Shown piece after piece: positions 1 through 64,000 of a DNA stretch of 64,000 nucleotides (position 1 is its first letter; every line of letters starts with the position of its first letter). The notes under the pieces were generated by a model. It saw nothing but the letters and a program-made list of their open reading frames with translations, was not told the origin of the DNA and did no database searches. The translations under genes were made by a program, and so were the position numbers. Source of the DNA: an uncultured Candidatus Saccharibacteria bacterium (GTDB taxonomy: Bacteria > Patescibacteriota > Saccharimonadia > Saccharimonadales > 2-12-FULL-41-12); assembly GCA_964521095.1 (NCBI GenBank), contig CAZFPJ010000002.1:85108-149107 (forward strand), read 5' to 3'.

Positions 1-26
1 TTGTAAACCAGAAGATTGAATCATGG

Positions 27-1973
27 ATGGTTTCTAATGGACGCAAACGACTAAAGACAGACTTTCCTACCTTTATTAAGCGTCATCGACGACAGGCTGT
101 AACTTCTATGTTGGTTGTCGCTTGGTTTGGCATCATGGCTTCATTGGTTACCTTATTAAAGCCATGGCCTACCAAGATTATGGTTGACTCGGCATTTGGC
201 AAAGTGCCGGCGCCAGGGCCTTTGGCAGAATTTTCTCAGACCCCAAAGCTTATCCTGATAACTTCTATCATGACCTTATTCATTTTTGCTGTCAGTACAG
301 CACTTAACATCCTCAGAGACTACCTGTTGATGAAGTTTAGCTACAGAATTAATACAAATTTCAAGCGAGAATCCTTTCGACACATCTTGCATATCCCGGT
401 TGGCAAAGGGCTGTTAAGTAAGGGTGATTACATCTATCGCCAAAACAATCTAACAAATAGCCTTGCAGACTATGTTTTGGGCTCTATATCTACCATAGTT
501 CAGTCAGTTGTTATGATAATCGCCATTGTAGCACTAATGATTTTTTTGAATTTCCAGCTGGCGTTGGTCTGTATTGTACTGATTCCAGTCTTGTATCTTT
601 TAACGAAATTTTTTGTGCCAAGGGTTGGGGGCTATGCCAAACAGCTTACAAAAAACAACAGCAATGCATCTTCTGTTATTACCGAATCCGTAGACAACGC
701 CGAGACAGTCCAGGCATATGAGATGGCCGACACTCAGGTCCGCAAGGTGCAAGATCTTTGGTCCGAAAATTATCGATTAATGTCCAGAGGGATGTTATTT
801 GGCCGATCTTACAAGATGAGCAATAGCTTTTTTGTCATTATTGCTACGGCTGTAGTTATGTATTTTGGTGGAGTTCAGGCATTAAATAACAAATTAACTT
901 TGGGTGAAGTTTTGATATTCATGACCTATTTGAGCTACTTGATGGCGCCTATTCAGAATCTGGCTAATCAGCTTAGTATTAGGAGCCAGAAAAAGATTGA
1001 TGTTATGCGAGCGCATGAAGTTTTGTCAGAGCAAGAAGGGGTCGAGAACACCTGGACAGAGAGGCATTTTCCAATCAGCCAGGGTCGGATTGCCTTTCAG
1101 GGCGTCAGTTATTCGTACAAAAATTTCCCAGTTTTGAAGAATCTAAATTTTGTTATAGAACCCAGACAAAAGATAGGCATTATTGGGGCTAGCGGTTCCG
1201 GCAAAAGTACATTCCTTAAGTTGCTGGCATTGTTTGCCGAGCCAACTCACGGCAAGATTACTATAGACGACATAGACATTCAGACTACATCTTTGTTAGA
1301 GCTTAGAAGGCAAGTTGCCTATGTAGGGCAAACTCCTCAATTATTTAATATTTCGATACTCGAAAATATTGCAGATGGTAGCTTGAGTCGCCAAATATCA
1401 CCGCAGGCGTTAGATAAGATTACCAAGGATACGGGAGTCTATGAGTTTACCCGCAAAATGCCAGAAGGGCTCAATACTCGTGCTGGTGAAAACGGCAGTC
1501 GCTTGAGTGGTGGTCAAAGACAGCGAATCGCTTTGGCTCGCGGTCTTGCCAAACAAGCTCCAATTTTGTGCCTAGACGAACCAACCTCAGCCCTAGACAG
1601 TGATAGCGAGAATTATGTAAAAGATCATCTGATCGACCACATAGCTAATAGGACAGTAGTGTTAGTGTCTCACCGTAAAGCTCTGCTGACCTTGATGGAC
1701 AAAGTCTATGTGCTAAAAGACGGTGGCTTACGGGATGTTAATGAATTTGGTGGGCTAGACAAATATTTGGCTAGCGTTAATGATGTCGATGCTCAGATAA
1801 CCGTAGAACAAGCTCGTGCCGAGGAAGCAAAGGTAGAAGAAAAAATTCAACAAGAAGAACAGCAAATTCGTCAACAAGAAAAAGATATTGACAGAAAGTA
1901 TGAACAGACGCCATTGAGTTCTGTAACTACAAACGACATGGCAGATGATGTGACTATTAGTATTAGTCACTAA
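27..1973 (+). CDS. ABC exporter, fused permease/ATPase (ABCB/MsbA type) with charged C-terminal tail
   Basis: 648-aa ORF. N-terminal multi-helix membrane domain, then an ATPase domain with Walker [10 protein letters not shown], signature LSGGQRQR and Walker B ILCLDEPTSALD. The last ~70 aa are E/K/Q-rich. Confidence 0.9.
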   Translation: MVSNGRKRLKTDFPTFIKRHRRQAVTSMLVVAWFGIMASLVTLLKPWPTKIMVDSAFGKVPAPGPLAEFSQTPKLILITSIMTLFIFAVSTALNILRDYLLMKFSYRINTNFKRESFRHILHIPVGKGLLSKGDYIYRQNNLTNSLADYVLGSISTIVQSVVMIIAIVALMIFLNFQLALVCIVLIPVLYLLTKFFVPRVGGYAKQLTKNNSNASSVITESVDNAETVQAYEMADTQVRKVQDLWSENYRLMSRGMLFGRSYKMSNSFFVIIATAVVMYFGGVQALNNKLTLGEVLIFMTYLSYLMAPIQNLANQLSIRSQKKIDVMRAHEVLSEQEGVENTWTERHFPISQGRIAFQGVSYSYKNFPVLKNLNFVIEPRQKIGIIGASGSGKSTFLKLLALFAEPTHGKITIDDIDIQTTSLLELRRQVAYVGQTPQLFNISILENIADGSLSRQISPQALDKITKDTGVYEFTRKMPEGLNTRAGENGSRLSGGQRQRIALARGLAKQAPILCLDEPTSALDSDSENYVKDHLIDHIANRTVVLVSHRKALLTLMDKVYVLKDGGLRDVNEFGGLDKYLASVNDVDAQITVEQARAEEAKVEEKIQQEEQQIRQQEKDIDRKYEQTPLSSVTTNDMADDVTISISH

Positions 1974-1996
1974 GTGCCTTGAGTTGTTTTTGGATA

Positions 1997-2437
1997 CTAC
2001 AGGTCGGGGCCCATCATGCCAAACGAACCATCTGCAGACATCTGCTCGCCGTCACTATCTCCACCCGTTAGGCTATCTATGTCGGTTGAGTCTGGCGCGT
2101 CATCTCCGCTTGCGTCTACGATTGCATCTGTGGCTGGCGTATCATCAGCTGGTTGAGAAGCTGGATCACTCGTATCGTTAGATAAATCCCCAGATACTAT
2201 ATTGTCAGAGCTTGAGCTACCCGAGGAACTGCTATCTGTTGTCATCGGTGCCCCTGTTTCGTCTACTTGTGTCAGAGGTTGCTGTTCGACAACTTCAACT
2301 TCAGCCATGGTGTCTGCCATCTGAATATTTTCGGCCATTGGTGTAGCTTGCACTTGATCTGCCTGAGTGTAGTCGGCGGCAAAATTGTTGTTACTTTGGT
2401 TGTTCTGCGATATGTCTTGGCTGTTTTGATTGTCCAT
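1997..2437 (-). CDS. hypothetical hyper-acidic Asp/Ser-rich protein (paralog A)
   Basis: 146-aa ORF with no TM segment or signal peptide. It shares an N-terminal ~47-aa block (NFxADYTQADQVQATPMAENIQMADTMAEVEVVEQQ..QVDETGAP) and a C-terminal DGE..SGSFG motif with the adjacent ORF. Confidence 0.6.
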   Translation of the reverse strand: MDNQNSQDISQNNQSNNNFAADYTQADQVQATPMAENIQMADTMAEVEVVEQQPLTQVDETGAPMTTDSSSSGSSSSDNIVSGDLSNDTSDPASQPADDTPATDAIVDASGDDAPDSTDIDSLTGGDSDGEQMSADGSFGMMGPDL

Positions 2438-2448
2438 AATGTTTTCTC

Positions 2449-2874
2449 TTAGTTAAGGCCAAATGAGCCACTTGGGTCAGTCGGCTCGCCATCATTATCT
2501 GAGCCTATTAGGCCATCTATGTCGCTATTGTCCGCCATGCCGTCATCGCTAGTCGAGCTAGTCTCGGCTTGTACAGTAGACGCTGTATCTTCTGGCGCTA
2601 CTGAGGGACTTTCTGCTGTCTCGGTGCTTGTAGGCTCATTACTACTTTCGACCTCCGTGCTAACGGGCGCTTCTTGTGTTGTTGGTTCTGGTGCCCCTGT
2701 TTCGTCTACTTGTGCCAGAGTTTGCTGTTCAACAACTTCAACCTCAGCCATAGTGTCTGCCATCTGAATATTCTCGGCCATCGGTGTAGCTTGCACTTGA
2801 TCTGCCTGAGTGTAGTCGGCAGAGAAGTTATCGTTTGAGTTTTGTGTTTGTTGCGGAGTCGAGTTGTCGTCCAT
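2449..2874 (-). CDS. hypothetical hyper-acidic protein (paralog B)
   Basis: 141-aa ORF in tandem with paralog A. A sigma70-like promoter and an AAAGGA ribosome-binding site lie upstream. The core at 2690-2830 is ~95% identical in DNA to 2248-2388. Confidence 0.6.
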   Translation of the reverse strand: MDDNSTPQQTQNSNDNFSADYTQADQVQATPMAENIQMADTMAEVEVVEQQTLAQVDETGAPEPTTQEAPVSTEVESSNEPTSTETAESPSVAPEDTASTVQAETSSTSDDGMADNSDIDGLIGSDNDGEPTDPSGSFGLN

Positions 2875-2909
2875 ATAAATCCTTTTTGTATTGATTGATG
2901 GCTAACTAT

Positions 2910-2938
2910 AATTATGTATCAATATCAATATTTGTCAA
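2910..2938 (-). promoter_or_regulatory. candidate sigma70-type promoter for the acidic-protein gene pair
   Basis: Minus strand: TTGACA (2938-2933), 17-nt spacer, ATAATT (2915-2910), ~35 nt upstream of the ATG at 2874. Confidence 0.35.
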
Positions 2939-2973
2939 AATAAATACCTCTTTTTAAGGACAGATATTTATTT

Positions 2974-2994
2974 TGGTAGCGGGGGCAGGACTCG
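2974..2994 (-). repeat. 21-nt exact copy of the tRNA-Met 3' end (third copy)
   Basis: TGGTAGCGGGGGCAGGACTCG is identical to 3343-3363. In tRNA sense it is CGAGTCCTGCCCCCGCTACCA. Confidence 0.9.
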
Positions 2995-3161
2995 GTCACC
3001 TCCGGCGACCCCGTCGCAACATCTTTCAAAACAAGTTTTGAAGAGTTGACTCACTTGCGAACTGCCACCGGCAGTTCGCACCTCCGACCTTCTTAGCGTC
3101 GCAGGATGAATTAAACTCAGCACCAAGTAAAAGACCCCATCTTTCGATGAGGTCCGTTACT
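2995..3161 (-). mobile_element. candidate non-coding module, family 2, bounded by tRNA-Met 3'-end copies (miniature integrative element and/or structured RNA)
   Basis: Homologous to 56057-56215 next to tRNA-Arg. Shared hairpins: GCGAACTGCC/GGCAGTTCGC at 3057-3079, TTCAAAA-CAAG-TTTTGAA at 3025-3042, and GCGAC-CCC-GTCGC at 3005-3017. No credible ORF. Confidence 0.5.
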
Positions 3162-3179
3162 TGGTAGCGGGGGCAGGAC
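3162..3179 (-). repeat. 18-nt exact copy of the tRNA-Met 3' end (second copy)
   Basis: TGGTAGCGGGGGCAGGAC is identical to 3343-3360. In tRNA sense it is followed by a hairpin plus T-run (3154->3129) homologous to the tRNA's own terminator. Confidence 0.9.
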
Positions 3180-3342
3180 AGCGGGCTTCGCCCTTTTTCG
3201 CTTGTTCGCCAGAAAAATACCTCGTGCTTTCCTGGCTTCTCTGCGCTACACCGAACCTGTGGTTCGCTTGCGCTCACGCATCAGGTTCTCGTTCTAGCTC
3301 CGACAAAGAAAAAAGACCCATCCAAAGATGAGTCATTTTTCT
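3180..3342 (-). mobile_element. candidate non-coding module, family 1 (includes the tRNA-Met terminator hairpin at 3309-3334)
   Basis: Roughly 65-70% identical by eye over ~110 nt to the module downstream of tRNA-Lys(UUU), 31670-31797. Shared blocks: CGAGAACC, GGTTCGG, GCAGAGAA, GAAAGCAC, GGTATTTT. A 9-bp stem (3228-3236 / 3208-3216) covaries with its counterpart. Confidence 0.5.
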
Positions 3343-3417
3343 TGGTAGCGGGGGCAGGACTCGAACCTGCGACCTTGTGGTTATGAGCCACACGAGCTGC
3401 CGCTGCTCTACCCCGCA
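3343..3417 (-). tRNA. tRNA-Met (anticodon CAU), initiator-like
   Basis: 75-nt cloverleaf folded by hand: anticodon loop CTCATAA, T-arm GCAGG-TTCGAGT-CCTGC, encoded CCA. It has a 1:72 U-U mismatch and two G-C pairs next to the anticodon loop, resembling fMet tRNA. Confidence 0.85.
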
Positions 3418-3469
3418 ATAACTTAAGTGAGATTAAATTGTAACAAACAGAGGTGAGATTGTCAATTAC

Positions 3470-3865
3470 CTAAGAGTCTTTATAGTGTTCTTGGTATCCA
3501 CCCGGTGGTTCGTCTGCCAGTAGTTTGCCTCTGCCACTAAGGCGTCGTCTATCGGGCTTTTTTCTTGGTTTACGATTTTCTGAGTAGTTAGGTTGGGGAG
3601 GGAATACTTCGTAAACCAAGTGCTCGCCATCGGGGCCAATTAAGTCGCTTTCTTCTGTCCAGGAGATTGGTTCATCAGATATCTCTAGGGCAGAGGCTCC
3701 TATCTGCTTGCGTATTTGGCTAGGACTAAGCCTTCCTTGTGCGTCAAGTCTATCGTATTCGGCAGATTGTTCTGGCGTCAGGTCATCTATATTTGCAGGA
3801 TGCACTACTCCATCGGGATTAAATAGTGGCTCTTGTTCTGGATGTAGATTTGAGGACTTGCTCAT
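3470..3865 (-). CDS. hypothetical protein
   Basis: 131-aa ORF with no recognisable motifs. The promoter TTTACT-17-TATACT ends 6 nt before the ATG, so the mRNA may be leaderless. Confidence 0.55.
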   Translation of the reverse strand: MSKSSNLHPEQEPLFNPDGVVHPANIDDLTPEQSAEYDRLDAQGRLSPSQIRKQIGASALEISDEPISWTEESDLIGPDGEHLVYEVFPPQPNYSENRKPRKKPDRRRLSGRGKLLADEPPGGYQEHYKDS

Positions 3866-4141
3866 ACTTGTAGTATACCACGAATAAGCATAAAAGTAAA
3901 GAGATGGCTTGACATTATTGTAATGGTTATGTATAATTGATAAGCGTTAATTACAAAAAAATAAAAAAATAACAAAACTAAAAAGGAGCGCGTTAAAAGT
4001 GCTAAGTTACGAGCTATTGCCAACAGTCGACGAGAGTATATTGAAGGTCGACGAACTACTTGCTGGACTATAAGTTTATTTAGGTCCAAGACAGTCCTGC
4101 CGGAGCGCTCATAATAATGGGCGCTGAGTTAATTCTATAAC

Positions 4142-4169
4142 TAAAAAAGACTGCCATTTTATGCAGTCT
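4142..4169 (-). terminator. intrinsic terminator after the tRNA (CAU) gene
   Basis: Minus strand: stem AGACTGC/GCAGTCT with an 8-nt loop, followed by TTTTTT. Confidence 0.7.
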
Positions 4170-4181
4170 GATTATTCATAT

Positions 4182-4258
4182 TGGTAGCGGCGAGTGGGCT
4201 TGAACCACTGACCTCAGGCTTATGAGTCCTGCGCTCTAACCAGCTGAGCTACGCCGCC
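4182..4258 (-). tRNA. tRNA with CAU anticodon, Ile2 (lysidine)-like or elongator Met
   Basis: 77-nt cloverleaf with encoded CCA. The body (GAGCGCAGGACTCATAAGCCTGAGGTCAGTGGTTCAAGCCCACTC) resembles E. coli tRNA-Ile2 more than elongator Met. tilS is present at 15049. Confidence 0.8.
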
Positions 4259-4387
4259 TTGTTTTTTGTTGATTGTCCGCTTTGTCTACAGAATTTGGAA
4301 TTATGTAGTGTGCTAGCAAAATATGATAACACATAGGACGCTTAACAGAGATAAATATAGCACAAACCGGCGTTAGTTACCAGGCTA

Positions 4388-5680
4388 TTAGCCTCGTTGC
4401 AGGGCATCGATAGGGTCTATGCGTGAGGCGCGTCGAGCAGGGAAGAAAGATACTGCTATGCCAACGGCAATCATGAATAAGATCATGCTACCGATGAGCC
4501 AAGCTGGGGTCGAGAATAAGTCGAAAGATTGAGTAACCCCCCTACTCCGGGCAGATTGATTCATCAGTAGGTTTAGTATGTTGCCATTAATGATGGCCAA
4601 GATTATCCCAACTACTGCGCCGGCTATAGACAGCAAGATTGCCTCTAAGATGAAGAGCTTCCTTATGTCGCGGTTTCTGCCCCCGAGAGCCATCATCAGG
4701 CCGATTTCTTTTGTGCGCTCTAACAGAGATATGGTTAGCGTGTTAAACATGCCCAAAACTGAGACTACCATGCCAATGCTACCAAATCCGACTAATATGA
4801 TGGTAAAGATTTTGAAAATCTGGTTAATCTGGGCCAGCGTGTCTATGGGGGAGTCTGTCTGGTAGCCTAGGCTCTCTACTTGTTTACGAATACTCTGTAC
4901 ATTGGTTGTGTCATCGGCAACCACTTTGATTTGAGAGTAGTATTTGACGCCAGCTACTTGCAATAGTCCGGCGGGCATAAAAATCTCGCCACCACTTCCG
5001 GAGTCTATTACCCCAACGATAGTAAGTTCTTTTTTGAGACTATCTTGCCCGCTAGGTAGGCCTTTGAGTGGTATTTTTACCGTAATTTTTTTGTCGATTG
5101 CTTTATTAGCGTCGTTGATACCTATAGAACTCAATAAGGATTTGTTAACCACAATTACATCGGAGTCTTGGTTGGTCAGTAATCGCCCAGATGACAGCAG
5201 AAGGTTGCTAAGGTCTTGATAGTTTTTGTCTACAGCGTAGACGACAGTGTCGGACTCGCTATTTTGGTAGCTGATACTACCCGGATAAGAATAGGATTTG
5301 CCCACTCGTTCTACATGGGCTAGGCCATTTAGCTTATTGGCTAGGCTTTCGTCCAGGTTTAGGATACGGGAATTAGGAGTTCTGATATCGATTGATTTTA
5401 TAGAGCGGTCTCCGATAACTTGCCTGGTAACTAAGTCGCGCAGGCCAAGCCCAAACGAAAATAAGAAAAAGATGGCTCCGATGCCAATAATGATGCCAAA
5501 GAGCGTTAAGAATGTCCGGAGTTTTTTGTTTACAAGATTACGCCAGGCAATGTCTAGGAGTATAAAAAACGAAATTGATTTGTGGTTTTTGTTAAGTCCA
5601 AAAATTTTAACAAAAAAAGGCAACAGAACTTCCTTCGTTTTGTGAGTATATTTTTTGATAGGATTAATAATATTATTCAT
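4388..5680 (-). CDS. ABC transporter permease, MacB/FtsX family
   Basis: 430 aa: N-terminal TM, ~230-aa extracytoplasmic domain, C-terminal 3-TM FtsX-type domain. It overlaps the upstream ATPase gene by 4 nt. Confidence 0.85.
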   Translation of the reverse strand: MNNIINPIKKYTHKTKEVLLPFFVKIFGLNKNHKSISFFILLDIAWRNLVNKKLRTFLTLFGIIIGIGAIFFLFSFGLGLRDLVTRQVIGDRSIKSIDIRTPNSRILNLDESLANKLNGLAHVERVGKSYSYPGSISYQNSESDTVVYAVDKNYQDLSNLLLSSGRLLTNQDSDVIVVNKSLLSSIGINDANKAIDKKITVKIPLKGLPSGQDSLKKELTIVGVIDSGSGGEIFMPAGLLQVAGVKYYSQIKVVADDTTNVQSIRKQVESLGYQTDSPIDTLAQINQIFKIFTIILVGFGSIGMVVSVLGMFNTLTISLLERTKEIGLMMALGGRNRDIRKLFILEAILLSIAGAVVGIILAIINGNILNLLMNQSARSRGVTQSFDLFSTPAWLIGSMILFMIAVGIAVSFFPARRASRIDPIDALQRG

Positions 5681-6468
5681 GGCTTGGCTTTCCTGGGGTG
5701 TTTTGAGGTAGAGAATTCGTTTAACCTGGTCTTCATGCTGTCCATCAGTGAGTTTGTGATTTGGGTTATGCTCTCATCTTTGGATGATTCTACGGTGCCA
5801 TCTTGCACGTGCAGTAGATTATCTGCCAGGGGCAAGTACTCCATGTTGTGAGTGACCAGGATGATTGTGCGCAGGGAGTCGCTGTGAGCCTTGCGCAAGA
5901 GATCCATGACTTTATCGCCATTGGTTGTATCCAGACTTCCGGTGGGTTCGTCGGCAATTATAAACAAGGGGTCATTGACTAGTGCTCTAGCAACGGCAAC
6001 TCTTTGTTGCTCGCCTCCAGACATTAGTGTTGGGTATTTTTTGGCGTAACTCTGCATGTCGATTCTTTCTAGCGATATCATGGCCATGTCTTTGGCAAGC
6101 GATTTGTTATAGCCCAAAAAGTATAGGGGCAGAGCAACATTTTCTAAGACATTAAGGCTAGAAACCCAAAAGTTTTGCTGGTAGATTATGCCGATTCGAC
6201 TGGCTCTAAACCGAGCGAGGTCATCTGCTTTTAGTTTGTAGATATCTTGGTCTTTGAAGGTTATGTTGCCTTGCGTAGGCTTTTGAAGTCCGGTGATAAT
6301 GTTTAGAATTGTTGACTTACCAGAACCGCTGGCACCGTAAATAACATTAAACGAGTTATGAGCCATCTCGAAACTAACATTTTTTAGAACATCTATAGTT
6401 TCTTCACCAACCTTAAAACTTTGGCTAATATTGCTGGCTTGTATTAGTGCCTCACCCTGCTTTTGCAT
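5677..6468 (-). CDS. ABC transporter ATP-binding protein (MacB/LolD-like)
   Basis: Walker [10 protein letters not shown], signature [15 protein letters not shown], Walker [12 protein letters not shown]. It starts 2 nt after the stop of the giant gene. Confidence 0.9.
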
Positions 6469-6470
6469 GC

Positions 6471-9400
6471 CTAGAACCCAAACACTTTCTGGAGAGAGTT
6501 AAGGATGATTGTTAGCACACTGTCTGAAGCCCGCCCAATTATGGCAGATTGAGGTTCGCCCTGTCCGACATTGCCAGATTTATCTTTTGATAGTGGCTGA
6601 ATGCTGTAGACCCGTGATGTTGGCAGGTCGGAGACAATAACTATGTGTTCTGTGCCAAGGGCTACATCTTCGCTGGTTTTGTTGTTAAATACAGTTGTGT
6701 TAGATCCTTCGCCATAGGCTACTTGGCTAGAGGATGGTTCGTCGGTCTTCCAGGAGACTACTACTTGTCCACGAGCTTCTGCACCGGTGCCACGGATAGA
6801 TGTTTCGATTTGTACTTCACTAATTTTTGGTGGCCGGGTGTCGAGGGCCGTTTTGAATTGTTGGCGGTCTGATTCGGCTAGGTTGCCACTGCCATCACGA
6901 CTTTGGGCAATCAAGAAATATTCGCTATTATCTTCTAGGCCTCGCAAGATGAGTTTGTGATCGGTGGTTAGTTGAGAATCTTGAACATCGATACCAGCCT
7001 GGCCAACCTTGCCATAAGTTACCGTTGAAGTAGCAGGTACATTTGTAGTCCAGCTGACTTCTTGGGTGCTGGTTGGCTCTCCTGCTATTGGTTGGAATCG
7101 TAGGTCTAGTATCTTTGGTCGAGCAGGGGTGGTGAAGGAGGAAACACTGCCATCGTAAGAGTTGTCTTCTTTATCGTAGGCGACTAGTTTGTAGAAGTAT
7201 TTTGAGCCGTCCTCTAGGCCATCTATGCTAACTTCATAGGTTGACTCATAAGGCGAGGTGTTGATAGATTTTATGCCTCCAAAGCTTTCGCCTTTGCCGT
7301 ATAACACATCAATGCGACTAGCGTTTTTGCTGGTAAATCTAATAGAAGCATTTGCGAGCCCAACCTTTGAGGTGGTGATTTCTTTGAGCGATGGGGCAGG
7401 GGCAGTTTGGAAAGTAAATTCTTGGCTAGTACCTGTGTTGCCATCTTCGTCTGTCCACTTGGCAACATAGTAGTAGGTAGTGCCTGCGCTTAGGTTGTTT
7501 AGGTCTATTTGGTGCGAACTTACTTGGTCAGACGAGGCGATCTCTGAAGAACTATATTTTCCGCTGGCTGTCCCAATAGCTATCTTTGAGTCACTTGATC
7601 GGTCGGTACTCCAGCTGATGGTCGCTTTGCGGGTAGTTATGTTGGATACTTTTGGATCTGCAACCAGGGTTGCTGGAGAGGTGAATTTACCAGTTGGTAT
7701 CTGGTTGACTGTGGTGCTGTTAGACCCACAGTTGTTAGTGCTGTCACAAGCCGTTACTCGATAGTAGTATCTTTGCTGACTTAGGCCGGCGTCTATGTAG
7801 GTAGTGCTAGAGCTACTACCTACAAACGAGAAGCTGACATTGTTTGTAGAGCGGTATACCTTATAGCTAGATATGCCAGCACCGGTATAAGTTGGTGCAT
7901 CCCAAGTTAGAGCTAGGCGCCAGTTGTTGGTGGCCTTAATAGACACATCGACGATATCGGTATTTAGGGGTATACCTGGAGACGGAGTGTTGGCCGTAAA
8001 GTTGACGGACGAATAGCTACTGTAGTTGATGTTGTTGGACTCGTCTTTTGCAACAACATAGAGCGTATTAAGTCCAGGCTGGGTTGCATATGGCCCCGCC
8101 CCTAAACTAGTCGTGCCTCCGCTAGTAAAGGTACAGTTATTGGCGGACGGAAGGATGTTAACGGTGTAGCAATAGGTTATATTGTTGGCGTTACCAACAA
8201 AAGTAGCCGGCTGGTTCCAACTGAAAGAGAACGAGTTGGTGGTGTTAGTAGTTGGATTTGCTGTAACATTTTGCGGTTCGCTTGGGGCTCCAGAAGTATT
8301 GATTTTTATAGCTGCAGTTACATAAGAAGCCGTCACATTACCTGCTTGGTCCCATGTTCTGAAGTAGACGGTATTTACTCCCTCAGTCAGATTAGCGTGA
8401 TCCGGTGTCGTAATAGTTTGGTATGACCCGTCATTAGACAGCAGGTCATTCATGTCACCCGTACCGCTATGACTATCTCCGTACCAAACAGTGTTGCCGA
8501 TTTTATATTGGAGGCCGGCAAGCCCAGAGTTGGGGTCATCAGGTGCTCCACCGCCAGATGTTGGCCAAGTTAGCGTGACATCTTTGGTGTTAATAAACCC
8601 AGATGGCGCAGTAATGTAACTAGGGTTAGTTGGCGGGGTGTTGTCGAAGCGGAAGTGGAACTGAGTTGTGCCAGTAGTTACATTGCCAGCATTATCCATA
8701 GCTTTGATAGTGAGGTAATACGGTGAGTTGCCGGTTGCTAGAGCTGTTTGTATAGTGCCAGCAGTTGCTGTGTCTATGCTGTTAGTCTCTATTAGGAATT
8801 GACATCGTCCGCCATTATCGGCTGGACTGTTCCCCAGAATACCTTTTGTAGTAACCGGGTCGGCGGAGCCATCGGTTCCAAGGTAGAGGCAGTAGCCCTT
8901 TATGCCAGAGTCTGTATCGGTGCCTGCTGTCCAGGAGAAATATGGTGAGCTACCATTGGTCCAAGCATTTTGCGCCAAGCTAGAACCGCCAGACGCCTTG
9001 AGTGCTGTTATGTTGCTAGCGTTTGTGGCTGGCTCTACTAAATCAGAAGTTGAGGCTAGGGTTACGCTGTTTAGGGTTACGCGTTGGTCGCCATTGCTCT
9101 TTAATACAGCCTGCCACTTTATGCCACTAAGGGTGACAGGGAAGGTACTCATATTTGCGTCGGCTACCGATATGGGGTTGGCCTCGGTCGTGTTATTGGA
9201 ATCTGCCCAACTGCTACCATTCCAGAATTTCCAGGTGACCCCGTTATCGGCAGACAGTCGGTAAGTGATGTCGCCACCGTTAGCGGTTTCGTTGGCTGTA
9301 AGGTTATCCCAGTGCCAGACGCCGTTGATACGAACTGGGTTGTTGAGGGTTATGGTTTGGGCAGTTGTGCTGTATGGCTTGCTGTTGAAGCTCGGCCTTG

Positions 9401-12400
9401 CGATGTCACTAATCCGTACCTCGTCTAACTGCCCCTGGAAATATCCGCGTGATTTTCCTTGTTCTCGTCCACCCCAGCTAGCACCGACAAACATGTCTCG
9501 TGAGCTGTCTGGTATAGTTAAAGATTTAGCTTGCGACCCAACTTCGTTGCCATCGATGTACAGTTTCATAGTTGAGCCATTGTAGGTGGCTGCTACATGG
9601 TGCCAGCTAGTGTCAAAACTAGAGGTAGAGGACTGCACGAATCCATTGTCGCCCCAAGACCAGATAGAGTTATCTTCTGAGTTGCCACTAAGCCCGGTAC
9701 CGGCGTATAGTTTGCCTTTATAAGGACTCATTGACCTAACGGCTTCGACATTGCCATCCCAACCGTTATTCATGCTGTCACCACCAATTTGTGTCCAGGT
9801 GGAGCCATCAAACTGCCAAAGCTCTCCATCGCCAGCCGTTGTCCCTAGTCCGGCGTATAGTTTGCCATTGTATACAGCGAGCGAGTGGATATACTCGTAG
9901 GTGCCTGCACCCCAACTATTGTTAACCGATCCTGTACCGCCCCCAATTAGTTCCCAGCTAGAGCCGTCATAAGTCCATATTTCGGCATCCCCTGTACTGT
10001 CGCCAAGTCCTACTGCTAGTTTGTCACCAAAGTTAGTCATAGATCGTACGGTTTCATAGCTTGTATTCCAGCTAGAGCTAACTCCATCGCCACCAACTTT
10101 ATTCCAGGCACTTCCATTCCACCGCCAGACTTCGGCTTCTGTGGCCGAAGTGCCGATGCCGGCATAAAGCTCGCCATTATAAATACCTAGCGACGAAACC
10201 ATCTCGAAGTTGGCTGCCCAGCCATTATTTATGTTGTCACCGCCAATTTTATCCCACTGACTGCCGTCCCAAACCCATACTTCGGCGTCATTGGCCGAAG
10301 TGCCGATGCCGGCATATAATTTACCAGCATAAGACGCCATAGAGTAGACTCCTTCATAGTTGGCTGCCCAGCCATCGTTCATGCTGTCACCACCAATTTG
10401 CGTCCAGGTACTGCCATCCCACTTCCATACTTCGGCGTCATTGGCCGAAATTCCTAGCCCAACATACAGCTCGCCCCCTAGGCTAGCCATAGAGGTTACG
10501 GCTTCGTAAGAAAAAGCCCCCCAGCTATTGTTGACTCCTTGTCCGCCTATCATTTCCCAGTTGCTACCGTTGAATCGCCATACCAGGGCATTGCCTGCCG
10601 TAGCATAGCCGGATCCCGCATATAAATAATCTCCGACCCATTGCATGACCTCTACGCTTTGGAGATTGTAATATCCCCAACTTTTATTTATCCCATTACC
10701 ACCTATCTGTGTCCAGGCGGAGCCATTCCATGTCCACATTCGTCCAGTGCCAGCAGAGTCATAAGTTCCTGCATATACCGTGGAGCCACTACTACTTAAT
10801 GTAAATATTGCATCGCCTTCTGCTGTGTTCCAGCTAGAGTTCGCTCCATCACCTCCAACTTTATGCCAGATACTACCGTCCCATCGCCAGACCTCACCAT
10901 CCCCATCGCTACTGCCGAGACCTACAAATATATCTGTTCCATTGCTGGTGATGGAACTGACATACTCGTAGGTTGTGTTGGCCCAGCTAGAGTTAAGCGT
11001 ATCACCACCAATTTGTGTCCAGGTGGGCGAGCCACCATTGCAACCCGAACAGCGATATACATCGCCATCGCCGGCGCTGTCACCAGTACCTGCATATATA
11101 TAAGTGCCGTCATAGAACAGGCTTCGAACCATTTCGTAGTTAGCAGAAAAACCACTGCCGTTATCGGCAACCTTTGTCCACTGAGTGCCGTTCCATCGCC
11201 AGACCTCGGCTTCGTTAGCGGTAACCCCCAAGCCAACATATAGATTAGTGCCATCATTGGTCATAGAGTAGGCATATTCGTAGTTTGTTCCCCATCCAAG
11301 ATTAATGCTGTCACCACCAATTTTGCTCCAGCTGGAGCCATCCCATTTCCACACCTCGGCGTCGTTAGCACTTGCTCCTAGTCCGGCGTATAGATTTCCC
11401 CCAAAATAATCTAGCGAGTAGACACCCTCGTGTGTGCCAATACCCCAACTCCCTGGCGTATTGGCGTCACCACCAATTTTGCTCCAGCTACTACCATTCC
11501 ATCGCCAGACCTCTGCATCTCCGGCACCAGTACCGAGCCCCACAAAAACATTTGTGCCATCAGTTGCCATGCTTAACACATATTCATGTTCGCCAGACCA
11601 GCTAGAATTTACGCCGTCGCCCCCAATTTTACTCCAGGTGGAGCCACTATATTTGTATACTTCCGCATCTTTTGTGGCTACGCCGGTTCCAGCGTATACA
11701 TCACTACCGACCGTCACAGATGAGGATACGGCGTTTTTGCCATTTAAGCCCCAGCTACCGTTAACATCGTCGCCAGCGGATTTAGTCCAGCCGGTAGCTG
11801 AATTATTGGCAAGCTCGTAAGTTAGCTTGCCTGTTTCATTGTCAAAATACATCTGGTAGTCGCCTTTATCTACTATTGCCTGGCGTTGTTCGTGCGAGCC
11901 AGCTGAGAAGTTGGAGCTAAATTTAGTCCAACCTTCAATTGTATTGTTTTGCGAAAGTGAAAGAGAGGGCGAATCGGGCACAGATATCTTTGAGGTAGTG
12001 CCATTTAGGCCTAGAGCATTATTTAAGTTACCTGTTTGCCAACTCTCGTCTTTAACCGTTCCATCATTGTTGTTGGTGGAGCTGTCATGAACAGTAGTTC
12101 CGCTCGATTCATCTAGGTGAAAGAGGGCTTTGGTGTTAGCATCGTCAGAATAGTTCTGGGCCTTCATGCGCACGCTGTTACCACTGATCTCTAAGCCATC
12201 ATCTAGGCTATATTGGCTAGGGGTAGAAAAGTCCCAGTTGTCAAAAAGGTCAGATGCAGCCAAGACTCTAGATAGAGAGGCAAATAACATTGATCCGATG
12301 ACAATCATGTATACGCCAAATACTGCATAATGCACTCGCTTGTGTTTGTCCCACTCGTGCCAGGTTTTGTATTTAGAGTATTTATTGGACAAATGCAGAT

Positions 12401-12608
12401 GTGGTTTGTGGGCCAAGTAGTGATGCCAGTATTTGTACCATCGCTTAAGCATTATAGAGGTCCTACGCAAGGAGTAACGAGAAATTTTACTACCGTATAT
12501 CGTTACCCAAACGGTAAATTGAATAGCCAAACGAATAAATATCGCAGAATATTTTAGCAATAATCCCCACGATTTTTGAGCTACTAGTAAAAATTTTTGT
12601 CTCGACAT
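6471..12608 (-). CDS. giant membrane-anchored surface protein (LamG/ConA-like domain with nested beta-propeller repeats, then FN3/Ig-like domains)
   Basis: 2045-aa ORF. It has a basic W/H/K/Y-rich N-tail and a TM segment at about aa 93-117. LamG_3-like sequence is split into aa ~160-270 and ~1000-1072. About 14 repeats of ~50 aa follow the pattern AEVWxWxGSxWxxIGGDxxNxxW. The C-terminal half contains multiple FN3-like modules. The true start may be an internal Met (aa 53). Confidence 0.85.
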   Translation of the reverse strand: MSRQKFLLVAQKSWGLLLKYSAIFIRLAIQFTVWVTIYGSKISRYSLRRTSIMLKRWYKYWHHYLAHKPHLHLSNKYSKYKTWHEWDKHKRVHYAVFGVYMIVIGSMLFASLSRVLAASDLFDNWDFSTPSQYSLDDGLEISGNSVRMKAQNYSDDANTKALFHLDESSGTTVHDSSTNNNDGTVKDESWQTGNLNNALGLNGTTSKISVPDSPSLSLSQNNTIEGWTKFSSNFSAGSHEQRQAIVDKGDYQMYFDNETGKLTYELANNSATGWTKSAGDDVNGSWGLNGKNAVSSSVTVGSDVYAGTGVATKDAEVYKYSGSTWSKIGGDGVNSSWSGEHEYVLSMATDGTNVFVGLGTGAGDAEVWRWNGSSWSKIGGDANTPGSWGIGTHEGVYSLDYFGGNLYAGLGASANDAEVWKWDGSSWSKIGGDSINLGWGTNYEYAYSMTNDGTNLYVGLGVTANEAEVWRWNGTQWTKVADNGSGFSANYEMVRSLFYDGTYIYAGTGDSAGDGDVYRCSGCNGGSPTWTQIGGDTLNSSWANTTYEYVSSITSNGTDIFVGLGSSDGDGEVWRWDGSIWHKVGGDGANSSWNTAEGDAIFTLSSSGSTVYAGTYDSAGTGRMWTWNGSAWTQIGGNGINKSWGYYNLQSVEVMQWVGDYLYAGSGYATAGNALVWRFNGSNWEMIGGQGVNNSWGAFSYEAVTSMASLGGELYVGLGISANDAEVWKWDGSTWTQIGGDSMNDGWAANYEGVYSMASYAGKLYAGIGTSANDAEVWVWDGSQWDKIGGDNINNGWAANFEMVSSLGIYNGELYAGIGTSATEAEVWRWNGSAWNKVGGDGVSSSWNTSYETVRSMTNFGDKLAVGLGDSTGDAEIWTYDGSSWELIGGGTGSVNNSWGAGTYEYIHSLAVYNGKLYAGLGTTAGDGELWQFDGSTWTQIGGDSMNNGWDGNVEAVRSMSPYKGKLYAGTGLSGNSEDNSIWSWGDNGFVQSSTSSFDTSWHHVAATYNGSTMKLYIDGNEVGSQAKSLTIPDSSRDMFVGASWGGREQGKSRGYFQGQLDEVRISDIARPSFNSKPYSTTAQTITLNNPVRINGVWHWDNLTANETANGGDITYRLSADNGVTWKFWNGSSWADSNNTTEANPISVADANMSTFPVTLSGIKWQAVLKSNGDQRVTLNSVTLASTSDLVEPATNASNITALKASGGSSLAQNAWTNGSSPYFSWTAGTDTDSGIKGYCLYLGTDGSADPVTTKGILGNSPADNGGRCQFLIETNSIDTATAGTIQTALATGNSPYYLTIKAMDNAGNVTTGTTQFHFRFDNTPPTNPSYITAPSGFINTKDVTLTWPTSGGGAPDDPNSGLAGLQYKIGNTVWYGDSHSGTGDMNDLLSNDGSYQTITTPDHANLTEGVNTVYFRTWDQAGNVTASYVTAAIKINTSGAPSEPQNVTANPTTNTTNSFSFSWNQPATFVGNANNITYCYTVNILPSANNCTFTSGGTTSLGAGPYATQPGLNTLYVVAKDESNNINYSSYSSVNFTANTPSPGIPLNTDIVDVSIKATNNWRLALTWDAPTYTGAGISSYKVYRSTNNVSFSFVGSSSSTTYIDAGLSQQRYYYRVTACDSTNNCGSNSTTVNQIPTGKFTSPATLVADPKVSNITTRKATISWSTDRSSDSKIAIGTASGKYSSSEIASSDQVSSHQIDLNNLSAGTTYYYVAKWTDEDGNTGTSQEFTFQTAPAPSLKEITTSKVGLANASIRFTSKNASRIDVLYGKGESFGGIKSINTSPYESTYEVSIDGLEDGSKYFYKLVAYDKEDNSYDGSVSSFTTPARPKILDLRFQPIAGEPTSTQEVSWTTNVPATSTVTYGKVGQAGIDVQDSQLTTDHKLILRGLEDNSEYFLIAQSRDGSGNLAESDRQQFKTALDTRPPKISEVQIETSIRGTGAEARGQVVVSWKTDEPSSSQVAYGEGSNTTVFNNKTSEDVALGTEHIVIVSDLPTSRVYSIQPLSKDKSGNVGQGEPQSAIIGRASDSVLTIILNSLQKVFGF
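9639..11795 (-). repeat. coding tandem repeats (~150-nt period, ~14 units) inside the giant gene
   Basis: Recurrent W-x-W-x-G-S-x-W..IGGD blades at aa 318, 368, 420, 470, 518, 574, 625, 677, 728, 778, 828, 878, 931 and 983. Some blades share DNA strings, e.g. GGCCGAAGTGCCGATGCCGGCATA at ~10143 and ~10293. Confidence 0.8.
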
Positions 12609-12725
12609 GAAGTCTCTATCGGATACCCCTAATGTAAACTTGCCTCATATTATATTATAAAACACCTAGCATAATCAATTTAGGTTACTCAGTTTTTGCC
12701 GATAATCTAACAGATTGGTTGTTGG

Positions 12726-13280
12726 CTAGGTTCGTCGAAGGATGTACTTACTGGTAGCGACAACCGCAATCTCGTTTATAGCAAAGATTTCTCGTCTTAT
12801 TTTTTCAGAGACAGGGTCAACTGTTAGCATAGTTGTATCATGCTTTTGATAGACTTTCCCGCCAGCTTGACTGATCTCTACCAGATCTAAGCCCAGTGGT
12901 CTGGCATATGGATAAAAATCTCCCTGGTTGCTCATAATACTTATTCCTCGTAGCTCTTCATCTCTGTTTTCTTGTAACCTAGAGTTGGTTTCTAGGGATA
13001 GTTTGATCAGGCTAACGATTAGTGCCGAGCCCTGTACGGCTATTCTTGGCTCGGGTCCCTTGCGAGGGTCATAGTAAAAGAGATCTTGATTTTCGCTAGT
13101 AATTTTTAGCTTTAACGGATCTGCGCCCGACGAAGGGTCAAGCCTATTTCGGTTATCAAGTAGGCCATATTCTTCAGTTGGCTCTGGCTCGAGTTGTCCA
13201 ACTAGCTCCAAAGCGAAGTTTTTTGAGGTAATCTTGTCTAGGTTGGCGGATGGTGGCCGATGAACCTCTCTGTGCTCCAT
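12726..13280 (-). CDS. hypothetical protein
   Basis: 184-aa ORF with no recognisable motif. Confidence 0.5.
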   Translation of the reverse strand: MEHREVHRPPSANLDKITSKNFALELVGQLEPEPTEEYGLLDNRNRLDPSSGADPLKLKITSENQDLFYYDPRKGPEPRIAVQGSALIVSLIKLSLETNSRLQENRDEELRGISIMSNQGDFYPYARPLGLDLVEISQAGGKVYQKHDTTMLTVDPVSEKIRREIFAINEIAVVATSKYILRRT

Positions 13281-13324
13281 ATGTATTAATAATCTAATAA
13301 AGTGGGCGTATGAGTCAAATTAAT

Positions 13325-14086
13325 TTAATAAACTCGGAAAATAAGGTAGCCCACGGATGTAAGTCCTATGCAGATTATTGTTAATCGGATAACTCTGGAC
13401 GAAAATCTTTGAGCAACCCTAGCTCCAACATAACCACCGACACCAGTGCCAATTGCCAGCATTAAAGCCACCCTCCAATTTATGAGTCCTGACGGGATGA
13501 GTACGGTGGCTGTCGTAATAGCTATAGTGCAAGTTCCTATATTTTTAACAGCCGTTAACCTGTGTATGTTGTTCATGTTGCCCAATCCCAATAGGGTCAG
13601 TAGCATGAATCCAAAGCCAATCCCAAAGTAGCCTCCATAAATAGCTAAGGGTAGGAGTGTGATTCCTATCAAAGTCAGGGATGATATTTTTTGTCGTTTA
13701 GATTTTAAGTGTAGGTGGACTCGAAAATGCAGAAAAGGCTCGATAATAAAAAGACCAACCACAAAAAGGAGCAACAAGGGTAGTAGACTTTTAAATTTTT
13801 CTGGTGAAGTTTCGGTTAAAAAGTAAGCTCCTATACTTGCCCCAATACTCAACGGAATTAGTAGTATCAAGAAAGAATTTGGGATTGTTCTAATATATTT
13901 TTGATAACCAATTAACGCGCCTATTTGCCCAGGAATTACAGCCACACTGCTCGTAGCGTTGGCTACAATGGGAGGTATCCCCAGCGCCAACATAACAGGA
14001 AAGCCAAACAGCATACCACCACCAGCAATCGAGTTCATGCCACCAACAGCAACGCCCACCAGTAATAACAAGATGTCTGTGCTCAT
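13325..14086 (-). CDS. TauE/SafE (TSUP, DUF81) family anion exporter
   Basis: Polytopic Gly-rich membrane protein (VGGMNSIAGGGMLFGFPVMLALG). I moved the start to ATG 14086 (MSTDILLL), which forms an ATGA overlap with the upstream NUDIX stop. The track ORF extends to 14185. Confidence 0.75.
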   Translation of the reverse strand: MSTDILLLLVGVAVGGMNSIAGGGMLFGFPVMLALGIPPIVANATSSVAVIPGQIGALIGYQKYIRTIPNSFLILLIPLSIGASIGAYFLTETSPEKFKSLLPLLLLFVVGLFIIEPFLHFRVHLHLKSKRQKISSLTLIGITLLPLAIYGGYFGIGFGFMLLTLLGLGNMNNIHRLTAVKNIGTCTIAITTATVLIPSGLINWRVALMLAIGTGVGGYVGARVAQRFSSRVIRLTIICIGLTSVGYLIFRVY

Positions 14087-14490
14087 GCAAATAGTTCCGG
14101 TTTCGCCTCTTTCAAGTTTTGCCAGCAAGGTTCGAAGAGTGGAGAGGGCAGTGTTTGGAATGTTTGCCACCTTTGGTCTACCCACTTGTCTGGTTCGGTA
14201 ATTTTAGGCTCTCCACTTACCCAATTGCACTCAACCCAAATTGTCACATAGTGCTTATTGTCATCAGTGAATAGATCGTTTGTGGCAGCCAAAAACTTCA
14301 CATCGTCGACGCTTAAACCTGTTTCTTCTAAAACCTCTCGTTTTGCACAGTCCTCCCACGACTCACCAAATTCTAGATGTCCACCTGGTATACTCCAGGT
14401 GTCATGACCATGCGAACCCCGTCGTTTGCCCATTAGGAACTTGTCGCCTTTCCAGACAAATACGCCGATACCAACTCGAGGGTAGCTCAT
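14083..14490 (-). CDS. NUDIX hydrolase (MutT-like)
   Basis: Nudix box GGHLEFGESWEDCAKREVLEETGL. Confidence 0.85.
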   Translation of the reverse strand: MSYPRVGIGVFVWKGDKFLMGKRRGSHGHDTWSIPGGHLEFGESWEDCAKREVLEETGLSVDDVKFLAATNDLFTDDNKHYVTIWVECNWVSGEPKITEPDKWVDQRWQTFQTLPSPLFEPCWQNLKEAKPELFA

Positions 14491-15029
14491 ATAAATCTCA
14501 CAATCTCGGCGTTCTTGAAAGATTTCCCTCTTAGTCCTAGAGGGGCGTTGTTGACTTGTCTCCTTATGGCTCTGCCGATCGCCCCATGTGCCACAATTAC
14601 AACTGTCTCTTGGGGTAGAGTATAAATGTATTCTAGAATTTCTGTTGCCCGTTCTTGTAAGTTTTGCAGACTTTCTACTCCTTCGTAGGAATCAATAGAA
14701 GATTCGTCGACAACATATCTGGTTGTTGCTACTAGATCTTTTCTGCCTTCCAGGATTCCAAAGTCACGCTCTATGAGTTTGTCGTGCAGTAATATCGAAG
14801 ATATATCGTAGTCTAGCTCGTTTGCAATATGCTTGGCTGTATCGTGGGCCCTCGTTAACGGCGATGCGACAATCATGCCTATGGATAGTCCTTGCTTCTT
14901 TAGTTTTCTTCCAGCTTGCTTGGCCTGGCTTTTGCCAAGCTCGGTTAGTGGAGCATCAGATGATCCCGACCATTTTTTTGCTTTATTAAATTCACTTTCG
15001 CCGTGACGAATAAAATATAAAGTTTTCAT
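14487..15029 (-). CDS. histidine phosphatase family protein (phosphoglycerate-mutase-like)
   Basis: N-terminal LYFIRHGESEFN (RHGE motif) and SPLTRAHDTA. 4-nt overlap with the downstream gene. Confidence 0.85.
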   Translation of the reverse strand: MKTLYFIRHGESEFNKAKKWSGSSDAPLTELGKSQAKQAGRKLKKQGLSIGMIVASPLTRAHDTAKHIANELDYDISSILLHDKLIERDFGILEGRKDLVATTRYVVDESSIDSYEGVESLQNLQERATEILEYIYTLPQETVVIVAHGAIGRAIRRQVNNAPLGLRGKSFKNAEIVRFI

Positions 15030-15048
15030 ATACTGATACCATTATAGT

Positions 15049-15924
15049 GTGGAAATAAATCTTGAGCCAGGCAGATATGTTGTTGCCGTTTCGGGCGGAG
15101 TTGATTCCGTGGTTTTGCTAGATATGCTGTCGAAAAAAGCCAAGCTTGATTTGGTGGTTGCTCATTTTGACCATGGTATCCGAGAGGATTCGTTCGAAGA
15201 TAAGATTTTTGTTGAAGAGCTAGCGCATAGATACGGACTGGAATTTATTGGCCAGACAGTTTCGTTGGGTCCAAGCGCAAGCGAGGATGAGGCCAGAAAC
15301 GCACGGTATAAGTTTTTGTTTCATACAATGAAAGAGTACGGTGCGGATGCTATAGTTACCGCTCATCATCAAGACGATTTAGTCGAGACTATCTTTTTAA
15401 ATGTTCTACGAGGTACAGGCAGGAGAGGATTGAGCCCAATGACCCGAACGGGGATACTTCGTCCGTTACTCGAGTATCCTAAGGCTAAAATTTTAGAGTA
15501 CGCCAAGCAAAATAACTTGGCTTGGCGCGAAGACAGCACAAATCAGGATACCAAATATCTGCGGAACTACTTACGCCTAGAAGTGCTCCCCAAGCTAGAC
15601 GAAAACGCCAAGAGCAGTTTGATCAACCTGTCTAAAAGAAATAATCAAAGCAATCAAGAGCTAGACTTGATTATAGAAAATCTACTTCAGTCAGATGGCG
15701 ATGTGCCTCGGCAGTGGTTTGTTGGTCTGCCTCATGCCGTAGCTAAGGAGATTGTCGGCTCAGTACTAAGGGCCCAGGATATTTCTCTGAGCAAGAAACA
15801 GATAGAGAGCTTGGCTACAAAACTCAAAGTAGCCCGCTTAAATAGCAGGATCGACATTGCCAAGAATAAACAATTTGTAATTGGCAAAAAGACTATTCGC
15901 ATCATAGACACTTCATCTGTATAA
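15049..15924 (+). CDS. tilS: tRNA(Ile)-lysidine synthase
   Basis: PP-loop VAVSGGVDSVVLLDML. GTG start. Sits directly upstream of ftsH, a common arrangement. Confidence 0.85.
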   Translation: MEINLEPGRYVVAVSGGVDSVVLLDMLSKKAKLDLVVAHFDHGIREDSFEDKIFVEELAHRYGLEFIGQTVSLGPSASEDEARNARYKFLFHTMKEYGADAIVTAHHQDDLVETIFLNVLRGTGRRGLSPMTRTGILRPLLEYPKAKILEYAKQNNLAWREDSTNQDTKYLRNYLRLEVLPKLDENAKSSLINLSKRNNQSNQELDLIIENLLQSDGDVPRQWFVGLPHAVAKEIVGSVLRAQDISLSKKQIESLATKLKVARLNSRIDIAKNKQFVIGKKTIRIIDTSSV

Positions 15925-15935
15925 TAAGACGATAC

Positions 15936-17810
15936 ATGGATAAAAAACCTTTTAAAGGCAAAAGTAGCAGAGGGCCCAAGAAGCTAAAACAAGGCTGGAG
16001 AAATGCCGGCTTTATAATATTAGTGGCGTTGTTTGGTCTGATAATCTTTGCCTCAACCAACCAGCCTTCCAAGCTACAGGAAGTAGCGTTTTCTGATGTT
16101 GTCGCTAGAGCCAACCGGGGCGAAGTGAAGAAAATTGAGATAGCCGGCGACAATTTAACAGTTACCAAAAAAGGCGAGGATAAGCCTAGTCAAAAATCTC
16201 GCAAAGAAGCCGGCGCTAGTATATACGAGCAAGGCTTAAACAAAGATGCACCTGTTGAAATAACTAATAAACCTGCATCAAACACTAGTGCAATTTGGAC
16301 CAATGTTGCCTTGAGTCTGTTGCCAATTATTGTTATTGGGATCATCCTGTTTTACATGCTAAAGAGTGCTCAGGGGCAAGGTAATCAGGCTATGAGTTTT
16401 GGCAAGAGTCGTGCAAAACTTTATGGTAACGAAAAAGAAAAAGTAACCTTCAAGGAAATTGCAGGTAGCGAAGAGGCCAAAGAAGACCTAGAAGAGGTTG
16501 TAGAATTCTTAAAAGAGCCTAAAAAGTTTGAAGGTCTAGGTGCTCGGATTCCAAAAGGAGTACTTTTGGTCGGCCCTCCGGGAACTGGTAAAACCATGCT
16601 GGCTCGCGCGGTAGCCGGTGAGGCTAATGCGCCTTTCTTTAGTATTAGTGGCTCGGAGTTTGTGGAAATGTTTGTTGGAGTTGGTGCGTCCCGTGTTCGT
16701 GACTTATTTGCCAAGGCCAAAAAGAATGCCCCATGTATCATCTTTGTTGACGAGATCGACGCAGTCGGCCGTAGGCGAGGTAGTGGTATGGGTGGCGGGC
16801 ACGATGAACGAGAGCAAACCCTAAACCAAATATTGGTAGAGATGGACGGATTCGAGCAAGGTCAAAATGTGATTGTCTTGGCTGCTACTAACCGAGCAGA
16901 TGTGCTTGATCCGGCTTTGCTTCGACCGGGTCGTTTTGATCGCAGAGTCAATATAGGCTTGCCTGACCGGAAAGACCGCGAAGCGATTTTAGAGACACAC
17001 TTCAAGAAAAAACCAGTTGCTAAAAATGTTGATCTAAAAGCGTTAGCTGGTAAGACTGCAGGTAGTTCTGGAGCCGATTTAGCTAACATTGCCAATGAGT
17101 CGGCTATTTTGGCTGCTCGTAAAAACCAAAAGGAAATTACCAATAATATTGTTACAGAAGCTTTTGAAAAAGTGGCGATAGGTCCAGAGCGCAAAAGCAA
17201 AGTAATGAACGATGCCGAAAAAGAGATGACCGCTTATCACGAGGCTGGCCATGCTATTGTTGGCCATGTTTTGCCAGACAGTGACCTGGTCCACAAGGTG
17301 ACAATTATCCCACGAGGTGGAACCGGCGGCGTTACTTGGTTTATCCCTCCAGAAGATAAGAGCTATCACAGTATTTTGGAATATAAAGATATCCTTGCCC
17401 GTATGCTCGGCGGACGAATTGCCGAAGAAGTTATTTATGGTCGGGACAGGGTAACCACTGGGGCTGGTAATGATCTGCAGAAGGCTTCAGAGCTAGCGCG
17501 AGACATGGTGATTAATCAAGGCATGGGCAAGGCACTTCGTGATCAGGTGTTCCAGATAGAATCAGGCATGATGTTTGATCGGATGACGCATGAACGACAG
17601 TATTCTGAAGAAACCGCTAAAATAATCGACGACGAAGTAGAGGCATTAATTACAGAGTCAGCCCAAAGAGCACGAGATGTCATCAAGGCAAACCGCACAA
17701 AACTAGAAGCATTGAAAGAGCTTTTGCTAGAAAAAGAGACAGTAGAAGCCGACGAAGTAATAGAAGTTTTAAAAGGTTCGGCATTGCCAAAATCTGCTGC
17801 ACTTTATTAG
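15936..17810 (+). CDS. ftsH: ATP-dependent zinc metalloprotease FtsH
   Basis: Two N-terminal TM segments, AAA module GPPGTGKT / IIFVDEIDA, zinc site HEAGHA. Confidence 0.97.
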
Positions 17811-17885
17811 CCAATCAGGCAAAAATAGAAACACTCAATTTTAACCTGTAAAAAACAGGGCTTAGACTTTATAATAAACAGTATA

Positions 17886-19478
17886 GTGTATCGAAATCGT
17901 TTTTTATCTCGTGCAAACAAGCGGATTAGCTTGGGCAGCGCCGCATCCTTGTTGGCGTTTGCTGCTTTTTTGGGTCAGTTACTTGGGCTACTAAGAGTGA
18001 AGCTGGTTAATGCTAACTTTCCAGCACTCGGCCCAGACAGTACTGATGCATATTTTGCTGCGTTCAAAATTCCGGATTTCTTTTATTTTACAGTTGCGGC
18101 AGGTGCATTAGGCGTTGCCTTCATACCATTTTTAACAGATAGACTTAATCGGGGCGACAAAAAGGGTGCTTGGGAGCTAAGCAATAGTCTGCTTAACTTG
18201 CTCGCCTTAATTATGTTGGCGGTGGGTGTGATTATTTTGGTTTTTGCAGAACCTTTAATTCACTATATCGTAGCGCCAAACCTTGCTCCGGAACAATTGC
18301 ATAATGCCACGACCATTATGAGGCTAGTAGCCTTTAATCCATTCCTGTTTACTGTAGCTGGCATATTGATGGCGGTTCAGCAGACTTTTGGGCGGTTTTT
18401 CTTTTACGCTATTGGGCCACTTGTATATAACTTGTCAGTGATAATTAGTATCTATGTATTCAAAGACAATGTTGGGCTAATTGGGCTAGGTATCGGCGCC
18501 TTGATTGGTGCTTTACTTCAGCTATTTATTGCCCTTTTTGGATTCTCCGGACTCAGTTTTAGGTGGCGTTGGGGCATCAAATGGGCAGACACGGACTTTA
18601 GGCATATGTTGCGACAGCTTCCTCCAAGGTCTATCGACCAGGGAGTGGACTCTATAAACAGTATTGTCGAGACGAACTTTGCTAGGCGTCTGGGGGAGGG
18701 CAACATTACATACTACGAGAATGCGTTTGTGCTACATACCGCCCCGACCATGTTGGTGGGTACGGCTATCGCTACAGCTGCATTCCCTAGGCTGTCAGAG
18801 CGGTTGAGTCAGGGGCGTCCAGATTTATTTAGGCGTGATTTCTTACGGATTATGCGTGTAATGATATGGATAATTTTACCCATAAGTGTGGTTATGTACT
18901 TCTCCAGAGGTTACTTAGCCCGTCTAATCTTTACGCGGGATGCTCCAGAGATTGCAGTAATATTAGGATTTTTCATTGGAGCGATTGTCTTTAGAACCAT
19001 ATATATGATCATGTCTAGGTGGTTTTATGCTCAGAAGGACACCAAAACACCACTTTTTGTCTCGTTATTCGCGATAGCACTTAATATTATGTTGGCTTAC
19101 ACGCTATCAAGGCCAACTGCTTATGGGGTTGCCGGTTTGGCGATGGCGCAGTCTATAGTGGCTGCGTCAGAAGTAGTTTTGCTTTTCTTTATTATGATAA
19201 TCCGTGATCGCAAGCTTTTGGATCCAGCCTTTTTTGGTGGACTTCTCCGCATAGTATCGGTTACTGGCTTCACAGTCATAGCTACTTTCGCTATGATATC
19301 TGTCCTGCCCCTAGAAACAAGTGACCGTGGTTTTGTGACTCTCGCTACAAAACTAAGTTCAATAACTTTCGTAACTTTGTTTGTGCATGTTGGCATGTCG
19401 TATTTGTTTGGGCTTGAAGAGGCAAGGCCGGTGGTAAGGAAGGTGAAGAGTATAATATTGTCACCAATTAAGATTTAG
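17886..19478 (+). CDS. murJ: lipid II flippase MurJ/MviN
   Basis: 530-aa polytopic protein. N-terminus LGQLLGLLRVKLVNANFPA..DAYFAAFKIPDFFY is typical of MurJ. GTG start. Confidence 0.85.
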   Translation: MYRNRFLSRANKRISLGSAASLLAFAAFLGQLLGLLRVKLVNANFPALGPDSTDAYFAAFKIPDFFYFTVAAGALGVAFIPFLTDRLNRGDKKGAWELSNSLLNLLALIMLAVGVIILVFAEPLIHYIVAPNLAPEQLHNATTIMRLVAFNPFLFTVAGILMAVQQTFGRFFFYAIGPLVYNLSVIISIYVFKDNVGLIGLGIGALIGALLQLFIALFGFSGLSFRWRWGIKWADTDFRHMLRQLPPRSIDQGVDSINSIVETNFARRLGEGNITYYENAFVLHTAPTMLVGTAIATAAFPRLSERLSQGRPDLFRRDFLRIMRVMIWIILPISVVMYFSRGYLARLIFTRDAPEIAVILGFFIGAIVFRTIYMIMSRWFYAQKDTKTPLFVSLFAIALNIMLAYTLSRPTAYGVAGLAMAQSIVAASEVVLLFFIMIIRDRKLLDPAFFGGLLRIVSVTGFTVIATFAMISVLPLETSDRGFVTLATKLSSITFVTLFVHVGMSYLFGLEEARPVVRKVKSIILSPIKI

Positions 19479-19480
19479 CC

Positions 19481-21262
19481 ATGGAACAAAAAAATACAAG
19501 AAATTTTTGCATCATTGCCCATATTGATCATGGCAAGTCTACTCTTGCTGATCGCTTGTTGGAGCTGACAGGCACAGTCCAGAAGCGAGACATGAAGGCA
19601 CAGTTACTAGATAAAATGGACCTAGAGCGAGAGAAAGGAATTACAATCAAGCTAGCTCCTGTCCGGATGGACTACAAGGGTTTTCAACTTAATCTAATTG
19701 ATACGCCGGGGCATGTAGATTTTTCTTACGAAGTTTCTCGTAGTTTGCAGGCCTGCGAAGGAGCGATTCTAGTAGTAGATGCTTCGCAGGGCATCCAGGC
19801 ACAGACCTTGGCTAATTTATATCTTGCCATGGAGGCGGACCTGGCGATTATACCCGTTTTAAACAAAATCGATCTACCGGCATCAGATGTCGAAAAAGTT
19901 AGCAAAGAAGTCATGAGTTTAATTGGATGTAAAAAAGAAGACATCATTTTGATCTCCGCCAAAACTGGCAAAGGGGTCGACAGTGTGCTAGAGGCAGTCG
20001 TTAATCAGATACCCCAACCAAAGGGCATCGTTGATAAGCCTTCCAGGGCTTTAATTTTTGATAGTTATTATGATGATTATCGTGGCGTGATTTTATATGT
20101 TCGTGTGGTCGATGGGTCTATAGGCAAAAATGCTGAAATCAAGATGATGGCAACAGATGCCAACGGACTTGCCTTGGAGGTTGGTAGCTTGCAACCGAGC
20201 ATGCTTCCCAGCAAAGAGCTGGCCACCGGTGAGATTGGATATATAGTAACGAACCTCAAGAGCACCAGAGAGGCTAAAGTTGGTGATACTGTCTCGTTAT
20301 CTTCTGCTCCAGCGCAGACCGCCTTGTCCGGCTACAAAGAGATTCACCCATTTGTTTATGCAGGGTTCTTCCCAGAAAGCAATGAATATTATCAGGAGCT
20401 AAAAGATGCTATAGAAAAGCTGTCTCTTAGCGATTCGGCTTTGCAATTTAGTTTAGAAAACTCGCCCGTGCTTGGCTTTGGGGTACGGATTGGCTTTTTG
20501 GGATTGCTTCATATGGACATTGTAAGGGAGAGGCTAGAGCGAGAATACAGCCTAAGTTTGGTGGTAACTAATCCGTCGTCAGACTACCAAGTCAGTCTAC
20601 TAAATGGAGATTCTGTAGATATTCGTTCGGCTAGCGAATTGCCAGACCCAGCCCAAATAGCAGAAATTCGCGAACCCTGGATAAAGGGTGAGATTGTGGT
20701 GCCAAAGGACTATGTTGGCGGAGTGCTACAGCTCATCACAGGCAAGCGAGGTTTACAAAAAAATATTAGCTTTGTAGATGAAGTTTTGGCCGTTATAGAC
20801 TTCGAAGCCCCCTTGGCCAATTTATTGACCGATTTTTATGACGAGCTAAAAAGCATCACCAGCGGTTACGGTTCATTCAATTACGAGCTAGATAACTACA
20901 GAGCAGAAGATCTGGTCCGAGTAGACTTTTATGTTGCGGGCGATAAAGTCGACGCATTAAGCGTCATGGTGCATCGAAGCGAAGCACAAAGTCTTGGTCG
21001 AGAGACGGTTAAGAAATTGAAAGACATAATTCCAAGACAAAACTTTAAGGTCGCTCTGCAGGCAGGAATTGGTGGCAAATTTATCGCCCGCGAAGACATT
21101 AGCGGATACAGAAAGGATGTTACTGCGAAATTGTACGGTGGTGATGTGTCTAGGCGCAAAAAGCTGTTAGAAAAACAAAAAAAGGGCAAGGCTCGTATGA
21201 AGCGATTTGGCAAAGTAGACATCCCTAGCGAAGCCTTTACGGTAATGCTCAAAAGAGACTAG
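19481..21262 (+). CDS. lepA: translation elongation factor 4 (LepA)
   Basis: G-domain AHIDHGKSTLADRLL and DTPGHVDF, with a LepA-specific C-terminal region. Confidence 0.97.
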   Translation: MEQKNTRNFCIIAHIDHGKSTLADRLLELTGTVQKRDMKAQLLDKMDLEREKGITIKLAPVRMDYKGFQLNLIDTPGHVDFSYEVSRSLQACEGAILVVDASQGIQAQTLANLYLAMEADLAIIPVLNKIDLPASDVEKVSKEVMSLIGCKKEDIILISAKTGKGVDSVLEAVVNQIPQPKGIVDKPSRALIFDSYYDDYRGVILYVRVVDGSIGKNAEIKMMATDANGLALEVGSLQPSMLPSKELATGEIGYIVTNLKSTREAKVGDTVSLSSAPAQTALSGYKEIHPFVYAGFFPESNEYYQELKDAIEKLSLSDSALQFSLENSPVLGFGVRIGFLGLLHMDIVRERLEREYSLSLVVTNPSSDYQVSLLNGDSVDIRSASELPDPAQIAEIREPWIKGEIVVPKDYVGGVLQLITGKRGLQKNISFVDEVLAVIDFEAPLANLLTDFYDELKSITSGYGSFNYELDNYRAEDLVRVDFYVAGDKVDALSVMVHRSEAQSLGRETVKKLKDIIPRQNFKVALQAGIGGKFIAREDISGYRKDVTAKLYGGDVSRRKKLLEKQKKGKARMKRFGKVDIPSEAFTVMLKRD

Positions 21263-21313
21263 CTCGCCCCCTAATCAAGTGGTCAATAAGTTAAATTATG
21301 GTATAGTCTTTGC

Positions 21314-22015
21314 ATGGAAGAGAGGCTAAAACAAAAGTTATCTGCCTACAAAACTCCCCCCGAGGCGGTAAAGGTGGTTAGTAATACGGCTATAGTTTTT
21401 TTGGTTGGGATATCTGGTGCTGGCAAAGATACTGTGCGCAAAGAGCTACTTGCTACTGGCGATTTTCATCACATTGTTTCGCATACTACCAGGCCTCCAC
21501 GCCATAATCATGGTGTTTTAGAACAAGATGGGGTGGATTATCATTTTGTAGATGTTAAAAAAGTCGAAAACATGCTCGATAATAAGGAATTTATCGAGGC
21601 GAAAATATTTAGCAATAATGTTTATGGAACTAGTATTGCAGAAATTCAGGCTGTTCACGACGCCGAGTTAATTGCCATCAGCGATCTTGAGATACAAGGA
21701 GTTGCAGAATATATGGCTATTAGTCCGGCGGTTAAACCAATTTTTTTACTACCTCCAAGTTATGAAATTTGGCAGGAGAGGCTCAAAAGGCGATACCACG
21801 ACAACGACATAGACCCAATAGATATTAGTAGGCGACTCCAAACTGCAAAGGTAGAACTGCAAGAAGCATTGGAAAAGGATTATTTTTATTTTGTGATCAA
21901 TAACGATTTAGAAACATCAATTCAGCAGGTAGAAGCAATAGCCAACGGAACTCTCGCTAAAGAGTCTACCAAAGAAGCCAGAACTCTCGCCAAAGACCTG
22001 CTTGCAAAACTCTAG
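21314..22015 (+). CDS. gmk: guanylate kinase-like protein
   Basis: P-loop GISGAGKDT and SHTTRPPR..DGVDYHFV motifs. Has an N-terminal extension relative to typical Gmk. Confidence 0.7.
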   Translation: MEERLKQKLSAYKTPPEAVKVVSNTAIVFLVGISGAGKDTVRKELLATGDFHHIVSHTTRPPRHNHGVLEQDGVDYHFVDVKKVENMLDNKEFIEAKIFSNNVYGTSIAEIQAVHDAELIAISDLEIQGVAEYMAISPAVKPIFLLPPSYEIWQERLKRRYHDNDIDPIDISRRLQTAKVELQEALEKDYFYFVINNDLETSIQQVEAIANGTLAKESTKEARTLAKDLLAKL

Positions 22016-22038
22016 CACTCTTGAATACAGAGTGCTAA
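22012..22038. promoter_or_regulatory. CIRCE operator (HrcA binding site) upstream of hrcA
   Basis: CTAGCACTC-N9-GAGTGCTAA versus the consensus TTAGCACTC-N9-GAGTGCTAA. The spacer contains TTGAAT, which with TATCAT (22044-22049) gives a 17-nt-spaced promoter. Confidence 0.85.
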
Positions 22039-22050
22039 TTTGATATCATT

Positions 22051-22761
22051 GTGACTATTATGACCAGTAGACAACAGGAGATATTGAAAGCAGTTGTAGA
22101 GCAATATGCCGAGGTGGCTAGTCCCGTAGGCAGTAGTTTGCTAGCCAAGCTTTTTGATGTATCGAGTGCCACTATTCGCTCCGAGATGGCCGAGTTAGAG
22201 AGGCTGGGCTTTATCACGCAGCCGCATACTAGTGCGGGGAGAATTCCAACAGACAAGGGTTATAGGTTCTATGTGAATGGCCTACAAGAACAGGATCCAA
22301 ACAGCATCTCTAGGCAAGCACATGCCATAGAGAGGCAAATCCGAGGCTCAGGAGAAGCCGAGCAAGCTATAAAGAACGCTGTCCAGGCGCTTGCGTTGGC
22401 CACTAACAATTTAAGCATTGGTCTGCATGATGGGCGAACTTATCAATATGGTTTGGCTAGCTTGTTTCAGCACCCCGAGTTTTACGGAGGGCAAGAAGCC
22501 TTTGGTATTGCTCAGCTTGTCGAGCGCTTGCCAGAGTTGATTAGCCAAATTTACGAAGAGGACAACAGGGTCACTGTGTACATAGGCCAAGAAAACCCAA
22601 TCGGTCGTTCGGCTGGAGCTAGCTCAATTATTGGTCGAGTCCATACGCCAGACGGCCAAAGCTTTGTTGGCGTAGTTGGCCCAACACGACAAAATTATAA
22701 TCAAGTAGTTGGTTTGGTAGATTATGTAAGTAGCACACTGGAGAAAGCCCTTAATGCCTAA
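22051..22761 (+). CDS. hrcA: heat-inducible transcription repressor HrcA (short form)
   Basis: N-terminal winged HTH ([49 protein letters not shown]) and C-terminal GPTRQNY. Only 236 aa. The start could be ATG 22060 rather than GTG 22051. Confidence 0.85.
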
Positions 22762-23212
22762 AAAGCCAAAAGTTGAAGATCTAGAGATGCAAATCTCGGA
22801 ACTCAAAGAAGCCTTGCAGAGAGAGCGAGCAGATGTCATCAATGTTCGCCGTAGGCACGACGCACAGATGGCGGGCTTGCAGACAACCATAAGAGCCAGC
22901 GTTATTACGGAGCTGTTACCAACAATAGACAACCTAGAAAGGGCCCTAGCTCATACGCCAAAAGACATCCAAGAGCACGATTATGTAAGAGGTGTTAACG
23001 GCGTAGTAAGACAGTTTGCAAAAACCCTAGCAGATCTTGGCGTAGAGCGCATAAAAACGGTTGGAGAGGTTTTCGATCCACAGTTGCACGAAGCGGTAAG
23101 CATGGAAGACGCAGGCGGTAATCAAGAAATAGTTAGCGAAGAATTGCAGTCCGGCTATAAACTAGGCGACCAAGTCGTCCGACATGCCATGGTGAAGGTG
23201 AAGAAGCAATAG
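22754..23212 (+). CDS. grpE: nucleotide exchange factor GrpE
   Basis: 152 aa. Coiled N-terminus, then the conserved [22 protein letters not shown] region. Lies between hrcA and dnaK. Confidence 0.9.
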
Positions 23213-23455
23213 ATGGCAGAGATAGCTAGAAGTCTCACAGCCCCACAGGCCTTTGTTATGTATCCTGTCAGGGAGCTATGTCAAGAAAGCGCTAGCCAGG
23301 TATACGAAGCTGTAGGCAAGCACTTGATAGATTTATATGAAAAAGATGTGTCCGTAGACGCAGAGGCATTTTTGGTAACTTTAGATAACGGGCAAGAGGT
23401 GGCTTTTCAGTTCGCCCAAAGTGTCAAATACAAACAGCGCCAAGAAGCTGTCTAA
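23213..23455 (+). CDS. hypothetical protein, start abuts the grpE stop
   Basis: 80-aa ORF. Its ATG immediately follows the grpE TAG (caaTAGATGgca). No motif recognised. Confidence 0.5.
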   Translation: MAEIARSLTAPQAFVMYPVRELCQESASQVYEAVGKHLIDLYEKDVSVDAEAFLVTLDNGQEVAFQFAQSVKYKQRQEAV

Positions 23456-23471
23456 TCTATAGTGTCGATTG

Positions 23472-23500
23472 TTGACCTGTATTAAGCTCGTAAGATTATA
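23472..23500 (+). promoter_or_regulatory. candidate promoter for the 293-aa gene
   Basis: TTGACC (23472-23477), 17-nt spacer, ATTATA (23495-23500). Confidence 0.35.
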
Positions 23501-23554
23501 TGTTAGCTGGTTATGCTTGCACCAATAATATATGACGCATATATTTAATACTAG

Positions 23555-24436
23555 ATGATTGAATCACATAAAAATACTCCCGATGACATACTATTGAGAG
23601 CTCCCGAACTACAGCCTGCAATCATTGATGAGCTGATCCCGAAGCGACAGAAGCCTGGCGCTAAACTGATTATCTTAAATCAGATAGAGCAGGCAGATCA
23701 TATGTCCAAGTTAGAGCTTTCGGAAGCTACAGGATATTCAAACCATCATATCGGCATAAATGTTAGGTGGCTGGAGGCAGTGAGTTTGTCGGAATCTACT
23801 GAGCATGAAAAACCTGCACTATACTCCATTACGAAATTAGGAAGAACGGCCATGGATCAAGTCAGGGTCAACAAGGCTGAACTTTTTACAGCAGAGGGAA
23901 CTCTACTTGAACCTAGCTATAGTCTACGGAGTGCTGCTAGCTTTAACATTATTGACATGGTTTTACATGAGGCATCTTCTGTGAGTAGTGATGGCACGGT
24001 TTGGCTTCGGCAGAATGGGGACTCCGGAGGAGCCGTAGACGAGGTTGCCGAATTCGTTGGGTCCACAAGGGATACAGTAACTCGTAGACTTTATGACCTT
24101 AACACAAGAAACCTTGTTGATATAACGAAGAGAGAATCAAGAAAGAGGGGTTCAGTTGCCACAAATATCGGGGTTACCGTTTCCGGTCAGAAGTGGCATA
24201 GTGAGAGACTTAGCGACTTAGGCGCGTCAGATTGGACAGATAAATCCTATCAAATCGATGAAATTCTTGAGTTACAAGAAGGGCTTAGCCACCTAGGTAG
24301 CTCTGGCATAAATTTGCTTACTGATATAACCGGCCTTACGGCTATGACCTTGTCCGAATTGTCTGCGCACCAACAGTTTCTTAAGGAAAAATTTGAAGCT
24401 ATACGAGCAGGCGTGTTACCTCAAAAACGACGATAA
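23555..24436 (+). CDS. hypothetical protein with two winged-helix (MarR-like) segments
   Basis: 293-aa ORF. The segments ILNQIEQADHMSKLELSEATGYSNHHIGINVRWLE and VDEVAEFVGSTRDTVTRRLYDLNTRNLV look like wHTH. It sits between grpE and dnaK. Confidence 0.55.
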   Translation: MIESHKNTPDDILLRAPELQPAIIDELIPKRQKPGAKLIILNQIEQADHMSKLELSEATGYSNHHIGINVRWLEAVSLSESTEHEKPALYSITKLGRTAMDQVRVNKAELFTAEGTLLEPSYSLRSAASFNIIDMVLHEASSVSSDGTVWLRQNGDSGGAVDEVAEFVGSTRDTVTRRLYDLNTRNLVDITKRESRKRGSVATNIGVTVSGQKWHSERLSDLGASDWTDKSYQIDEILELQEGLSHLGSSGINLLTDITGLTAMTLSELSAHQQFLKEKFEAIRAGVLPQKRR

Positions 24437-24525
24437 TCTGCGAATAGTAGTAATATGCTAATCATTCAGGACTTTAAAATATATAATCAGATATTCTTGC
24501 TCAAAACCCTAGACAACGATTATTA

Positions 24526-24552
24526 TTGGCACTCTTGACACGAGACTGCCAA
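24526..24552. promoter_or_regulatory. CIRCE-like inverted repeat overlapping the dnaK promoter
   Basis: TTGGCACTC-N9-GACTGCCAA. The spacer contains TTGACA (24535-24540), followed 17 nt later by TAAACT (24558-24563). Confidence 0.6.
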
Positions 24553-24561
24553 CTCGGTAAA

Positions 24562-24588
24562 CTAGCAGTATTAGCATGCGAGTGCTAG
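24562..24588. promoter_or_regulatory. second, degenerate CIRCE-like repeat upstream of dnaK
   Basis: CTAGCAGTA-N9-GAGTGCTAG. The right arm matches the consensus well and the left arm matches partly. Confidence 0.45.
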
Positions 24589-24682
24589 AATTAAACCACA
24601 AGAATTAACAATCTAATAATAATCTTTGTACCCCAGTAGACTTATTCTTTTCTCGGTGGTGCAAAAGCGAGAGGAGATATAA

Positions 24683-26593
24683 GTGGGAAAAATTATAGGA
24701 ATAGACCTAGGAACAACTAACAGCGCTATGGCTGTGATGCAATCTGGCAACCCAGAGATTATTGCTAATAGCGAAGGCAACCGAACCACGCCAAGTGTAG
24801 TAGCTATCAACAAAAACAACGAACGACTTGTAGGTCAAGTAGCTAACCGCCAGAGAGTTACTAATGCCACCAATACTATCTTTGGTGTTAAAAGACTGAT
24901 TGGCCGTAAATTTAGTGACAAGGAAGTCCAAAAAGACATCAAGCTAATGCCATTTACCATTGCCAAAAAAGGCACAGGCGTTCAGGTAGAAATGTCTGGC
25001 AAAGGTTACAGCCCAGAAGAAGTTAGCGCTATGATACTTAGCAAGCTAAAGGCTGACGCCGAGGCTTTCCTTGGCGAGCCAGTAACAGAAGCAGTTATTA
25101 CTGTTCCTGCATACTTTGATGACTCCCAGAGGCAAGCTACCAAAGATGCTGGCAAGATTGCAGGCCTAGAAGTCAAAAGAATTATTAACGAGCCTACTGC
25201 AGCAGCGCTGGCCTATGGATTAGACAAAGGCAAGGAAGAAAAGATTGCCGTGTTTGACCTTGGTGGTGGTACTTTTGATGTGTCAATACTTCAACTTGGT
25301 GACGGCGTATTTGAAGTGCTTAGCACCAACGGCGACACGCATCTAGGTGGTGAAGATTTTGACCTTCGTATCGTTAATCACTTTGTTGACGAGTTCAAAA
25401 AAGAGTCTGGCATAGACATCAAAGACGACAAAGCAGCCATGCAAAGGCTCAAAGAAGAAGCAGAAAAGGCTAAAAAAGAGCTGTCTACCACAGAAGTTGC
25501 AGACATCAATTTACCCTTCCTAACGGCTGATGCAGACGGGCCAAAGCATTTCGAATACAAACTGACTCGTGCCAAATTGGTCGAGCTAGTTGGCGACCTT
25601 ATCGACGGAACAGCCAGCCCGGTAGAAAAAGCCCTAAAAGACGCCAAGCTAAAAGCCAGCGATATTAATGAGGTGATCTTGGTTGGTGGTATGACCCGTA
25701 TGCCAGCTGTTATCGAGAAAGTAAAGAAAATTTTTGGTAAAGATCCGAAGCAAGGCGTTAACCCAGACGAAGTTGTAGCCGTGGGCGCAGCTATCCAAGG
25801 TGGAGTTCTGCAGGGAGATGTTAAGGATGTATTGCTTCTTGATGTAACTCCACTCTCGCTCGGCATTGAAACTCTTGGTGGCGTAGCAACCAAGTTGATC
25901 GAGCGAAACACAACAATCCCAACCAGCAAGAGCGAGGTATTCTCGACTGCTGCGGATAATCAACCACAGGTAGAGATCCATGTTGTGCAGGGAGAGAGAG
26001 GCATGGTGGCCGACAACAAATCTCTAGGGCGATTTGTGCTAGACGGTATTCCGCCAGCACCTAGGGGTGTTCCGCAGATCGAGGTTACATTTAACCTAGA
26101 TGCCAACGGAATACTTAATGTAACTGCAAAAGACAAAGGTTCTGGCAAAGAACAAAGCATTACCATCCAAAACAGCGGTAACTTGGACAAAGAAGAAGTC
26201 GAAAAAGCTGCCAAAGAGGCCGAAGCTCACGCCGAAGAAGACAAGAAAAAACGCGAAGCCATCGAGTCTCGCAATATGCTAGAAAACGCTGTCTACCAGG
26301 CAGAAAAGCTAAAGACCGACAGCAAAGACAAGCTAAGCGAAGACGATGTAAAGGCGATTGACGAAGCGGTCGAAGAAGCCAAAAAAGTCCAGGGCGACGA
26401 CAAGGCCGAAAAAGATGCTATCGACGAAGCATTGAAAGCTTTAAACGACAAGATTATGCCAATCGGCGCCAAGATGTACGAACAAGCATCAGCCGAGGAA
26501 GCTCCTGCAGAGGGCGAAGAGGCAAAGTCTGACGAACCAGTAGAAGGCGAAGTAGTCGAAGACGACGACAAGACCGACAAAAAGAAGAAATAA
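24683..26593 (+). CDS. dnaK: molecular chaperone DnaK (Hsp70)
   Basis: [17 protein letters not shown] and the full Hsp70 architecture. GTG start with a GAGGAG ribosome-binding site. Confidence 0.98.
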
Positions 26594-26781
26594 TGACCGA
26601 ACAGCAACCTTGGAAGGACGAGTTAACTTCAGAAGAGGTTGCTAAGCTTGAGAAAATTGGCGAAAGAGTTACAGAATATTACAGCCAACCAGCAGATCGG
26701 TTACCTCCAGCCGATGGTGATGAACACGAAGAGGGTTTGATATTGAAAGATATAATAGAGAAAAGACTAAAAAAAGATTAA
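26593..26781 (+). CDS. hypothetical small acidic protein, start overlaps the dnaK stop
   Basis: 62-aa ORF with a TAATG overlap onto the dnaK stop codon. Confidence 0.45.
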   Translation: MTEQQPWKDELTSEEVAKLEKIGERVTEYYSQPADRLPPADGDEHEEGLILKDIIEKRLKKD

Positions 26782-26796
26782 ACTATACGGACAACT

Positions 26797-27246
26797 ATGC
26801 GCAAACAATACCATCATGAAAAAATGGAAAAACTTACTAACGGCTTAACCGCTGTCGAGCAGCAGGTGTCTGCGCAGATTCTTAATGCTCTAAACGATCG
26901 TACTTCGGGCCATGATAGCGAGCTGCTACTTGGGAGTGCTAGAACAGAAGAAGGACATATGGTTAGTGTAAGTATTTTAGAGGGTCCACAGAACCAACAG
27001 CCGTATTTTTGTGCAACAAGAGAATTGCCAGAGGACAAGCAAGGTAGAGTAGAGCGATACGAGTATTATTGGGGAGAAGGCTATTGGGGTAAAAAGCCAG
27101 AAGCTGTGCACTCGATTGTCGATAAGGGCCACCTGCACTTAAGTTATCCACACGAAGACGATCTGTACGGATCATTCGAGATGGTTGAGGTAGACTTTCG
27201 TGATGCCGAAAAAATAGTGTTGGACTACAATCAAGCATTAAGTTAG
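26797..27246 (+). CDS. hypothetical protein
   Basis: 149-aa ORF between dnaK and dnaJ. No motif recognised. Confidence 0.5.
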
Positions 27247-27260
27247 GTAAAGAACGGAAT

Positions 27261-28376
27261 ATGAGTAAACGAGATTATTATGAAGTATTGGGAGTTGGCA
27301 AAGACGCAAGTGCCGACGAGATTAAAAAGGCTTACAGGCGCTTGGCGGTCAAGCACCATCCAGACCAAGGTGGTGACGAGGAAAAGTTCAAAGAACTCAA
27401 CGAAGCTCACGAAGTCCTAAAAGACCAACAAAAACGCCAACGCTACGACCAATTTGGTCATGCAGGCGTCGGTGGAGCTAGCGGAAACGGTGCGGGCGGT
27501 AACCCATTTGCTGGGTTCGGTGGTTTTGGTGGCCAGGGTCAAGAAATGCATTTTGACTTTGGAGACGGTGGCCTGGGTGACTTGTTTGGTAGTTTTTTTG
27601 GTGGTCAGGCTGGTGGTGGCCAAAGGGGGCGCCAGGCTCGTGGCAATGATGTCGAAACTAGTATAGACTTGAGTTTTGAAGAAGCAGTTTTTGGTATCGA
27701 AAAAGAGTTAAAGCTGAACCTAAACGATACATGTAGTCATTGCAAAGGGTCCACTGCAGAGCCGGGGCACGAACTCAAAACCTGTGATACCTGCAAAGGC
27801 GCTGGCCAAGTTGTCCAAGAAATGCGAACAGTTTTTGGCAACATACAACAAGCTACGACATGCCCAACCTGCAAAGGCGCTGGTAAAGTACCAGAAAAGG
27901 TTTGCACGGTTTGTCATGGCAAAGGCGTAGAAAAGAAGAGTCAGAGCATAAAACTCAAGATCCCTGCTGGAATTGACGATGGTGCAACCGTGCGACTCCG
28001 CGAGAGAGGCGAGGCAATTGCCAACGGCCCCAAGGGTGATCTGTATGTCAATATTCGCGTTAAAGCTCACAAGCATTTTACTCGCGAGGGTGAGCTAATA
28101 CTGAGCGACGAACATGTGTCTATGGTAGATGCCGCACTGGGCACAGAAATAGAGGTTGATACAGTCGATGGCTCGGTAAAAATGAAGGTGCCTGCTGGCA
28201 CTCAGAGTGGCACGGACTTTAAGCTAAGCGGTCACGGCGTGCCAAAGCTTCGAGGTTCGGGGCGGGGCGCACATATAGTAACTATTGTCGTAGACACGCC
28301 AACTAAACTTTCCAAAGAGCAGATTAGCGTTTTAGAGCAGTTCAAATCTGCTCGCAAAAAACGCTTCGGCATCTAG
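27261..28376 (+). CDS. dnaJ: co-chaperone DnaJ (Hsp40)
   Basis: J domain with HPD, a G/F-rich linker, and four CxxCxGxG zinc-finger repeats. Confidence 0.97.
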
Positions 28377-28458
28377 AGACATTGTTCTGCTTTGCCTATT
28401 GAGTAATTAGCTATAATAATACTTTCTTTTCAAGTTAGAGCTTCGTATAATATTGCTA

Positions 28459-28575
28459 ATGATTAAGAACAAAAATGAACGCGGGTTTTTTACTATGATC
28501 GTTACTCTCATAGCTATTTTAGTAGCAGTTGTTGTATTCGCTTACTTGCGGGTTAAAACTCATCAACAGGGGTGA
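28459..28575 (+). CDS. candidate small single-pass membrane protein (38 aa), not in the ORF track
   Basis: ATG at 28459, TGA at 28573-28575. Translation MIKNKNERGFFTMIVTLIAILVAVVVFAYLRVKTHQQG has one clear hydrophobic helix. Confidence 0.3.
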   Translation: MIKNKNERGFFTMIVTLIAILVAVVVFAYLRVKTHQQG

Positions 28576-28615
28576 ACTATTGACTAAAGCTGTCTATTTT
28601 GCTATAATATAAAGA

Positions 28616-29035
28616 GTGTCGTCTCAAGTCAAAAAGCCAAAAACTATAGGAGCCGTTATTTCAGCGGTTTTTTCTGACTTTAGTGACCAAGCAGTATTGG
28701 TCAAAATAGATACTGGCGCTTATACGGGTGCTTTGCACTACTCTAAGCTTAAAGAAAAACCAGGCAAAGACGGTAGTAGAGTTTTAGAATTTGCTCCGCT
28801 AGGCGGAACAAAAACCTACATAGTTGAAGAGTTCGCTGTTCGCTATGTTAAGAGCAGTAATGGTACCAGAGAAAAAAGATACTTTATCGACACGCAAGTC
28901 ACAGTAGAGGGCAAATCGTACCCGATTGTTTTAAGTCTTGCGAACCGAGGAGACATGAAGTTCCCTGTACTAATTGGTCGGAGATTTTTAAAACAAAACA
29001 ATTTTGTTGTTGATGTAAACAAAAAGCAACCGTAA
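28616..29035 (+). CDS. RimK-associated retropepsin-like protease domain protein (COG4067 / 'ATP-dependent zinc protease' family)
   Basis: 139 aa with KIDTGAYTGALH (a DTG-type motif) and C-terminal VLIGRRFL. Directly upstream of rimK. GTG start. Confidence 0.6.
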   Translation: MSSQVKKPKTIGAVISAVFSDFSDQAVLVKIDTGAYTGALHYSKLKEKPGKDGSRVLEFAPLGGTKTYIVEEFAVRYVKSSNGTREKRYFIDTQVTVEGKSYPIVLSLANRGDMKFPVLIGRRFLKQNNFVVDVNKKQP

Positions 29036-29052
29036 CATTAGAAAGTAAAATT

Positions 29053-29955
29053 ATGAAGATAGCTATTTTATCTAAAGGTGCAGACAACTATTCTACCAAA
29101 CGACTGGTTGAAGAGGCCGAGGCTCGTGGACACGAGGTTACGGTAGTTAATTATGCAAAATGTTATGTAACCATAGAGCAAAACAACCCTGTTGTGCGAT
29201 ACCAAGGTGAGTCGCTGGGGTCTTTTGATGCTATCATCCCTCGTATATCGATGTCTCTTACTAAGTATGGTACATCTATTGTTCGTCAGTTTGAGTCGCA
29301 GGGGGTGTTTACTACTGCTAGTTCAATTGCTGTTGTGCGGTCTCGCGATAAATTGCGGAGCATTCAGCTTTTAGCGCGTACGGGTGTAGGTATACCAAAG
29401 ACTGTTTTTGCCCATGAGAGTGCAGATGTTGATGATGTCATCAGCGAGGCAGGAGGGACGCCACTAATAATCAAGGTAGCCAGAGGTACTCATGGCAAAG
29501 GGGTGGTCCTGGCAGAGACCAAGAAAGCGGCACAGGCCGTAATGCAAGCTTTTTATGTAGAGGGCGTAAACTTTTTGGTGCAAGAATTCATTAAAGAATC
29601 GGCAGGGGAAGATATCCGAGCAGTTGTTGTTGGTGGTAAAGTTGTCGCTAGCATGAAGCGACAGAGCTTAGATGATGATTTTAGGTCCAACTTACATCAA
29701 GGTGGCAAGGGTGAGACTGTAAAATTAACCCTAGAAGAGCGCAAAACTGTCCAGAAAGCAGCCAAAGCTATCGGCTTATCTATCTGTGGTGTGGATATAA
29801 TCCGCTCCGCTCGTGGTCCATTAGTTTTAGAAGTAAATGCCAGTCCCGGGTTTAGGATAGAGCAGGTTACAGGACGCAATGTTGCTGTTAAAATCATAGA
29901 GTATGTCGAGCAAAATTCTAAAGGCAAGCGTAAAAAAGATAAGGTTGGTGCCTAG
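29053..29955 (+). CDS. rimK: ATP-grasp ribosomal protein S6 glutamate ligase RimK
   Basis: 300 aa. MKIAILS..STKRL..EA..RGHEV N-terminus and ATP-grasp core (IIKVARGTHGKGV, EVNASPG). Confidence 0.85.
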   Translation: MKIAILSKGADNYSTKRLVEEAEARGHEVTVVNYAKCYVTIEQNNPVVRYQGESLGSFDAIIPRISMSLTKYGTSIVRQFESQGVFTTASSIAVVRSRDKLRSIQLLARTGVGIPKTVFAHESADVDDVISEAGGTPLIIKVARGTHGKGVVLAETKKAAQAVMQAFYVEGVNFLVQEFIKESAGEDIRAVVVGGKVVASMKRQSLDDDFRSNLHQGGKGETVKLTLEERKTVQKAAKAIGLSICGVDIIRSARGPLVLEVNASPGFRIEQVTGRNVAVKIIEYVEQNSKGKRKKDKVGA

Positions 29956-30391
29956 GTTCCGCTATTCGCGCAGTCTGTATGTTGCGCTGATCGGGGTTGT
30001 GTTATTAATTTTTGTTTTGGTGGTTTTCTTTTTTGAGTACCCTAGCAAGGAAATTGTAAATTTTGGGTCTAAAAAAATAATTATCGAGAGGGCTAGCACA
30101 AAGGCCGAGAGGCAATTAGGCTTGTCTGGTAGGGAGAGACTAGGCGAGGACGCAGGGTTGCTATTTGTTTTTGACTACTCTGGCCAATATTGTTTTTGGA
30201 TGAAGGACATGAATTTTTCGATAGATATTTTGTGGCTAGACGACAAAAAGAAGGTTGTAGATATGGTTAGCTCTGTTTCGCCAGAATCGTACCCAGACAC
30301 TTTTTGTCCAAAAGTGCCAGCTAGCTATGTGCTAGAAGTAAATGCTGGTCAGGCTAAACAACATGGTGTAGCTATTGGGACGCAACTTTAG
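29903..30391 (+). CDS. DUF192 domain protein with N-terminal TM
   Basis: RQLGLSGRERLGEDAGLLFVF...FWMKDMNFSIDILWLD is typical of DUF192. The start is uncertain: the track ATG overlaps rimK by 53 nt, and GTG 29947 is an alternative. Confidence 0.65.
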   Translation: MSSKILKASVKKIRLVPRFRYSRSLYVALIGVVLLIFVLVVFFFEYPSKEIVNFGSKKIIIERASTKAERQLGLSGRERLGEDAGLLFVFDYSGQYCFWMKDMNFSIDILWLDDKKKVVDMVSSVSPESYPDTFCPKVPASYVLEVNAGQAKQHGVAIGTQL

Positions 30392-30415
30392 TAGTTCTTA
30401 TGGTAAAATTACCTA

Positions 30416-30892
30416 ATGAATGAAGTATTGCTATTGGCCGGCATTTTAGTAGCTGTTTGGGCTGTGCTTTTGTTCTTTCGAGCTCCCTCAATTGTTATAT
30501 TTTTGAGCCTTCTTGTTGGTCAAATACTTGCGAGCCAAGTTAGCGAACCTCTGCAGGAGTTAATGGGCTCGTATGTTCAGATTCCTGACATTAAATATTT
30601 ACAGCTTGCTTTATTGCTGGTTCCTGTAGTTTTGAGCTTGGTCTTTTTGCGGTTTAAGGTTGTTAAGTCCAAGGTGTTTGTAGAAGCTATATCGTACTTG
30701 TTTGTTGTGGCGACGGGGCTATTGTTTGCTTCTGATTATTTGTTTGCACTGCAACAAAATATACAGACCGCAGAGGCACAATATGGTGAGTATAGGGCGG
30801 TAATATTGGCTGTTACGAGTGTACTGACGCTTATAAATGCTTGGCTAACTTACCCCAGAACAAAGGGTAAAAAGAAGCATTCTAAGCACTAA
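30416..30892 (+). CDS. hypothetical membrane protein (about 4 TM)
   Basis: 158-aa hydrophobic ORF. Confidence 0.55.
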   Translation: MNEVLLLAGILVAVWAVLLFFRAPSIVIFLSLLVGQILASQVSEPLQELMGSYVQIPDIKYLQLALLLVPVVLSLVFLRFKVVKSKVFVEAISYLFVVATGLLFASDYLFALQQNIQTAEAQYGEYRAVILAVTSVLTLINAWLTYPRTKGKKKHSKH

Positions 30893-31356
30893 ACAACAGG
30901 TGGTTTTGGCCCTTCAATAGGTGTAGGGGTCTCTGCTGTGGGTTCGGGTGATACTTCAACGATAGGAGATGGTGTTGTAGCTTGAGGTGCTTCGGCAGGT
31001 ATTGCAGGTGTGGCAGGGGCTACTGCAGGTTGTTGCATGGTTGGGCTAGCAGACTCTGCATCGATAGCATCGTTTAGGCCAATTTGTGCAACAATCATTC
31101 CACCAATTCCAGTAAGAATCCAAAGCAAGAAAACCAATATTCCTGACATTTTTCCTTTAGAAACGGTCTCTACGCCCATGGAGTAGCGATATAGCCAATA
31201 GTAATTGGCAAACGGTATAAAGTACAGGATGAAGTGAGGGATATTAGCGCCTTTTGTGCGCATTTCTTTTGCCGTTAAGTAAGCCCAGAATATAGAGTAT
31301 ATACCTAGAGTAAATATTGTTAACAAGATTACTGCTGCTAGATTTCGTTTTTTCAT
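30889..31356 (-). CDS. membrane protein (DUF4234-like) with Pro/Ala/Thr-rich C-terminal tail
   Basis: 155 aa. LGIYSIFWAYL motif, 3-4 TM, tail PAVAPATPAIPAEAPQATTPSP. Confidence 0.5.
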   Translation of the reverse strand: MKKRNLAAVILLTIFTLGIYSIFWAYLTAKEMRTKGANIPHFILYFIPFANYYWLYRYSMGVETVSKGKMSGILVFLLWILTGIGGMIVAQIGLNDAIDAESASPTMQQPAVAPATPAIPAEAPQATTPSPIVEVSPEPTAETPTPIEGPKPPVV

Positions 31357-31430
31357 AATTCTCCTTAGTGTTATCTGGCATAAGCATAATATGAATTTTG
31401 CTATAATGCTAGTTAATTAATCCTTGCGGA

Positions 31431-31458
31431 TTGACTTTTTGCCAAAAATGTCGATAAT
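31431..31458 (+). promoter_or_regulatory. candidate promoter for tRNA-Lys(UUU)
   Basis: TTGACT (31431-31436), 16-nt spacer, GATAAT (31453-31458), ~95 nt upstream of the tRNA. Confidence 0.4.
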
Positions 31459-31551
31459 CTAAGAAGTTAATTTGCTAATCTGGCCAAGAAAGACGATTAG
31501 CCTCTAGGCGATAGAGGACAAGGCTAGATGATGGAAATAACTAAAAGATGG

Positions 31552-31627
31552 GGGCCTGTAGCTCAGTTGGTAGAGCAGCGGCCTTTTAAGCCGCGTGTCC
31601 CGGGTTCGAGCCCCGGCGGGCCCTCCA
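31552..31627 (+). tRNA. tRNA-Lys (anticodon UUU)
   Basis: 76-nt cloverleaf: anticodon loop CTTTTAA, T-arm CCGGG-TTCGAGC-CCCGG, encoded CCA. Confidence 0.9.
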
Positions 31628-31629
31628 AT

Positions 31630-31797
31630 TTTAGTACCCCTCGCCCAAGAGGGGTTTTAAAATTGGAGAATTTATCCGAGAACCCGAGCCTGCGCTAGCA
31701 GGGGTTCGGCGTAGGCGAGCAGAGAAAAGAAAGCACCTTGGGTATTTTCTTTTCGAGTGAGCCGAAGGAGCGACCGAATGTAATGAGGGAAAGCGAT
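31630..31797 (+). mobile_element. candidate non-coding module, family 1 (includes terminator hairpin 31636-31658)
   Basis: Lies between two exact 20-nt copies of the tRNA-Lys 3' end. Homologous to 3180-3342. Contains a 9-bp stem GAAAAGAAA (31724-31732) / TTTCTTTTC (31746-31754) with loop GCACCTTGGGTAT. Confidence 0.5.
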
Positions 31798-31817
31798 GCC
31801 CCGGCGGGCCCTCCAAT
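31798..31817 (+). repeat. 20-nt exact copy of the tRNA-Lys(UUU) 3' end
   Basis: GCCCCGGCGGGCCCTCCAAT is identical to 31610-31629. Confidence 0.9.
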
Positions 31818-31822
31818 CTAAG

Positions 31823-31844
31823 AACCCACGATTGTGGGTTTTTT
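31823..31844 (+). terminator. intrinsic terminator after the repeat copy
   Basis: AACCCAC-GATT-GTGGGTT followed by TTTT. The outer bases CTCCAATC and GATTGGGAG can extend the stem. Confidence 0.65.
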
Positions 31845-31966
31845 GATTGGGAGATCTTGTAGAGATTCGAAGCTGGGACACGCAGTGTCTCGGGTGGAAT
31901 TGGATTATCTCAGTATCTCAACTCAGCCAATTCATAGACAAACCTAAGTTCTGATAAAATAGACAG

Positions 31967-33439
31967 ATGAAGCTACCGTCTGTTAATTTTAGGCGAACTA
32001 CGCTACTGCTTGCCGGATGTATTAGTTTGCTTGTTGGGCTGGCTGTGTCTCGCCTAGATCTGGTAGGTATACATATAGTCTGGATTTTGCTGTCTATGGT
32101 TTTTGTCATTGCAAGCTGGCGCAATAAAAATATCATTACGCTAATGTTTTTGGTGATATTTTGTTTTTTAGTTGGCTTGTGGAGAGGCCAGCAGTTTTTG
32201 GTTTATACCGAACAGTACAACACGCTTTTTGATCAGAAGGTAACACTAGTTGGAGTAGCAAAGAGCGACGCTATCTATGGAAAAAACGGACAGCTTTCTT
32301 TTGACATGGGGGATCTTGAACTAACCAAGCCACAGGCAGATAGCCTGGTTGGAACAATCAGTGTTAGTGGGTATGGAGAAAATACAATTTACCGAGGAGA
32401 CAAATTGCAGGTAGAGGGCAAGCTTCGCAGGACATTAGGGTCAAAGCAGGGTCGGATAAGTTTTGCTAATTTATCGATAATCAATAAGACCGCATCACCC
32501 GTGCAGAAAATTCGTAGTAAGTTTGCCTCGGGCATGTACAATGCTGTTCCAGAACCTGAAGCGTCTTTTGCGTTGGGGTTGTTGATTGGCCAGCGAGATA
32601 CTTTGCCAAAAAATACTAGTGACATATTAAAGATTGTGGGGCTAACACACATTATTGCTGTGTCTGGTTACAATTTAACTATTCTGGTCAGGGCTGCCCA
32701 ACGAGGGTTTGGAGGTCGTTCGAAGTACCAAGCAATACTGGTTGCAACAACTCTAATTTTGGCATTCCTAGCGGTTACGGGGTTAAGTGCCTCTATAGTC
32801 AGGGCCTCCATAGTTTGCTCTCTTGGGCTAACAGCCTGGTATTTTGGCAGATCTATTCGGCCAACGCTCTTAGTAGCCCTGTCGGCAGTAATTACGGCAC
32901 TATGGTATCCGATATATCTGTGGTCAGATATTGGTTGGTACTTATCGTTTTTAGCTTTTTTTGGGGTGCTGGTATTGGCTCCTTTAATTGCCCAGAGAAT
33001 ATGGAAGCCAGACAAACAAGTTTCTACAATCAATCTCTTGATAGTGGAAAGTTTTTGTGCGCAGATAATGACTATCCCAATAGTTCTATTTATATTCCAC
33101 CAAACTTCGTTAGTTGGTTTGATGGCTAATATTTTGGTTATTCCCCTAATACCGCTAGCAATGCTACTGGGTTTAATAGCCGGGATAGCTGGAGTGTTTG
33201 TGCCTGCTGTTGCCGGGTTTATAGCTTGGCCAGCAACTATCCTTCTGACTTACATATTGGATGTAGCTAGAGTTTTATCAAGAGCCCCACATGCCCAGCT
33301 GGGAGCAAGCTTGACAGTATTTGGAGTAGTATTTTTATATGGAGTTTTGCTATTTATATCGTGGGTCTTATACCATAAACTCAAGAGAGAACATGGTATA
33401 ATTAGGCAGAATAATTTTGAAGAAACGATAGGCTGGTAA
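31967..33439 (+). CDS. comEC: DNA internalization channel ComEC/Rec2 (no metallo-beta-lactamase domain)
   Basis: 490-aa polytopic protein. DUF4131-like N-terminus and competence domain (GLTHIIAVSGYNLTIL). It ends before any MBL domain. Confidence 0.8.
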   Translation: MKLPSVNFRRTTLLLAGCISLLVGLAVSRLDLVGIHIVWILLSMVFVIASWRNKNIITLMFLVIFCFLVGLWRGQQFLVYTEQYNTLFDQKVTLVGVAKSDAIYGKNGQLSFDMGDLELTKPQADSLVGTISVSGYGENTIYRGDKLQVEGKLRRTLGSKQGRISFANLSIINKTASPVQKIRSKFASGMYNAVPEPEASFALGLLIGQRDTLPKNTSDILKIVGLTHIIAVSGYNLTILVRAAQRGFGGRSKYQAILVATTLILAFLAVTGLSASIVRASIVCSLGLTAWYFGRSIRPTLLVALSAVITALWYPIYLWSDIGWYLSFLAFFGVLVLAPLIAQRIWKPDKQVSTINLLIVESFCAQIMTIPIVLFIFHQTSLVGLMANILVIPLIPLAMLLGLIAGIAGVFVPAVAGFIAWPATILLTYILDVARVLSRAPHAQLGASLTVFGVVFLYGVLLFISWVLYHKLKREHGIIRQNNFEETIGW

Positions 33440-33444
33440 TAGCG

Positions 33445-34170
33445 ATGGCTGGACACAGTAAGTGGGCGAAAATTCATAGAGGTAAAGCAATAGAAGATGC
33501 CAAACGGGGTGCTGTTTTTACGCGTCTTGGTAATGCTATAGCGATTGCGGCTAAGGGTGGCGCTGACCCAGACATGAACTTTACCTTACGCCTAGCTATC
33601 GATAAAGCCAAGGCCGCCAACATGCCAGCCAGCAATATACAAAAAGCAATTGACCGCGGAAGCGGCAAGCTGGGCGGTGAGCAGATTCAAGAAATAATGT
33701 ACGAAGGTTATGGCCCGGGCGGAGTCGCTATATTGGTAGAATGTGCTACGGATAACATTAATCGCACTTATCCAGATGTTAGATTAGCTTTCTCGAAGCA
33801 TGGTGGCAATATTGCCGAAAAAGGTAGTGTTGCTTTTCAGTTTGACCGAAAGGGTGTAATCCAGATTAAAGGTACTAGCGAAGACTTGCTCTTGCAGGCT
33901 TTAGACGCTGGCGCAGAAGATGTTGAAGAAGATGGAGAAGAAACAACAATCTATACCGATGCCAAAAAGCTGGCTGAAGTAAGGGATGCTTTGAAAGATC
34001 AGAACATCGAAATTATTGAAGCTGAGCTGAGCCATATTCCGCAAAATACAGTTGAAATTACCGATGCGTCTACGGCTGGCAAAATCGAACGGCTCATGGA
34101 CGCGCTAGAAGAGCTAGATGATGTCTCTGATACACATGTAAATTTTGATATATCCGACAACCTTTCATGA
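33445..34170 (+). CDS. yebC: YebC/PmpR family DNA-binding regulator
   Basis: MAGHSKWAKIHRGKA..DAKRG N-terminus, conserved throughout. Upstream of ruvC. Confidence 0.95.
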   Translation: MAGHSKWAKIHRGKAIEDAKRGAVFTRLGNAIAIAAKGGADPDMNFTLRLAIDKAKAANMPASNIQKAIDRGSGKLGGEQIQEIMYEGYGPGGVAILVECATDNINRTYPDVRLAFSKHGGNIAEKGSVAFQFDRKGVIQIKGTSEDLLLQALDAGAEDVEEDGEETTIYTDAKKLAEVRDALKDQNIEIIEAELSHIPQNTVEITDASTAGKIERLMDALEELDDVSDTHVNFDISDNLS

Positions 34171-34646
34171 GGATTATAGGGATCGACCCGGGCACAGGAA
34201 TCTTGGGGTTTGGTGTGATTGATATTAATCAAAAAGGTAAGTGCGTCTTGGTTGACGGAGGAGTGATTCGGACTCCAGTTAAGCAGGCGGACAGTAAACG
34301 ACTACTAACAATTTATGAAGAATTAAGCGAGATAATATCTACGCATAAACCTGACATTATGTCGGTGGAAAAACTATTTTTTGCCCAAAATGTTACGACC
34401 GCTATGAGTGTGGCCCAGGCTCGTGGGGTGGTGCTTTTGTGCGGAGAGCAAAATAATTTAGAATTATTTGAGTATACACCATTGCAAATAAAGCAAGCCA
34501 TAACTGGCTATGGTAAGGCAGATAAAAAGCAGATACAAGAGATGGTCAAAGTTATCCTTGGTTTGCAGGAGATACCCAAGCCAGATGATTGCGCCGATGC
34601 GCTAGCTACGGCTATTTGTCATGCTAATTCTGCAAGGTTTGCTTGA
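34167..34646 (+). CDS. ruvC: Holliday junction resolvase RuvC
   Basis: MRIIGIDPGT.., EKLFFAQN, DAADALA motifs. 4-nt overlap with yebC. Confidence 0.93.
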   Translation: MRIIGIDPGTGILGFGVIDINQKGKCVLVDGGVIRTPVKQADSKRLLTIYEELSEIISTHKPDIMSVEKLFFAQNVTTAMSVAQARGVVLLCGEQNNLELFEYTPLQIKQAITGYGKADKKQIQEMVKVILGLQEIPKPDDCADALATAICHANSARFA

Positions 34647-34702
34647 GATCTAAAAGACCTACTCAAACAATAATCGCAAGATTCCTATATAATAGAGTTT
34701 AG

Positions 34703-35278
34703 ATGATTGCATATTTAGAGGGGATAGTAAAAAACAATAGCTCCAATCCGGTAGTTTTGGATGTAAATGGTGTTGGTTATGGGATATTTATATCGATTGA
34801 AGATAGATCAAAAATCAAAAGCGACACGAACCAGAAGTTTTTTATATACGAACACATTAGGGAACAAAGTCATGATTTGTTTGGCTTTATTTCAGAGGCG
34901 GACAAGCATTTCTTTGAAAAACTATTGGGCGTTAATGGCGTAGGGCCAAAGATGGCGTTAAACATGCTGAGTGTTGGATCTGTCTCGGAATTACGATCTG
35001 CAATTGCGGGAGGAGATGTTAAGTTTATCCAACAAACCTCTGGTGTCGGAAAACGCTTGGCGGAGAGAGTCATAATAGACCTTAAAGATAAAGTTGGTTT
35101 AGCTAGTGATGTATCTGCAGGTGACATGTTAGATTCTGGTTATAGTGGAAGTGACGAGGCTGTATCTGCGCTGGTGGCCCTTGGTTTTTCTGATCAAAAC
35201 GCTAAAAAGGCTTTGTCCCAGGTGAGTAAAGACCTATCCGTAGAAGACAGAGTAAAACAAGCATTGAGGGCTTTATAG
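34703..35278 (+). CDS. ruvA: Holliday junction branch migration protein RuvA
   Basis: MIAYLEG N-terminus, HhH motifs (GVNGVGPKMAL, GVGKRLAERV). Upstream of ruvB. Confidence 0.93.
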   Translation: MIAYLEGIVKNNSSNPVVLDVNGVGYGIFISIEDRSKIKSDTNQKFFIYEHIREQSHDLFGFISEADKHFFEKLLGVNGVGPKMALNMLSVGSVSELRSAIAGGDVKFIQQTSGVGKRLAERVIIDLKDKVGLASDVSAGDMLDSGYSGSDEAVSALVALGFSDQNAKKALSQVSKDLSVEDRVKQALRAL

Positions 35279-35281
35279 AAT

Positions 35282-36280
35282 ATGGCAATCGAACGAATTA
35301 CTCAACCAGAGCCAGACGAAGTAGAGATAAAAGAAGAAGTAACTTTGAGGCCAAAAGATTTTAAATCTTATGTTGGCCAAGAGAGACTTAAAAAAAATGT
35401 ACAGCTAGCCATAGATGCTGCCAAGAAACGGGGTGAGCCTATTGATCATGTGTTGCTGTACGGACCTCCAGGGCTTGGTAAGACGACCATGGCTCATGTT
35501 ATCGCTAATGAGATGGGATCGAGCTTGCGAGTAACTTCTGGCCCAGCTATAGAAAAATCGGGTGATTTAGCTAGCATGCTGACAAACCTTCAGGACGGCG
35601 ACATCCTATTTATAGATGAAATACACAGACTGAACAGGTCAATCGAGGAAATTTTGTATTCCGCCATGGAAGATTTTAAGCTAGATATTATGATTGGCAA
35701 GGGGCCTAGCGCAAAGAGTCTTCGGCTTGATTTGCCGAAGTTTACAATTATTGGGGCAACAACGCGTACTGGTTCGTTGGCGGCACCTCTGCGAGATAGG
35801 TTTGGTTTACAGCATCGCTTAGAATTTTATAATGAAGACGAGGTAACGCAGATTATCAAGAGAGCCTCACAGATACTAGGTGTAGATATTGACGACCCTG
35901 CGGCCCAGCACCTAGCTAAGCGATCACGATTGACACCTCGAATTGCTAATAGGCTCCTCAAGAGAGTTCGAGATTATGCAGATGTGAATGGAGACGGAAT
36001 AATTGATGCTCCTACTAGTCAAAAAGCCATGGAACTGCTTGAGATTGATGAGCTTGGCTTGGATCCTGCCGATAGGAAAATTATTGAGACTATTATAAAC
36101 AACTATCAACGACGACCAGTCGGACTAGACACGATTGCAGCACTGACTGGTGATGAGAAGATAACCATAGAAGATTTCTTTGAGCCTTATCTAATGCAGA
36201 TAGGGCTTCTGGAGCGAACACCAAGAGGCAGAAAAGTCACCACTAAGGCTTATAAGCATCTAGGCAGAACTATAGAGTAG
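35282..36280 (+). CDS. ruvB: Holliday junction helicase RuvB
   Basis: [39 protein letters not shown]. Confidence 0.97.
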
Positions 36281-36287
36281 GTAATAT

Positions 36288-36599
36288 TTATTCCTGAAAA
36301 GGGTTGTCTCGGGCAGTTTTGAATAAAGACTGAACCTGAATGTTTTGGTCCTGGAGTTGAGTTATCTTGTTTACAGAGCCCTGATCTATTTTTAATCGAC
36401 CATTTTTATTAAGGCTTTCTTCTACGGCAGTTTGGTCTGGTCCTACATTGTTCAGGGCACCAACTTGCCAGACCAAATAACTGAACAAAGATAAATTAAG
36501 TATGATGAATATTATTACCTTATATCGGTTTAGAAATGTTTTAAGTTTGTCGACTAGGCCGGTAATGCTTCCCATTGAAAGGTTGATGTCTGGTCCCAT
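36288..36599 (-). CDS. hypothetical single-TM protein, last gene of the pilMNO operon
   Basis: 103-aa ORF starting 3 nt after the pilO stop, with one TM segment (IIFIILNLSLFSYLVW). Confidence 0.5.
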   Translation of the reverse strand: MGPDINLSMGSITGLVDKLKTFLNRYKVIIFIILNLSLFSYLVWQVGALNNVGPDQTAVEESLNKNGRLKIDQGSVNKITQLQDQNIQVQSLFKTARDNPFQE

Positions 36600-36601
36600 A
36601 A

Positions 36602-37243
36602 TTACGGTTTTACATAGGCGTTTAAAGTTATATTAAACACCAATCGTCCGCCTTTCTTCGGTGTTACAGATATTTTCTCAACATGAGCAGTACGACGATT
36701 TCCTTCAAGTTTGCTCAAAAAATCGATGAGTTGTGCATAGGTGATAGAGGTGGAGTCGGAGTTGGCAATAGTTATTTCCATGGCATAAACACCATTAACT
36801 CCAGTCACTGGTTTTACTTGGGTGATGTTTGGTGCTGTTGCAGTAGGCGTGTTCGCGCTATTGGCGCTGTCTGTCGCAGAGTTCTGAGCAGTAGCTTTCG
36901 CCGACTGCCCTAAGGTAGAAGATGAGAAGTTAATAGTCTGCAGACTGACCCCAGCATTCTTAGCAATAGAGTTTATCTCTCGAACTGTTTTTGCTTGATC
37001 TTTGTCTTGGGGCACAATTGCCTTGGTTAGCTTATTTAGATCAGCATATTTTTCGATATCTTTCTTGGCTTGTGATTGTGACATTTTTTGCTGTTCGGCA
37101 ATTTCTTGTTGAGAGCGGATATTTTTAAGATCAGTAGACTTTTTGGTTAGTTGTTTGAGTCCTAGAAATCCACATGCTCCTATGAGCAATAGAGTACAGA
37201 CAAACACGCCAGACATGATCATGAAAAAGCGTTTGTTTTTCAT
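36602..37243 (-). CDS. pilO: type IV pilus assembly protein PilO-like
   Basis: 213 aa: N-terminal TM, coiled region and C-terminal domain. Follows pilN with a 4-nt overlap. Confidence 0.6.
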   Translation of the reverse strand: MKNKRFFMIMSGVFVCTLLLIGACGFLGLKQLTKKSTDLKNIRSQQEIAEQQKMSQSQAKKDIEKYADLNKLTKAIVPQDKDQAKTVREINSIAKNAGVSLQTINFSSSTLGQSAKATAQNSATDSANSANTPTATAPNITQVKPVTGVNGVYAMEITIANSDSTSITYAQLIDFLSKLEGNRRTAHVEKISVTPKKGGRLVFNITLNAYVKP

Positions 37244-37857
37244 CTTTTTGGCTCCTCGCTAGAGGTTTTTGATATGTATGTGAACGGATTATTTTTTGAG
37301 AACAAAGCTTTGATTTGAATTGTACAAGGGTAAGCGCTATTAGTATCTTCTTCTGATCCAGCCGTACTGCAAGATATAGATTCTATGTCGGCTTTGTCGA
37401 ATATTTTATTTTGGGGATCTTGAAGGTTGAGCTGTAGTTGGGTAGCAGAGTCAACATCTTTGGCAGACCCCTTCAAGGAGAGGGCTCCTTGAAGCTTGTC
37501 TACCTGGAATCCTGTGAGAGTTGCGTTAACGGGTATAGATGACCCAAGCTGAGTCAGTAGTTTTGAAAACAATATTTCTTTTGATAGGACCTGAACAACT
37601 AGCTTGGTATTGTTGGACAGTTCTTCAACTTGCTTTTGGGTGTCTTCTATCTTGCGAGACTGAAGCTCGGCTTGTGTAGTTTCCGCGTTTTTGGTTTCTG
37701 CTTTCACACTTTGCCTTAATACAAAGTAACCCCCACCTATGATGCCCAGTGTTATGAGTAGAGAGATGCAAGAAGCGATAGTCCAGCGCACCATAGTGGT
37801 GTTGCGTCGTCCATATATAATCTCTTGTTTGCAGTCAGCAGGAAGGAGGTTGATCAT
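37240..37857 (-). CDS. pilN: type IV pilus assembly protein PilN
   Basis: MINLLP N-terminus, a single TM and a coiled region. 4-nt overlap with pilM. Confidence 0.7.
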   Translation of the reverse strand: MINLLPADCKQEIIYGRRNTTMVRWTIASCISLLITLGIIGGGYFVLRQSVKAETKNAETTQAELQSRKIEDTQKQVEELSNNTKLVVQVLSKEILFSKLLTQLGSSIPVNATLTGFQVDKLQGALSLKGSAKDVDSATQLQLNLQDPQNKIFDKADIESISCSTAGSEEDTNSAYPCTIQIKALFSKNNPFTYISKTSSEEPKR

Positions 37858-38936
37858 TTAAATATCTCCTTAGCGTTGACGAGTGATAGCCCAGAGGATG
37901 TTACATACATAGATTTTTCGGCGCCTTTTGGAGCTTTGAGTCGTCCCAGGTTAAAGGCTTGCCACGGATCGCTCATACGGACGGGTAGACGCAGGGAGTT
38001 GGTCAGGTAGTCGCTAAGCCCAGGCATATGTGCTCCGCCCCCCATGATTACTATTTGGCCAATTTCTTTATTTTTATTCGAGCGGTCTTCATAATATCTA
38101 ACCATTCTACGAATTTCTTTTATAAGTTTCTCAAGCTCTGGACTCAATGCTTCAGTGATTTCTTTCTGCTTTTTGCTTTTTCCGAGGCCGTATTTGGTTT
38201 TTATTACATAACCCTCTCCTGTAGTTACCCCAAGCTTCTTGGCAATTAGGCTCGTAAATATATCGCCTCCACAAGATGCAGTACTGGTTACTATAACGGT
38301 TTTATCGTGAATTGTTATGTCAGCCGACAGGGAACCAAAATCTATTAATACTGCCGGAATATCGGTGCTTAAATCTTGATAGTCAAACAGTCTGCCGGCT
38401 GCCCCAGTGCTGGTATCAAATGCGACTGCTTCAAGACCCAAGACATTTAGTAGGTCCATGTGGCTATCTATAATTTTTTTTGGGGCACCAACGGCTAGTA
38501 TTTCTACGCTACCTTTATTTTTGCCGATAACAGAGTAGTCTACATATAGCTCTTCTAGTGACATAGGTATGTATTGCTGTAGTTCCGAGAGAACGGCCTC
38601 GTCCAGTTCTTTACTCGATAGAGACGGCAAGGTCATTGTTTTTGCAAAAGTGTGGGCAGCGGGCACAGAGGCAACTACTCTACGAGTAGTAATATGACCC
38701 TCTAGCCCGTCTTTAAATAATTGCTTAATCGATTTTGCAATGCTTTCGACATCGATGATTACGCCATCTTTGATAGCCTTGCTGTCAAAGCGAACAACTC
38801 CATATCCAATGATTGAGCGCTTTTTTTTGCCGGGGGAGTTCTCGACCTGCATAACTTTGACCGTATTGAACCCAACATCCAGTCCGAAGACGGGCTTGTC
38901 TTTAAACAGTAGTGATGAGTTTTGTGTTCCACCCAT
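37854..38936 (-). CDS. pilM: type IV pilus assembly ATPase-fold protein PilM
   Basis: 360 aa with an actin-like fold (FGLDVGFNTVKV, LIDFGSLSADITI, IVIMGGGA). Confidence 0.85.
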   Translation of the reverse strand: MGGTQNSSLLFKDKPVFGLDVGFNTVKVMQVENSPGKKKRSIIGYGVVRFDSKAIKDGVIIDVESIAKSIKQLFKDGLEGHITTRRVVASVPAAHTFAKTMTLPSLSSKELDEAVLSELQQYIPMSLEELYVDYSVIGKNKGSVEILAVGAPKKIIDSHMDLLNVLGLEAVAFDTSTGAAGRLFDYQDLSTDIPAVLIDFGSLSADITIHDKTVIVTSTASCGGDIFTSLIAKKLGVTTGEGYVIKTKYGLGKSKKQKEITEALSPELEKLIKEIRRMVRYYEDRSNKNKEIGQIVIMGGGAHMPGLSDYLTNSLRLPVRMSDPWQAFNLGRLKAPKGAEKSMYVTSSGLSLVNAKEIFK

Positions 38937-39007
38937 AGTTATCAGTATAAATTATAGCAGATACGCTAGTGGTTAGTTTGGTTTATATAGTATTTTCTCA
39001 GGTAATT

Positions 39008-39031
39008 ATAAAACCCCGGTTTTACGCGGGG
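39008..39031 (-). terminator. intrinsic terminator after pilA
   Basis: Minus strand: CCCCG-8 nt-CGGGG followed by TTTTAT, 35 nt after the pilin stop. Confidence 0.5.
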
Positions 39032-39065
39032 CTTTATCTGCAAGTCTAGCCTAGGTGTTAAGAGA

Positions 39066-39515
39066 CTAGTTAAGTGCGTTTTTGGCGAAGGTGCCACCAC
39101 CTTCAAGAGTAGCGGTTAGTGCGTAACCGGTACACTCATTACCAGAGGTGTTGTCGCAGTTAGCAGGTGTAACAGCGTAAGCATACTGATTATTACCAGC
39201 TGCCGCTGTTATGTTGTTGCCGGCTCCGCCTTTAGGGTCATGTGCCGACTCCGTGTCGAGCCCCTTTAGGTTGCCAGAAACCCAGGCGTTGTCTTGCATG
39301 TTTGCAAGTGTTGGGTAGTTACCTTTTTGTGCGTAGTAGGCTTCAACTTGGCCATGTAACGCTTTAATGTCTGTTTGTCGTTCAGTGTCTCGCGCTTTCT
39401 TTTGCACGCCACTAAATGTAGTAATCACCAAAGCGGCCAAAATACCGATTACGACGATTACAATTAAGAGTTCCACAATGGTGAAACCGCTTTCTTTACG
39501 CTGTAGTGAGATCAT
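39066..39515 (-). CDS. pilA: type IV pilin (prepilin with N-terminal cleavage/methylation motif)
   Basis: Leader MISLQRKESG followed by FTIVELLIVIVVIGILAA (G/F cleavage site, Glu5). Confidence 0.9.
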   Translation of the reverse strand: MISLQRKESGFTIVELLIVIVVIGILAALVITTFSGVQKKARDTERQTDIKALHGQVEAYYAQKGNYPTLANMQDNAWVSGNLKGLDTESAHDPKGGAGNNITAAAGNNQYAYAVTPANCDNTSGNECTGYALTATLEGGGTFAKNALN

Positions 39516-39650
39516 AAGGACCCACCCTCCTTGTTATAACTTATTTTATTTTGATGATCTTATACGCTAAAAAAAGCAGATAAGTATCTAGGAGAGATTA
39601 TTAAGCATTAGAGTCATAAAAGCAAGTACTTTTCTTTACTATTTATCAGA

Positions 39651-40877
39651 CTAGTTGGTGCCCACATTCTGGCTAAGAGATGCGATAGGGCCCATAACGC
39701 TAGCTGCTATCATGCCAACCATGCTTCCAAGCACCAAGATCATAATGGGTTCTATGAGCGAGCTAATACCGTCTATGACAGTATCTACCTCTTCTTCGTA
39801 AAAATCCGCCACCTTTAGCAAGATTGTATCTATCTGTCCTGTTTCTTCGCCAATTGCTAACATCTGGCTGACTATAGCGGGAAAATGGGCGCTTTTAGAA
39901 AGAGGTTCGGATAATTGCTTACCCGCCTTAACATCACGGGCGGCGTTGGTCAGCTCTTCTTCTATAACTTTGTTACCTATGGCACCTCCAGTGACTTCCA
40001 GGGCGTCTAAAACCCCAACTCCAGAGGACATTAGCGAAGCGAATGTCCTCGAAAAGCGAGCGATGGCTATTTTTACGAGAATCCCATTAAGTACCGGTAT
40101 GCGTAGGAGTAATTTGTGCAGGGCGTATTTGCCCTTTGGAGTGCGAACATAGCGTCGGAGTAGGGTGACAATTATAAAGCCTACAATAAAGATGAATATA
40201 AAATACTTTCGCGTAAAGTCGCTGAGGCTAAGCATGGCTTGCGTATAAACAGGTAGCTGTGCATCTGGCCCCCCTAGATCTTTTAGTATGTTGCCTAGTT
40301 TAGGCATTATGAATAGCATGATTCCAAAAAAAGCCACTACTGTTATGCTGAGTATAACCACGGGGTAGGCCATAGCGCTTTTGATTTTTTTGCGAATGGT
40401 GGCATCTTTTTCTACCTGGGCAGCGACTCTTTTTAGTATTTCGTCCAAGATACCGCCAGCTTCACCGGCTCTAACCATATTGACATAAACTTCACTAAAG
40501 ATATTTGGGTATTTTGCCAAAGAATCGGCTAAAGTCATGCCTCCTTCTATATCTTTTGTAATATTGCCTACCACAGAATTAAAGTATTTGTTCTCTGTTT
40601 GCGTCTGCAGGGTGGCTAGCGAACGAGTCAGGGGCACCCCGGCACTTATCATGGTCGATAACTGTCGAGTAAAAACTACAAGGTCTTTCAGTTTGACCTT
40701 CTTGCCACCTAGTTTCAGGAGGCTTTTAAGTCCACTAGCGCCAGACGCTTCTTTAACTAACAGCGGATGGATGCCTTGGTGAGATAGGGTGGACAGCGCG
40801 CCCTCTTTTGATGAGGCCTCGATTGTGCCTGTTATGGTTTTGCCTTGTTTGGTAGCTGTGTATGTGAATTTTGTCAT
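39651..40877 (-). CDS. pilC: type IV pilus platform protein PilC (GspF family)
   Basis: 408 aa with two T2SS-F repeats and 3 TM segments. Confidence 0.9.
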   Translation of the reverse strand: MTKFTYTATKQGKTITGTIEASSKEGALSTLSHQGIHPLLVKEASGASGLKSLLKLGGKKVKLKDLVVFTRQLSTMISAGVPLTRSLATLQTQTENKYFNSVVGNITKDIEGGMTLADSLAKYPNIFSEVYVNMVRAGEAGGILDEILKRVAAQVEKDATIRKKIKSAMAYPVVILSITVVAFFGIMLFIMPKLGNILKDLGGPDAQLPVYTQAMLSLSDFTRKYFIFIFIVGFIIVTLLRRYVRTPKGKYALHKLLLRIPVLNGILVKIAIARFSRTFASLMSSGVGVLDALEVTGGAIGNKVIEEELTNAARDVKAGKQLSEPLSKSAHFPAIVSQMLAIGEETGQIDTILLKVADFYEEEVDTVIDGISSLIEPIMILVLGSMVGMIAASVMGPIASLSQNVGTN

Positions 40878-40881
40878 ATAT

Positions 40882-42696
40882 TTAATCCTCGGAAGTTACC
40901 CGAAGTATTTCTTCTATGCTTGTTTGTCCGCGGAGAGCTTTAATGAATCCGTCTAGTTGCATAGTAACCATGCCCTCTTTTATAGCTTGATCCTGGATTG
41001 ATTCGCTGGTGCCATTAGATACAATAAGTTTTTGGATTTCTGTAGTGTTATCTAGGACTTCATATATGCCAACGCGCCCTTTATAGCCGGTATGGTTGCA
41101 AGAACTACACCCTTGGTCGTGCGCTTTGAACAGGCGTTCGATTTTGGAGCTAGTAGTCGACAGGCTGTCGGTTTTTGCGCTTGATTTCCCGGAATTTGCT
41201 TTTCCTATACCTCCTTCTAGGGCTGATTTTTCTAGACTATGTATATATTTCATAGTCTCTGATTTGCTGACTTCAAAGATAGAGTCTAGCTGTTTTAGAG
41301 TGGCTTGGTCTGGAATGAATTCTTCGCGACAATCGACACATAGTTTGCGGACCAGTCGTTGCCCAACAATTGCTCTAACAGTACTGGCTATCAGGAATGG
41401 TTCGATGTTCATGTCTAGTAAGCGGGGCAAGCAAGTCGCTGCATTGTTTGTGTGCAGGGTTGCAAACACTAAGTGCCCAGTTAGGGCCGCTTGTACGCCG
41501 AGTCCTGCCGTTTCGGTGTCGCGAATCTCACCCACCATAATGATGTTTGGGTCTTGTCGCAGGAGGGCCCGAAGCCCTGCCACAAAGGTCATGCCAGCTT
41601 GCGGGTTTACCTGGGTCTGGTTGGCTCCGGGTATTTTATATTCCACAGGGTCTTCTATAGTAGAGATATTTACAGATGGTTGGTTTAGCAGGCTCAAGAT
41701 GCTAAATAGGCTAGTAGATTTACCCGATCCAGTTGGTCCAGTAACTAGTATCATGCCGTGAGGCTGAACAATGGCATTATTAACAGTCTTTAATGCGGAG
41801 CCCCAATAACCCAGATCTTCCAGAGATAATGCTTTGCTAGACTCGTTCAAAATACGCATCACGACTTTTTCGCCATCCGTTATGGGTAGTGTTGATACAC
41901 GAAGAGCATAGACCCCGCTACCAACTTGTATTTTGAATCTGCCGTCCTGGGGAGCTCTTCTTTCGTCAATCTTTAGATTGCTTAAAATTTTTATACGACT
42001 TACTAGTGCTCCATGAACTTTTTTCGGCAACTTATTGGCCTCTTTCAGGATGCCGTCAATTCTATAACGAATGCTTACATAGCTCTCTCTTGGCTCAATA
42101 TGTACATCGCTAGCTCCAGACTTTATAGCATATTCAATCACTAGATTGACTGTTTGAGCGATAGGCGAATCTTCGGCCAAGTCTTCTTCTGCAACCTGAC
42201 TATCTTCCTCAAAGCCATCAGTCTCTTCTGGGGTTAGTACTTTTGTGAGCTCGGTAGAAACATTACCACGATATTGGTCTAGTGCTCCTGCGATAGCCGA
42301 TTCACAGGCGACATAGACTTTCAGGTCGGTGCCGAGCTCTTTCTGCAAGAAGTTTATAGCCTGTATATCGTCAGGATCCTCCATGGCGAGTAGCTTGGAT
42401 TCGTCATCTTCAACACCAAAAATAACTACTTTGTATTGCTTGGCAATCCTCTCTGGTATAAGGAGTAGGTTCTCTCGCTTGATCTCTTTTGGATTCAGGT
42501 CAACAAAAGGTATGTCAATCTCTTCTGCGTAGAGTTTTGTGAGATCCTTTTCGCTCAAGATATTATTTTTGACCACTAACTCCTGCATGGATTCCTTAGA
42601 GGTCTTGGCCTGCTCTCGCAAGGTCTCTAGTTGTTCGTTATTGGTTTTTTTGTTGGCACGGAGAAGCTTCTCCACCAAACTGTCCGATATGCGCAT
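40882..42696 (-). CDS. pilB: type IV pilus assembly ATPase PilB (GspE family)
   Basis: N-terminal T2SSE_N-like domain, Walker A GPTGSGKST, Asp/His boxes, tetracysteine motif (CVDC...CSSC). Confidence 0.92.
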   Translation of the reverse strand: MRISDSLVEKLLRANKKTNNEQLETLREQAKTSKESMQELVVKNNILSEKDLTKLYAEEIDIPFVDLNPKEIKRENLLLIPERIAKQYKVVIFGVEDDESKLLAMEDPDDIQAINFLQKELGTDLKVYVACESAIAGALDQYRGNVSTELTKVLTPEETDGFEEDSQVAEEDLAEDSPIAQTVNLVIEYAIKSGASDVHIEPRESYVSIRYRIDGILKEANKLPKKVHGALVSRIKILSNLKIDERRAPQDGRFKIQVGSGVYALRVSTLPITDGEKVVMRILNESSKALSLEDLGYWGSALKTVNNAIVQPHGMILVTGPTGSGKSTSLFSILSLLNQPSVNISTIEDPVEYKIPGANQTQVNPQAGMTFVAGLRALLRQDPNIIMVGEIRDTETAGLGVQAALTGHLVFATLHTNNAATCLPRLLDMNIEPFLIASTVRAIVGQRLVRKLCVDCREEFIPDQATLKQLDSIFEVSKSETMKYIHSLEKSALEGGIGKANSGKSSAKTDSLSTTSSKIERLFKAHDQGCSSCNHTGYKGRVGIYEVLDNTTEIQKLIVSNGTSESIQDQAIKEGMVTMQLDGFIKALRGQTSIEEILRVTSED

Positions 42697-42757
42697 AATC
42701 TATAGATGTTAGTATACTAACAATTAAGCATAAGAACTAGGATTATAGTTTTGGCCC

Positions 42758-42772
42758 ATAGCACAGTGCTAT
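42758..42772. promoter_or_regulatory. perfect palindrome overlapping the recA -10 region (candidate operator)
   Basis: ATAGCAC-A-GTGCTAT. It overlaps TATAAT at 42770-42775, ~45 nt upstream of the recA ATG. Confidence 0.4.
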
Positions 42773-42818
42773 AATAGGTACTAGTGGTAGGGAAAACTAA
42801 AAGCAGTCTGGAGGGGTA

Positions 42819-43826
42819 ATGGCTGACAAAAAAACAAGTGAAGATAGTGGCAAAAAACAAGCATTAGGTTTGGCGCTAGATACTATAGAAAAACAATTTG
42901 GCAAGGGATCTATCATGAAGCTAGGCGATGCTCACAAAACTACGGTCGAGACTATTCCGACCGGCAGTATTAGCCTCGACATAGCGCTAGGTGGGGGTAT
43001 TCCAAAGGGGAGAATCGTCGAAATATACGGTCCGGAAAGTTCTGGTAAAACTACGCTAACTCTTCATGCTATCGCCGAGATTCAAAAGTCTGGTGGTACG
43101 GCTGCATTTATTGACGCAGAGCATGCTCTAGACCCAGCATATGCCAAACGACTTGGCGTAGATGTCGAAAACCTTTTGATATCGCAACCAGATAACGGTG
43201 AACAGGCCCTAGAAATCACAGAGACATTAGTGCGGAGCAGTGCCGTTGATTTAATTGTGGTTGATTCGGTTGCAGCGCTCGTCCCTCGTGCGGAGATTGA
43301 GGGCGATATGGGCGACAGCCATATGGGTTTGCAGGCCAGGTTAATGAGTCAGGCTCTTCGTAAGCTTACTGGCATAATTAATCGCTCTAATACAACAGTA
43401 ATATTTATTAACCAAATTCGTATGAAGATTGGTGTAATGTTTGGTAACCCAGAAACCACAACTGGTGGTAATGCGCTCAAATTTTATTCGTCAGTGCGTA
43501 TGGATATTCGCCGAATTTCCCAGATCAAACAAGGCGATGAGATTATTGGCAATCGAACTCGAGTAAAGGTAGTTAAGAACAAAATTGCTCCGCCGTTTAG
43601 GCAAGCAGAGTTTGACATCATGTACAACCAAGGCATCTCTGCTAGTGGCGATGTGCTTGATCTTGCTGTAGAGCGAGGAATCATAGACAAGAGCGGTGCT
43701 TGGTTCGCGTACAATGACGCCAAGATTGCTCAGGGCCGAGAATCTGCCAAAAAATACCTACAAGATAATCCAAAAATTTTGACTGAAGTCGCCAAAAAAG
43801 TAAAAGAAGCCTCTGCCAAAGAGTAA
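42819..43826 (+). CDS. recA: recombinase RecA
   Basis: [18 protein letters not shown] and the L1/L2 loop regions are conserved. Confidence 0.98.
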
Positions 43827-43838
43827 GTAAGGGTTTAA

Positions 43839-44294
43839 ATGACGGCGACGAATCATGCACTTTCGGGCGCTCTCATTGGGCTGGCAGTGATGCAACCGAT
43901 CCTAGCGTTACCACTGGCTTTTGTCTCACATTTTATGCTCGATGCCGTCCCTCATTTTGGTTTTGATGAGCATGGAGGGCATCTTAAAAATAAAAAGACC
44001 TTTCATAAGGTTTTGTATGTTGATGCGTTGTTTTTAGTAGTAATTTTTGTAGGATTATTTGCTTTGAATGCTCCGCTTTTAGCTTTTGTATGTGCGGTAG
44101 TTGCTGGATCGCCAGATTTAATTTGGGCGTATCGCTATGTGTTCAAAGAAAAATTTGGCACGGTGACAGCACCTCCAAAGAATATATTTAATCGTTTCCA
44201 TTCTCGCATTCAGACTTCACAGACCTTTAGAGGGCTGTATATCGAAGTGCCTTTGGCTTTGATATTTCTTTCGTTAATTATTCAAAAAATATGA
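43839..44294 (+). CDS. membrane protein, YdjM-like (LexA-regulon inner-membrane putative hydrolase family)
   Basis: 151 aa, about 4 TM, with H..LDAVPH and SPDL motifs. Sits between recA and recX, with an ATGA overlap onto recX. Confidence 0.4.
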   Translation: MTATNHALSGALIGLAVMQPILALPLAFVSHFMLDAVPHFGFDEHGGHLKNKKTFHKVLYVDALFLVVIFVGLFALNAPLLAFVCAVVAGSPDLIWAYRYVFKEKFGTVTAPPKNIFNRFHSRIQTSQTFRGLYIEVPLALIFLSLIIQKI

Positions 44295-44887
44295 AGATTA
44301 CAGATATAAAACAACAAGTTAAGCGAAGCGATCGTTATTCGATTTACGGCGACGATAAATATATTTTTTCACTGAGCGAAAGCGAATTATTAAATTTGGG
44401 GCTTAAAATAGGACAAGATTTCTCTGCAAAAGAACTGGAAAAATTAAAAGACACAGCCGTTTTAGACAAGGCGTTTGATCGTTGTCTAAACTTGATCTCT
44501 AGGCGTCGTCGTAGCCAATGGGAAATCGAGCAATATTTAAAACAAAAGAGCTACGAATTAGAAATCATAGAAAAAACCATAGAACATCTAGGTACAAGAG
44601 GATACATTAATGACGCTTTGTTTGCGGAAGCTTGGATAAATAATCGCCGACTCCTTAAAAATACTAGCAAGCGTCGCTTGCAACAGGAGCTTCGAGCCAA
44701 GCGAGTACCCGATGAAATTATTCAGCAAGCTCTAGAAAATGACGAAGCCGACGAGCAAGAAGTGCTAAGAGAGTTAATAGCTAAAAAACGCACCCAAACC
44801 AGATATCGGGACGACCAAAAACTTATAGCATACCTAGTTCGTCAGGGGTACAACTATTCGGATATAAAACAACTTTTACGAGGCTAG
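44291..44887 (+). CDS. recX: RecA regulator RecX
   Basis: 198 aa with the three-repeat helical pattern (..CLNLISRRRRSQWEIEQYL.., ..INDALFAEAWI..). Downstream of recA. Confidence 0.85.
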   Translation: MKITDIKQQVKRSDRYSIYGDDKYIFSLSESELLNLGLKIGQDFSAKELEKLKDTAVLDKAFDRCLNLISRRRRSQWEIEQYLKQKSYELEIIEKTIEHLGTRGYINDALFAEAWINNRRLLKNTSKRRLQQELRAKRVPDEIIQQALENDEADEQEVLRELIAKKRTQTRYRDDQKLIAYLVRQGYNYSDIKQLLRG

Positions 44888-45400
44888 ACTAGGAGCAGGA
44901 ACGCCACCTTTAATAGGTTGTGCCGAATCATCTACAATTATCTTTTTATTGGTAATCTCGACGATCTGAGTTCGGTCGATACTAAGCGTGCCACCTGCAA
45001 AATTCTTAACTATAGATTGTGATGCATAGATTTTTTTTACAAAAAGACTCTGTGTCTCTACAGCAAAGTCAGTGATCTTACCAAGTTTCTTGCCACTTTC
45101 TGTTACCACAATTTTACCTAGTAGCTCAAACTGAAGTTCTATAATTGGCTGGAGCCTCACAAGGTCAGATTCGGGGCTCAGCACCTCATGGTCGTTAACA
45201 ACGATACCTTTATCTATAACCTCTCGGACATCACCAGACACTAGCATTAGCTGGGAATTGTCATGGCTGTCTGTAACCTTCCACCCTTCGATTTTTAGAT
45301 TGTTTGGATTAAAAATAATCTTATTAGCCGTAGCTATAGGTCTGCCGGTTCGCAGAGATAGTACGGGCACATTAGTAAAAGTCGGACTGAGTTTTAGCAT
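44876..45400 (-). CDS. PRC-barrel-like domain protein
   Basis: 174 aa with two repeats of a G..IG.V.D...D pattern. The assignment is weak. Confidence 0.4.
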   Translation of the reverse strand: MLKLSPTFTNVPVLSLRTGRPIATANKIIFNPNNLKIEGWKVTDSHDNSQLMLVSGDVREVIDKGIVVNDHEVLSPESDLVRLQPIIELQFELLGKIVVTESGKKLGKITDFAVETQSLFVKKIYASQSIVKNFAGGTLSIDRTQIVEITNKKIIVDDSAQPIKGGVPAPSLAS

Positions 45401-45483
45401 TATGCTAGTTATTATAGCAACATTAATAAAACGCTTGTGTTTTCAGATATTTCTCAGCTACAATCAGATACCAAAGGCTGTTC

Positions 45484-46863
45484 ATGAAAAGAAGCTATAA
45501 ATTATTCGCTCTAACCTGTATTTTTAGTTTATTTAGTTTATCTTTGGGCTCCATTTCTGCAGAGCCTATTCAGGCAGCTCCATTATTAATAAGCGAAATA
45601 CAAACTGGCTCATCGTTGAGCGCTAGTGAGGAGTTTATAGAGCTCTATAACAATAGTGACCAAACAATTGACTTGGCACAGTACGCGATAGAGTATTATT
45701 CTGCTTCGGCTATGGCGCTTTCTCCGAGTGGTTCGCCTACTCAGACAATACGCCTAAGCGGGACACTTTATCCTAAGGGATATTTTTTGGCGACAAGCAC
45801 TAATTATCTTACAGAAAAAAGCAACCTACTTTTCTCGCCAACATTGGCAGATGCAGGAGGAGCTCTTCGTTTGTTGAGGGGGTCAAGCAGTACCGAAGAT
45901 TTGGTAGGCTGGGGAACAGCAAAATTATATGAGAAAGCTCCGCATCCAAAAGCCGGTAACGGAAAATCATTGTCTCGAAATATCTCGTTAGATGAGGCGC
46001 AGGACACCAACGACAATAGCGTGGATTTTGATATCTTAGCTTTGCCTACCCCAGACAACACGAATGTAGCTTCAGCTCAAGAACCAGAACCAGAACCAGA
46101 ACTTCCACCTATAACTAGCCCTATTCCAGATGTCTCTATGGCTCTTTCGCCATTATTTATAACTGAGGTTTTACCTAACCCCGCTAGTCCGGCTACCGAT
46201 GAGGATGACGAATATATTGAACTTTACAACCCAAATGATCAGATAATATCGTTGGCTGGGTATCAATTAGAGTCTGGCAATAGTTTTTCGTATCAGTATT
46301 TATTTACTGACGGCTTCGTTCCTGCACTAGGCTACTACACTATATTTTCTAAAGACTCTAGCTTAACACTGTCAAATACCAGTGGAGTTGTCCGGCTTAA
46401 AGATCCATCAGCAGATGTTATTAGTCAGACCGCTCCATATGAAAATGCTGACGACGGAAGCGCCTGGGCTCTTTTGGATGGCATATGGCAATGGACTCTT
46501 TCTCCAACGCCATCTGCTATTAATACATTAAGGTTGCCAATAGCACCACTTCCAAAGACTGTCAGTAGCAGTAAATCTGCCAAGCCGAAGGCTGTGGCTA
46601 GCAGTAAAATTAAGACTGCGAGCACTAAAGCTAAGGCTAGTCCCAAAGCTAAGTCTTCGGCAAAGCCTAAAGTTGCATCCGCTACTAAATCTATTAGTAA
46701 CGAGGAGGTGATTCCTCCTGTCATACATACCAGAATTCTTGTAGGTGTAGGTGTATTAGCGGTACTATATGCACTGTATGAGTACAGAAGAGACATATAT
46801 TCAGGTTTGCTCAGATTCCGGCGCTACCGAGAAATTCGCCGAGAAGTTCGCACAAAACCTTAA
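45484..46863 (+). CDS. secreted/anchored lamin-tail-domain (LTD) protein
   Basis: Signal peptide, two LTD-like modules (LLISEIQTG..EFIELYN, LFITEVLPNP..EYIELYN), a K/A/S-rich linker and a C-terminal TM anchor. Confidence 0.7.
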   Translation: MKRSYKLFALTCIFSLFSLSLGSISAEPIQAAPLLISEIQTGSSLSASEEFIELYNNSDQTIDLAQYAIEYYSASAMALSPSGSPTQTIRLSGTLYPKGYFLATSTNYLTEKSNLLFSPTLADAGGALRLLRGSSSTEDLVGWGTAKLYEKAPHPKAGNGKSLSRNISLDEAQDTNDNSVDFDILALPTPDNTNVASAQEPEPEPELPPITSPIPDVSMALSPLFITEVLPNPASPATDEDDEYIELYNPNDQIISLAGYQLESGNSFSYQYLFTDGFVPALGYYTIFSKDSSLTLSNTSGVVRLKDPSADVISQTAPYENADDGSAWALLDGIWQWTLSPTPSAINTLRLPIAPLPKTVSSSKSAKPKAVASSKIKTASTKAKASPKAKSSAKPKVASATKSISNEEVIPPVIHTRILVGVGVLAVLYALYEYRRDIYSGLLRFRRYREIRREVRTKP

Positions 46864-47215
46864 CGGTGGCGAGATCATTGAGTTGATTGGTGATGTTGGT
46901 GCCGGCAAGACAACCTTTGTCAGTGGTTTGGCTCGTGGATTAGAGGCGAAAGACAAGGTATCTAGTCCAACCTTTACAGTAGAGCAGATTTATCGCGGTC
47001 GATTAAACATTCATCATTTTGACTTTTATAGGCTATCTCAGCCAGGCTTGATTGCTCATGAATTGCAGGAAGCGCTTGAATCTCCGAATAGTGTAGTGGT
47101 TGTAGAGTGGGCAGAAACGGTTAGAGACGTTTTGCCACAAGATCGCATAGTTATTTTGTTTGAAGTTGTTAGTGAGGCCAGCAGAAAATTAACGATATCT
47201 GGGGTTTTGCGGTGA
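46769..47215 (+). CDS. tsaE: tRNA t6A37 biosynthesis ATPase TsaE
   Basis: P-loop GDVGAGKTTF, SPTF and HFDFYRL motifs. It overlaps the upstream gene by ~90 nt. Alternative ATG at 46778. Confidence 0.85.
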   Translation: MHCMSTEETYIQVCSDSGATEKFAEKFAQNLNGGEIIELIGDVGAGKTTFVSGLARGLEAKDKVSSPTFTVEQIYRGRLNIHHFDFYRLSQPGLIAHELQEALESPNSVVVVEWAETVRDVLPQDRIVILFEVVSEASRKLTISGVLR

Positions 47216-47604
47216 TAGTTTTGACAATGCGAACTGACAAGCCAAAGGCAGAGATAGGCCTATTCAGCGATCAGGAGGAACTAGCATATGAAACCTGGCA
47301 AGCCCATCGTGAACTCTCTGCGACCATACATCAAAAAACAAAATCACTGCTAGATTCGTGCCAAAAAGATTGGTCAGATATCGAGGGGATTGTAATTTAC
47401 AAAGGCCCAGGTAGTTTTACCGGGCTTCGTATTGGGTTCTCGGCAGGAAATGCGATTGCTTATGCGCAAAATGTTCCGATAGTCTCGGTTGCTTCAGACG
47501 ACTGGGTCCCAGAGGGTATCGCACGACTACTTGCAGGCGAAAATGAAAAAATTTCTCTGCCAGAATACGGTGGCGAGGCCAACACCACCAAACCTCGTAA
47601 ATAG
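47212..47604 (+). CDS. tsaB: TsaB (YeaZ)-like protein, N-terminal domain only
   Basis: GPGSFTGLRIGFSAGNAIAYA motif. Only 130 aa, versus about 230 aa for typical TsaB. Confidence 0.7.
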   Translation: MIVLTMRTDKPKAEIGLFSDQEELAYETWQAHRELSATIHQKTKSLLDSCQKDWSDIEGIVIYKGPGSFTGLRIGFSAGNAIAYAQNVPIVSVASDDWVPEGIARLLAGENEKISLPEYGGEANTTKPRK

Positions 47605-47835
47605 CTAAAAATTAATTAAAGATAAAGACAAGACTTGTGTATACTAAGTAGCAAGGCCGTTTTTTGGTCTTAATGTTTTAACGAAACAATTTATACACGA
47701 TAAAATTATCGATTTGTTGCTTTAGCAGATTTATCCGACTTTTTGCAAAAAGAGAACTAAAGAAGTGATAGTGAGCGTTCTATTTTCTCAAGGTCGACAC
47801 ATTGCTGTGTCAATGATTCGGTAGGGAGGAAAATT

Positions 47836-49350
47836 ATGGATCCAATTACTATTGTATTGGCGGTTGTTGGCGTTGGCGCAGGTTTTGGCGCAAGTACGGT
47901 AATAACAAAAAAGAAAATCGGCACTGCCGAAGAGCGCGCAAACAAAGAAATTAAAAAAGCCAAAAGTGAAGCAGACAAGTTACTCTCTAAGGCTAGAGAT
48001 GAAGCTGCAGAGCTCGCAGAAACAGCTCGAAAAGACGAGAAGATTCGTCGCAACGAGACAAAAGACATCGAAAAAAGGCTACTCGCCCGAGAAGAAACTC
48101 TAGATAAAAAACTTGATAGCCTAGACAAGCGAGCAGAATCTTTGCGCAAAGGCGAGGCAGAAGTTGAAGAGCTAAAAAACGCTATCAAGGACATTCGAGT
48201 AAAGCAACAAGACAAGCTAGAAAAGATAGCCAAACTTACCAAAAAAGATGCCGCCGATAAACTAATGGCGATGACCGAAAAGGACATCAAGGCAGACCTA
48301 ATGGGGCTGATCACAAAGCTGCAGGCAGATGCGAAAGATCTAGCAGAAGAAAAGTCTGCGTCAATCTTGGCAGCCACTATGGAGCGGATGGCCAGCGAGG
48401 TAACCGCAGAACGAACAGTTACTAGCGTCAAGCTAGAAGACGAAGAAATGAAAGGTCGAATTATCGGCAAAGAAGGTCGTAATATTCAGGCCCTACAGCG
48501 AGCCACTGGCGTAGATATTATGGTAGACGACACTCCAGGTATGATTATTTTGAGTTCGTTTGATCCTGTTCGTCGCGAGATAGCCAGAGTCGCGTTAGAG
48601 ATGTTGCTAAAAGACGGACGAGTTCATCCGGGGCGTATTGAAGAGGTTGTTGAAAAGGCTCAAAAGCAAGTCCAAAAAGATGTTACCAGGGCCGGAGAAG
48701 ACGCAGCTCGTGAAGTTGGCATTGTTGGTGTGCCAAAAGAGATCTTGCAGTATCTTGGAGAGCTTAAATTTAGGACAAGCTATGGCCAAAATGTTCTGAA
48801 GCACGGAACAGAAATGGCGCATATGGCTGGAGTGTTAGCAGAACAACTTGGCGCCAATGTTAAGACTACCAAATACGCTGCACTTATTCATGATATGGGC
48901 AAGGCCCTAACGCATAAAATAGAAGGCAAACACCACCACATTACTGGCGAGATTGCTCGTAAATACGGTGTTGCTGAAGATGTTGCTCATGCAGCAGAAG
49001 CTCATCACGACGACATGGAAGCAACGACCTTAGAAGCAGTAATAGTCCGAGTAGTTGACGCTATAAGTGCTGCCCGTCCAGGAGCTCGCAATATTAGTCA
49101 GGAAAACTTTGTGGAGCGCATGAAAGACCTTGAAAATGTTGCTACTGGGTTTCAGGGTGTAGAAAAGGCCTACGCTATTAGCGCTGGCCGTGAGGTGCGA
49201 ATTTTTGTTAAGCCAACTCAACTAGACGACCTTGGCGCGATCAAGCTAGCTCGTGATGTTTCTACTAAAATCGAGTCTACAATGCAGTATCCGGGCACTA
49301 TTAAAGTCAATGTCATCCGAGAGACGCGAGCTATCGAATTTGCTAAATAA
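47836..49350 (+). CDS. rny: ribonuclease Y
   Basis: N-terminal TM, long K/E coiled coil, KH domain (GRIIGKEGRNIQ), HD domain (HDMGK). Confidence 0.95.
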   Translation: MDPITIVLAVVGVGAGFGASTVITKKKIGTAEERANKEIKKAKSEADKLLSKARDEAAELAETARKDEKIRRNETKDIEKRLLAREETLDKKLDSLDKRAESLRKGEAEVEELKNAIKDIRVKQQDKLEKIAKLTKKDAADKLMAMTEKDIKADLMGLITKLQADAKDLAEEKSASILAATMERMASEVTAERTVTSVKLEDEEMKGRIIGKEGRNIQALQRATGVDIMVDDTPGMIILSSFDPVRREIARVALEMLLKDGRVHPGRIEEVVEKAQKQVQKDVTRAGEDAAREVGIVGVPKEILQYLGELKFRTSYGQNVLKHGTEMAHMAGVLAEQLGANVKTTKYAALIHDMGKALTHKIEGKHHHITGEIARKYGVAEDVAHAAEAHHDDMEATTLEAVIVRVVDAISAARPGARNISQENFVERMKDLENVATGFQGVEKAYAISAGREVRIFVKPTQLDDLGAIKLARDVSTKIESTMQYPGTIKVNVIRETRAIEFAK

Positions 49351-49372
49351 GCAGTGTGGTATTATCTAGATT

Positions 49373-50098
49373 ATGTATAACCTAGTTTTCAAAAAAATCC
49401 GTCTAAGCTGGTATTTTATAATCTTTTTAGTCTTTTATACTGTTTTAGCAATCATCTTACCCAAGCAAACTTTTAACAGTGGAGCGCTGACTTTGTTCTC
49501 TGTTAACTCTTTCTTGTATGGATTTTATATAGCTCCAATATTGAGCAGTCAAAAGGGCAGAGTAGAAGAGATGCACAAGGTTGTCCGTTCGGAGGCAAAT
49601 GAGATTTTTGCAATGGCTTTAAATCTCAAGAAACTTCCAAAAAAGATGCGCAATAGTCTGCAAAAAGAACTAGCAGAGTATGTAAAAGTTAGCGCTTCCG
49701 AGCGTAAAGTAGCCCAAGGTGAAAAAGAATACGAAGACCTAATAACATATTGCCTGGAACACGAAGGCGAGCACAGCGAAGAGGTAGATAGCTTTTTGAA
49801 AGCCTTGATTGCAAATCAAAAAAACAGAACACAATTTTCTATGCTTGTAGCCAATAAAGTATATAGCCACGAGTGGATAGTTGTGCTTGTGTTGTTTTCT
49901 ATAACGCTTGGTTTTATCTTGCTTCTTGACATAGGCAACAGCCCGTTACTGCTAGTTATTAAGGCGTTTCTGTGTACAGGTCTTAGTATGCTTCTCATAA
50001 TTTTGGCAAAATTGAGCACCTTGACTCACAAAAAAGCCAAGCAAATCTGGGATCCGTACAAAAAGCTAATTTCTACACGGTTTTATAGAATAGACTAA
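49373..50098 (+). CDS. hypothetical membrane protein
   Basis: 241-aa ORF with 4 hydrophobic segments. Confidence 0.55.
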   Translation: MYNLVFKKIRLSWYFIIFLVFYTVLAIILPKQTFNSGALTLFSVNSFLYGFYIAPILSSQKGRVEEMHKVVRSEANEIFAMALNLKKLPKKMRNSLQKELAEYVKVSASERKVAQGEKEYEDLITYCLEHEGEHSEEVDSFLKALIANQKNRTQFSMLVANKVYSHEWIVVLVLFSITLGFILLLDIGNSPLLLVIKAFLCTGLSMLLIILAKLSTLTHKKAKQIWDPYKKLISTRFYRID

Positions 50099-50145
50099 CT
50101 AGCCCTAGATAAAACAACGGTTATCTGTTAAACTCTATCTGTTGT

Positions 50146-50222
50146 CGGGGTGTGGCGCAGTTGGCTAGCGCGCGCGGTTTGGGACCGCGAGGTCGCCGGT
50201 TCGAGTCCGGCCTCCCCGACCA
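50146..50222 (+). tRNA. tRNA-Pro (anticodon UGG)
   Basis: 77-nt cloverleaf: anticodon loop TTTGGGA, T-arm GCCGG-TTCGAGT-CCGGC, encoded CCA. Confidence 0.9.
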
Positions 50223-50228
50223 TTTTAT

Positions 50229-51185
50229 TTGCAGATGAACATAAATCCAGAGTTTGATAACAGGGAAGAACAGCCAGAACGCCGTCACGGGCTAAGAGAT
50301 AAGATTGCTGTGGGACTATTATTGGGCGGAATAGCCATTGCTAGTTGGCATATTTTTGATAAGTCTGGGGATGTAGAAAAGATCTCTCCCATAAAGCCAC
50401 AAATAACAGCCGTAGATGACGAGTACCGCCAGATTAGCTGGAACATGCACAACGAGACTTCAAAACGCTGGAGACAGATCAATAATCTTATAGATGAAAA
50501 TAATCTTGATGCAGTAGCACTCCAGGAAGTTAGTAGCGAGGATTTTAAAGAGCTTGCATCTAAGTTGCCAGACATGTACGCCACTTTTGTGATGGCAGAT
50601 GCTAAGTCTAATGCCACAAAAGGCGGGTACGGCAATGTCATATTATCAAAACATAAACCAGAGCAAATAAAGAGCATATCTTTGTCTGGCTCAAAGTTTA
50701 TCGGGGGGATTTTGCATACCGCAACCGGGTTTGTTGAAGATGTAGCTTTTGCTGACACCACCCTTGAAAATACAGGCAAGGGTTTTCAGGCCGATAGGTC
50801 GGCTCTTGCCGTAACTCTGCCGATAGCACAGGGCGGTAAAGAACAAGGTATAAGAGTCATAACTTCCCATATTGCTGGCGATGAGCGAGTTCATGATGAG
50901 CAATTAGGAAAATTGATAAAATTTGTAGATAGTCAGTCTTCTGATGGACGACCAACAGTATTCTGCGGAGACTTAAACGATATTCCAGAAAACATAATCC
51001 CCGAGTTTGCCAAGATAGGTTTTATTACATCAGAGACCAAGGGGACCTGGACTGGCCCTAGTAATCGCACAATAGACTATTGCTCTTATAGCCCAGAAGA
51101 CAAACTGGGCTTAGGTAGAGTGTCTGTCCTTGATGCTCCTCATACCGACCACTACCCGCTATTGGCATCCTGGGAGGCTAGGTAA
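50229..51185 (+). CDS. membrane-anchored endonuclease/exonuclease/phosphatase (EEP) family protein
   Basis: N-terminal TM, then ISWNMHNE, LDAVALQEV and HTDHYPLL motifs. The start is more likely ATG 50235 than TTG 50229. Confidence 0.75.
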   Translation: MQMNINPEFDNREEQPERRHGLRDKIAVGLLLGGIAIASWHIFDKSGDVEKISPIKPQITAVDDEYRQISWNMHNETSKRWRQINNLIDENNLDAVALQEVSSEDFKELASKLPDMYATFVMADAKSNATKGGYGNVILSKHKPEQIKSISLSGSKFIGGILHTATGFVEDVAFADTTLENTGKGFQADRSALAVTLPIAQGGKEQGIRVITSHIAGDERVHDEQLGKLIKFVDSQSSDGRPTVFCGDLNDIPENIIPEFAKIGFITSETKGTWTGPSNRTIDYCSYSPEDKLGLGRVSVLDAPHTDHYPLLASWEAR

Positions 51186-51244
51186 TACGACTCATCTTGA
51201 CTATACTAGGCGTATATTAAAAGCTAAGTTGATAATAAGATATA

Positions 51245-51850
51245 ATGAATCGCTACAGTTTTAGACCACTAGTAAAAACTCTAAAAGAAATTGCTATACC
51301 CAGTGTTGAGCAAGCAGTCTTATCTATCGTTTTGTCTTTGGCCATTATAGCCGTATCGTTCTTTAGCTATTTTATAAAGCTAGTTACAGGAGGTGACCCA
51401 GCCACCAACCAGTTGCTCAACGAAACGGTTAGTAGTTATGTATCGAAGCTCAATGATACCCCCATATCAGAACACATTGGTAGTATCTTGATTTGGGGCG
51501 TCGTGGGGGCAATTGCTTATATTGGGCTTATTACCGTTGTTAACTTAGTAATAACCGCCAGGAATATCCGCATAGAGGCCAGAGGTGGCGTAACGAGTGT
51601 CAAGCAAGACTCTTTCTCGCTACTAGACGAGTATCGTCGCGCAGTTTGGATAGTGATTGCGGTAGTTTTGTGCTTGATTAGCCTCTTTGTACTTTTGGGA
51701 GTATGGATGGATGTGTTTAAGCAGGGAATAATTGATCATAATATATTACAGCTTGCCTTTGGCCCGTTGGGTTTAGCTATCAATATTTATTTTGTCTATA
51801 TGTTTGTTTGGGTCGCATGGCGTAATCCAAGCGCGCTTTCTCGTATCTAA
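51245..51850 (+). CDS. hypothetical membrane protein
   Basis: 201-aa ORF with about 4 TM. Confidence 0.5.
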   Translation: MNRYSFRPLVKTLKEIAIPSVEQAVLSIVLSLAIIAVSFFSYFIKLVTGGDPATNQLLNETVSSYVSKLNDTPISEHIGSILIWGVVGAIAYIGLITVVNLVITARNIRIEARGGVTSVKQDSFSLLDEYRRAVWIVIAVVLCLISLFVLLGVWMDVFKQGIIDHNILQLAFGPLGLAINIYFVYMFVWVAWRNPSALSRI

Positions 51851-51932
51851 TCTACCCCTATCATTAACTCTTAGCGGTTGGTACAATATCTATTATGCTA
51901 ATGTCTGTCTGTTTATTCTATGAGGACTGGTT

Positions 51933-52295
51933 GTGATTATTTTTAACTTGTTGAGCTGGTGGTATGTGCAGGGTTGGGGCTGGGTATTGTTGTCTTCCCA
52001 AAAACACTTACAAAATGTATCCGAGTCGTTCTCTGTGAGTATACTGCTCAGAACTCTCTTTTCCCCGTGGAAACAAATCCAGTCAGAAGTTTCGTTCCGT
52101 AATTTTTTACAGTCGCAAATAGACAATTTTATATCCAGGTTTATTGGGTTTGTTGTCAGGCTAGCTATGTTGGTTGGCGCTTGTTTCTTAACCATTTTTA
52201 TTATTCTTAGTACTATTGTCGTTTTGATTTTGTGGGCATTTGTCCCGCTATCGGTAATTATTTTTCCCGCGTTAGGAATTCGAGGGTATTTGTAG
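51933..52295 (+). CDS. hypothetical membrane protein
   Basis: 120-aa ORF ending 1 nt before the Clp-like gene. Confidence 0.5.
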   Translation: MIIFNLLSWWYVQGWGWVLLSSQKHLQNVSESFSVSILLRTLFSPWKQIQSEVSFRNFLQSQIDNFISRFIGFVVRLAMLVGACFLTIFIILSTIVVLILWAFVPLSVIIFPALGIRGYL

Positions 52296-52296
52296 A

Positions 52297-54690
52297 ATGG
52301 ATCAGATACTCGCCTTAAATCTAAAAAGCCAGCGAGCCTACAGGGCCCGTTATAGCAGGCACTTCAACAAGAAGGGGCTAGTGAGCCTTATTGTATTCGC
52401 GGGTTGGATAGCTCTGGTGGGGGGCGTGCTTGCTGTCATATTTGGCTATCCTGCAGGCTACTTTTTGCTGATCATCCCGGCGATATGCTATATGTTGTGG
52501 GCTTGGCACAAAGGGTCTCTTAAGAATGTTCCAGTAAGTCCAGGCACTTTAGACGGACTGCTCAGCAAGGAGGTTCTAGCCAGACTTAGTAGCGACCAAC
52601 CGTCGTCATTAGAGGTGTGGCTGGCTTTACACGATTCTCCGGCTAGGTTCTTTTTTCAGAATCGATATCTCTTGGGTAATGATATATTCGAGAATTTGTT
52701 AAATAAAAATCCTGGCACAGGCTCTGAAGTGTGGCAACATGCTTTGCAGTTGCAAAAAAAATATAACACGGCTGGCATAACCGATTCTGTATTGCTTGTA
52801 TCTCTTCTGCAAAGTATCGGCAATATAGAGCAAATACTTCGTCGCGCAGAGCTGGAGATGAAAGACATAGAGTCTGGCATAGTATGGTTTGAGCACCTGC
52901 AAGAAAAGGTTGAACTAGCTTCACAAAGAAAATATTTTGGGGGGCTGGCGCGTGACTGGGCTTTTGGGTACGCTCCTCTTTTGCAATATCTTGGGCACAA
53001 TATTAGTAAAGAGATCCAGTCCTACGGATTTTTTGCGGACACACACAGACATCAATTGTTGGTCGAGCAGATGGCCCAAGGCATGGCTACAGGCAACAGT
53101 ACAATAACTTTGGTGGGAGACATTGGTGTTGGCAAGACAACTTGCGTGTACGCCTTTGCGGAGCGATTATTAAATGATAAGTCTTTAGCTTCCAAGATCC
53201 GCTATAGCCAAGTTGTATCCTTGGATGCGCCATCGCTTTTGGCCCAAGCAAAAAACCCGGGAGAGCTAGAGAGCTTAATAATGCGCTTATTGGCCGAGGC
53301 TCATAAGGCAAAAAATATGATTTTATTTTTTGACAATGCTCAGGTCTTTTTTGGTACTGGACCAGGGAGTGTTGACATAAGTAATGTATTAGCGCCGGTT
53401 TTGGAGTCTGGGAGCGTGAGACTTATTTTTGCTATTACTCCAAAAGAGTGGCAAATTCTTAGTGCTAACAATTCCGCCATCGCAAGTCACCTGCAGTCTA
53501 TACAAATGCAACCTGCTAATGAGGCAGATACGCTGACAGTATTGCAAGACCAGGTGATATCGGTAGAGTATCAACGAAAAGTAGTCTTTACCTATAGTGC
53601 ACTTCGCGAAGCCTACAGACTTGGCAGTCGCTATATTGATACTCAAGTCATGCCAGGTGCAGCCTTGGAGGTCTTAAAGTCTGCAACACCATTAGCAAAA
53701 GACGGCCTTGTGACACCACAAATTATTCAGCAGAGCATAGAGCTGTCGGTTGGGGTCAAATTGCAACATGCGAAGGGCGATGAGTCGCAGAAATTGTTAC
53801 ATCTAGAGGATGAGCTTCGCAAGTATGTTATTAGTCAAAAACGGGCGGTCAGTGTTGTGTCTGACGCGTTAAGGCGGTCTCGCAGTGGTGTAGGTAATCC
53901 TAATCGTCCTGTGGGTACATTTTTGTTTTTGGGTCCCACGGGTGTAGGCAAGACGGAACTCTCAAAAGCTTTGGCTAGGGTATATTTTGGGAACGAGCAG
54001 TCCATAATCCGAGTAGACATGAATCAGTACTTGCAACCCAGCGATGCTCAACGCCTGATTACGCCAATGTTAGGCGACCAACTTGGTTTTTTGGGTCAAG
54101 TCAGAAAAGCTCCGTTTAGTGTTGTTTTGCTGGATGAGATCGAAAAAGCACATCCAAGTGTTGTGAATTTACTACTTCAAATGCTTGATGAAGGTATGAT
54201 GAGCGATTCGGAGAATAAACAGGTCTCTTTTAAAGATGCCATAGTCATTGCTACTTCAAATGCTGGTGCCGAGAGGATTCGTCAGATCATAGACTCCGGA
54301 GAAGACTTACTCAAAAAAGAGGCAGATTTTGTGAGTAGCCTAATTAATGATGGTAGCTTTGCGCCAGAGTTTGTTAATCGTTTCGACGAGGTCGTGCTAT
54401 TTAGCCCTCTTACACAGGACGAGTTAGTACAGGTTATAGACCTAATAATTACCGATATGAATAAAACCCTAGATAGTAAAAAAGTCAGGGTGTTGCTTAG
54501 CGATAATGCCAAGCGGTGGCTGGTCGAAAAGGGGTATGACTCTAAGCTAGGGGCTCGACCGATGCGTCGCATGGTGCAACGGTATGTCGAAAATATTATT
54601 GCCAAAAAACTTCTAGGCCAGAGCACAGTATCTGGGGGAGAGGTGCATCTAGACATCGTAGATTTTGAGCAACTGGATTCCGCGCAGTGA
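52297..54690 (+). CDS. membrane-anchored Hsp100/Clp-family double-AAA+ ATPase
   Basis: Two N-terminal TM helices (aa ~28-72). First AAA+ module (D1): Walker A GDIGVGKTT, Walker B ILFFDNAQ (DN instead of DE). Second module (D2): GPTGVGKTE and VVLLDEIEKAHP. I saw no long M-domain. Confidence 0.8.
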   Translation: MDQILALNLKSQRAYRARYSRHFNKKGLVSLIVFAGWIALVGGVLAVIFGYPAGYFLLIIPAICYMLWAWHKGSLKNVPVSPGTLDGLLSKEVLARLSSDQPSSLEVWLALHDSPARFFFQNRYLLGNDIFENLLNKNPGTGSEVWQHALQLQKKYNTAGITDSVLLVSLLQSIGNIEQILRRAELEMKDIESGIVWFEHLQEKVELASQRKYFGGLARDWAFGYAPLLQYLGHNISKEIQSYGFFADTHRHQLLVEQMAQGMATGNSTITLVGDIGVGKTTCVYAFAERLLNDKSLASKIRYSQVVSLDAPSLLAQAKNPGELESLIMRLLAEAHKAKNMILFFDNAQVFFGTGPGSVDISNVLAPVLESGSVRLIFAITPKEWQILSANNSAIASHLQSIQMQPANEADTLTVLQDQVISVEYQRKVVFTYSALREAYRLGSRYIDTQVMPGAALEVLKSATPLAKDGLVTPQIIQQSIELSVGVKLQHAKGDESQKLLHLEDELRKYVISQKRAVSVVSDALRRSRSGVGNPNRPVGTFLFLGPTGVGKTELSKALARVYFGNEQSIIRVDMNQYLQPSDAQRLITPMLGDQLGFLGQVRKAPFSVVLLDEIEKAHPSVVNLLLQMLDEGMMSDSENKQVSFKDAIVIATSNAGAERIRQIIDSGEDLLKKEADFVSSLINDGSFAPEFVNRFDEVVLFSPLTQDELVQVIDLIITDMNKTLDSKKVRVLLSDNAKRWLVEKGYDSKLGARPMRRMVQRYVENIIAKKLLGQSTVSGGEVHLDIVDFEQLDSAQ

Positions 54691-55328
54691 CAACAATTAT
54701 ATTAACCCTAGTCGGATTATGTGGACTGCTACTAGTAACCGAGACTCTATGGCGCAAAAAACTCCTTAGCGCAGAGGTATCTCGCAAGATAACTCATATT
54801 TCGGTCGGTAGTGTTATAGCATTTTGGCCTCATTTTATAAGTTGGGGTGCTATACAAATACTATGCCTCGGTATGCTGGTTGCAATATTTATTTCGTATC
54901 ATTTTAAGCTATTCGGTTCGATACATAGGGTAAAAAGGTCCACCAAAGGGGAGCTTCTGTACCCCATAAGTATCGGAGTTTGTGCTTTGTTGCAACCAGC
55001 TCCTTGGGTTTTTACAGTAGCAATTTTGCATCTATCTATCGCAGATGGTCTGGCAGCGATAGTCGGCTCCAAGATAAATGGTTGGACGCGTTATAAAATC
55101 TTTGGCCATCAAAAATCTTTAGTTGGTACAGGTGTTTTTTTTGTTGCTTCGCTAACGATAATCTCATTTAGCTATATATTTCTAGCTCAAGACGATATTG
55201 TGGGGGTTGCTCCGGCGATGGTATTGCTGATCGCGTCAATGGCGACTGTAGTAGAAAACTTATCTTGGTATGGGCTGGACAACTTAACCGTTCCTGTAGC
55301 TATTGTGTTAGCGTTAAGCGTAGTTTAG
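54687..55328 (+). CDS. polyprenol/dolichol/phytol kinase family membrane protein (COG0170-like)
   Basis: 213 aa, about 6 TM, with SRKITHISVG, ADGLAAIVG and KSLVGT motifs. 4-nt overlap with the upstream gene. Confidence 0.55.
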   Translation: MTTIILTLVGLCGLLLVTETLWRKKLLSAEVSRKITHISVGSVIAFWPHFISWGAIQILCLGMLVAIFISYHFKLFGSIHRVKRSTKGELLYPISIGVCALLQPAPWVFTVAILHLSIADGLAAIVGSKINGWTRYKIFGHQKSLVGTGVFFVASLTIISFSYIFLAQDDIVGVAPAMVLLIASMATVVENLSWYGLDNLTVPVAIVLALSVV

Positions 55329-55361
55329 CCAAGACTTTACTAGTTTTATAATCAATGAATT

Positions 55362-55439
55362 TGGGGCGAGTGATGGGAATTGAACCCACGGCCTTCGGAA
55401 CCACAACCCGACGCTCTAACCAACTGAGCTACACCCGCC
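55362..55439 (-). tRNA. tRNA-His (anticodon GUG) with encoded G-1
   Basis: 78 nt: anticodon loop TTGTGGT, an extra 5' G opposite C73, encoded CCA. Confidence 0.9.
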
Positions 55440-55512
55440 ATATCTTTGGGGACACTTTTTGTATCAAGAACAGGGGTGATTATAGCTTATTTTGCTATAC
55501 CTTACAATCTAT

Positions 55513-55938
55513 TTATAGGTAAGGTTTGATGTCTGGTATTACGCTTTCAAAAAACTCTCTATCTTTTGGGTGGGTCAAATAGCCTATAACTTTATCTATC
55601 TCAACCCAGATTGCCTCGGGGTTGTCGGGGTCTTCTGGTATAAGTTCTGTTTGCTTGGTTTTATATAAAAATAAGGTTATCTCTTTTATCTCGCTGTCGT
55701 CTAAAGGCCCTTCGTCCAAGGGTATTCTGTGTCTTTGATATGTTCCTAGCTCGCATAGCAAGGCTAGCTCTGTAAGGCCAGTCTCTTCTTGTATTTCACG
55801 CCTTGAAGCTTGTTGCAAATCTTCACCTGGGTCAACACCACCTTTGGGTAGTGACCATGAGCGACCATGCTGACTAACTACCACAATTTTATTGTCTGAC
55901 CCAATGATGACCCCGCCAGCTGTTTTTCTAATTTTCAT
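55513..55938 (-). CDS. NUDIX hydrolase
   Basis: Nudix box GGVDPGEDLQQASRREIQEETGL. Confidence 0.85.
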   Translation of the reverse strand: MKIRKTAGGVIIGSDNKIVVVSQHGRSWSLPKGGVDPGEDLQQASRREIQEETGLTELALLCELGTYQRHRIPLDEGPLDDSEIKEITLFLYKTKQTELIPEDPDNPEAIWVEIDKVIGYLTHPKDREFFESVIPDIKPYL

Positions 55939-56029
55939 TTAGCAATATATCCAAGCCAACAAGCGCAACCATACCGAGCAGTGCGTATGTCCAAAATTTC
56001 TTTTCTTTACTTGCAATCTTTTCACTCAT
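55928..56029 (-). CDS. candidate 33-aa single-TM protein, not in the ORF track
   Basis: ATG at 56029. Translation MSEKIASKEKKFWTYALLGMVALVGLDILLNEN. The stop overlaps the NUDIX start region. Confidence 0.25.
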   Translation of the reverse strand: MSEKIASKEKKFWTYALLGMVALVGLDILLNEN

Positions 56030-56034
56030 AACAT

Positions 56035-56056
56035 TGGTACCCCGGGAGGGACTCGA
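56035..56056 (-). repeat. 22-nt exact copy of the tRNA-Arg(UCU) 3' end
   Basis: TGGTACCCCGGGAGGGACTCGA is identical to 56216-56237. Confidence 0.9.
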
Positions 56057-56215
56057 CCCACCTTCGGCAGGCCCGAAACTTCGCTATTGAAAACAAGTTT
56101 TCATCGGAAGATTTCCTTGCAAACTGCCACTGGCAGTTCTCACCCCGACTTTACGGTCGGAGGTTCATCTTGCAATCAATATAAATTTACTGGCCAAAAG
56201 GCCACAGAATTTACA
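56057..56215 (-). mobile_element. candidate non-coding module, family 2
   Basis: Homologous to 2995-3161. Shares AACTGCC-ACT-GGCAGTT (56122-56138), TGAAAA-CAAG-TTTTCA (56088-56103), and a hairpin TTCGG-CAGGC-CCGAA (56063-56077) at the position of GCGAC-CCC-GTCGC. Confidence 0.5.
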
Positions 56216-56292
56216 TGGTACCCCGGGAGGGACTCGAACCCCCGACCTTGACGTTAGAACCGTCTTGCTCTAATCCACTGAGCTACCGGGGC
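56216..56292 (-). tRNA. tRNA-Arg (anticodon UCU)
   Basis: 77 nt: anticodon loop GTTCTAA, T-arm GGGGG-TTCGAGT-CCCTC, encoded CCA. Confidence 0.85.
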
Positions 56293-56311
56293 AAGATACT
56301 AAATATAAGGT

Positions 56312-56386
56312 TGGTGCGGGCGGAGAGAATCGAACTCTCATCACTTGCTTGGAAGGCAGGTATATTAGCCATTATACGACGCCCGC
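56312..56386 (-). tRNA. tRNA-Gly (anticodon UCC)
   Basis: 75 nt: GCGGGCG acceptor, anticodon loop CTTCCAA, T-arm GAGAG-TTCGATT-CTCTC, encoded CCA. Confidence 0.85.
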
Positions 56387-56436
56387 AGGTTTCTTTAACA
56401 GAGGTAATTATAGCACGAATATTAAAAAGAGCTAAT

Positions 56437-57957
56437 CTAGATATCGTGGATTATTTCTATCTTGGCGCCAAGCGAGTTAAAGCGATCGGCCAAGTCCTCG
56501 TAGCCACGGTTGATAGAATAGACATTACGAAGCATCGAAGTGCCTTTAGCAGAGAGCATGCCTATCAGTAGTAGGACTGCTGGCCGGAGGGCAGGGGGCG
56601 AAACTATATCGGCAACACTCCATTTTGTAGGGCCGTCTACATAGGCTCGGTGTGGGTCTGCCAGGGTTACACTAGCACCAAGTTTTCGTAACTCGGTGTA
56701 GTATATAGCTCGCTCTTCATAAGTCCAGTCGTGTATGAGCGTCCTGCCTTTGGCTGTAGCCGCAATCGGCACAAAGTAGGGTAGGTTGTCTATATTGAGG
56801 CCAGGGAAGGGGCGAGCATATATTTTCTCGTCCAGAGCCTTTAGTTTGCCATTGTGTTTGTGGATCGTTATGTCTACGAGATCGGTATAATTGTTATTTG
56901 CCTTGTACGGTTTGCTTGTGTCTATCTGAAGACCCATTTTCTCGAGCTTTAACAGTTCTAGTTCTAAAAATTCTATGGGAGCACGACTTATCTTGATGCT
57001 AGAGTTCGTCGCAACAGCTGCAGCTATAAAAGTCATCGACTCGATGGGGTCTTCGCTAGGATAGTAGGTAATATTTTTCTTGATGTTTTTTACACCCCTT
57101 ACTGTAAGTGTGCTTGTACCTATTCCGTCAATTTTTACCCCTAGTTTTCTTAAAAAATAACAAAGATCCTGCACCATGTAGTTGGCGCTTGCCATTTTTA
57201 TAGTAACTTCGTTGTCTTGTCGAGCGGCCGCCATTAGTATGTTTTCTGTTGTAGTATCTCCCGACTCATACAAAACCACATGTTTTGGTTGTTTTTGTTT
57301 AACAGTAACTTGGTAAAACCCGGTTTTTGCCACAATATCGACTCCAAATTCTTCCAGCGCAAACAAATGTGGTTGCACCGTTCGTTTGCCTAGTTTGCAG
57401 CCTCCTGCATACGGAATCTTAAATTCAGGGAATATGTGCATAAGAGGGCCAAGCATCATGATGACACTACGGGTTTTTCGGGCTGCCACTTTGTCCATTT
57501 TTGACAGATCCAGTTCTTCGGGTGGTTTGATCTCTAGGTCATTATTGGCCATCCATCGCACCTTCACCCCAATGCTAACGAGCACCTCGATTAGGCGGTT
57601 AACCTCTTCGATTCGAGGCATTTTTTTGAGGCGCGTAGTTCCTTTGTTGAGTAGCGCGGCAAAAAGCAAACAAACTGCGGCATTTTTGGAAACTTTGGTT
57701 TCTATAGTTCCAGATAGCTCATGTCCACCTTCTATCCGCAAGCTAACCGCGTCGCTACCGAGGCTAATTATCGGCTTATTGAGAGCATCACTTATGCGTC
57801 CTAAAGTTTCTAGGCTCAGATTTTGCCCACCTTTTTCGATGCGGTTGATAGCGCTTTGGCTGGTACCAATGCGTTTAGCAAGCTCCGCTTGGGTCAGCCC
57901 TCGTTCTTGCCTGATCTGATAAATTAGATTGCCGATCTTTTGGTTTGCTACATTCAT
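56437..57957 (-). CDS. murA: XRE-family HTH domain fused to UDP-N-acetylglucosamine 1-carboxyvinyltransferase (MurA)
   Basis: aa 1-65 carry an XRE HTH (RGLTQAELAKRIGTSQSAINRIEKG). The rest has the MurA/EPSP-synthase fold (GGHELSGTIETKVSKNAA..LLFAALL) and a catalytic-loop Cys (YAGGCKLGKRTV). Confidence 0.85.
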   Translation of the reverse strand: MNVANQKIGNLIYQIRQERGLTQAELAKRIGTSQSAINRIEKGGQNLSLETLGRISDALNKPIISLGSDAVSLRIEGGHELSGTIETKVSKNAAVCLLFAALLNKGTTRLKKMPRIEEVNRLIEVLVSIGVKVRWMANNDLEIKPPEELDLSKMDKVAARKTRSVIMMLGPLMHIFPEFKIPYAGGCKLGKRTVQPHLFALEEFGVDIVAKTGFYQVTVKQKQPKHVVLYESGDTTTENILMAAARQDNEVTIKMASANYMVQDLCYFLRKLGVKIDGIGTSTLTVRGVKNIKKNITYYPSEDPIESMTFIAAAVATNSSIKISRAPIEFLELELLKLEKMGLQIDTSKPYKANNNYTDLVDITIHKHNGKLKALDEKIYARPFPGLNIDNLPYFVPIAATAKGRTLIHDWTYEERAIYYTELRKLGASVTLADPHRAYVDGPTKWSVADIVSPPALRPAVLLLIGMLSAKGTSMLRNVYSINRGYEDLADRFNSLGAKIEIIHDI

Positions 57958-57969
57958 AACCGCAATATT

Positions 57970-57985
57970 ATATCACTCATGATAT
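57970..57985. promoter_or_regulatory. palindrome overlapping the -10 box of HTH-murA (candidate auto-operator)
   Basis: ATATCA-CTCA-TGATAT. On the minus strand, TATAAT ends 9 nt before the ATG. Confidence 0.35.
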
Positions 57986-58033
57986 GTTGATGCACTATTT
58001 CATAAAACGGTTTTTAGCAGTTACAATAAATAG

Positions 58034-59314
58034 ATGAGAGATAGCCAGATAGAGCAGTTAATTATTGCAGAAGAAAAACGACAGCGAGAAGGACTAGAGC
58101 TTATACCAAGCGAAAACTATGTAAGCCGAGATGTTCTTGACGCTATGGGGAGCGTGCTCACCAACAAATACTCCGAGGGTTATCCGGGTAAACGGTATTA
58201 TGGTGGTCAGGAAAATACTGACAAGATAGAACAGCTGGCAATTGACAGAGCGAAAGAGTTGTTTGGGGCAGATCATGCTAATGTCCAGCCACATTCTGGA
58301 GCTCCAGCCAACGAGGCCGTCTATAGTGCCTGGCTAGAGCCCGGCGATGTGGTGTTGGCCATGGACTTAAGTCATGGTGGTCATCTAACGCACGGTGCAC
58401 CAGTTACTCGTTCGGCCAAGCTATATAACTTTATTCGTTATAAGATGAAAAATCCCGAGACGGGCCAGATTGACTACGACGAGCTTAGAGAGCTTGCCTT
58501 GCAATATAAACCAAAGATTATCTTGGCTGGATTTAGCGCTTATCCTAGAGAGCTAGATTACGGCAAGTTCGCCGAAATTGGCGACGAAGTAGGGGCTCTA
58601 CTGATGGCAGATATGGCACATATTGCCGGCTTAATTGTCGGAGGTGTTGCAAAGAATCCGTTTGATTATGGCTTTCATGTAATCACCACTACTACACACA
58701 AAACTTTGCGTGGTCCCCGCGGTGGATTAATTTTAAGCAAAGGGACGGTCGGTAACCCTCTCAAAGCCCCCGACAAAACTCTAGAAAATATTCCAACTCT
58801 TATTGACCGAGCAGTCTTCCCCGGCATGCAGGGTGGTCCACACGAGCATGTTATCGGCGCTAAGGCTGTAGCTTTTGGAGAGGCCTTAAAGCCAGAGTTT
58901 AAAGCTTATGCTAGCCAAATAATAAAAAATGCCCAATCTCTGGCTGAGGCGCTACAGGCGCGAGGGTTCAAGCTAGTTACGGGCGGAACTAGTAATCACC
59001 TGATTTTGGCAGATGTACACACTAGCTTTGGTATCGATGGTAACGAAGCAGAAACAGCTTTGGATAAGATTGGTTTAACACTCAATAAAAACGCTATTGC
59101 CGACGATCCTTTGCCTCCTTTTCGGCCAAGCGGAATTCGTCTGGGAACTCCCGCCATCACAACCAGAGGCCTTAAAGAATCTGATATGGAAAAGATAGCC
59201 GACTGGATGAAGCAGGCAATAGAAAATAGATCCAACCCCGAAGAGCTAGAAAAATTAAGAAAAGAAGTCAAAGATTTCGCTTTAAAATTTCCCCTTCCAA
59301 GCGACAAGGTCTAG
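58034..59314 (+). CDS. glyA: serine hydroxymethyltransferase
   Basis: Full-length SHMT with the PLP site TTTTHKTLRGPRGG. Confidence 0.97.
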   Translation: MRDSQIEQLIIAEEKRQREGLELIPSENYVSRDVLDAMGSVLTNKYSEGYPGKRYYGGQENTDKIEQLAIDRAKELFGADHANVQPHSGAPANEAVYSAWLEPGDVVLAMDLSHGGHLTHGAPVTRSAKLYNFIRYKMKNPETGQIDYDELRELALQYKPKIILAGFSAYPRELDYGKFAEIGDEVGALLMADMAHIAGLIVGGVAKNPFDYGFHVITTTTHKTLRGPRGGLILSKGTVGNPLKAPDKTLENIPTLIDRAVFPGMQGGPHEHVIGAKAVAFGEALKPEFKAYASQIIKNAQSLAEALQARGFKLVTGGTSNHLILADVHTSFGIDGNEAETALDKIGLTLNKNAIADDPLPPFRPSGIRLGTPAITTRGLKESDMEKIADWMKQAIENRSNPEELEKLRKEVKDFALKFPLPSDKV

Positions 59315-60336
59315 ATTAGCTCCGGTTCTTGTTCTAATGTAATATCGAATTTCTTTTGTGCCGAGGCAACTATGGCGTCTTTAAAGGCCACCAACGAAGC
59401 CGTGTTTTTGGCTTTTTCGTTGACCAGCACCAGTGGTTGCTTATCCCAAACAGCCATACCGGTATTCGGTTCACGGTAACCTTTTAGTCCAAGATATTCC
59501 ATGATCCAGGCCCCCGAAATTTTTACGGTATCGTCATTTACATCCCAATATACAATGCCTGGATATTGCTCTTTGAGTTCTTCTAGTTGTACGCGAGGTA
59601 TAAACGGATTAGCAAAAAATGATCCACAATTGGCAATAACTTTAGGGTCTGGCAACTTGGCGGACCGAATAGAGATAACTGCTTCTCGGATGTCTTTAGA
59701 GGAAGGGCTGGTGATTTTGTGCTCATTAAAATAATTCTGTACCGAAGCATAAAATGGAGGGGTAGGTGATGTGTTGCTAAGAGTTAGTGTTATTGAAGTA
59801 ATTAAGAATCTGCCACGATCGGTAGTTTTAAATCGGCTAGTCCTGTACCCGAACTCACATTCGACCTTTGGTATGGTTGTCATTTTTTTTGTTTGACGGT
59901 CGTAAGCTTGTACACAAACTAGTATATCGGCAATTTCTCGCCCATAAGCCCCGACATTTTGTACTGGTGTAGCTCCAGCTAGCCCAGGTATTAACGATAA
60001 TTGCTCTATTCCAGACAGCCCTTGCTCTACTGTTTTGGCCACAACTTCATCCCAAACCTCTCCAGCGCCGATAGTTATAAAGGTCGCCCCATCTTGGGGC
60101 TGTAGCTCGACTCCTTTTAGGTTGTTGACTAGTACCAGTCCCGGATAGTCTTTGTCTTGCCAAATAATATTACTGCCTTGCCCAATCATGATAATGTCTG
60201 CGATATTATTGGACTCTGCCCAGTCTATAGCCTTCTGGATTTCATCAAGATTATTAATGGTACACAGATACCGAGCTTTTCCTCCAAGTCGCATGGTGGA
60301 ATGGTCTTTTAGAGATATGTTTTCTTTTAACTCCAT
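59311..60336 (-). CDS. murB: UDP-N-acetylenolpyruvoylglucosamine reductase
   Basis: FAD-binding PCMH domain (MRLGGKA.., GQGSNI) and a MurB C-terminal domain. Confidence 0.9.
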   Translation of the reverse strand: MELKENISLKDHSTMRLGGKARYLCTINNLDEIQKAIDWAESNNIADIIMIGQGSNIIWQDKDYPGLVLVNNLKGVELQPQDGATFITIGAGEVWDEVVAKTVEQGLSGIEQLSLIPGLAGATPVQNVGAYGREIADILVCVQAYDRQTKKMTTIPKVECEFGYRTSRFKTTDRGRFLITSITLTLSNTSPTPPFYASVQNYFNEHKITSPSSKDIREAVISIRSAKLPDPKVIANCGSFFANPFIPRVQLEELKEQYPGIVYWDVNDDTVKISGAWIMEYLGLKGYREPNTGMAVWDKQPLVLVNEKAKNTASLVAFKDAIVASAQKKFDITLEQEPELI

Positions 60337-60433
60337 ACCCTTTTAGTATAACCGAAATGTTTACTTAAAAAACATTGTAGTGCTTATTAAAACGAGTCTT
60401 GCAAAAAGTTCATGAGGGCGTAACATATAAGGT

Positions 60434-60967
60434 ATGAGTCAGAAGAATGAAGAGCCTTACCAGGCACTAGGGGCACGGATCAAGAAGCTACGCGAACAGT
60501 GGCAACAGTCGGTTGTAGAGGTATCTAATACTCTCGAGATTGATGAGTCTACCCTAAGAGCAATTGAACAAGGAAAGACTATGCCTGCAGAGGAGCTACT
60601 CGACTTATTAAGTAGCCACTTCTTGTTAACAGATGAGCAGACCGACGAGCTTAGAGACCTGGCCGATCAATACAACTCTCAAACAGGTGATGCGCTAATG
60701 AGTGGTATCGAAGATATGTTAATGAAACAGATCGTCATGTATCTGCCGGTAGATAGCAAGACTCTTTTTACGGATAGCATGAACGCTACAGTCAACGACC
60801 ATGGCGTAGTCTTGCAGTTTATGCAGAATAGTCCAGATGGTCAGGCATTGCCAGTTAGTAAGGTTGGCATGAGTCGCGAACACGCCGAACGCATGATAAA
60901 AGTTATTCGTTCCACACTAGATCAACATGATCGCTCTAACGACCAAAAAGCTTTACCGCCTCAGTAG
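60434..60967 (+). CDS. XRE-family HTH protein with uncharacterised C-terminal domain
   Basis: N-terminal HTH (LGARIKKLREQWQQSVVEVSNTLEIDESTLRAIEQG). No S24 peptidase motif. Confidence 0.6.
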   Translation: MSQKNEEPYQALGARIKKLREQWQQSVVEVSNTLEIDESTLRAIEQGKTMPAEELLDLLSSHFLLTDEQTDELRDLADQYNSQTGDALMSGIEDMLMKQIVMYLPVDSKTLFTDSMNATVNDHGVVLQFMQNSPDGQALPVSKVGMSREHAERMIKVIRSTLDQHDRSNDQKALPPQ

Positions 60968-61254
60968 TATCCTTCCGCCTCGGCTTGGTTTTCTAGTTGT
61001 TGCAGTTTTTGTTCGCTAGATACTTCCTCGGCAAGCGGGTCTAGTCGAACCAGACCAGCAAATATAATTTTCGAGGTAGGATCAATCGATCCAGGTTTTC
61101 CCCAACTGGGGTAAGACTTATCAATAAAATGCTTCGGACCAGTATTTGCCATAGCTCGTGCAATTTTTTTATTGCGAGGAATTTTTTCAATAGAGGCTGT
61201 TTCGAAGCCTTCGTAGTCGTCAAATAACAATTCTGGGTCCACATCGAAACGCAT
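60961..61254 (-). CDS. hypothetical protein
   Basis: 97-aa ORF, convergent with the previous gene and overlapping it by 7 nt. Confidence 0.45.
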   Translation of the reverse strand: MRFDVDPELLFDDYEGFETASIEKIPRNKKIARAMANTGPKHFIDKSYPSWGKPGSIDPTSKIIFAGLVRLDPLAEEVSSEQKLQQLENQAEAEGYY

Positions 61255-61348
61255 AGTAATACAACTATAAAATTATAGATGGATAATGTCAATTCTAGGC
61301 TAGGAATAGTTTTATTTTTATGCTAGAATTACCTCTGTTGTTTTGTGC

Positions 61349-61425
61349 GCACCGGTAGCTCAGCGGATTAGAGCATCTGTCTTCGGAACAGAGGGTCGGG
61401 GGTTCGAATCCCTCCCGGTGTACCA
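61349..61425 (+). tRNA. tRNA-Arg (anticodon UCG)
   Basis: 77 nt: anticodon stem-loop TCTGT-CTTCGGA-ACAGA, encoded CCA. Confidence 0.85.
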
Positions 61426-61426
61426 T

Positions 61427-61503
61427 GGGCCAGTAGCTCAGCTGGTTAGAGCACCTGCCTCTTAAGCAGGGTGTCGAGGGTTCGAGTCCCTCCTGGCCCT
61501 CCA
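61427..61503 (+). tRNA. tRNA-Lys (anticodon CUU)
   Basis: 77 nt: anticodon stem-loop CCTGC-CTCTTAA-GCAGG, encoded CCA. It starts 1 nt after the end of tRNA-Arg. Confidence 0.9.
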
Positions 61504-61506
61504 AAA

Positions 61507-61671
61507 ATAGAACCGCCTTCCTGGCGGTTTTGTTTTTGGAACGCTTAAGGAAGAAAGCCAACTGCTTGGCTTTTGTGGGACTCGAACAGGCGGAGCGATG
61601 TCGAGCAATTCAGCGAGACCGCGAGCCGGGGTCGACAGCGAAAAGCAAAGCTTTTCGACTGGTGACTCGAA
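61507..61671 (+). mobile_element. candidate non-coding module (divergent; includes terminator 61511-61537)
   Basis: Lies between two exact 22-nt copies of the tRNA-Lys(CUU) 3' end. It contains an inverted copy of the T-loop region (GGGACTCGAAC, ~61578-61588) and the hairpin CGAAAAGC-AAA-GCTTTTCG. It shares the motif CAGnGAAAAGnAAAGC with family 1. Confidence 0.45.
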
Positions 61672-61693
61672 AGTCCCTCCTGGCCCTCCAAAA
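61672..61693 (+). repeat. 22-nt exact copy of the tRNA-Lys(CUU) 3' end
   Basis: AGTCCCTCCTGGCCCTCCAAAA is identical to 61485-61506. Confidence 0.9.
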
Positions 61694-61697
61694 TATG

Positions 61698-61724
61698 AAC
61701 TCCCCAAGAGGGAGTTTTTATTTT
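61698..61724 (+). terminator. intrinsic terminator after the repeat copy
   Basis: AACTCCC-CAAGA-GGGAGTT followed by TTTATTTT. An outer clamp pairs CTCCAAAATA with TATTTTGGAG. Confidence 0.65.
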
Positions 61725-61821
61725 GGAGCAGTGTGCTTTAGAACGCCCGACACGCCAAAAGGGCGTCGAGTCCCTCCCCTGATCGAATATGCCAGGATAG
61801 ACTCAAATCTAACTTGATATA

Positions 61822-62268
61822 ATGAAATGTATGAAAAGCAAAGAACGGGTGTTTAGTTCGAATCAACTGTTGTTTAAGGAAATATTTGTAGGGACGCTCA
61901 TATATGCTGTAGTCCTGGCATTTTTTAATGATTATACGCCTATTGTTGAGGCCAAAAGCTTCTCGACTATTTTTTATGCATCTATGTTGCTAGAGATATT
62001 GACTCTTGTAGCTTTTTCGATCAAGAGGCGGATAGTTGGCTGGTTAAAGGGGCGTAAAAATACAACTTATGCAGTAGCGATATTTTTTTGTGTGTGGCTT
62101 GTAATGTTTTTGTCAAAATTTGTATTTATTTGGGCTGTAGATTTTGTTTTTGGTAAAAATATTAGTATAAATGGCTTCTTTGGCATACTGGCGGTAGCGC
62201 TGTGTGTTACCGTGGTACATAAGCTAGCAGACTACATATTTGTAAAGCTTGACGGCCAGCAGGGATAA
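61822..62268 (+). CDS. hypothetical membrane protein
   Basis: 148-aa ORF with about 4 TM. Confidence 0.5.
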   Translation: MKCMKSKERVFSSNQLLFKEIFVGTLIYAVVLAFFNDYTPIVEAKSFSTIFYASMLLEILTLVAFSIKRRIVGWLKGRKNTTYAVAIFFCVWLVMFLSKFVFIWAVDFVFGKNISINGFFGILAVALCVTVVHKLADYIFVKLDGQQG

Positions 62269-62299
62269 TTATTGTCTATAGCTCTTTTGTTAGGCCATC

Positions 62300-63079
62300 T
62301 TGCCAGGCATTGTTTGGTATTATATTAAGGTGAAAGATCGGACTACAAAAAAAGGGGCATCCACAAAAGAGGTGTTACGACAGTCATTTGCCTCAAGGAT
62401 TTTGATAAGATTAGCTATTGCTATATTCGCAATTGCTGGCATGCATTTGCTAGTTCAGTATTTAAATATGGATGTTTACCATCAGCAGAACGGTCAGGTT
62501 TTTGAGCTGTCGAATCGTTTCGATATGGACGATGAGTCTAGCTTGCCTACCTGGTTTTCTGAGATATTGTTTCTGACTATCGCCGTTAGTGCATTCTTTG
62601 CGTCTTGGCTTAGCAGAAATGCCGTTCGTAAAGTTTGGATAGTTGTTGGAGCAGTTAGTTTGTTGGCAGCGATTGACGAAATAGCTACTCTGCACGAATT
62701 TGTCCTGCAAAGCGTACATGTAATATTTTTTAAAAACGCCCCACCAGCGGGGCTCAATAATGCATGGGCGATTATGGCACCTTTTATACTGTTAGCCTTT
62801 GCATTTTTAGCTTGGCGAGCGTGGCAGGCTCTTCCAAGGCGTACGACAATTATTCTAATAACTGCTGGCGTAATATTCTTGCTTGGGGCGTTAGGGATAG
62901 ATATGTTAACCGACATGGTAAACGAACAAACTTTCTTGTACCAAGGAGCGCTGGTTGCTCTAGAAGAATCTATGGAACTGTTCGGCGGTGCGGTGGTGCT
63001 GTACGGGATTATTGACTATCTCGAGCAACAGCATAAAACAAAAATCAAAAAAGCTATATCAAGCTTGCGGACTGGCTAG
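62300..63079 (+). CDS. hypothetical membrane protein
   Basis: 259-aa ORF with about 7 TM. The TTG start in the track is uncertain; GTG 62330 is an alternative. Confidence 0.5.
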   Translation: MPGIVWYYIKVKDRTTKKGASTKEVLRQSFASRILIRLAIAIFAIAGMHLLVQYLNMDVYHQQNGQVFELSNRFDMDDESSLPTWFSEILFLTIAVSAFFASWLSRNAVRKVWIVVGAVSLLAAIDEIATLHEFVLQSVHVIFFKNAPPAGLNNAWAIMAPFILLAFAFLAWRAWQALPRRTTIILITAGVIFLLGALGIDMLTDMVNEQTFLYQGALVALEESMELFGGAVVLYGIIDYLEQQHKTKIKKAISSLRTG

Positions 63080-63081
63080 TC

Positions 63082-63738
63082 ATGGTTAGAAACAATAGGA
63101 ACAAAAATAGTCGAGGCAGGGCCAAGAGCAAGAACAAGGTTTTTGCAAGTCCGGTTGGTCAGATTGTCATATCAATCATTATTTTTGTTACTGCAACTTT
63201 AGCGTCCAGAGGTGAACAGCTTGCTTCGTGGGAGCAAAATTTATTTTTACATATTTATAATTGGCCAGATATTTTACATAATTTTTTCTACCTAGCTACC
63301 CAGCTAGGTAGTTTATATATGGTTTTGGCATTACCTTTGATAGTCTTATTTCTTAAGCGCACAGATATAGCAATCCGCTTACTAGCAACAGGGGCGTCAG
63401 TGTATGTGTTAGTTGGGGTCGCAAAGGGCTTGTTTGGCAGAGGTCGTCCGCAAGAATTTTTGGCAGATGTTGTCAGTCGTGACATCACTCATGGCCCTGG
63501 TTTTCCGTCCGGACATACTGCGCTGGCGGTAGCCTTAGCGCTAACTGTGGCTTACTATCTTCGTTTTAATTATCTTTGGATACCGGCAATCTGGATCGCT
63601 CTGGTTGGGTTATCAAGGATATACTTGGGTGCTCATTTGCCATTAGATATTATTGGCGGGTTTGCAGTTGGCTGGTTAGTTTATGCGGTGTTCGCCCGTA
63701 TTTATCAGGTATTTTCTGCCAAAACAACAGCCGGGTAG
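63082..63738 (+). CDS. PAP2-family lipid phosphatase (undecaprenyl-diphosphatase-like)
   Basis: PAP2 motifs KGLFGRGRP, PSGH and SRIYLGAHLPLD. Confidence 0.8.
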   Translation: MVRNNRNKNSRGRAKSKNKVFASPVGQIVISIIIFVTATLASRGEQLASWEQNLFLHIYNWPDILHNFFYLATQLGSLYMVLALPLIVLFLKRTDIAIRLLATGASVYVLVGVAKGLFGRGRPQEFLADVVSRDITHGPGFPSGHTALAVALALTVAYYLRFNYLWIPAIWIALVGLSRIYLGAHLPLDIIGGFAVGWLVYAVFARIYQVFSAKTTAG

Positions 63739-63750
63739 TCAGAGGTCTGA

Positions 63751-64000
63751 TTAGAATAAATAAAATGGCGGTACCGCTAAAGCTCCTAGGATGTATGCGC
63801 CTATCGCTACACCAATAGTGTCAAATACAATATCCGAAAGAGAGTTGCGTAGGGATTCGTGACCAAACGATATCCCAAACCTAGCCAGAATAGGAGACAG
63901 TACAAAGATCTCTATAGGCTCCCAAAGCACCATTATAGTCAGAGCCACAAAGGGGTTCATAACCCATCCAAGTAGAATGCCCCACGATAGATGCGTTAAG
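63751..64000 (-). CDS. hypothetical membrane protein, possibly 5'-truncated by the window edge
   Basis: The frame stays open upstream of Met 63960 to the end of the window. The sequence is hydrophobic. Confidence 0.4.
   Translation of the reverse strand, partial: LTHLSWGILLGWVMNPFVALTIMVLWEPIEIFVLSPILARFGISFGHESLRNSLSDIVFDTIGVAIGAYILGALAVPPFYLF

Follow-up and report, generated by a model that had tools for sequence, protein, structure and literature searches.

A duplicated tRNA-Lys 3' end in a Saccharibacteria genome bounds a non-coding, RtT-like unit that is probably an insertion module

Introduction

What is the DNA that lies between two copies of the 3' end of a tRNA gene, and how did it come to be there? 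The question is raised by the tRNA-Lys(CUU) gene in the stretch of DNA analysed here (64,000 nt; hereafter the window). Its last 19 nt, together with 3 nt more, recur exactly 187 nt downstream. A sequence-only reading of this locus had proposed a 22-nt duplication of the tRNA 3' end, a terminator behind each copy, an inverted T-loop fragment in the insert and a third, degenerate copy.

In Escherichia coli, 178-bp repeats (RtT; RF00391) are found at tyrT and tyrV, and rtT is annotated as a small RNA, rttR. The rtT RNA is processed from the tyrT transcript. RtT has stood alone since the 1970s as a curiosity of enterobacteria, and to our knowledge neither its origin nor its function is agreed upon. 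Coverage of tyrT-rttR is raised in exonuclease-resistant "mobilome" DNA of E. coli K-12 under stress (10.1101/2024.07.17.603846). Partial tRNA copies left by integration events are common (PMC9897764). In the tRNA islands of Prochlorococcus, newer arrivals displace older ones distally and the remnants decay (bioRxiv 10.1101/2020.12.28.424599).

Results and Discussion

The repeat at tRNA-Lys(CUU)

The duplication is exact: AGTCCCTCCTGGCCCTCCAAAA occurs twice (Table 1), and its expectation in 100 shuffles was 0 matches, even at 3 mismatches. The hairpins that follow the copies are themselves related, so that the similarity extends over 56 nt (75% identity). The hairpin arms, which include the tRNA end (61500-61517/61523-61540 and 61686-61704/61710-61728), are each 89% complementary. 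Both hairpins were called by the terminator scan, as proposed; the clamp of the first, however, is TCCAAAAA/TTTTTGGA and ends in GGA, not GGAG. The 11-mer GGGACTCGAAC is indeed the exact reverse complement of GTTCGAGTCCC (61480-61490), but it is not found at the start of the insert. The picture of a 165-nt insert beginning with this 11-mer had to be given up: the terminator comes first, and the 11-mer lies 71 nt in. The third fragment, TCGAGTCCCTCC (61766-61777), was recovered inside an 18-nt match (61761-61778).

The locus is present beyond a single assembly, the region being reproduced in three independent ones. Two Logan assemblies (L001 and L127) are identical to the window from 61447/61449 to 63768 and beyond. 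A DRR830121 contig from another study, 99.4% identical, begins 8 nt before copy 2 and spans copy 2, the second hairpin and the third fragment. An assembly artefact at tRNA-Lys is excluded by these independent assemblies. Short-read assemblies (L001-L004, L127, L128) break within the tRNA-Arg/tRNA-Lys genes or at copy 2; one likely cause is that the same tRNA sequence occurs in many of the sampled contigs.

Table 1. Features of the tRNA-Lys(CUU) locus and of the related units (positions are those of the window).
Feature	Positions	Strand	Basis
tRNA-Arg(TCG), leading gene of the Arg-Lys tRNA pair	61349-61425	+	ARAGORN; Rfam tRNA 67.2 bits
tRNA-Lys(CTT), CCA encoded, proposed target gene	61427-61503	+	ARAGORN; Rfam tRNA 72.2 bits
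Repeat copy 1: T-loop end, T-stem 3' strand, acceptor 3' strand, CCA and AAA	61485-61506	+	Exact 22-mer
Clamped terminator T1: stem pairs back onto the tRNA CCA end, flanked by A-tract and T-tract	61500-61540	.	Inverted-repeat search; terminator scan; clamp test
Family C core, 131 nt, non-coding, predicted structure	61541-61671	+	nhmmer relatives; alignment A2; fold z = -3.15
Conserved hairpin AAAGCCAACTGCTTGGCTTT, breaks the inverted retrace of the tRNA 3' end	61553-61574	+	Fold; alignment A2; gapped palindrome alignment
Inverted T-loop/T-stem 11-mer GGGACTCGAAC, predicted 5' strand of closing helix	61577-61587	+	Inverted-repeat search; conserved in A2; helix 6/6
Repeat copy 2 (to CCA at 61672-61690); predicted 3' strand of closing helix; probable displaced older tRNA end	61672-61693	+	Exact 22-mer; fold; helix kept in family
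Clamped terminator T2, probable opening part of the next, older unit	61686-61728	.	Inverted-repeat search; terminator scan; clamp test
Putative remnant of a family B-type unit: inverted variable-loop/T-arm piece (61735-61756), AAAA turn, direct GGGCGTCGAGTCCCTCC (61761-61777)	61735-61778	+	BLAST
Family A unit, 188 nt, behind tRNA-Lys(TTT)	31628-31815	+	Repeat search
Family A unit, 181 nt, behind tRNA-Met(CAT)	3162-3342	-	Repeat search; 43-nt palindrome arm
Family B unit, 188 nt, stacked after the Met family A unit	2974-3161	-	Repeat search; R1 112.5 bits
Family B unit, 181 nt, behind tRNA-Arg(TCT)	56035-56215	-	Repeat search; R1 127.7 bits

Sister units and common anatomy

Units of 181-188 nt are found at four of the seven ends of tRNA transcription units in the window. 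The 3' end of tRNA-Lys(TTT) (31552-31627, +) occurs twice, 188 nt apart, and that of tRNA-Arg(TCT) (56216-56292, -) twice, 181 nt apart; the 3' end of tRNA-Met(CAT) (3343-3417, -) is present three times, at spacings of 181 and 188 nt. These units belong to two families, A and B (Table 1), and within the window the insert at tRNA-Lys(CUU) matches neither.

The order of parts is common to the units. A terminator hairpin, its stem reaching onto the CCA, comes first, and an inverted retrace of the tRNA 3' part comes next. Behind these lie a brief stretch of variable loop and T-stem 5' strand in direct orientation, the core, and then the remainder of the tRNA from the T-loop through the 3' strands of T-stem and acceptor to CCA. 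The inverted piece makes up the outer portion of an extended, imperfect palindrome with the terminator loop at its centre. The 43-nt arm of this palindrome in the Met unit has a score of 41.5 (shuffle maximum 33); in the unit behind tRNA-Lys(CUU) the palindrome is broken by the conserved hairpin (gapped palindrome alignment). The flanks correspond to whichever tRNA (Lys, Arg or Met) lies next to them, and cores are common to different tRNAs: the family B core was found behind Lys, Arg and Met tRNAs, each time with flanks of the local tRNA.

Unit C and its family

The 22-nt repeat bounds one non-coding module of ~187 bp, unit C (61504-61690). It had been suggested that the insert might be a third family or an older member. 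The former was borne out by five nhmmer relatives in other contigs (L055, L061, L084, L086, L114), which with the window insert make up a family C of 6 members only. Assignment to this family is based on nhmmer similarity across the core, the conserved GGGACTYGAAC and the closing helix. The covariance model of family B (R1) gave unit C 11.6 bits (61568-61690; E ~0.05), mainly over the flanks, compared with 112-155 bits for genuine B units, and unit C falls outside family B by this model. The alternative of an older member is not favoured: the flanking repeats are perfect and the insert adjoins the tRNA, and the decayed unit is the distal one. No credible ORF was found in unit C. A coding insert was also considered and rejected, the overlapping ORFs not being conserved and the family members differing by indels that include 1-nt gaps.

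Pairing of the inverted T-loop segment with the repeat, also part of the sequence-only reading, is predicted but unproven. A GGGACT:AGTCCC helix is present in the minimum-energy fold of the sense strand of unit C (z = -3.15) and is kept in 6/6 family C members. The inverted 11-mer is invariant in alignment A2 at G41, G43, A44, T46, A49, A50 and C51; the pairs of the closing helix never vary, and covariation therefore cannot prove the pairing. In the neighbouring helix, three pairs show double changes. When the sequences are read directly, GGGACTCGA of the window is opposite TCGAAAGTCCC in the helix, and in L055 GGGACTTGA is opposite TCAAAGTCCC, a single compensated position.

A probable core-less remnant behind unit C

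The window runs from T1 through unit C and copy 2 to T2, and then to a family B-type flank pair that has no core. By BLAST, this pair (61735-61778), which includes the third fragment, aligns with sequence flanking B units on their 5' side in L049, L058 and L008; its R1 score is 8.9 bits. Reading it against L092 and L008 suggests a family B unit whose core has gone from between two TCGAG repeats. An intact C unit at the tRNA and a decayed B unit distal to it fit the entry of units adjoining the tRNA, the order known from the tRNA islands of Prochlorococcus.

A second core-less hairpin is found at 31864-31895, after the family A unit of tRNA-Lys(TTT) and its clamped terminator. It is built like the third fragment, from an inverted and a direct piece of the tRNA-Lys(TTT) variable loop and T-stem.

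Filled and empty sites in other genomes

A scan of metagenome contigs for the tRNA-Lys 19-mer gave 120 loci, most of them with the same tRNA-Lys. At least 21 of the ~99 assessable tRNA-Lys loci carry a unit within 330 nt, at copy spacings of 126-201 nt; the count is a minimum, as several further loci hold unclassified variants. Units of families A and B are also found behind tRNA-Lys(CTT) in these contigs. A clamped terminator follows the tRNA at 21/21 unit-bearing loci vs 11/78 others. Past the last copy, the trailer is of the unclamped native type in 13/13, as in empty loci. Since the native trailer is displaced behind the last copy, the units are insertions: each separates the tRNA body from the flank native to it. 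Empty loci form the majority at tRNA-Lys, and empty and filled alleles both exist, a presence/absence polymorphism.

The locus in one contig (L092) is orthologous to that of the window, with synteny on either side (MurB, an HTH gene, tRNA-Arg, tRNA-Lys). Behind its tRNA-Lys lie a terminator and a B unit that is intact, without the C unit. A scan of a genome collection with MurB returned one distant uncultured Candidatus Saccharibacteria MAG (61% identity), and homologues of the downstream 148-aa ORF drop from 100% to 72% identity; no isogenic empty allele was obtained by either route. No circular or excised form was seen in the contigs.

The 148-aa ORF encodes a membrane protein with homologues in L130, L131 and L132 (68-69% identity), where the neighbourhoods are unrelated and no tRNA is nearby. 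A further homologue, in L072, comes after an array of units. The ORF may itself be movable cargo.

Genes carried with units

Some units carry genes. A P-loop kinase gene lies between the tRNA and a B unit in L119, and genes for an APH and a zeta-like kinase lie between two B units in L032. ORFs are found ahead of the C units in L086 and L114, the latter ORF being, as we take it from reading its sequence, YoeB-like. In L072 small ORFs and units form an array.

No recombinase was detected in or beside the units: the 10 ORFs flanking tRNAs of the window had housekeeping or no Pfam families, and a crude motif regex found no XerC/D-type box-II in 812 ORFs from the DNA ~10 kb around sites.

Folding and transcription

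The structure of family B was studied with an alignment of 18 sequences, using RNAalifold and a pair count. The structure has 39 pairs, and 93.7% of the cells are paired, vs 33-46% in slid-partner controls. Double changes, on both sides, were found in 28 of the 39 pairs, and 0/500 shuffles attained the observed value on any of five measures. In the tally of pair types on the sense strand, G-U was counted in 44 cells vs 17 for A-C, and one pair is G-U in 14/18 sequences; from this excess, the folded strand in family B is the tRNA-sense strand. The outermost helix is the T-stem itself, so that the core behaves as a large T-loop insertion in a 3' tRNA fragment. The flank helices are complementary and show no covariation. 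On these comparative grounds, a covarying structure on the tRNA-sense strand can be taken as established for family B only.

An RNA product of the units is suggested by the strand bias and by the E. coli precedent. No promoter-like site was found and a strong terminator precedes each core; both count against strong expression of the core.

Comparison with RtT and other elements

The units resemble RtT in architecture. Both are located directly behind a tRNA, on the same strand. The unit is ~180 nt long and can be tandem (187 nt here; 181 + 188 nt in tandem behind tRNA-Met). It ends in a tRNA copy running from inside the T-loop to CCA (AATCCTTCCCCCACCACCA in E. coli), and a degenerate direct variable-loop/T-stem piece is followed by a structured core in the place of the T-loop. 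In the Rfam consensus structure a closing helix is formed by the 3' copy and an inverted piece upstream of it; the predicted GGGACT:AGTCCC helix of unit C is its equivalent. In the E. coli tyrV-rttR region the inverted piece is GGGGAAGGAT and the direct one CGACCAAGGTTCGA, with the core and then the 3' copy behind them; the tyrT-rttR region of E. coli K-12 is L126, 1285800-1287500. However, RF00391 scores 133-137 bits on E. coli and gave no match on the Saccharibacteria-like units at E <= 5-10; a match of >= 45 bits was absent from the units tested (the present one, the Met units and eight related loci). With the same architecture and no model match, the resemblance to RtT is therefore architectural and not one of family membership. 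The Saccharibacteria-like units further differ from RtT in opening with a clamped terminator, in comprising at least three core families at several tRNAs, some with genes, and in their Saccharibacteria-like (CPR) host.

Rfam scans of the same units and loci (gathering threshold; E <= 5-10) returned only tRNAs, and the sole non-tRNA match was RtT in the E. coli control. A group I intron was considered and rejected, as no intron family was matched in these scans, nor any ribozyme family. Published Patescibacteria tRNA introns are at position 35/36, not in the T-loop. A tmRNA was likewise rejected: ARAGORN found none in the window, and the only Rfam tmRNA match, of 9.9 bits, lay over tRNA-Arg.

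The units share with CIMEs and MITEs, non-autonomous elements that are moved in trans, their small size, the absence of coding capacity, the many copies and polymorphism between genomes. They differ in having neither terminal inverted repeats nor short target duplications, and in unit boundaries that are tRNA-derived and site-specific.

Origin of the units

We consider the units to be stacked, non-autonomous, RtT-like insertion modules, with a probability of about 0.6. By its insertion, a module would have separated the body of tRNA-Lys(CUU) from what was once the 3' end of the gene. The unit would bring a new 3' end and terminator, so that the tRNA stays intact, and the old 3' end with its native trailer would be pushed distally. 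New units would enter adjoining the tRNA, which would make unit C the younger and the third fragment an older, decayed family B unit. Entry may occur by recombination within the segment from T-loop to CCA, and the agent may be a recombinase encoded elsewhere or host recombination acting on incoming DNA; the latter is a possible route because a ComEC-type competence gene adjoins one unit. Replication template switching at the terminator hairpin would be an alternative route. Read-through transcripts may be cut back at the CCA copies to a ~185-nt RNA, in the manner reported for E. coli rtT; pairing of the inverted T-loop with the 3' copy would close this RNA. The architecture, its recurrence, polymorphism, the displacement of trailers, shared cores with local flanks, stacking and gene-carrying versions were all directly observed. 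Flanks that match the tRNA on both sides of the core, including an inverted copy, are not predicted by a simple attP x attB crossover.

The rivals that matter are a resident RNA gene and an integron-like single-stranded-DNA site. According to the former, which we judge unlikely but credible, a unit is a resident small-RNA gene of RtT type, for which the tRNA-end copy only supplies a tRNA-type 3' end, and units multiply by unequal crossing-over or replication template switching, not by mobility. The covariation fits the sense strand, E. coli rtT carries an sRNA annotation, and no recombinase was found; the direct-inverted-direct order and the palindrome at the terminator loop, with its 43-nt arm in the Met unit, correspond to the product of two template switches. 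A resident gene accords poorly, however, with one core family behind different tRNAs and different families behind the same tRNA, with the many empty tRNA-Lys loci, with the displaced native trailer, with genes carried between a copy and its unit, and with the terminator ahead of each core. It is very unlikely, in our estimation, that the units are integron-like cassettes in which the core is an analogue of attC folded as single-stranded DNA, with the inverted T-loop as R'' and the T-loop as R'. The order of 3' end and terminator, optional ORF, structured site and crossover agrees with such cassettes, and so do a structured, imperfectly palindromic site at the distal cassette end, a structure conserved more than sequence across families, and arrays with empty cassettes and, in some, toxin, antitoxin, resistance or kinase cargo, integron cargo being rich in toxin and resistance genes. 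Yet no integron integrase (IntI) was seen in a crude motif screen, which covered DNA to ~10 kb around the sites, nor was attI or Pc found. The units are anchored at a tRNA gene, the repeat is 19-22 nt vs 6-7 nt, and the core is located inside the T-arm instead of between R and L boxes. It is the bottom strand that is folded in integrons, whereas the strand that folds here is the cargo's sense strand, as the G-U excess over A-C indicates for family B.

Two further explanations start from the tRNA gene itself. Relic attL and attR sites of an integrase-bearing island or prophage with a deleted interior are a highly improbable source. The direct repeats do correspond to the tRNA 3' part beginning in the T-loop, the intact tRNA lies at one end, empty and filled alleles exist, and the native flank has moved to the distal repeat. 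The T-loop start is reportedly a classic sublocation of integrases, and partial tRNA copies are a common trace of integration. As in the tRNA integrative elements (tycheposons) of Prochlorococcus, partial tRNA copies form the boundaries, the element restores the tRNA, newer arrivals would push older ones distally, and remnants decay. Tycheposon-type elements, however, are kilobases long and encode tyrosine recombinases; the units are ~185 bp, without a recombinase and with a conserved structured core. Unit C encodes no integrase by its ORFs, its neighbours or the motif screen, and no integrase remnant was seen. The uniform length (166-201 nt over at least three core families) and the conserved, covarying cores also argue against relics. 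The C and B cores had no blastn match in phage records, and viral contigs gave 0 matches to the Lys 19-mer or the family B core pattern. A decayed tandem duplicate of the tRNA-Lys gene is almost certainly not the answer. A full tandem tRNA-Lys duplication does exist in L068, and 3' end and terminator are duplicated together in the window; but the core is unlike the 5' two-thirds of the tRNA, holds an inverted tRNA piece instead and is common to loci in other genomes. The Rfam tRNA model matches the real gene only, and no graded intermediates between tRNA and core were seen among the 120 loci.

Going beyond insertion modules, a broader reading can be offered as speculation that we think quite unlikely to hold: tRNA genes of Patescibacteria may anchor a so far undescribed platform for the capture of genes and RNAs, in which the structured element, with T-arm pieces in sense and antisense, would specify the target for a trans-acting recombinase, and E. 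coli RtT would be a stranded relative. Small cassettes would stack behind the tRNA, and the element would act as RNA or as folded single-stranded DNA. If true, it would be a target-matching recombination site, with a logic like that of integron attC or guide-bearing recombination RNAs.

Significance

No description of these units was found in the literature searched, which was thin in subscription-journal papers. The kind is known from RtT. What is new is that it occurs in this phylum, comes in several core families, opens with a clamped terminator, shows a clear signature of insertion and can bring cargo. With the same architecture in a distant phylum, the origin and function of RtT are now testable by comparison, for which several core families, different tRNAs, signs of insertion and occasional genes are also at hand. 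Family B is a well-supported structured element absent from Rfam, with 28 covarying pairs. For ultra-small bacteria that are naturally competent, the units suggest that tRNA 3' ends are hot spots of gene flux on a small scale. In practical terms, units break assemblies at tRNAs, and they may be miscalled as partial tRNAs.

Other observations

A ComEC-type competence gene (31967-33439, +) is located right behind the tRNA-Lys(TTT) unit of the window, which is relevant if units arrive on transforming DNA. Two adjacent small ORFs (1997-2437 and 2449-2874, -) with a common stretch of 146 nt at 91% identity follow directly behind the two Met units. They may be cargo; Pfam gave nothing for the one tested. 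A 2045-aa ORF (6471-12608, -) has internal repeats with periods of ~150 and ~306 nt.

Variant arrangements were found in other contigs. In a Saccharibacteria MAG (L005, 15212-15485), a near-perfect 5' part of tRNA-Arg(TCT) runs directly into a family B core (R1 65.7 bits), after which come a T-loop piece, its inverted copy and the intact tRNA, the mirror of the window arrangement. The 3' copy of a B unit in L008, ~190-230 nt past the first 19-mer, is split between T-stem and acceptor strand by a 22-nt near-palindromic insert (ACGGCATGTCGCCATGGCATGC). Near 11630 of L124 the 3' copy of a B unit ends abruptly after AGTCCCTCCTGGAC. One ORF, which may or may not be from L124, looks by its sequence like an IS66-family transposase. 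What is duplicated in tandem in L068 (1981-2460, oriented) is the full tRNA-Lys(CTT) gene together with its leader, and an ORF of 113 aa separates the two copies.

The motif GTTGC(A/G)A(T/C)AGCG, followed after ~7 nt by (T)GGCCCTCCA, the last 10 nt of tRNA-Lys, was found on the tRNA-sense strand at ~28 sites in the metagenome loci and is absent from the window. The sites include L008 at 1683, 2826 and 3464, and two each in L032, L072, L096 and L097. The motif is mostly located just past an ORF stop, with a native-type trailer behind it, and seems to be another boundary site, of shorter length, for gene cassettes stacked at tRNA-Lys(CTT).
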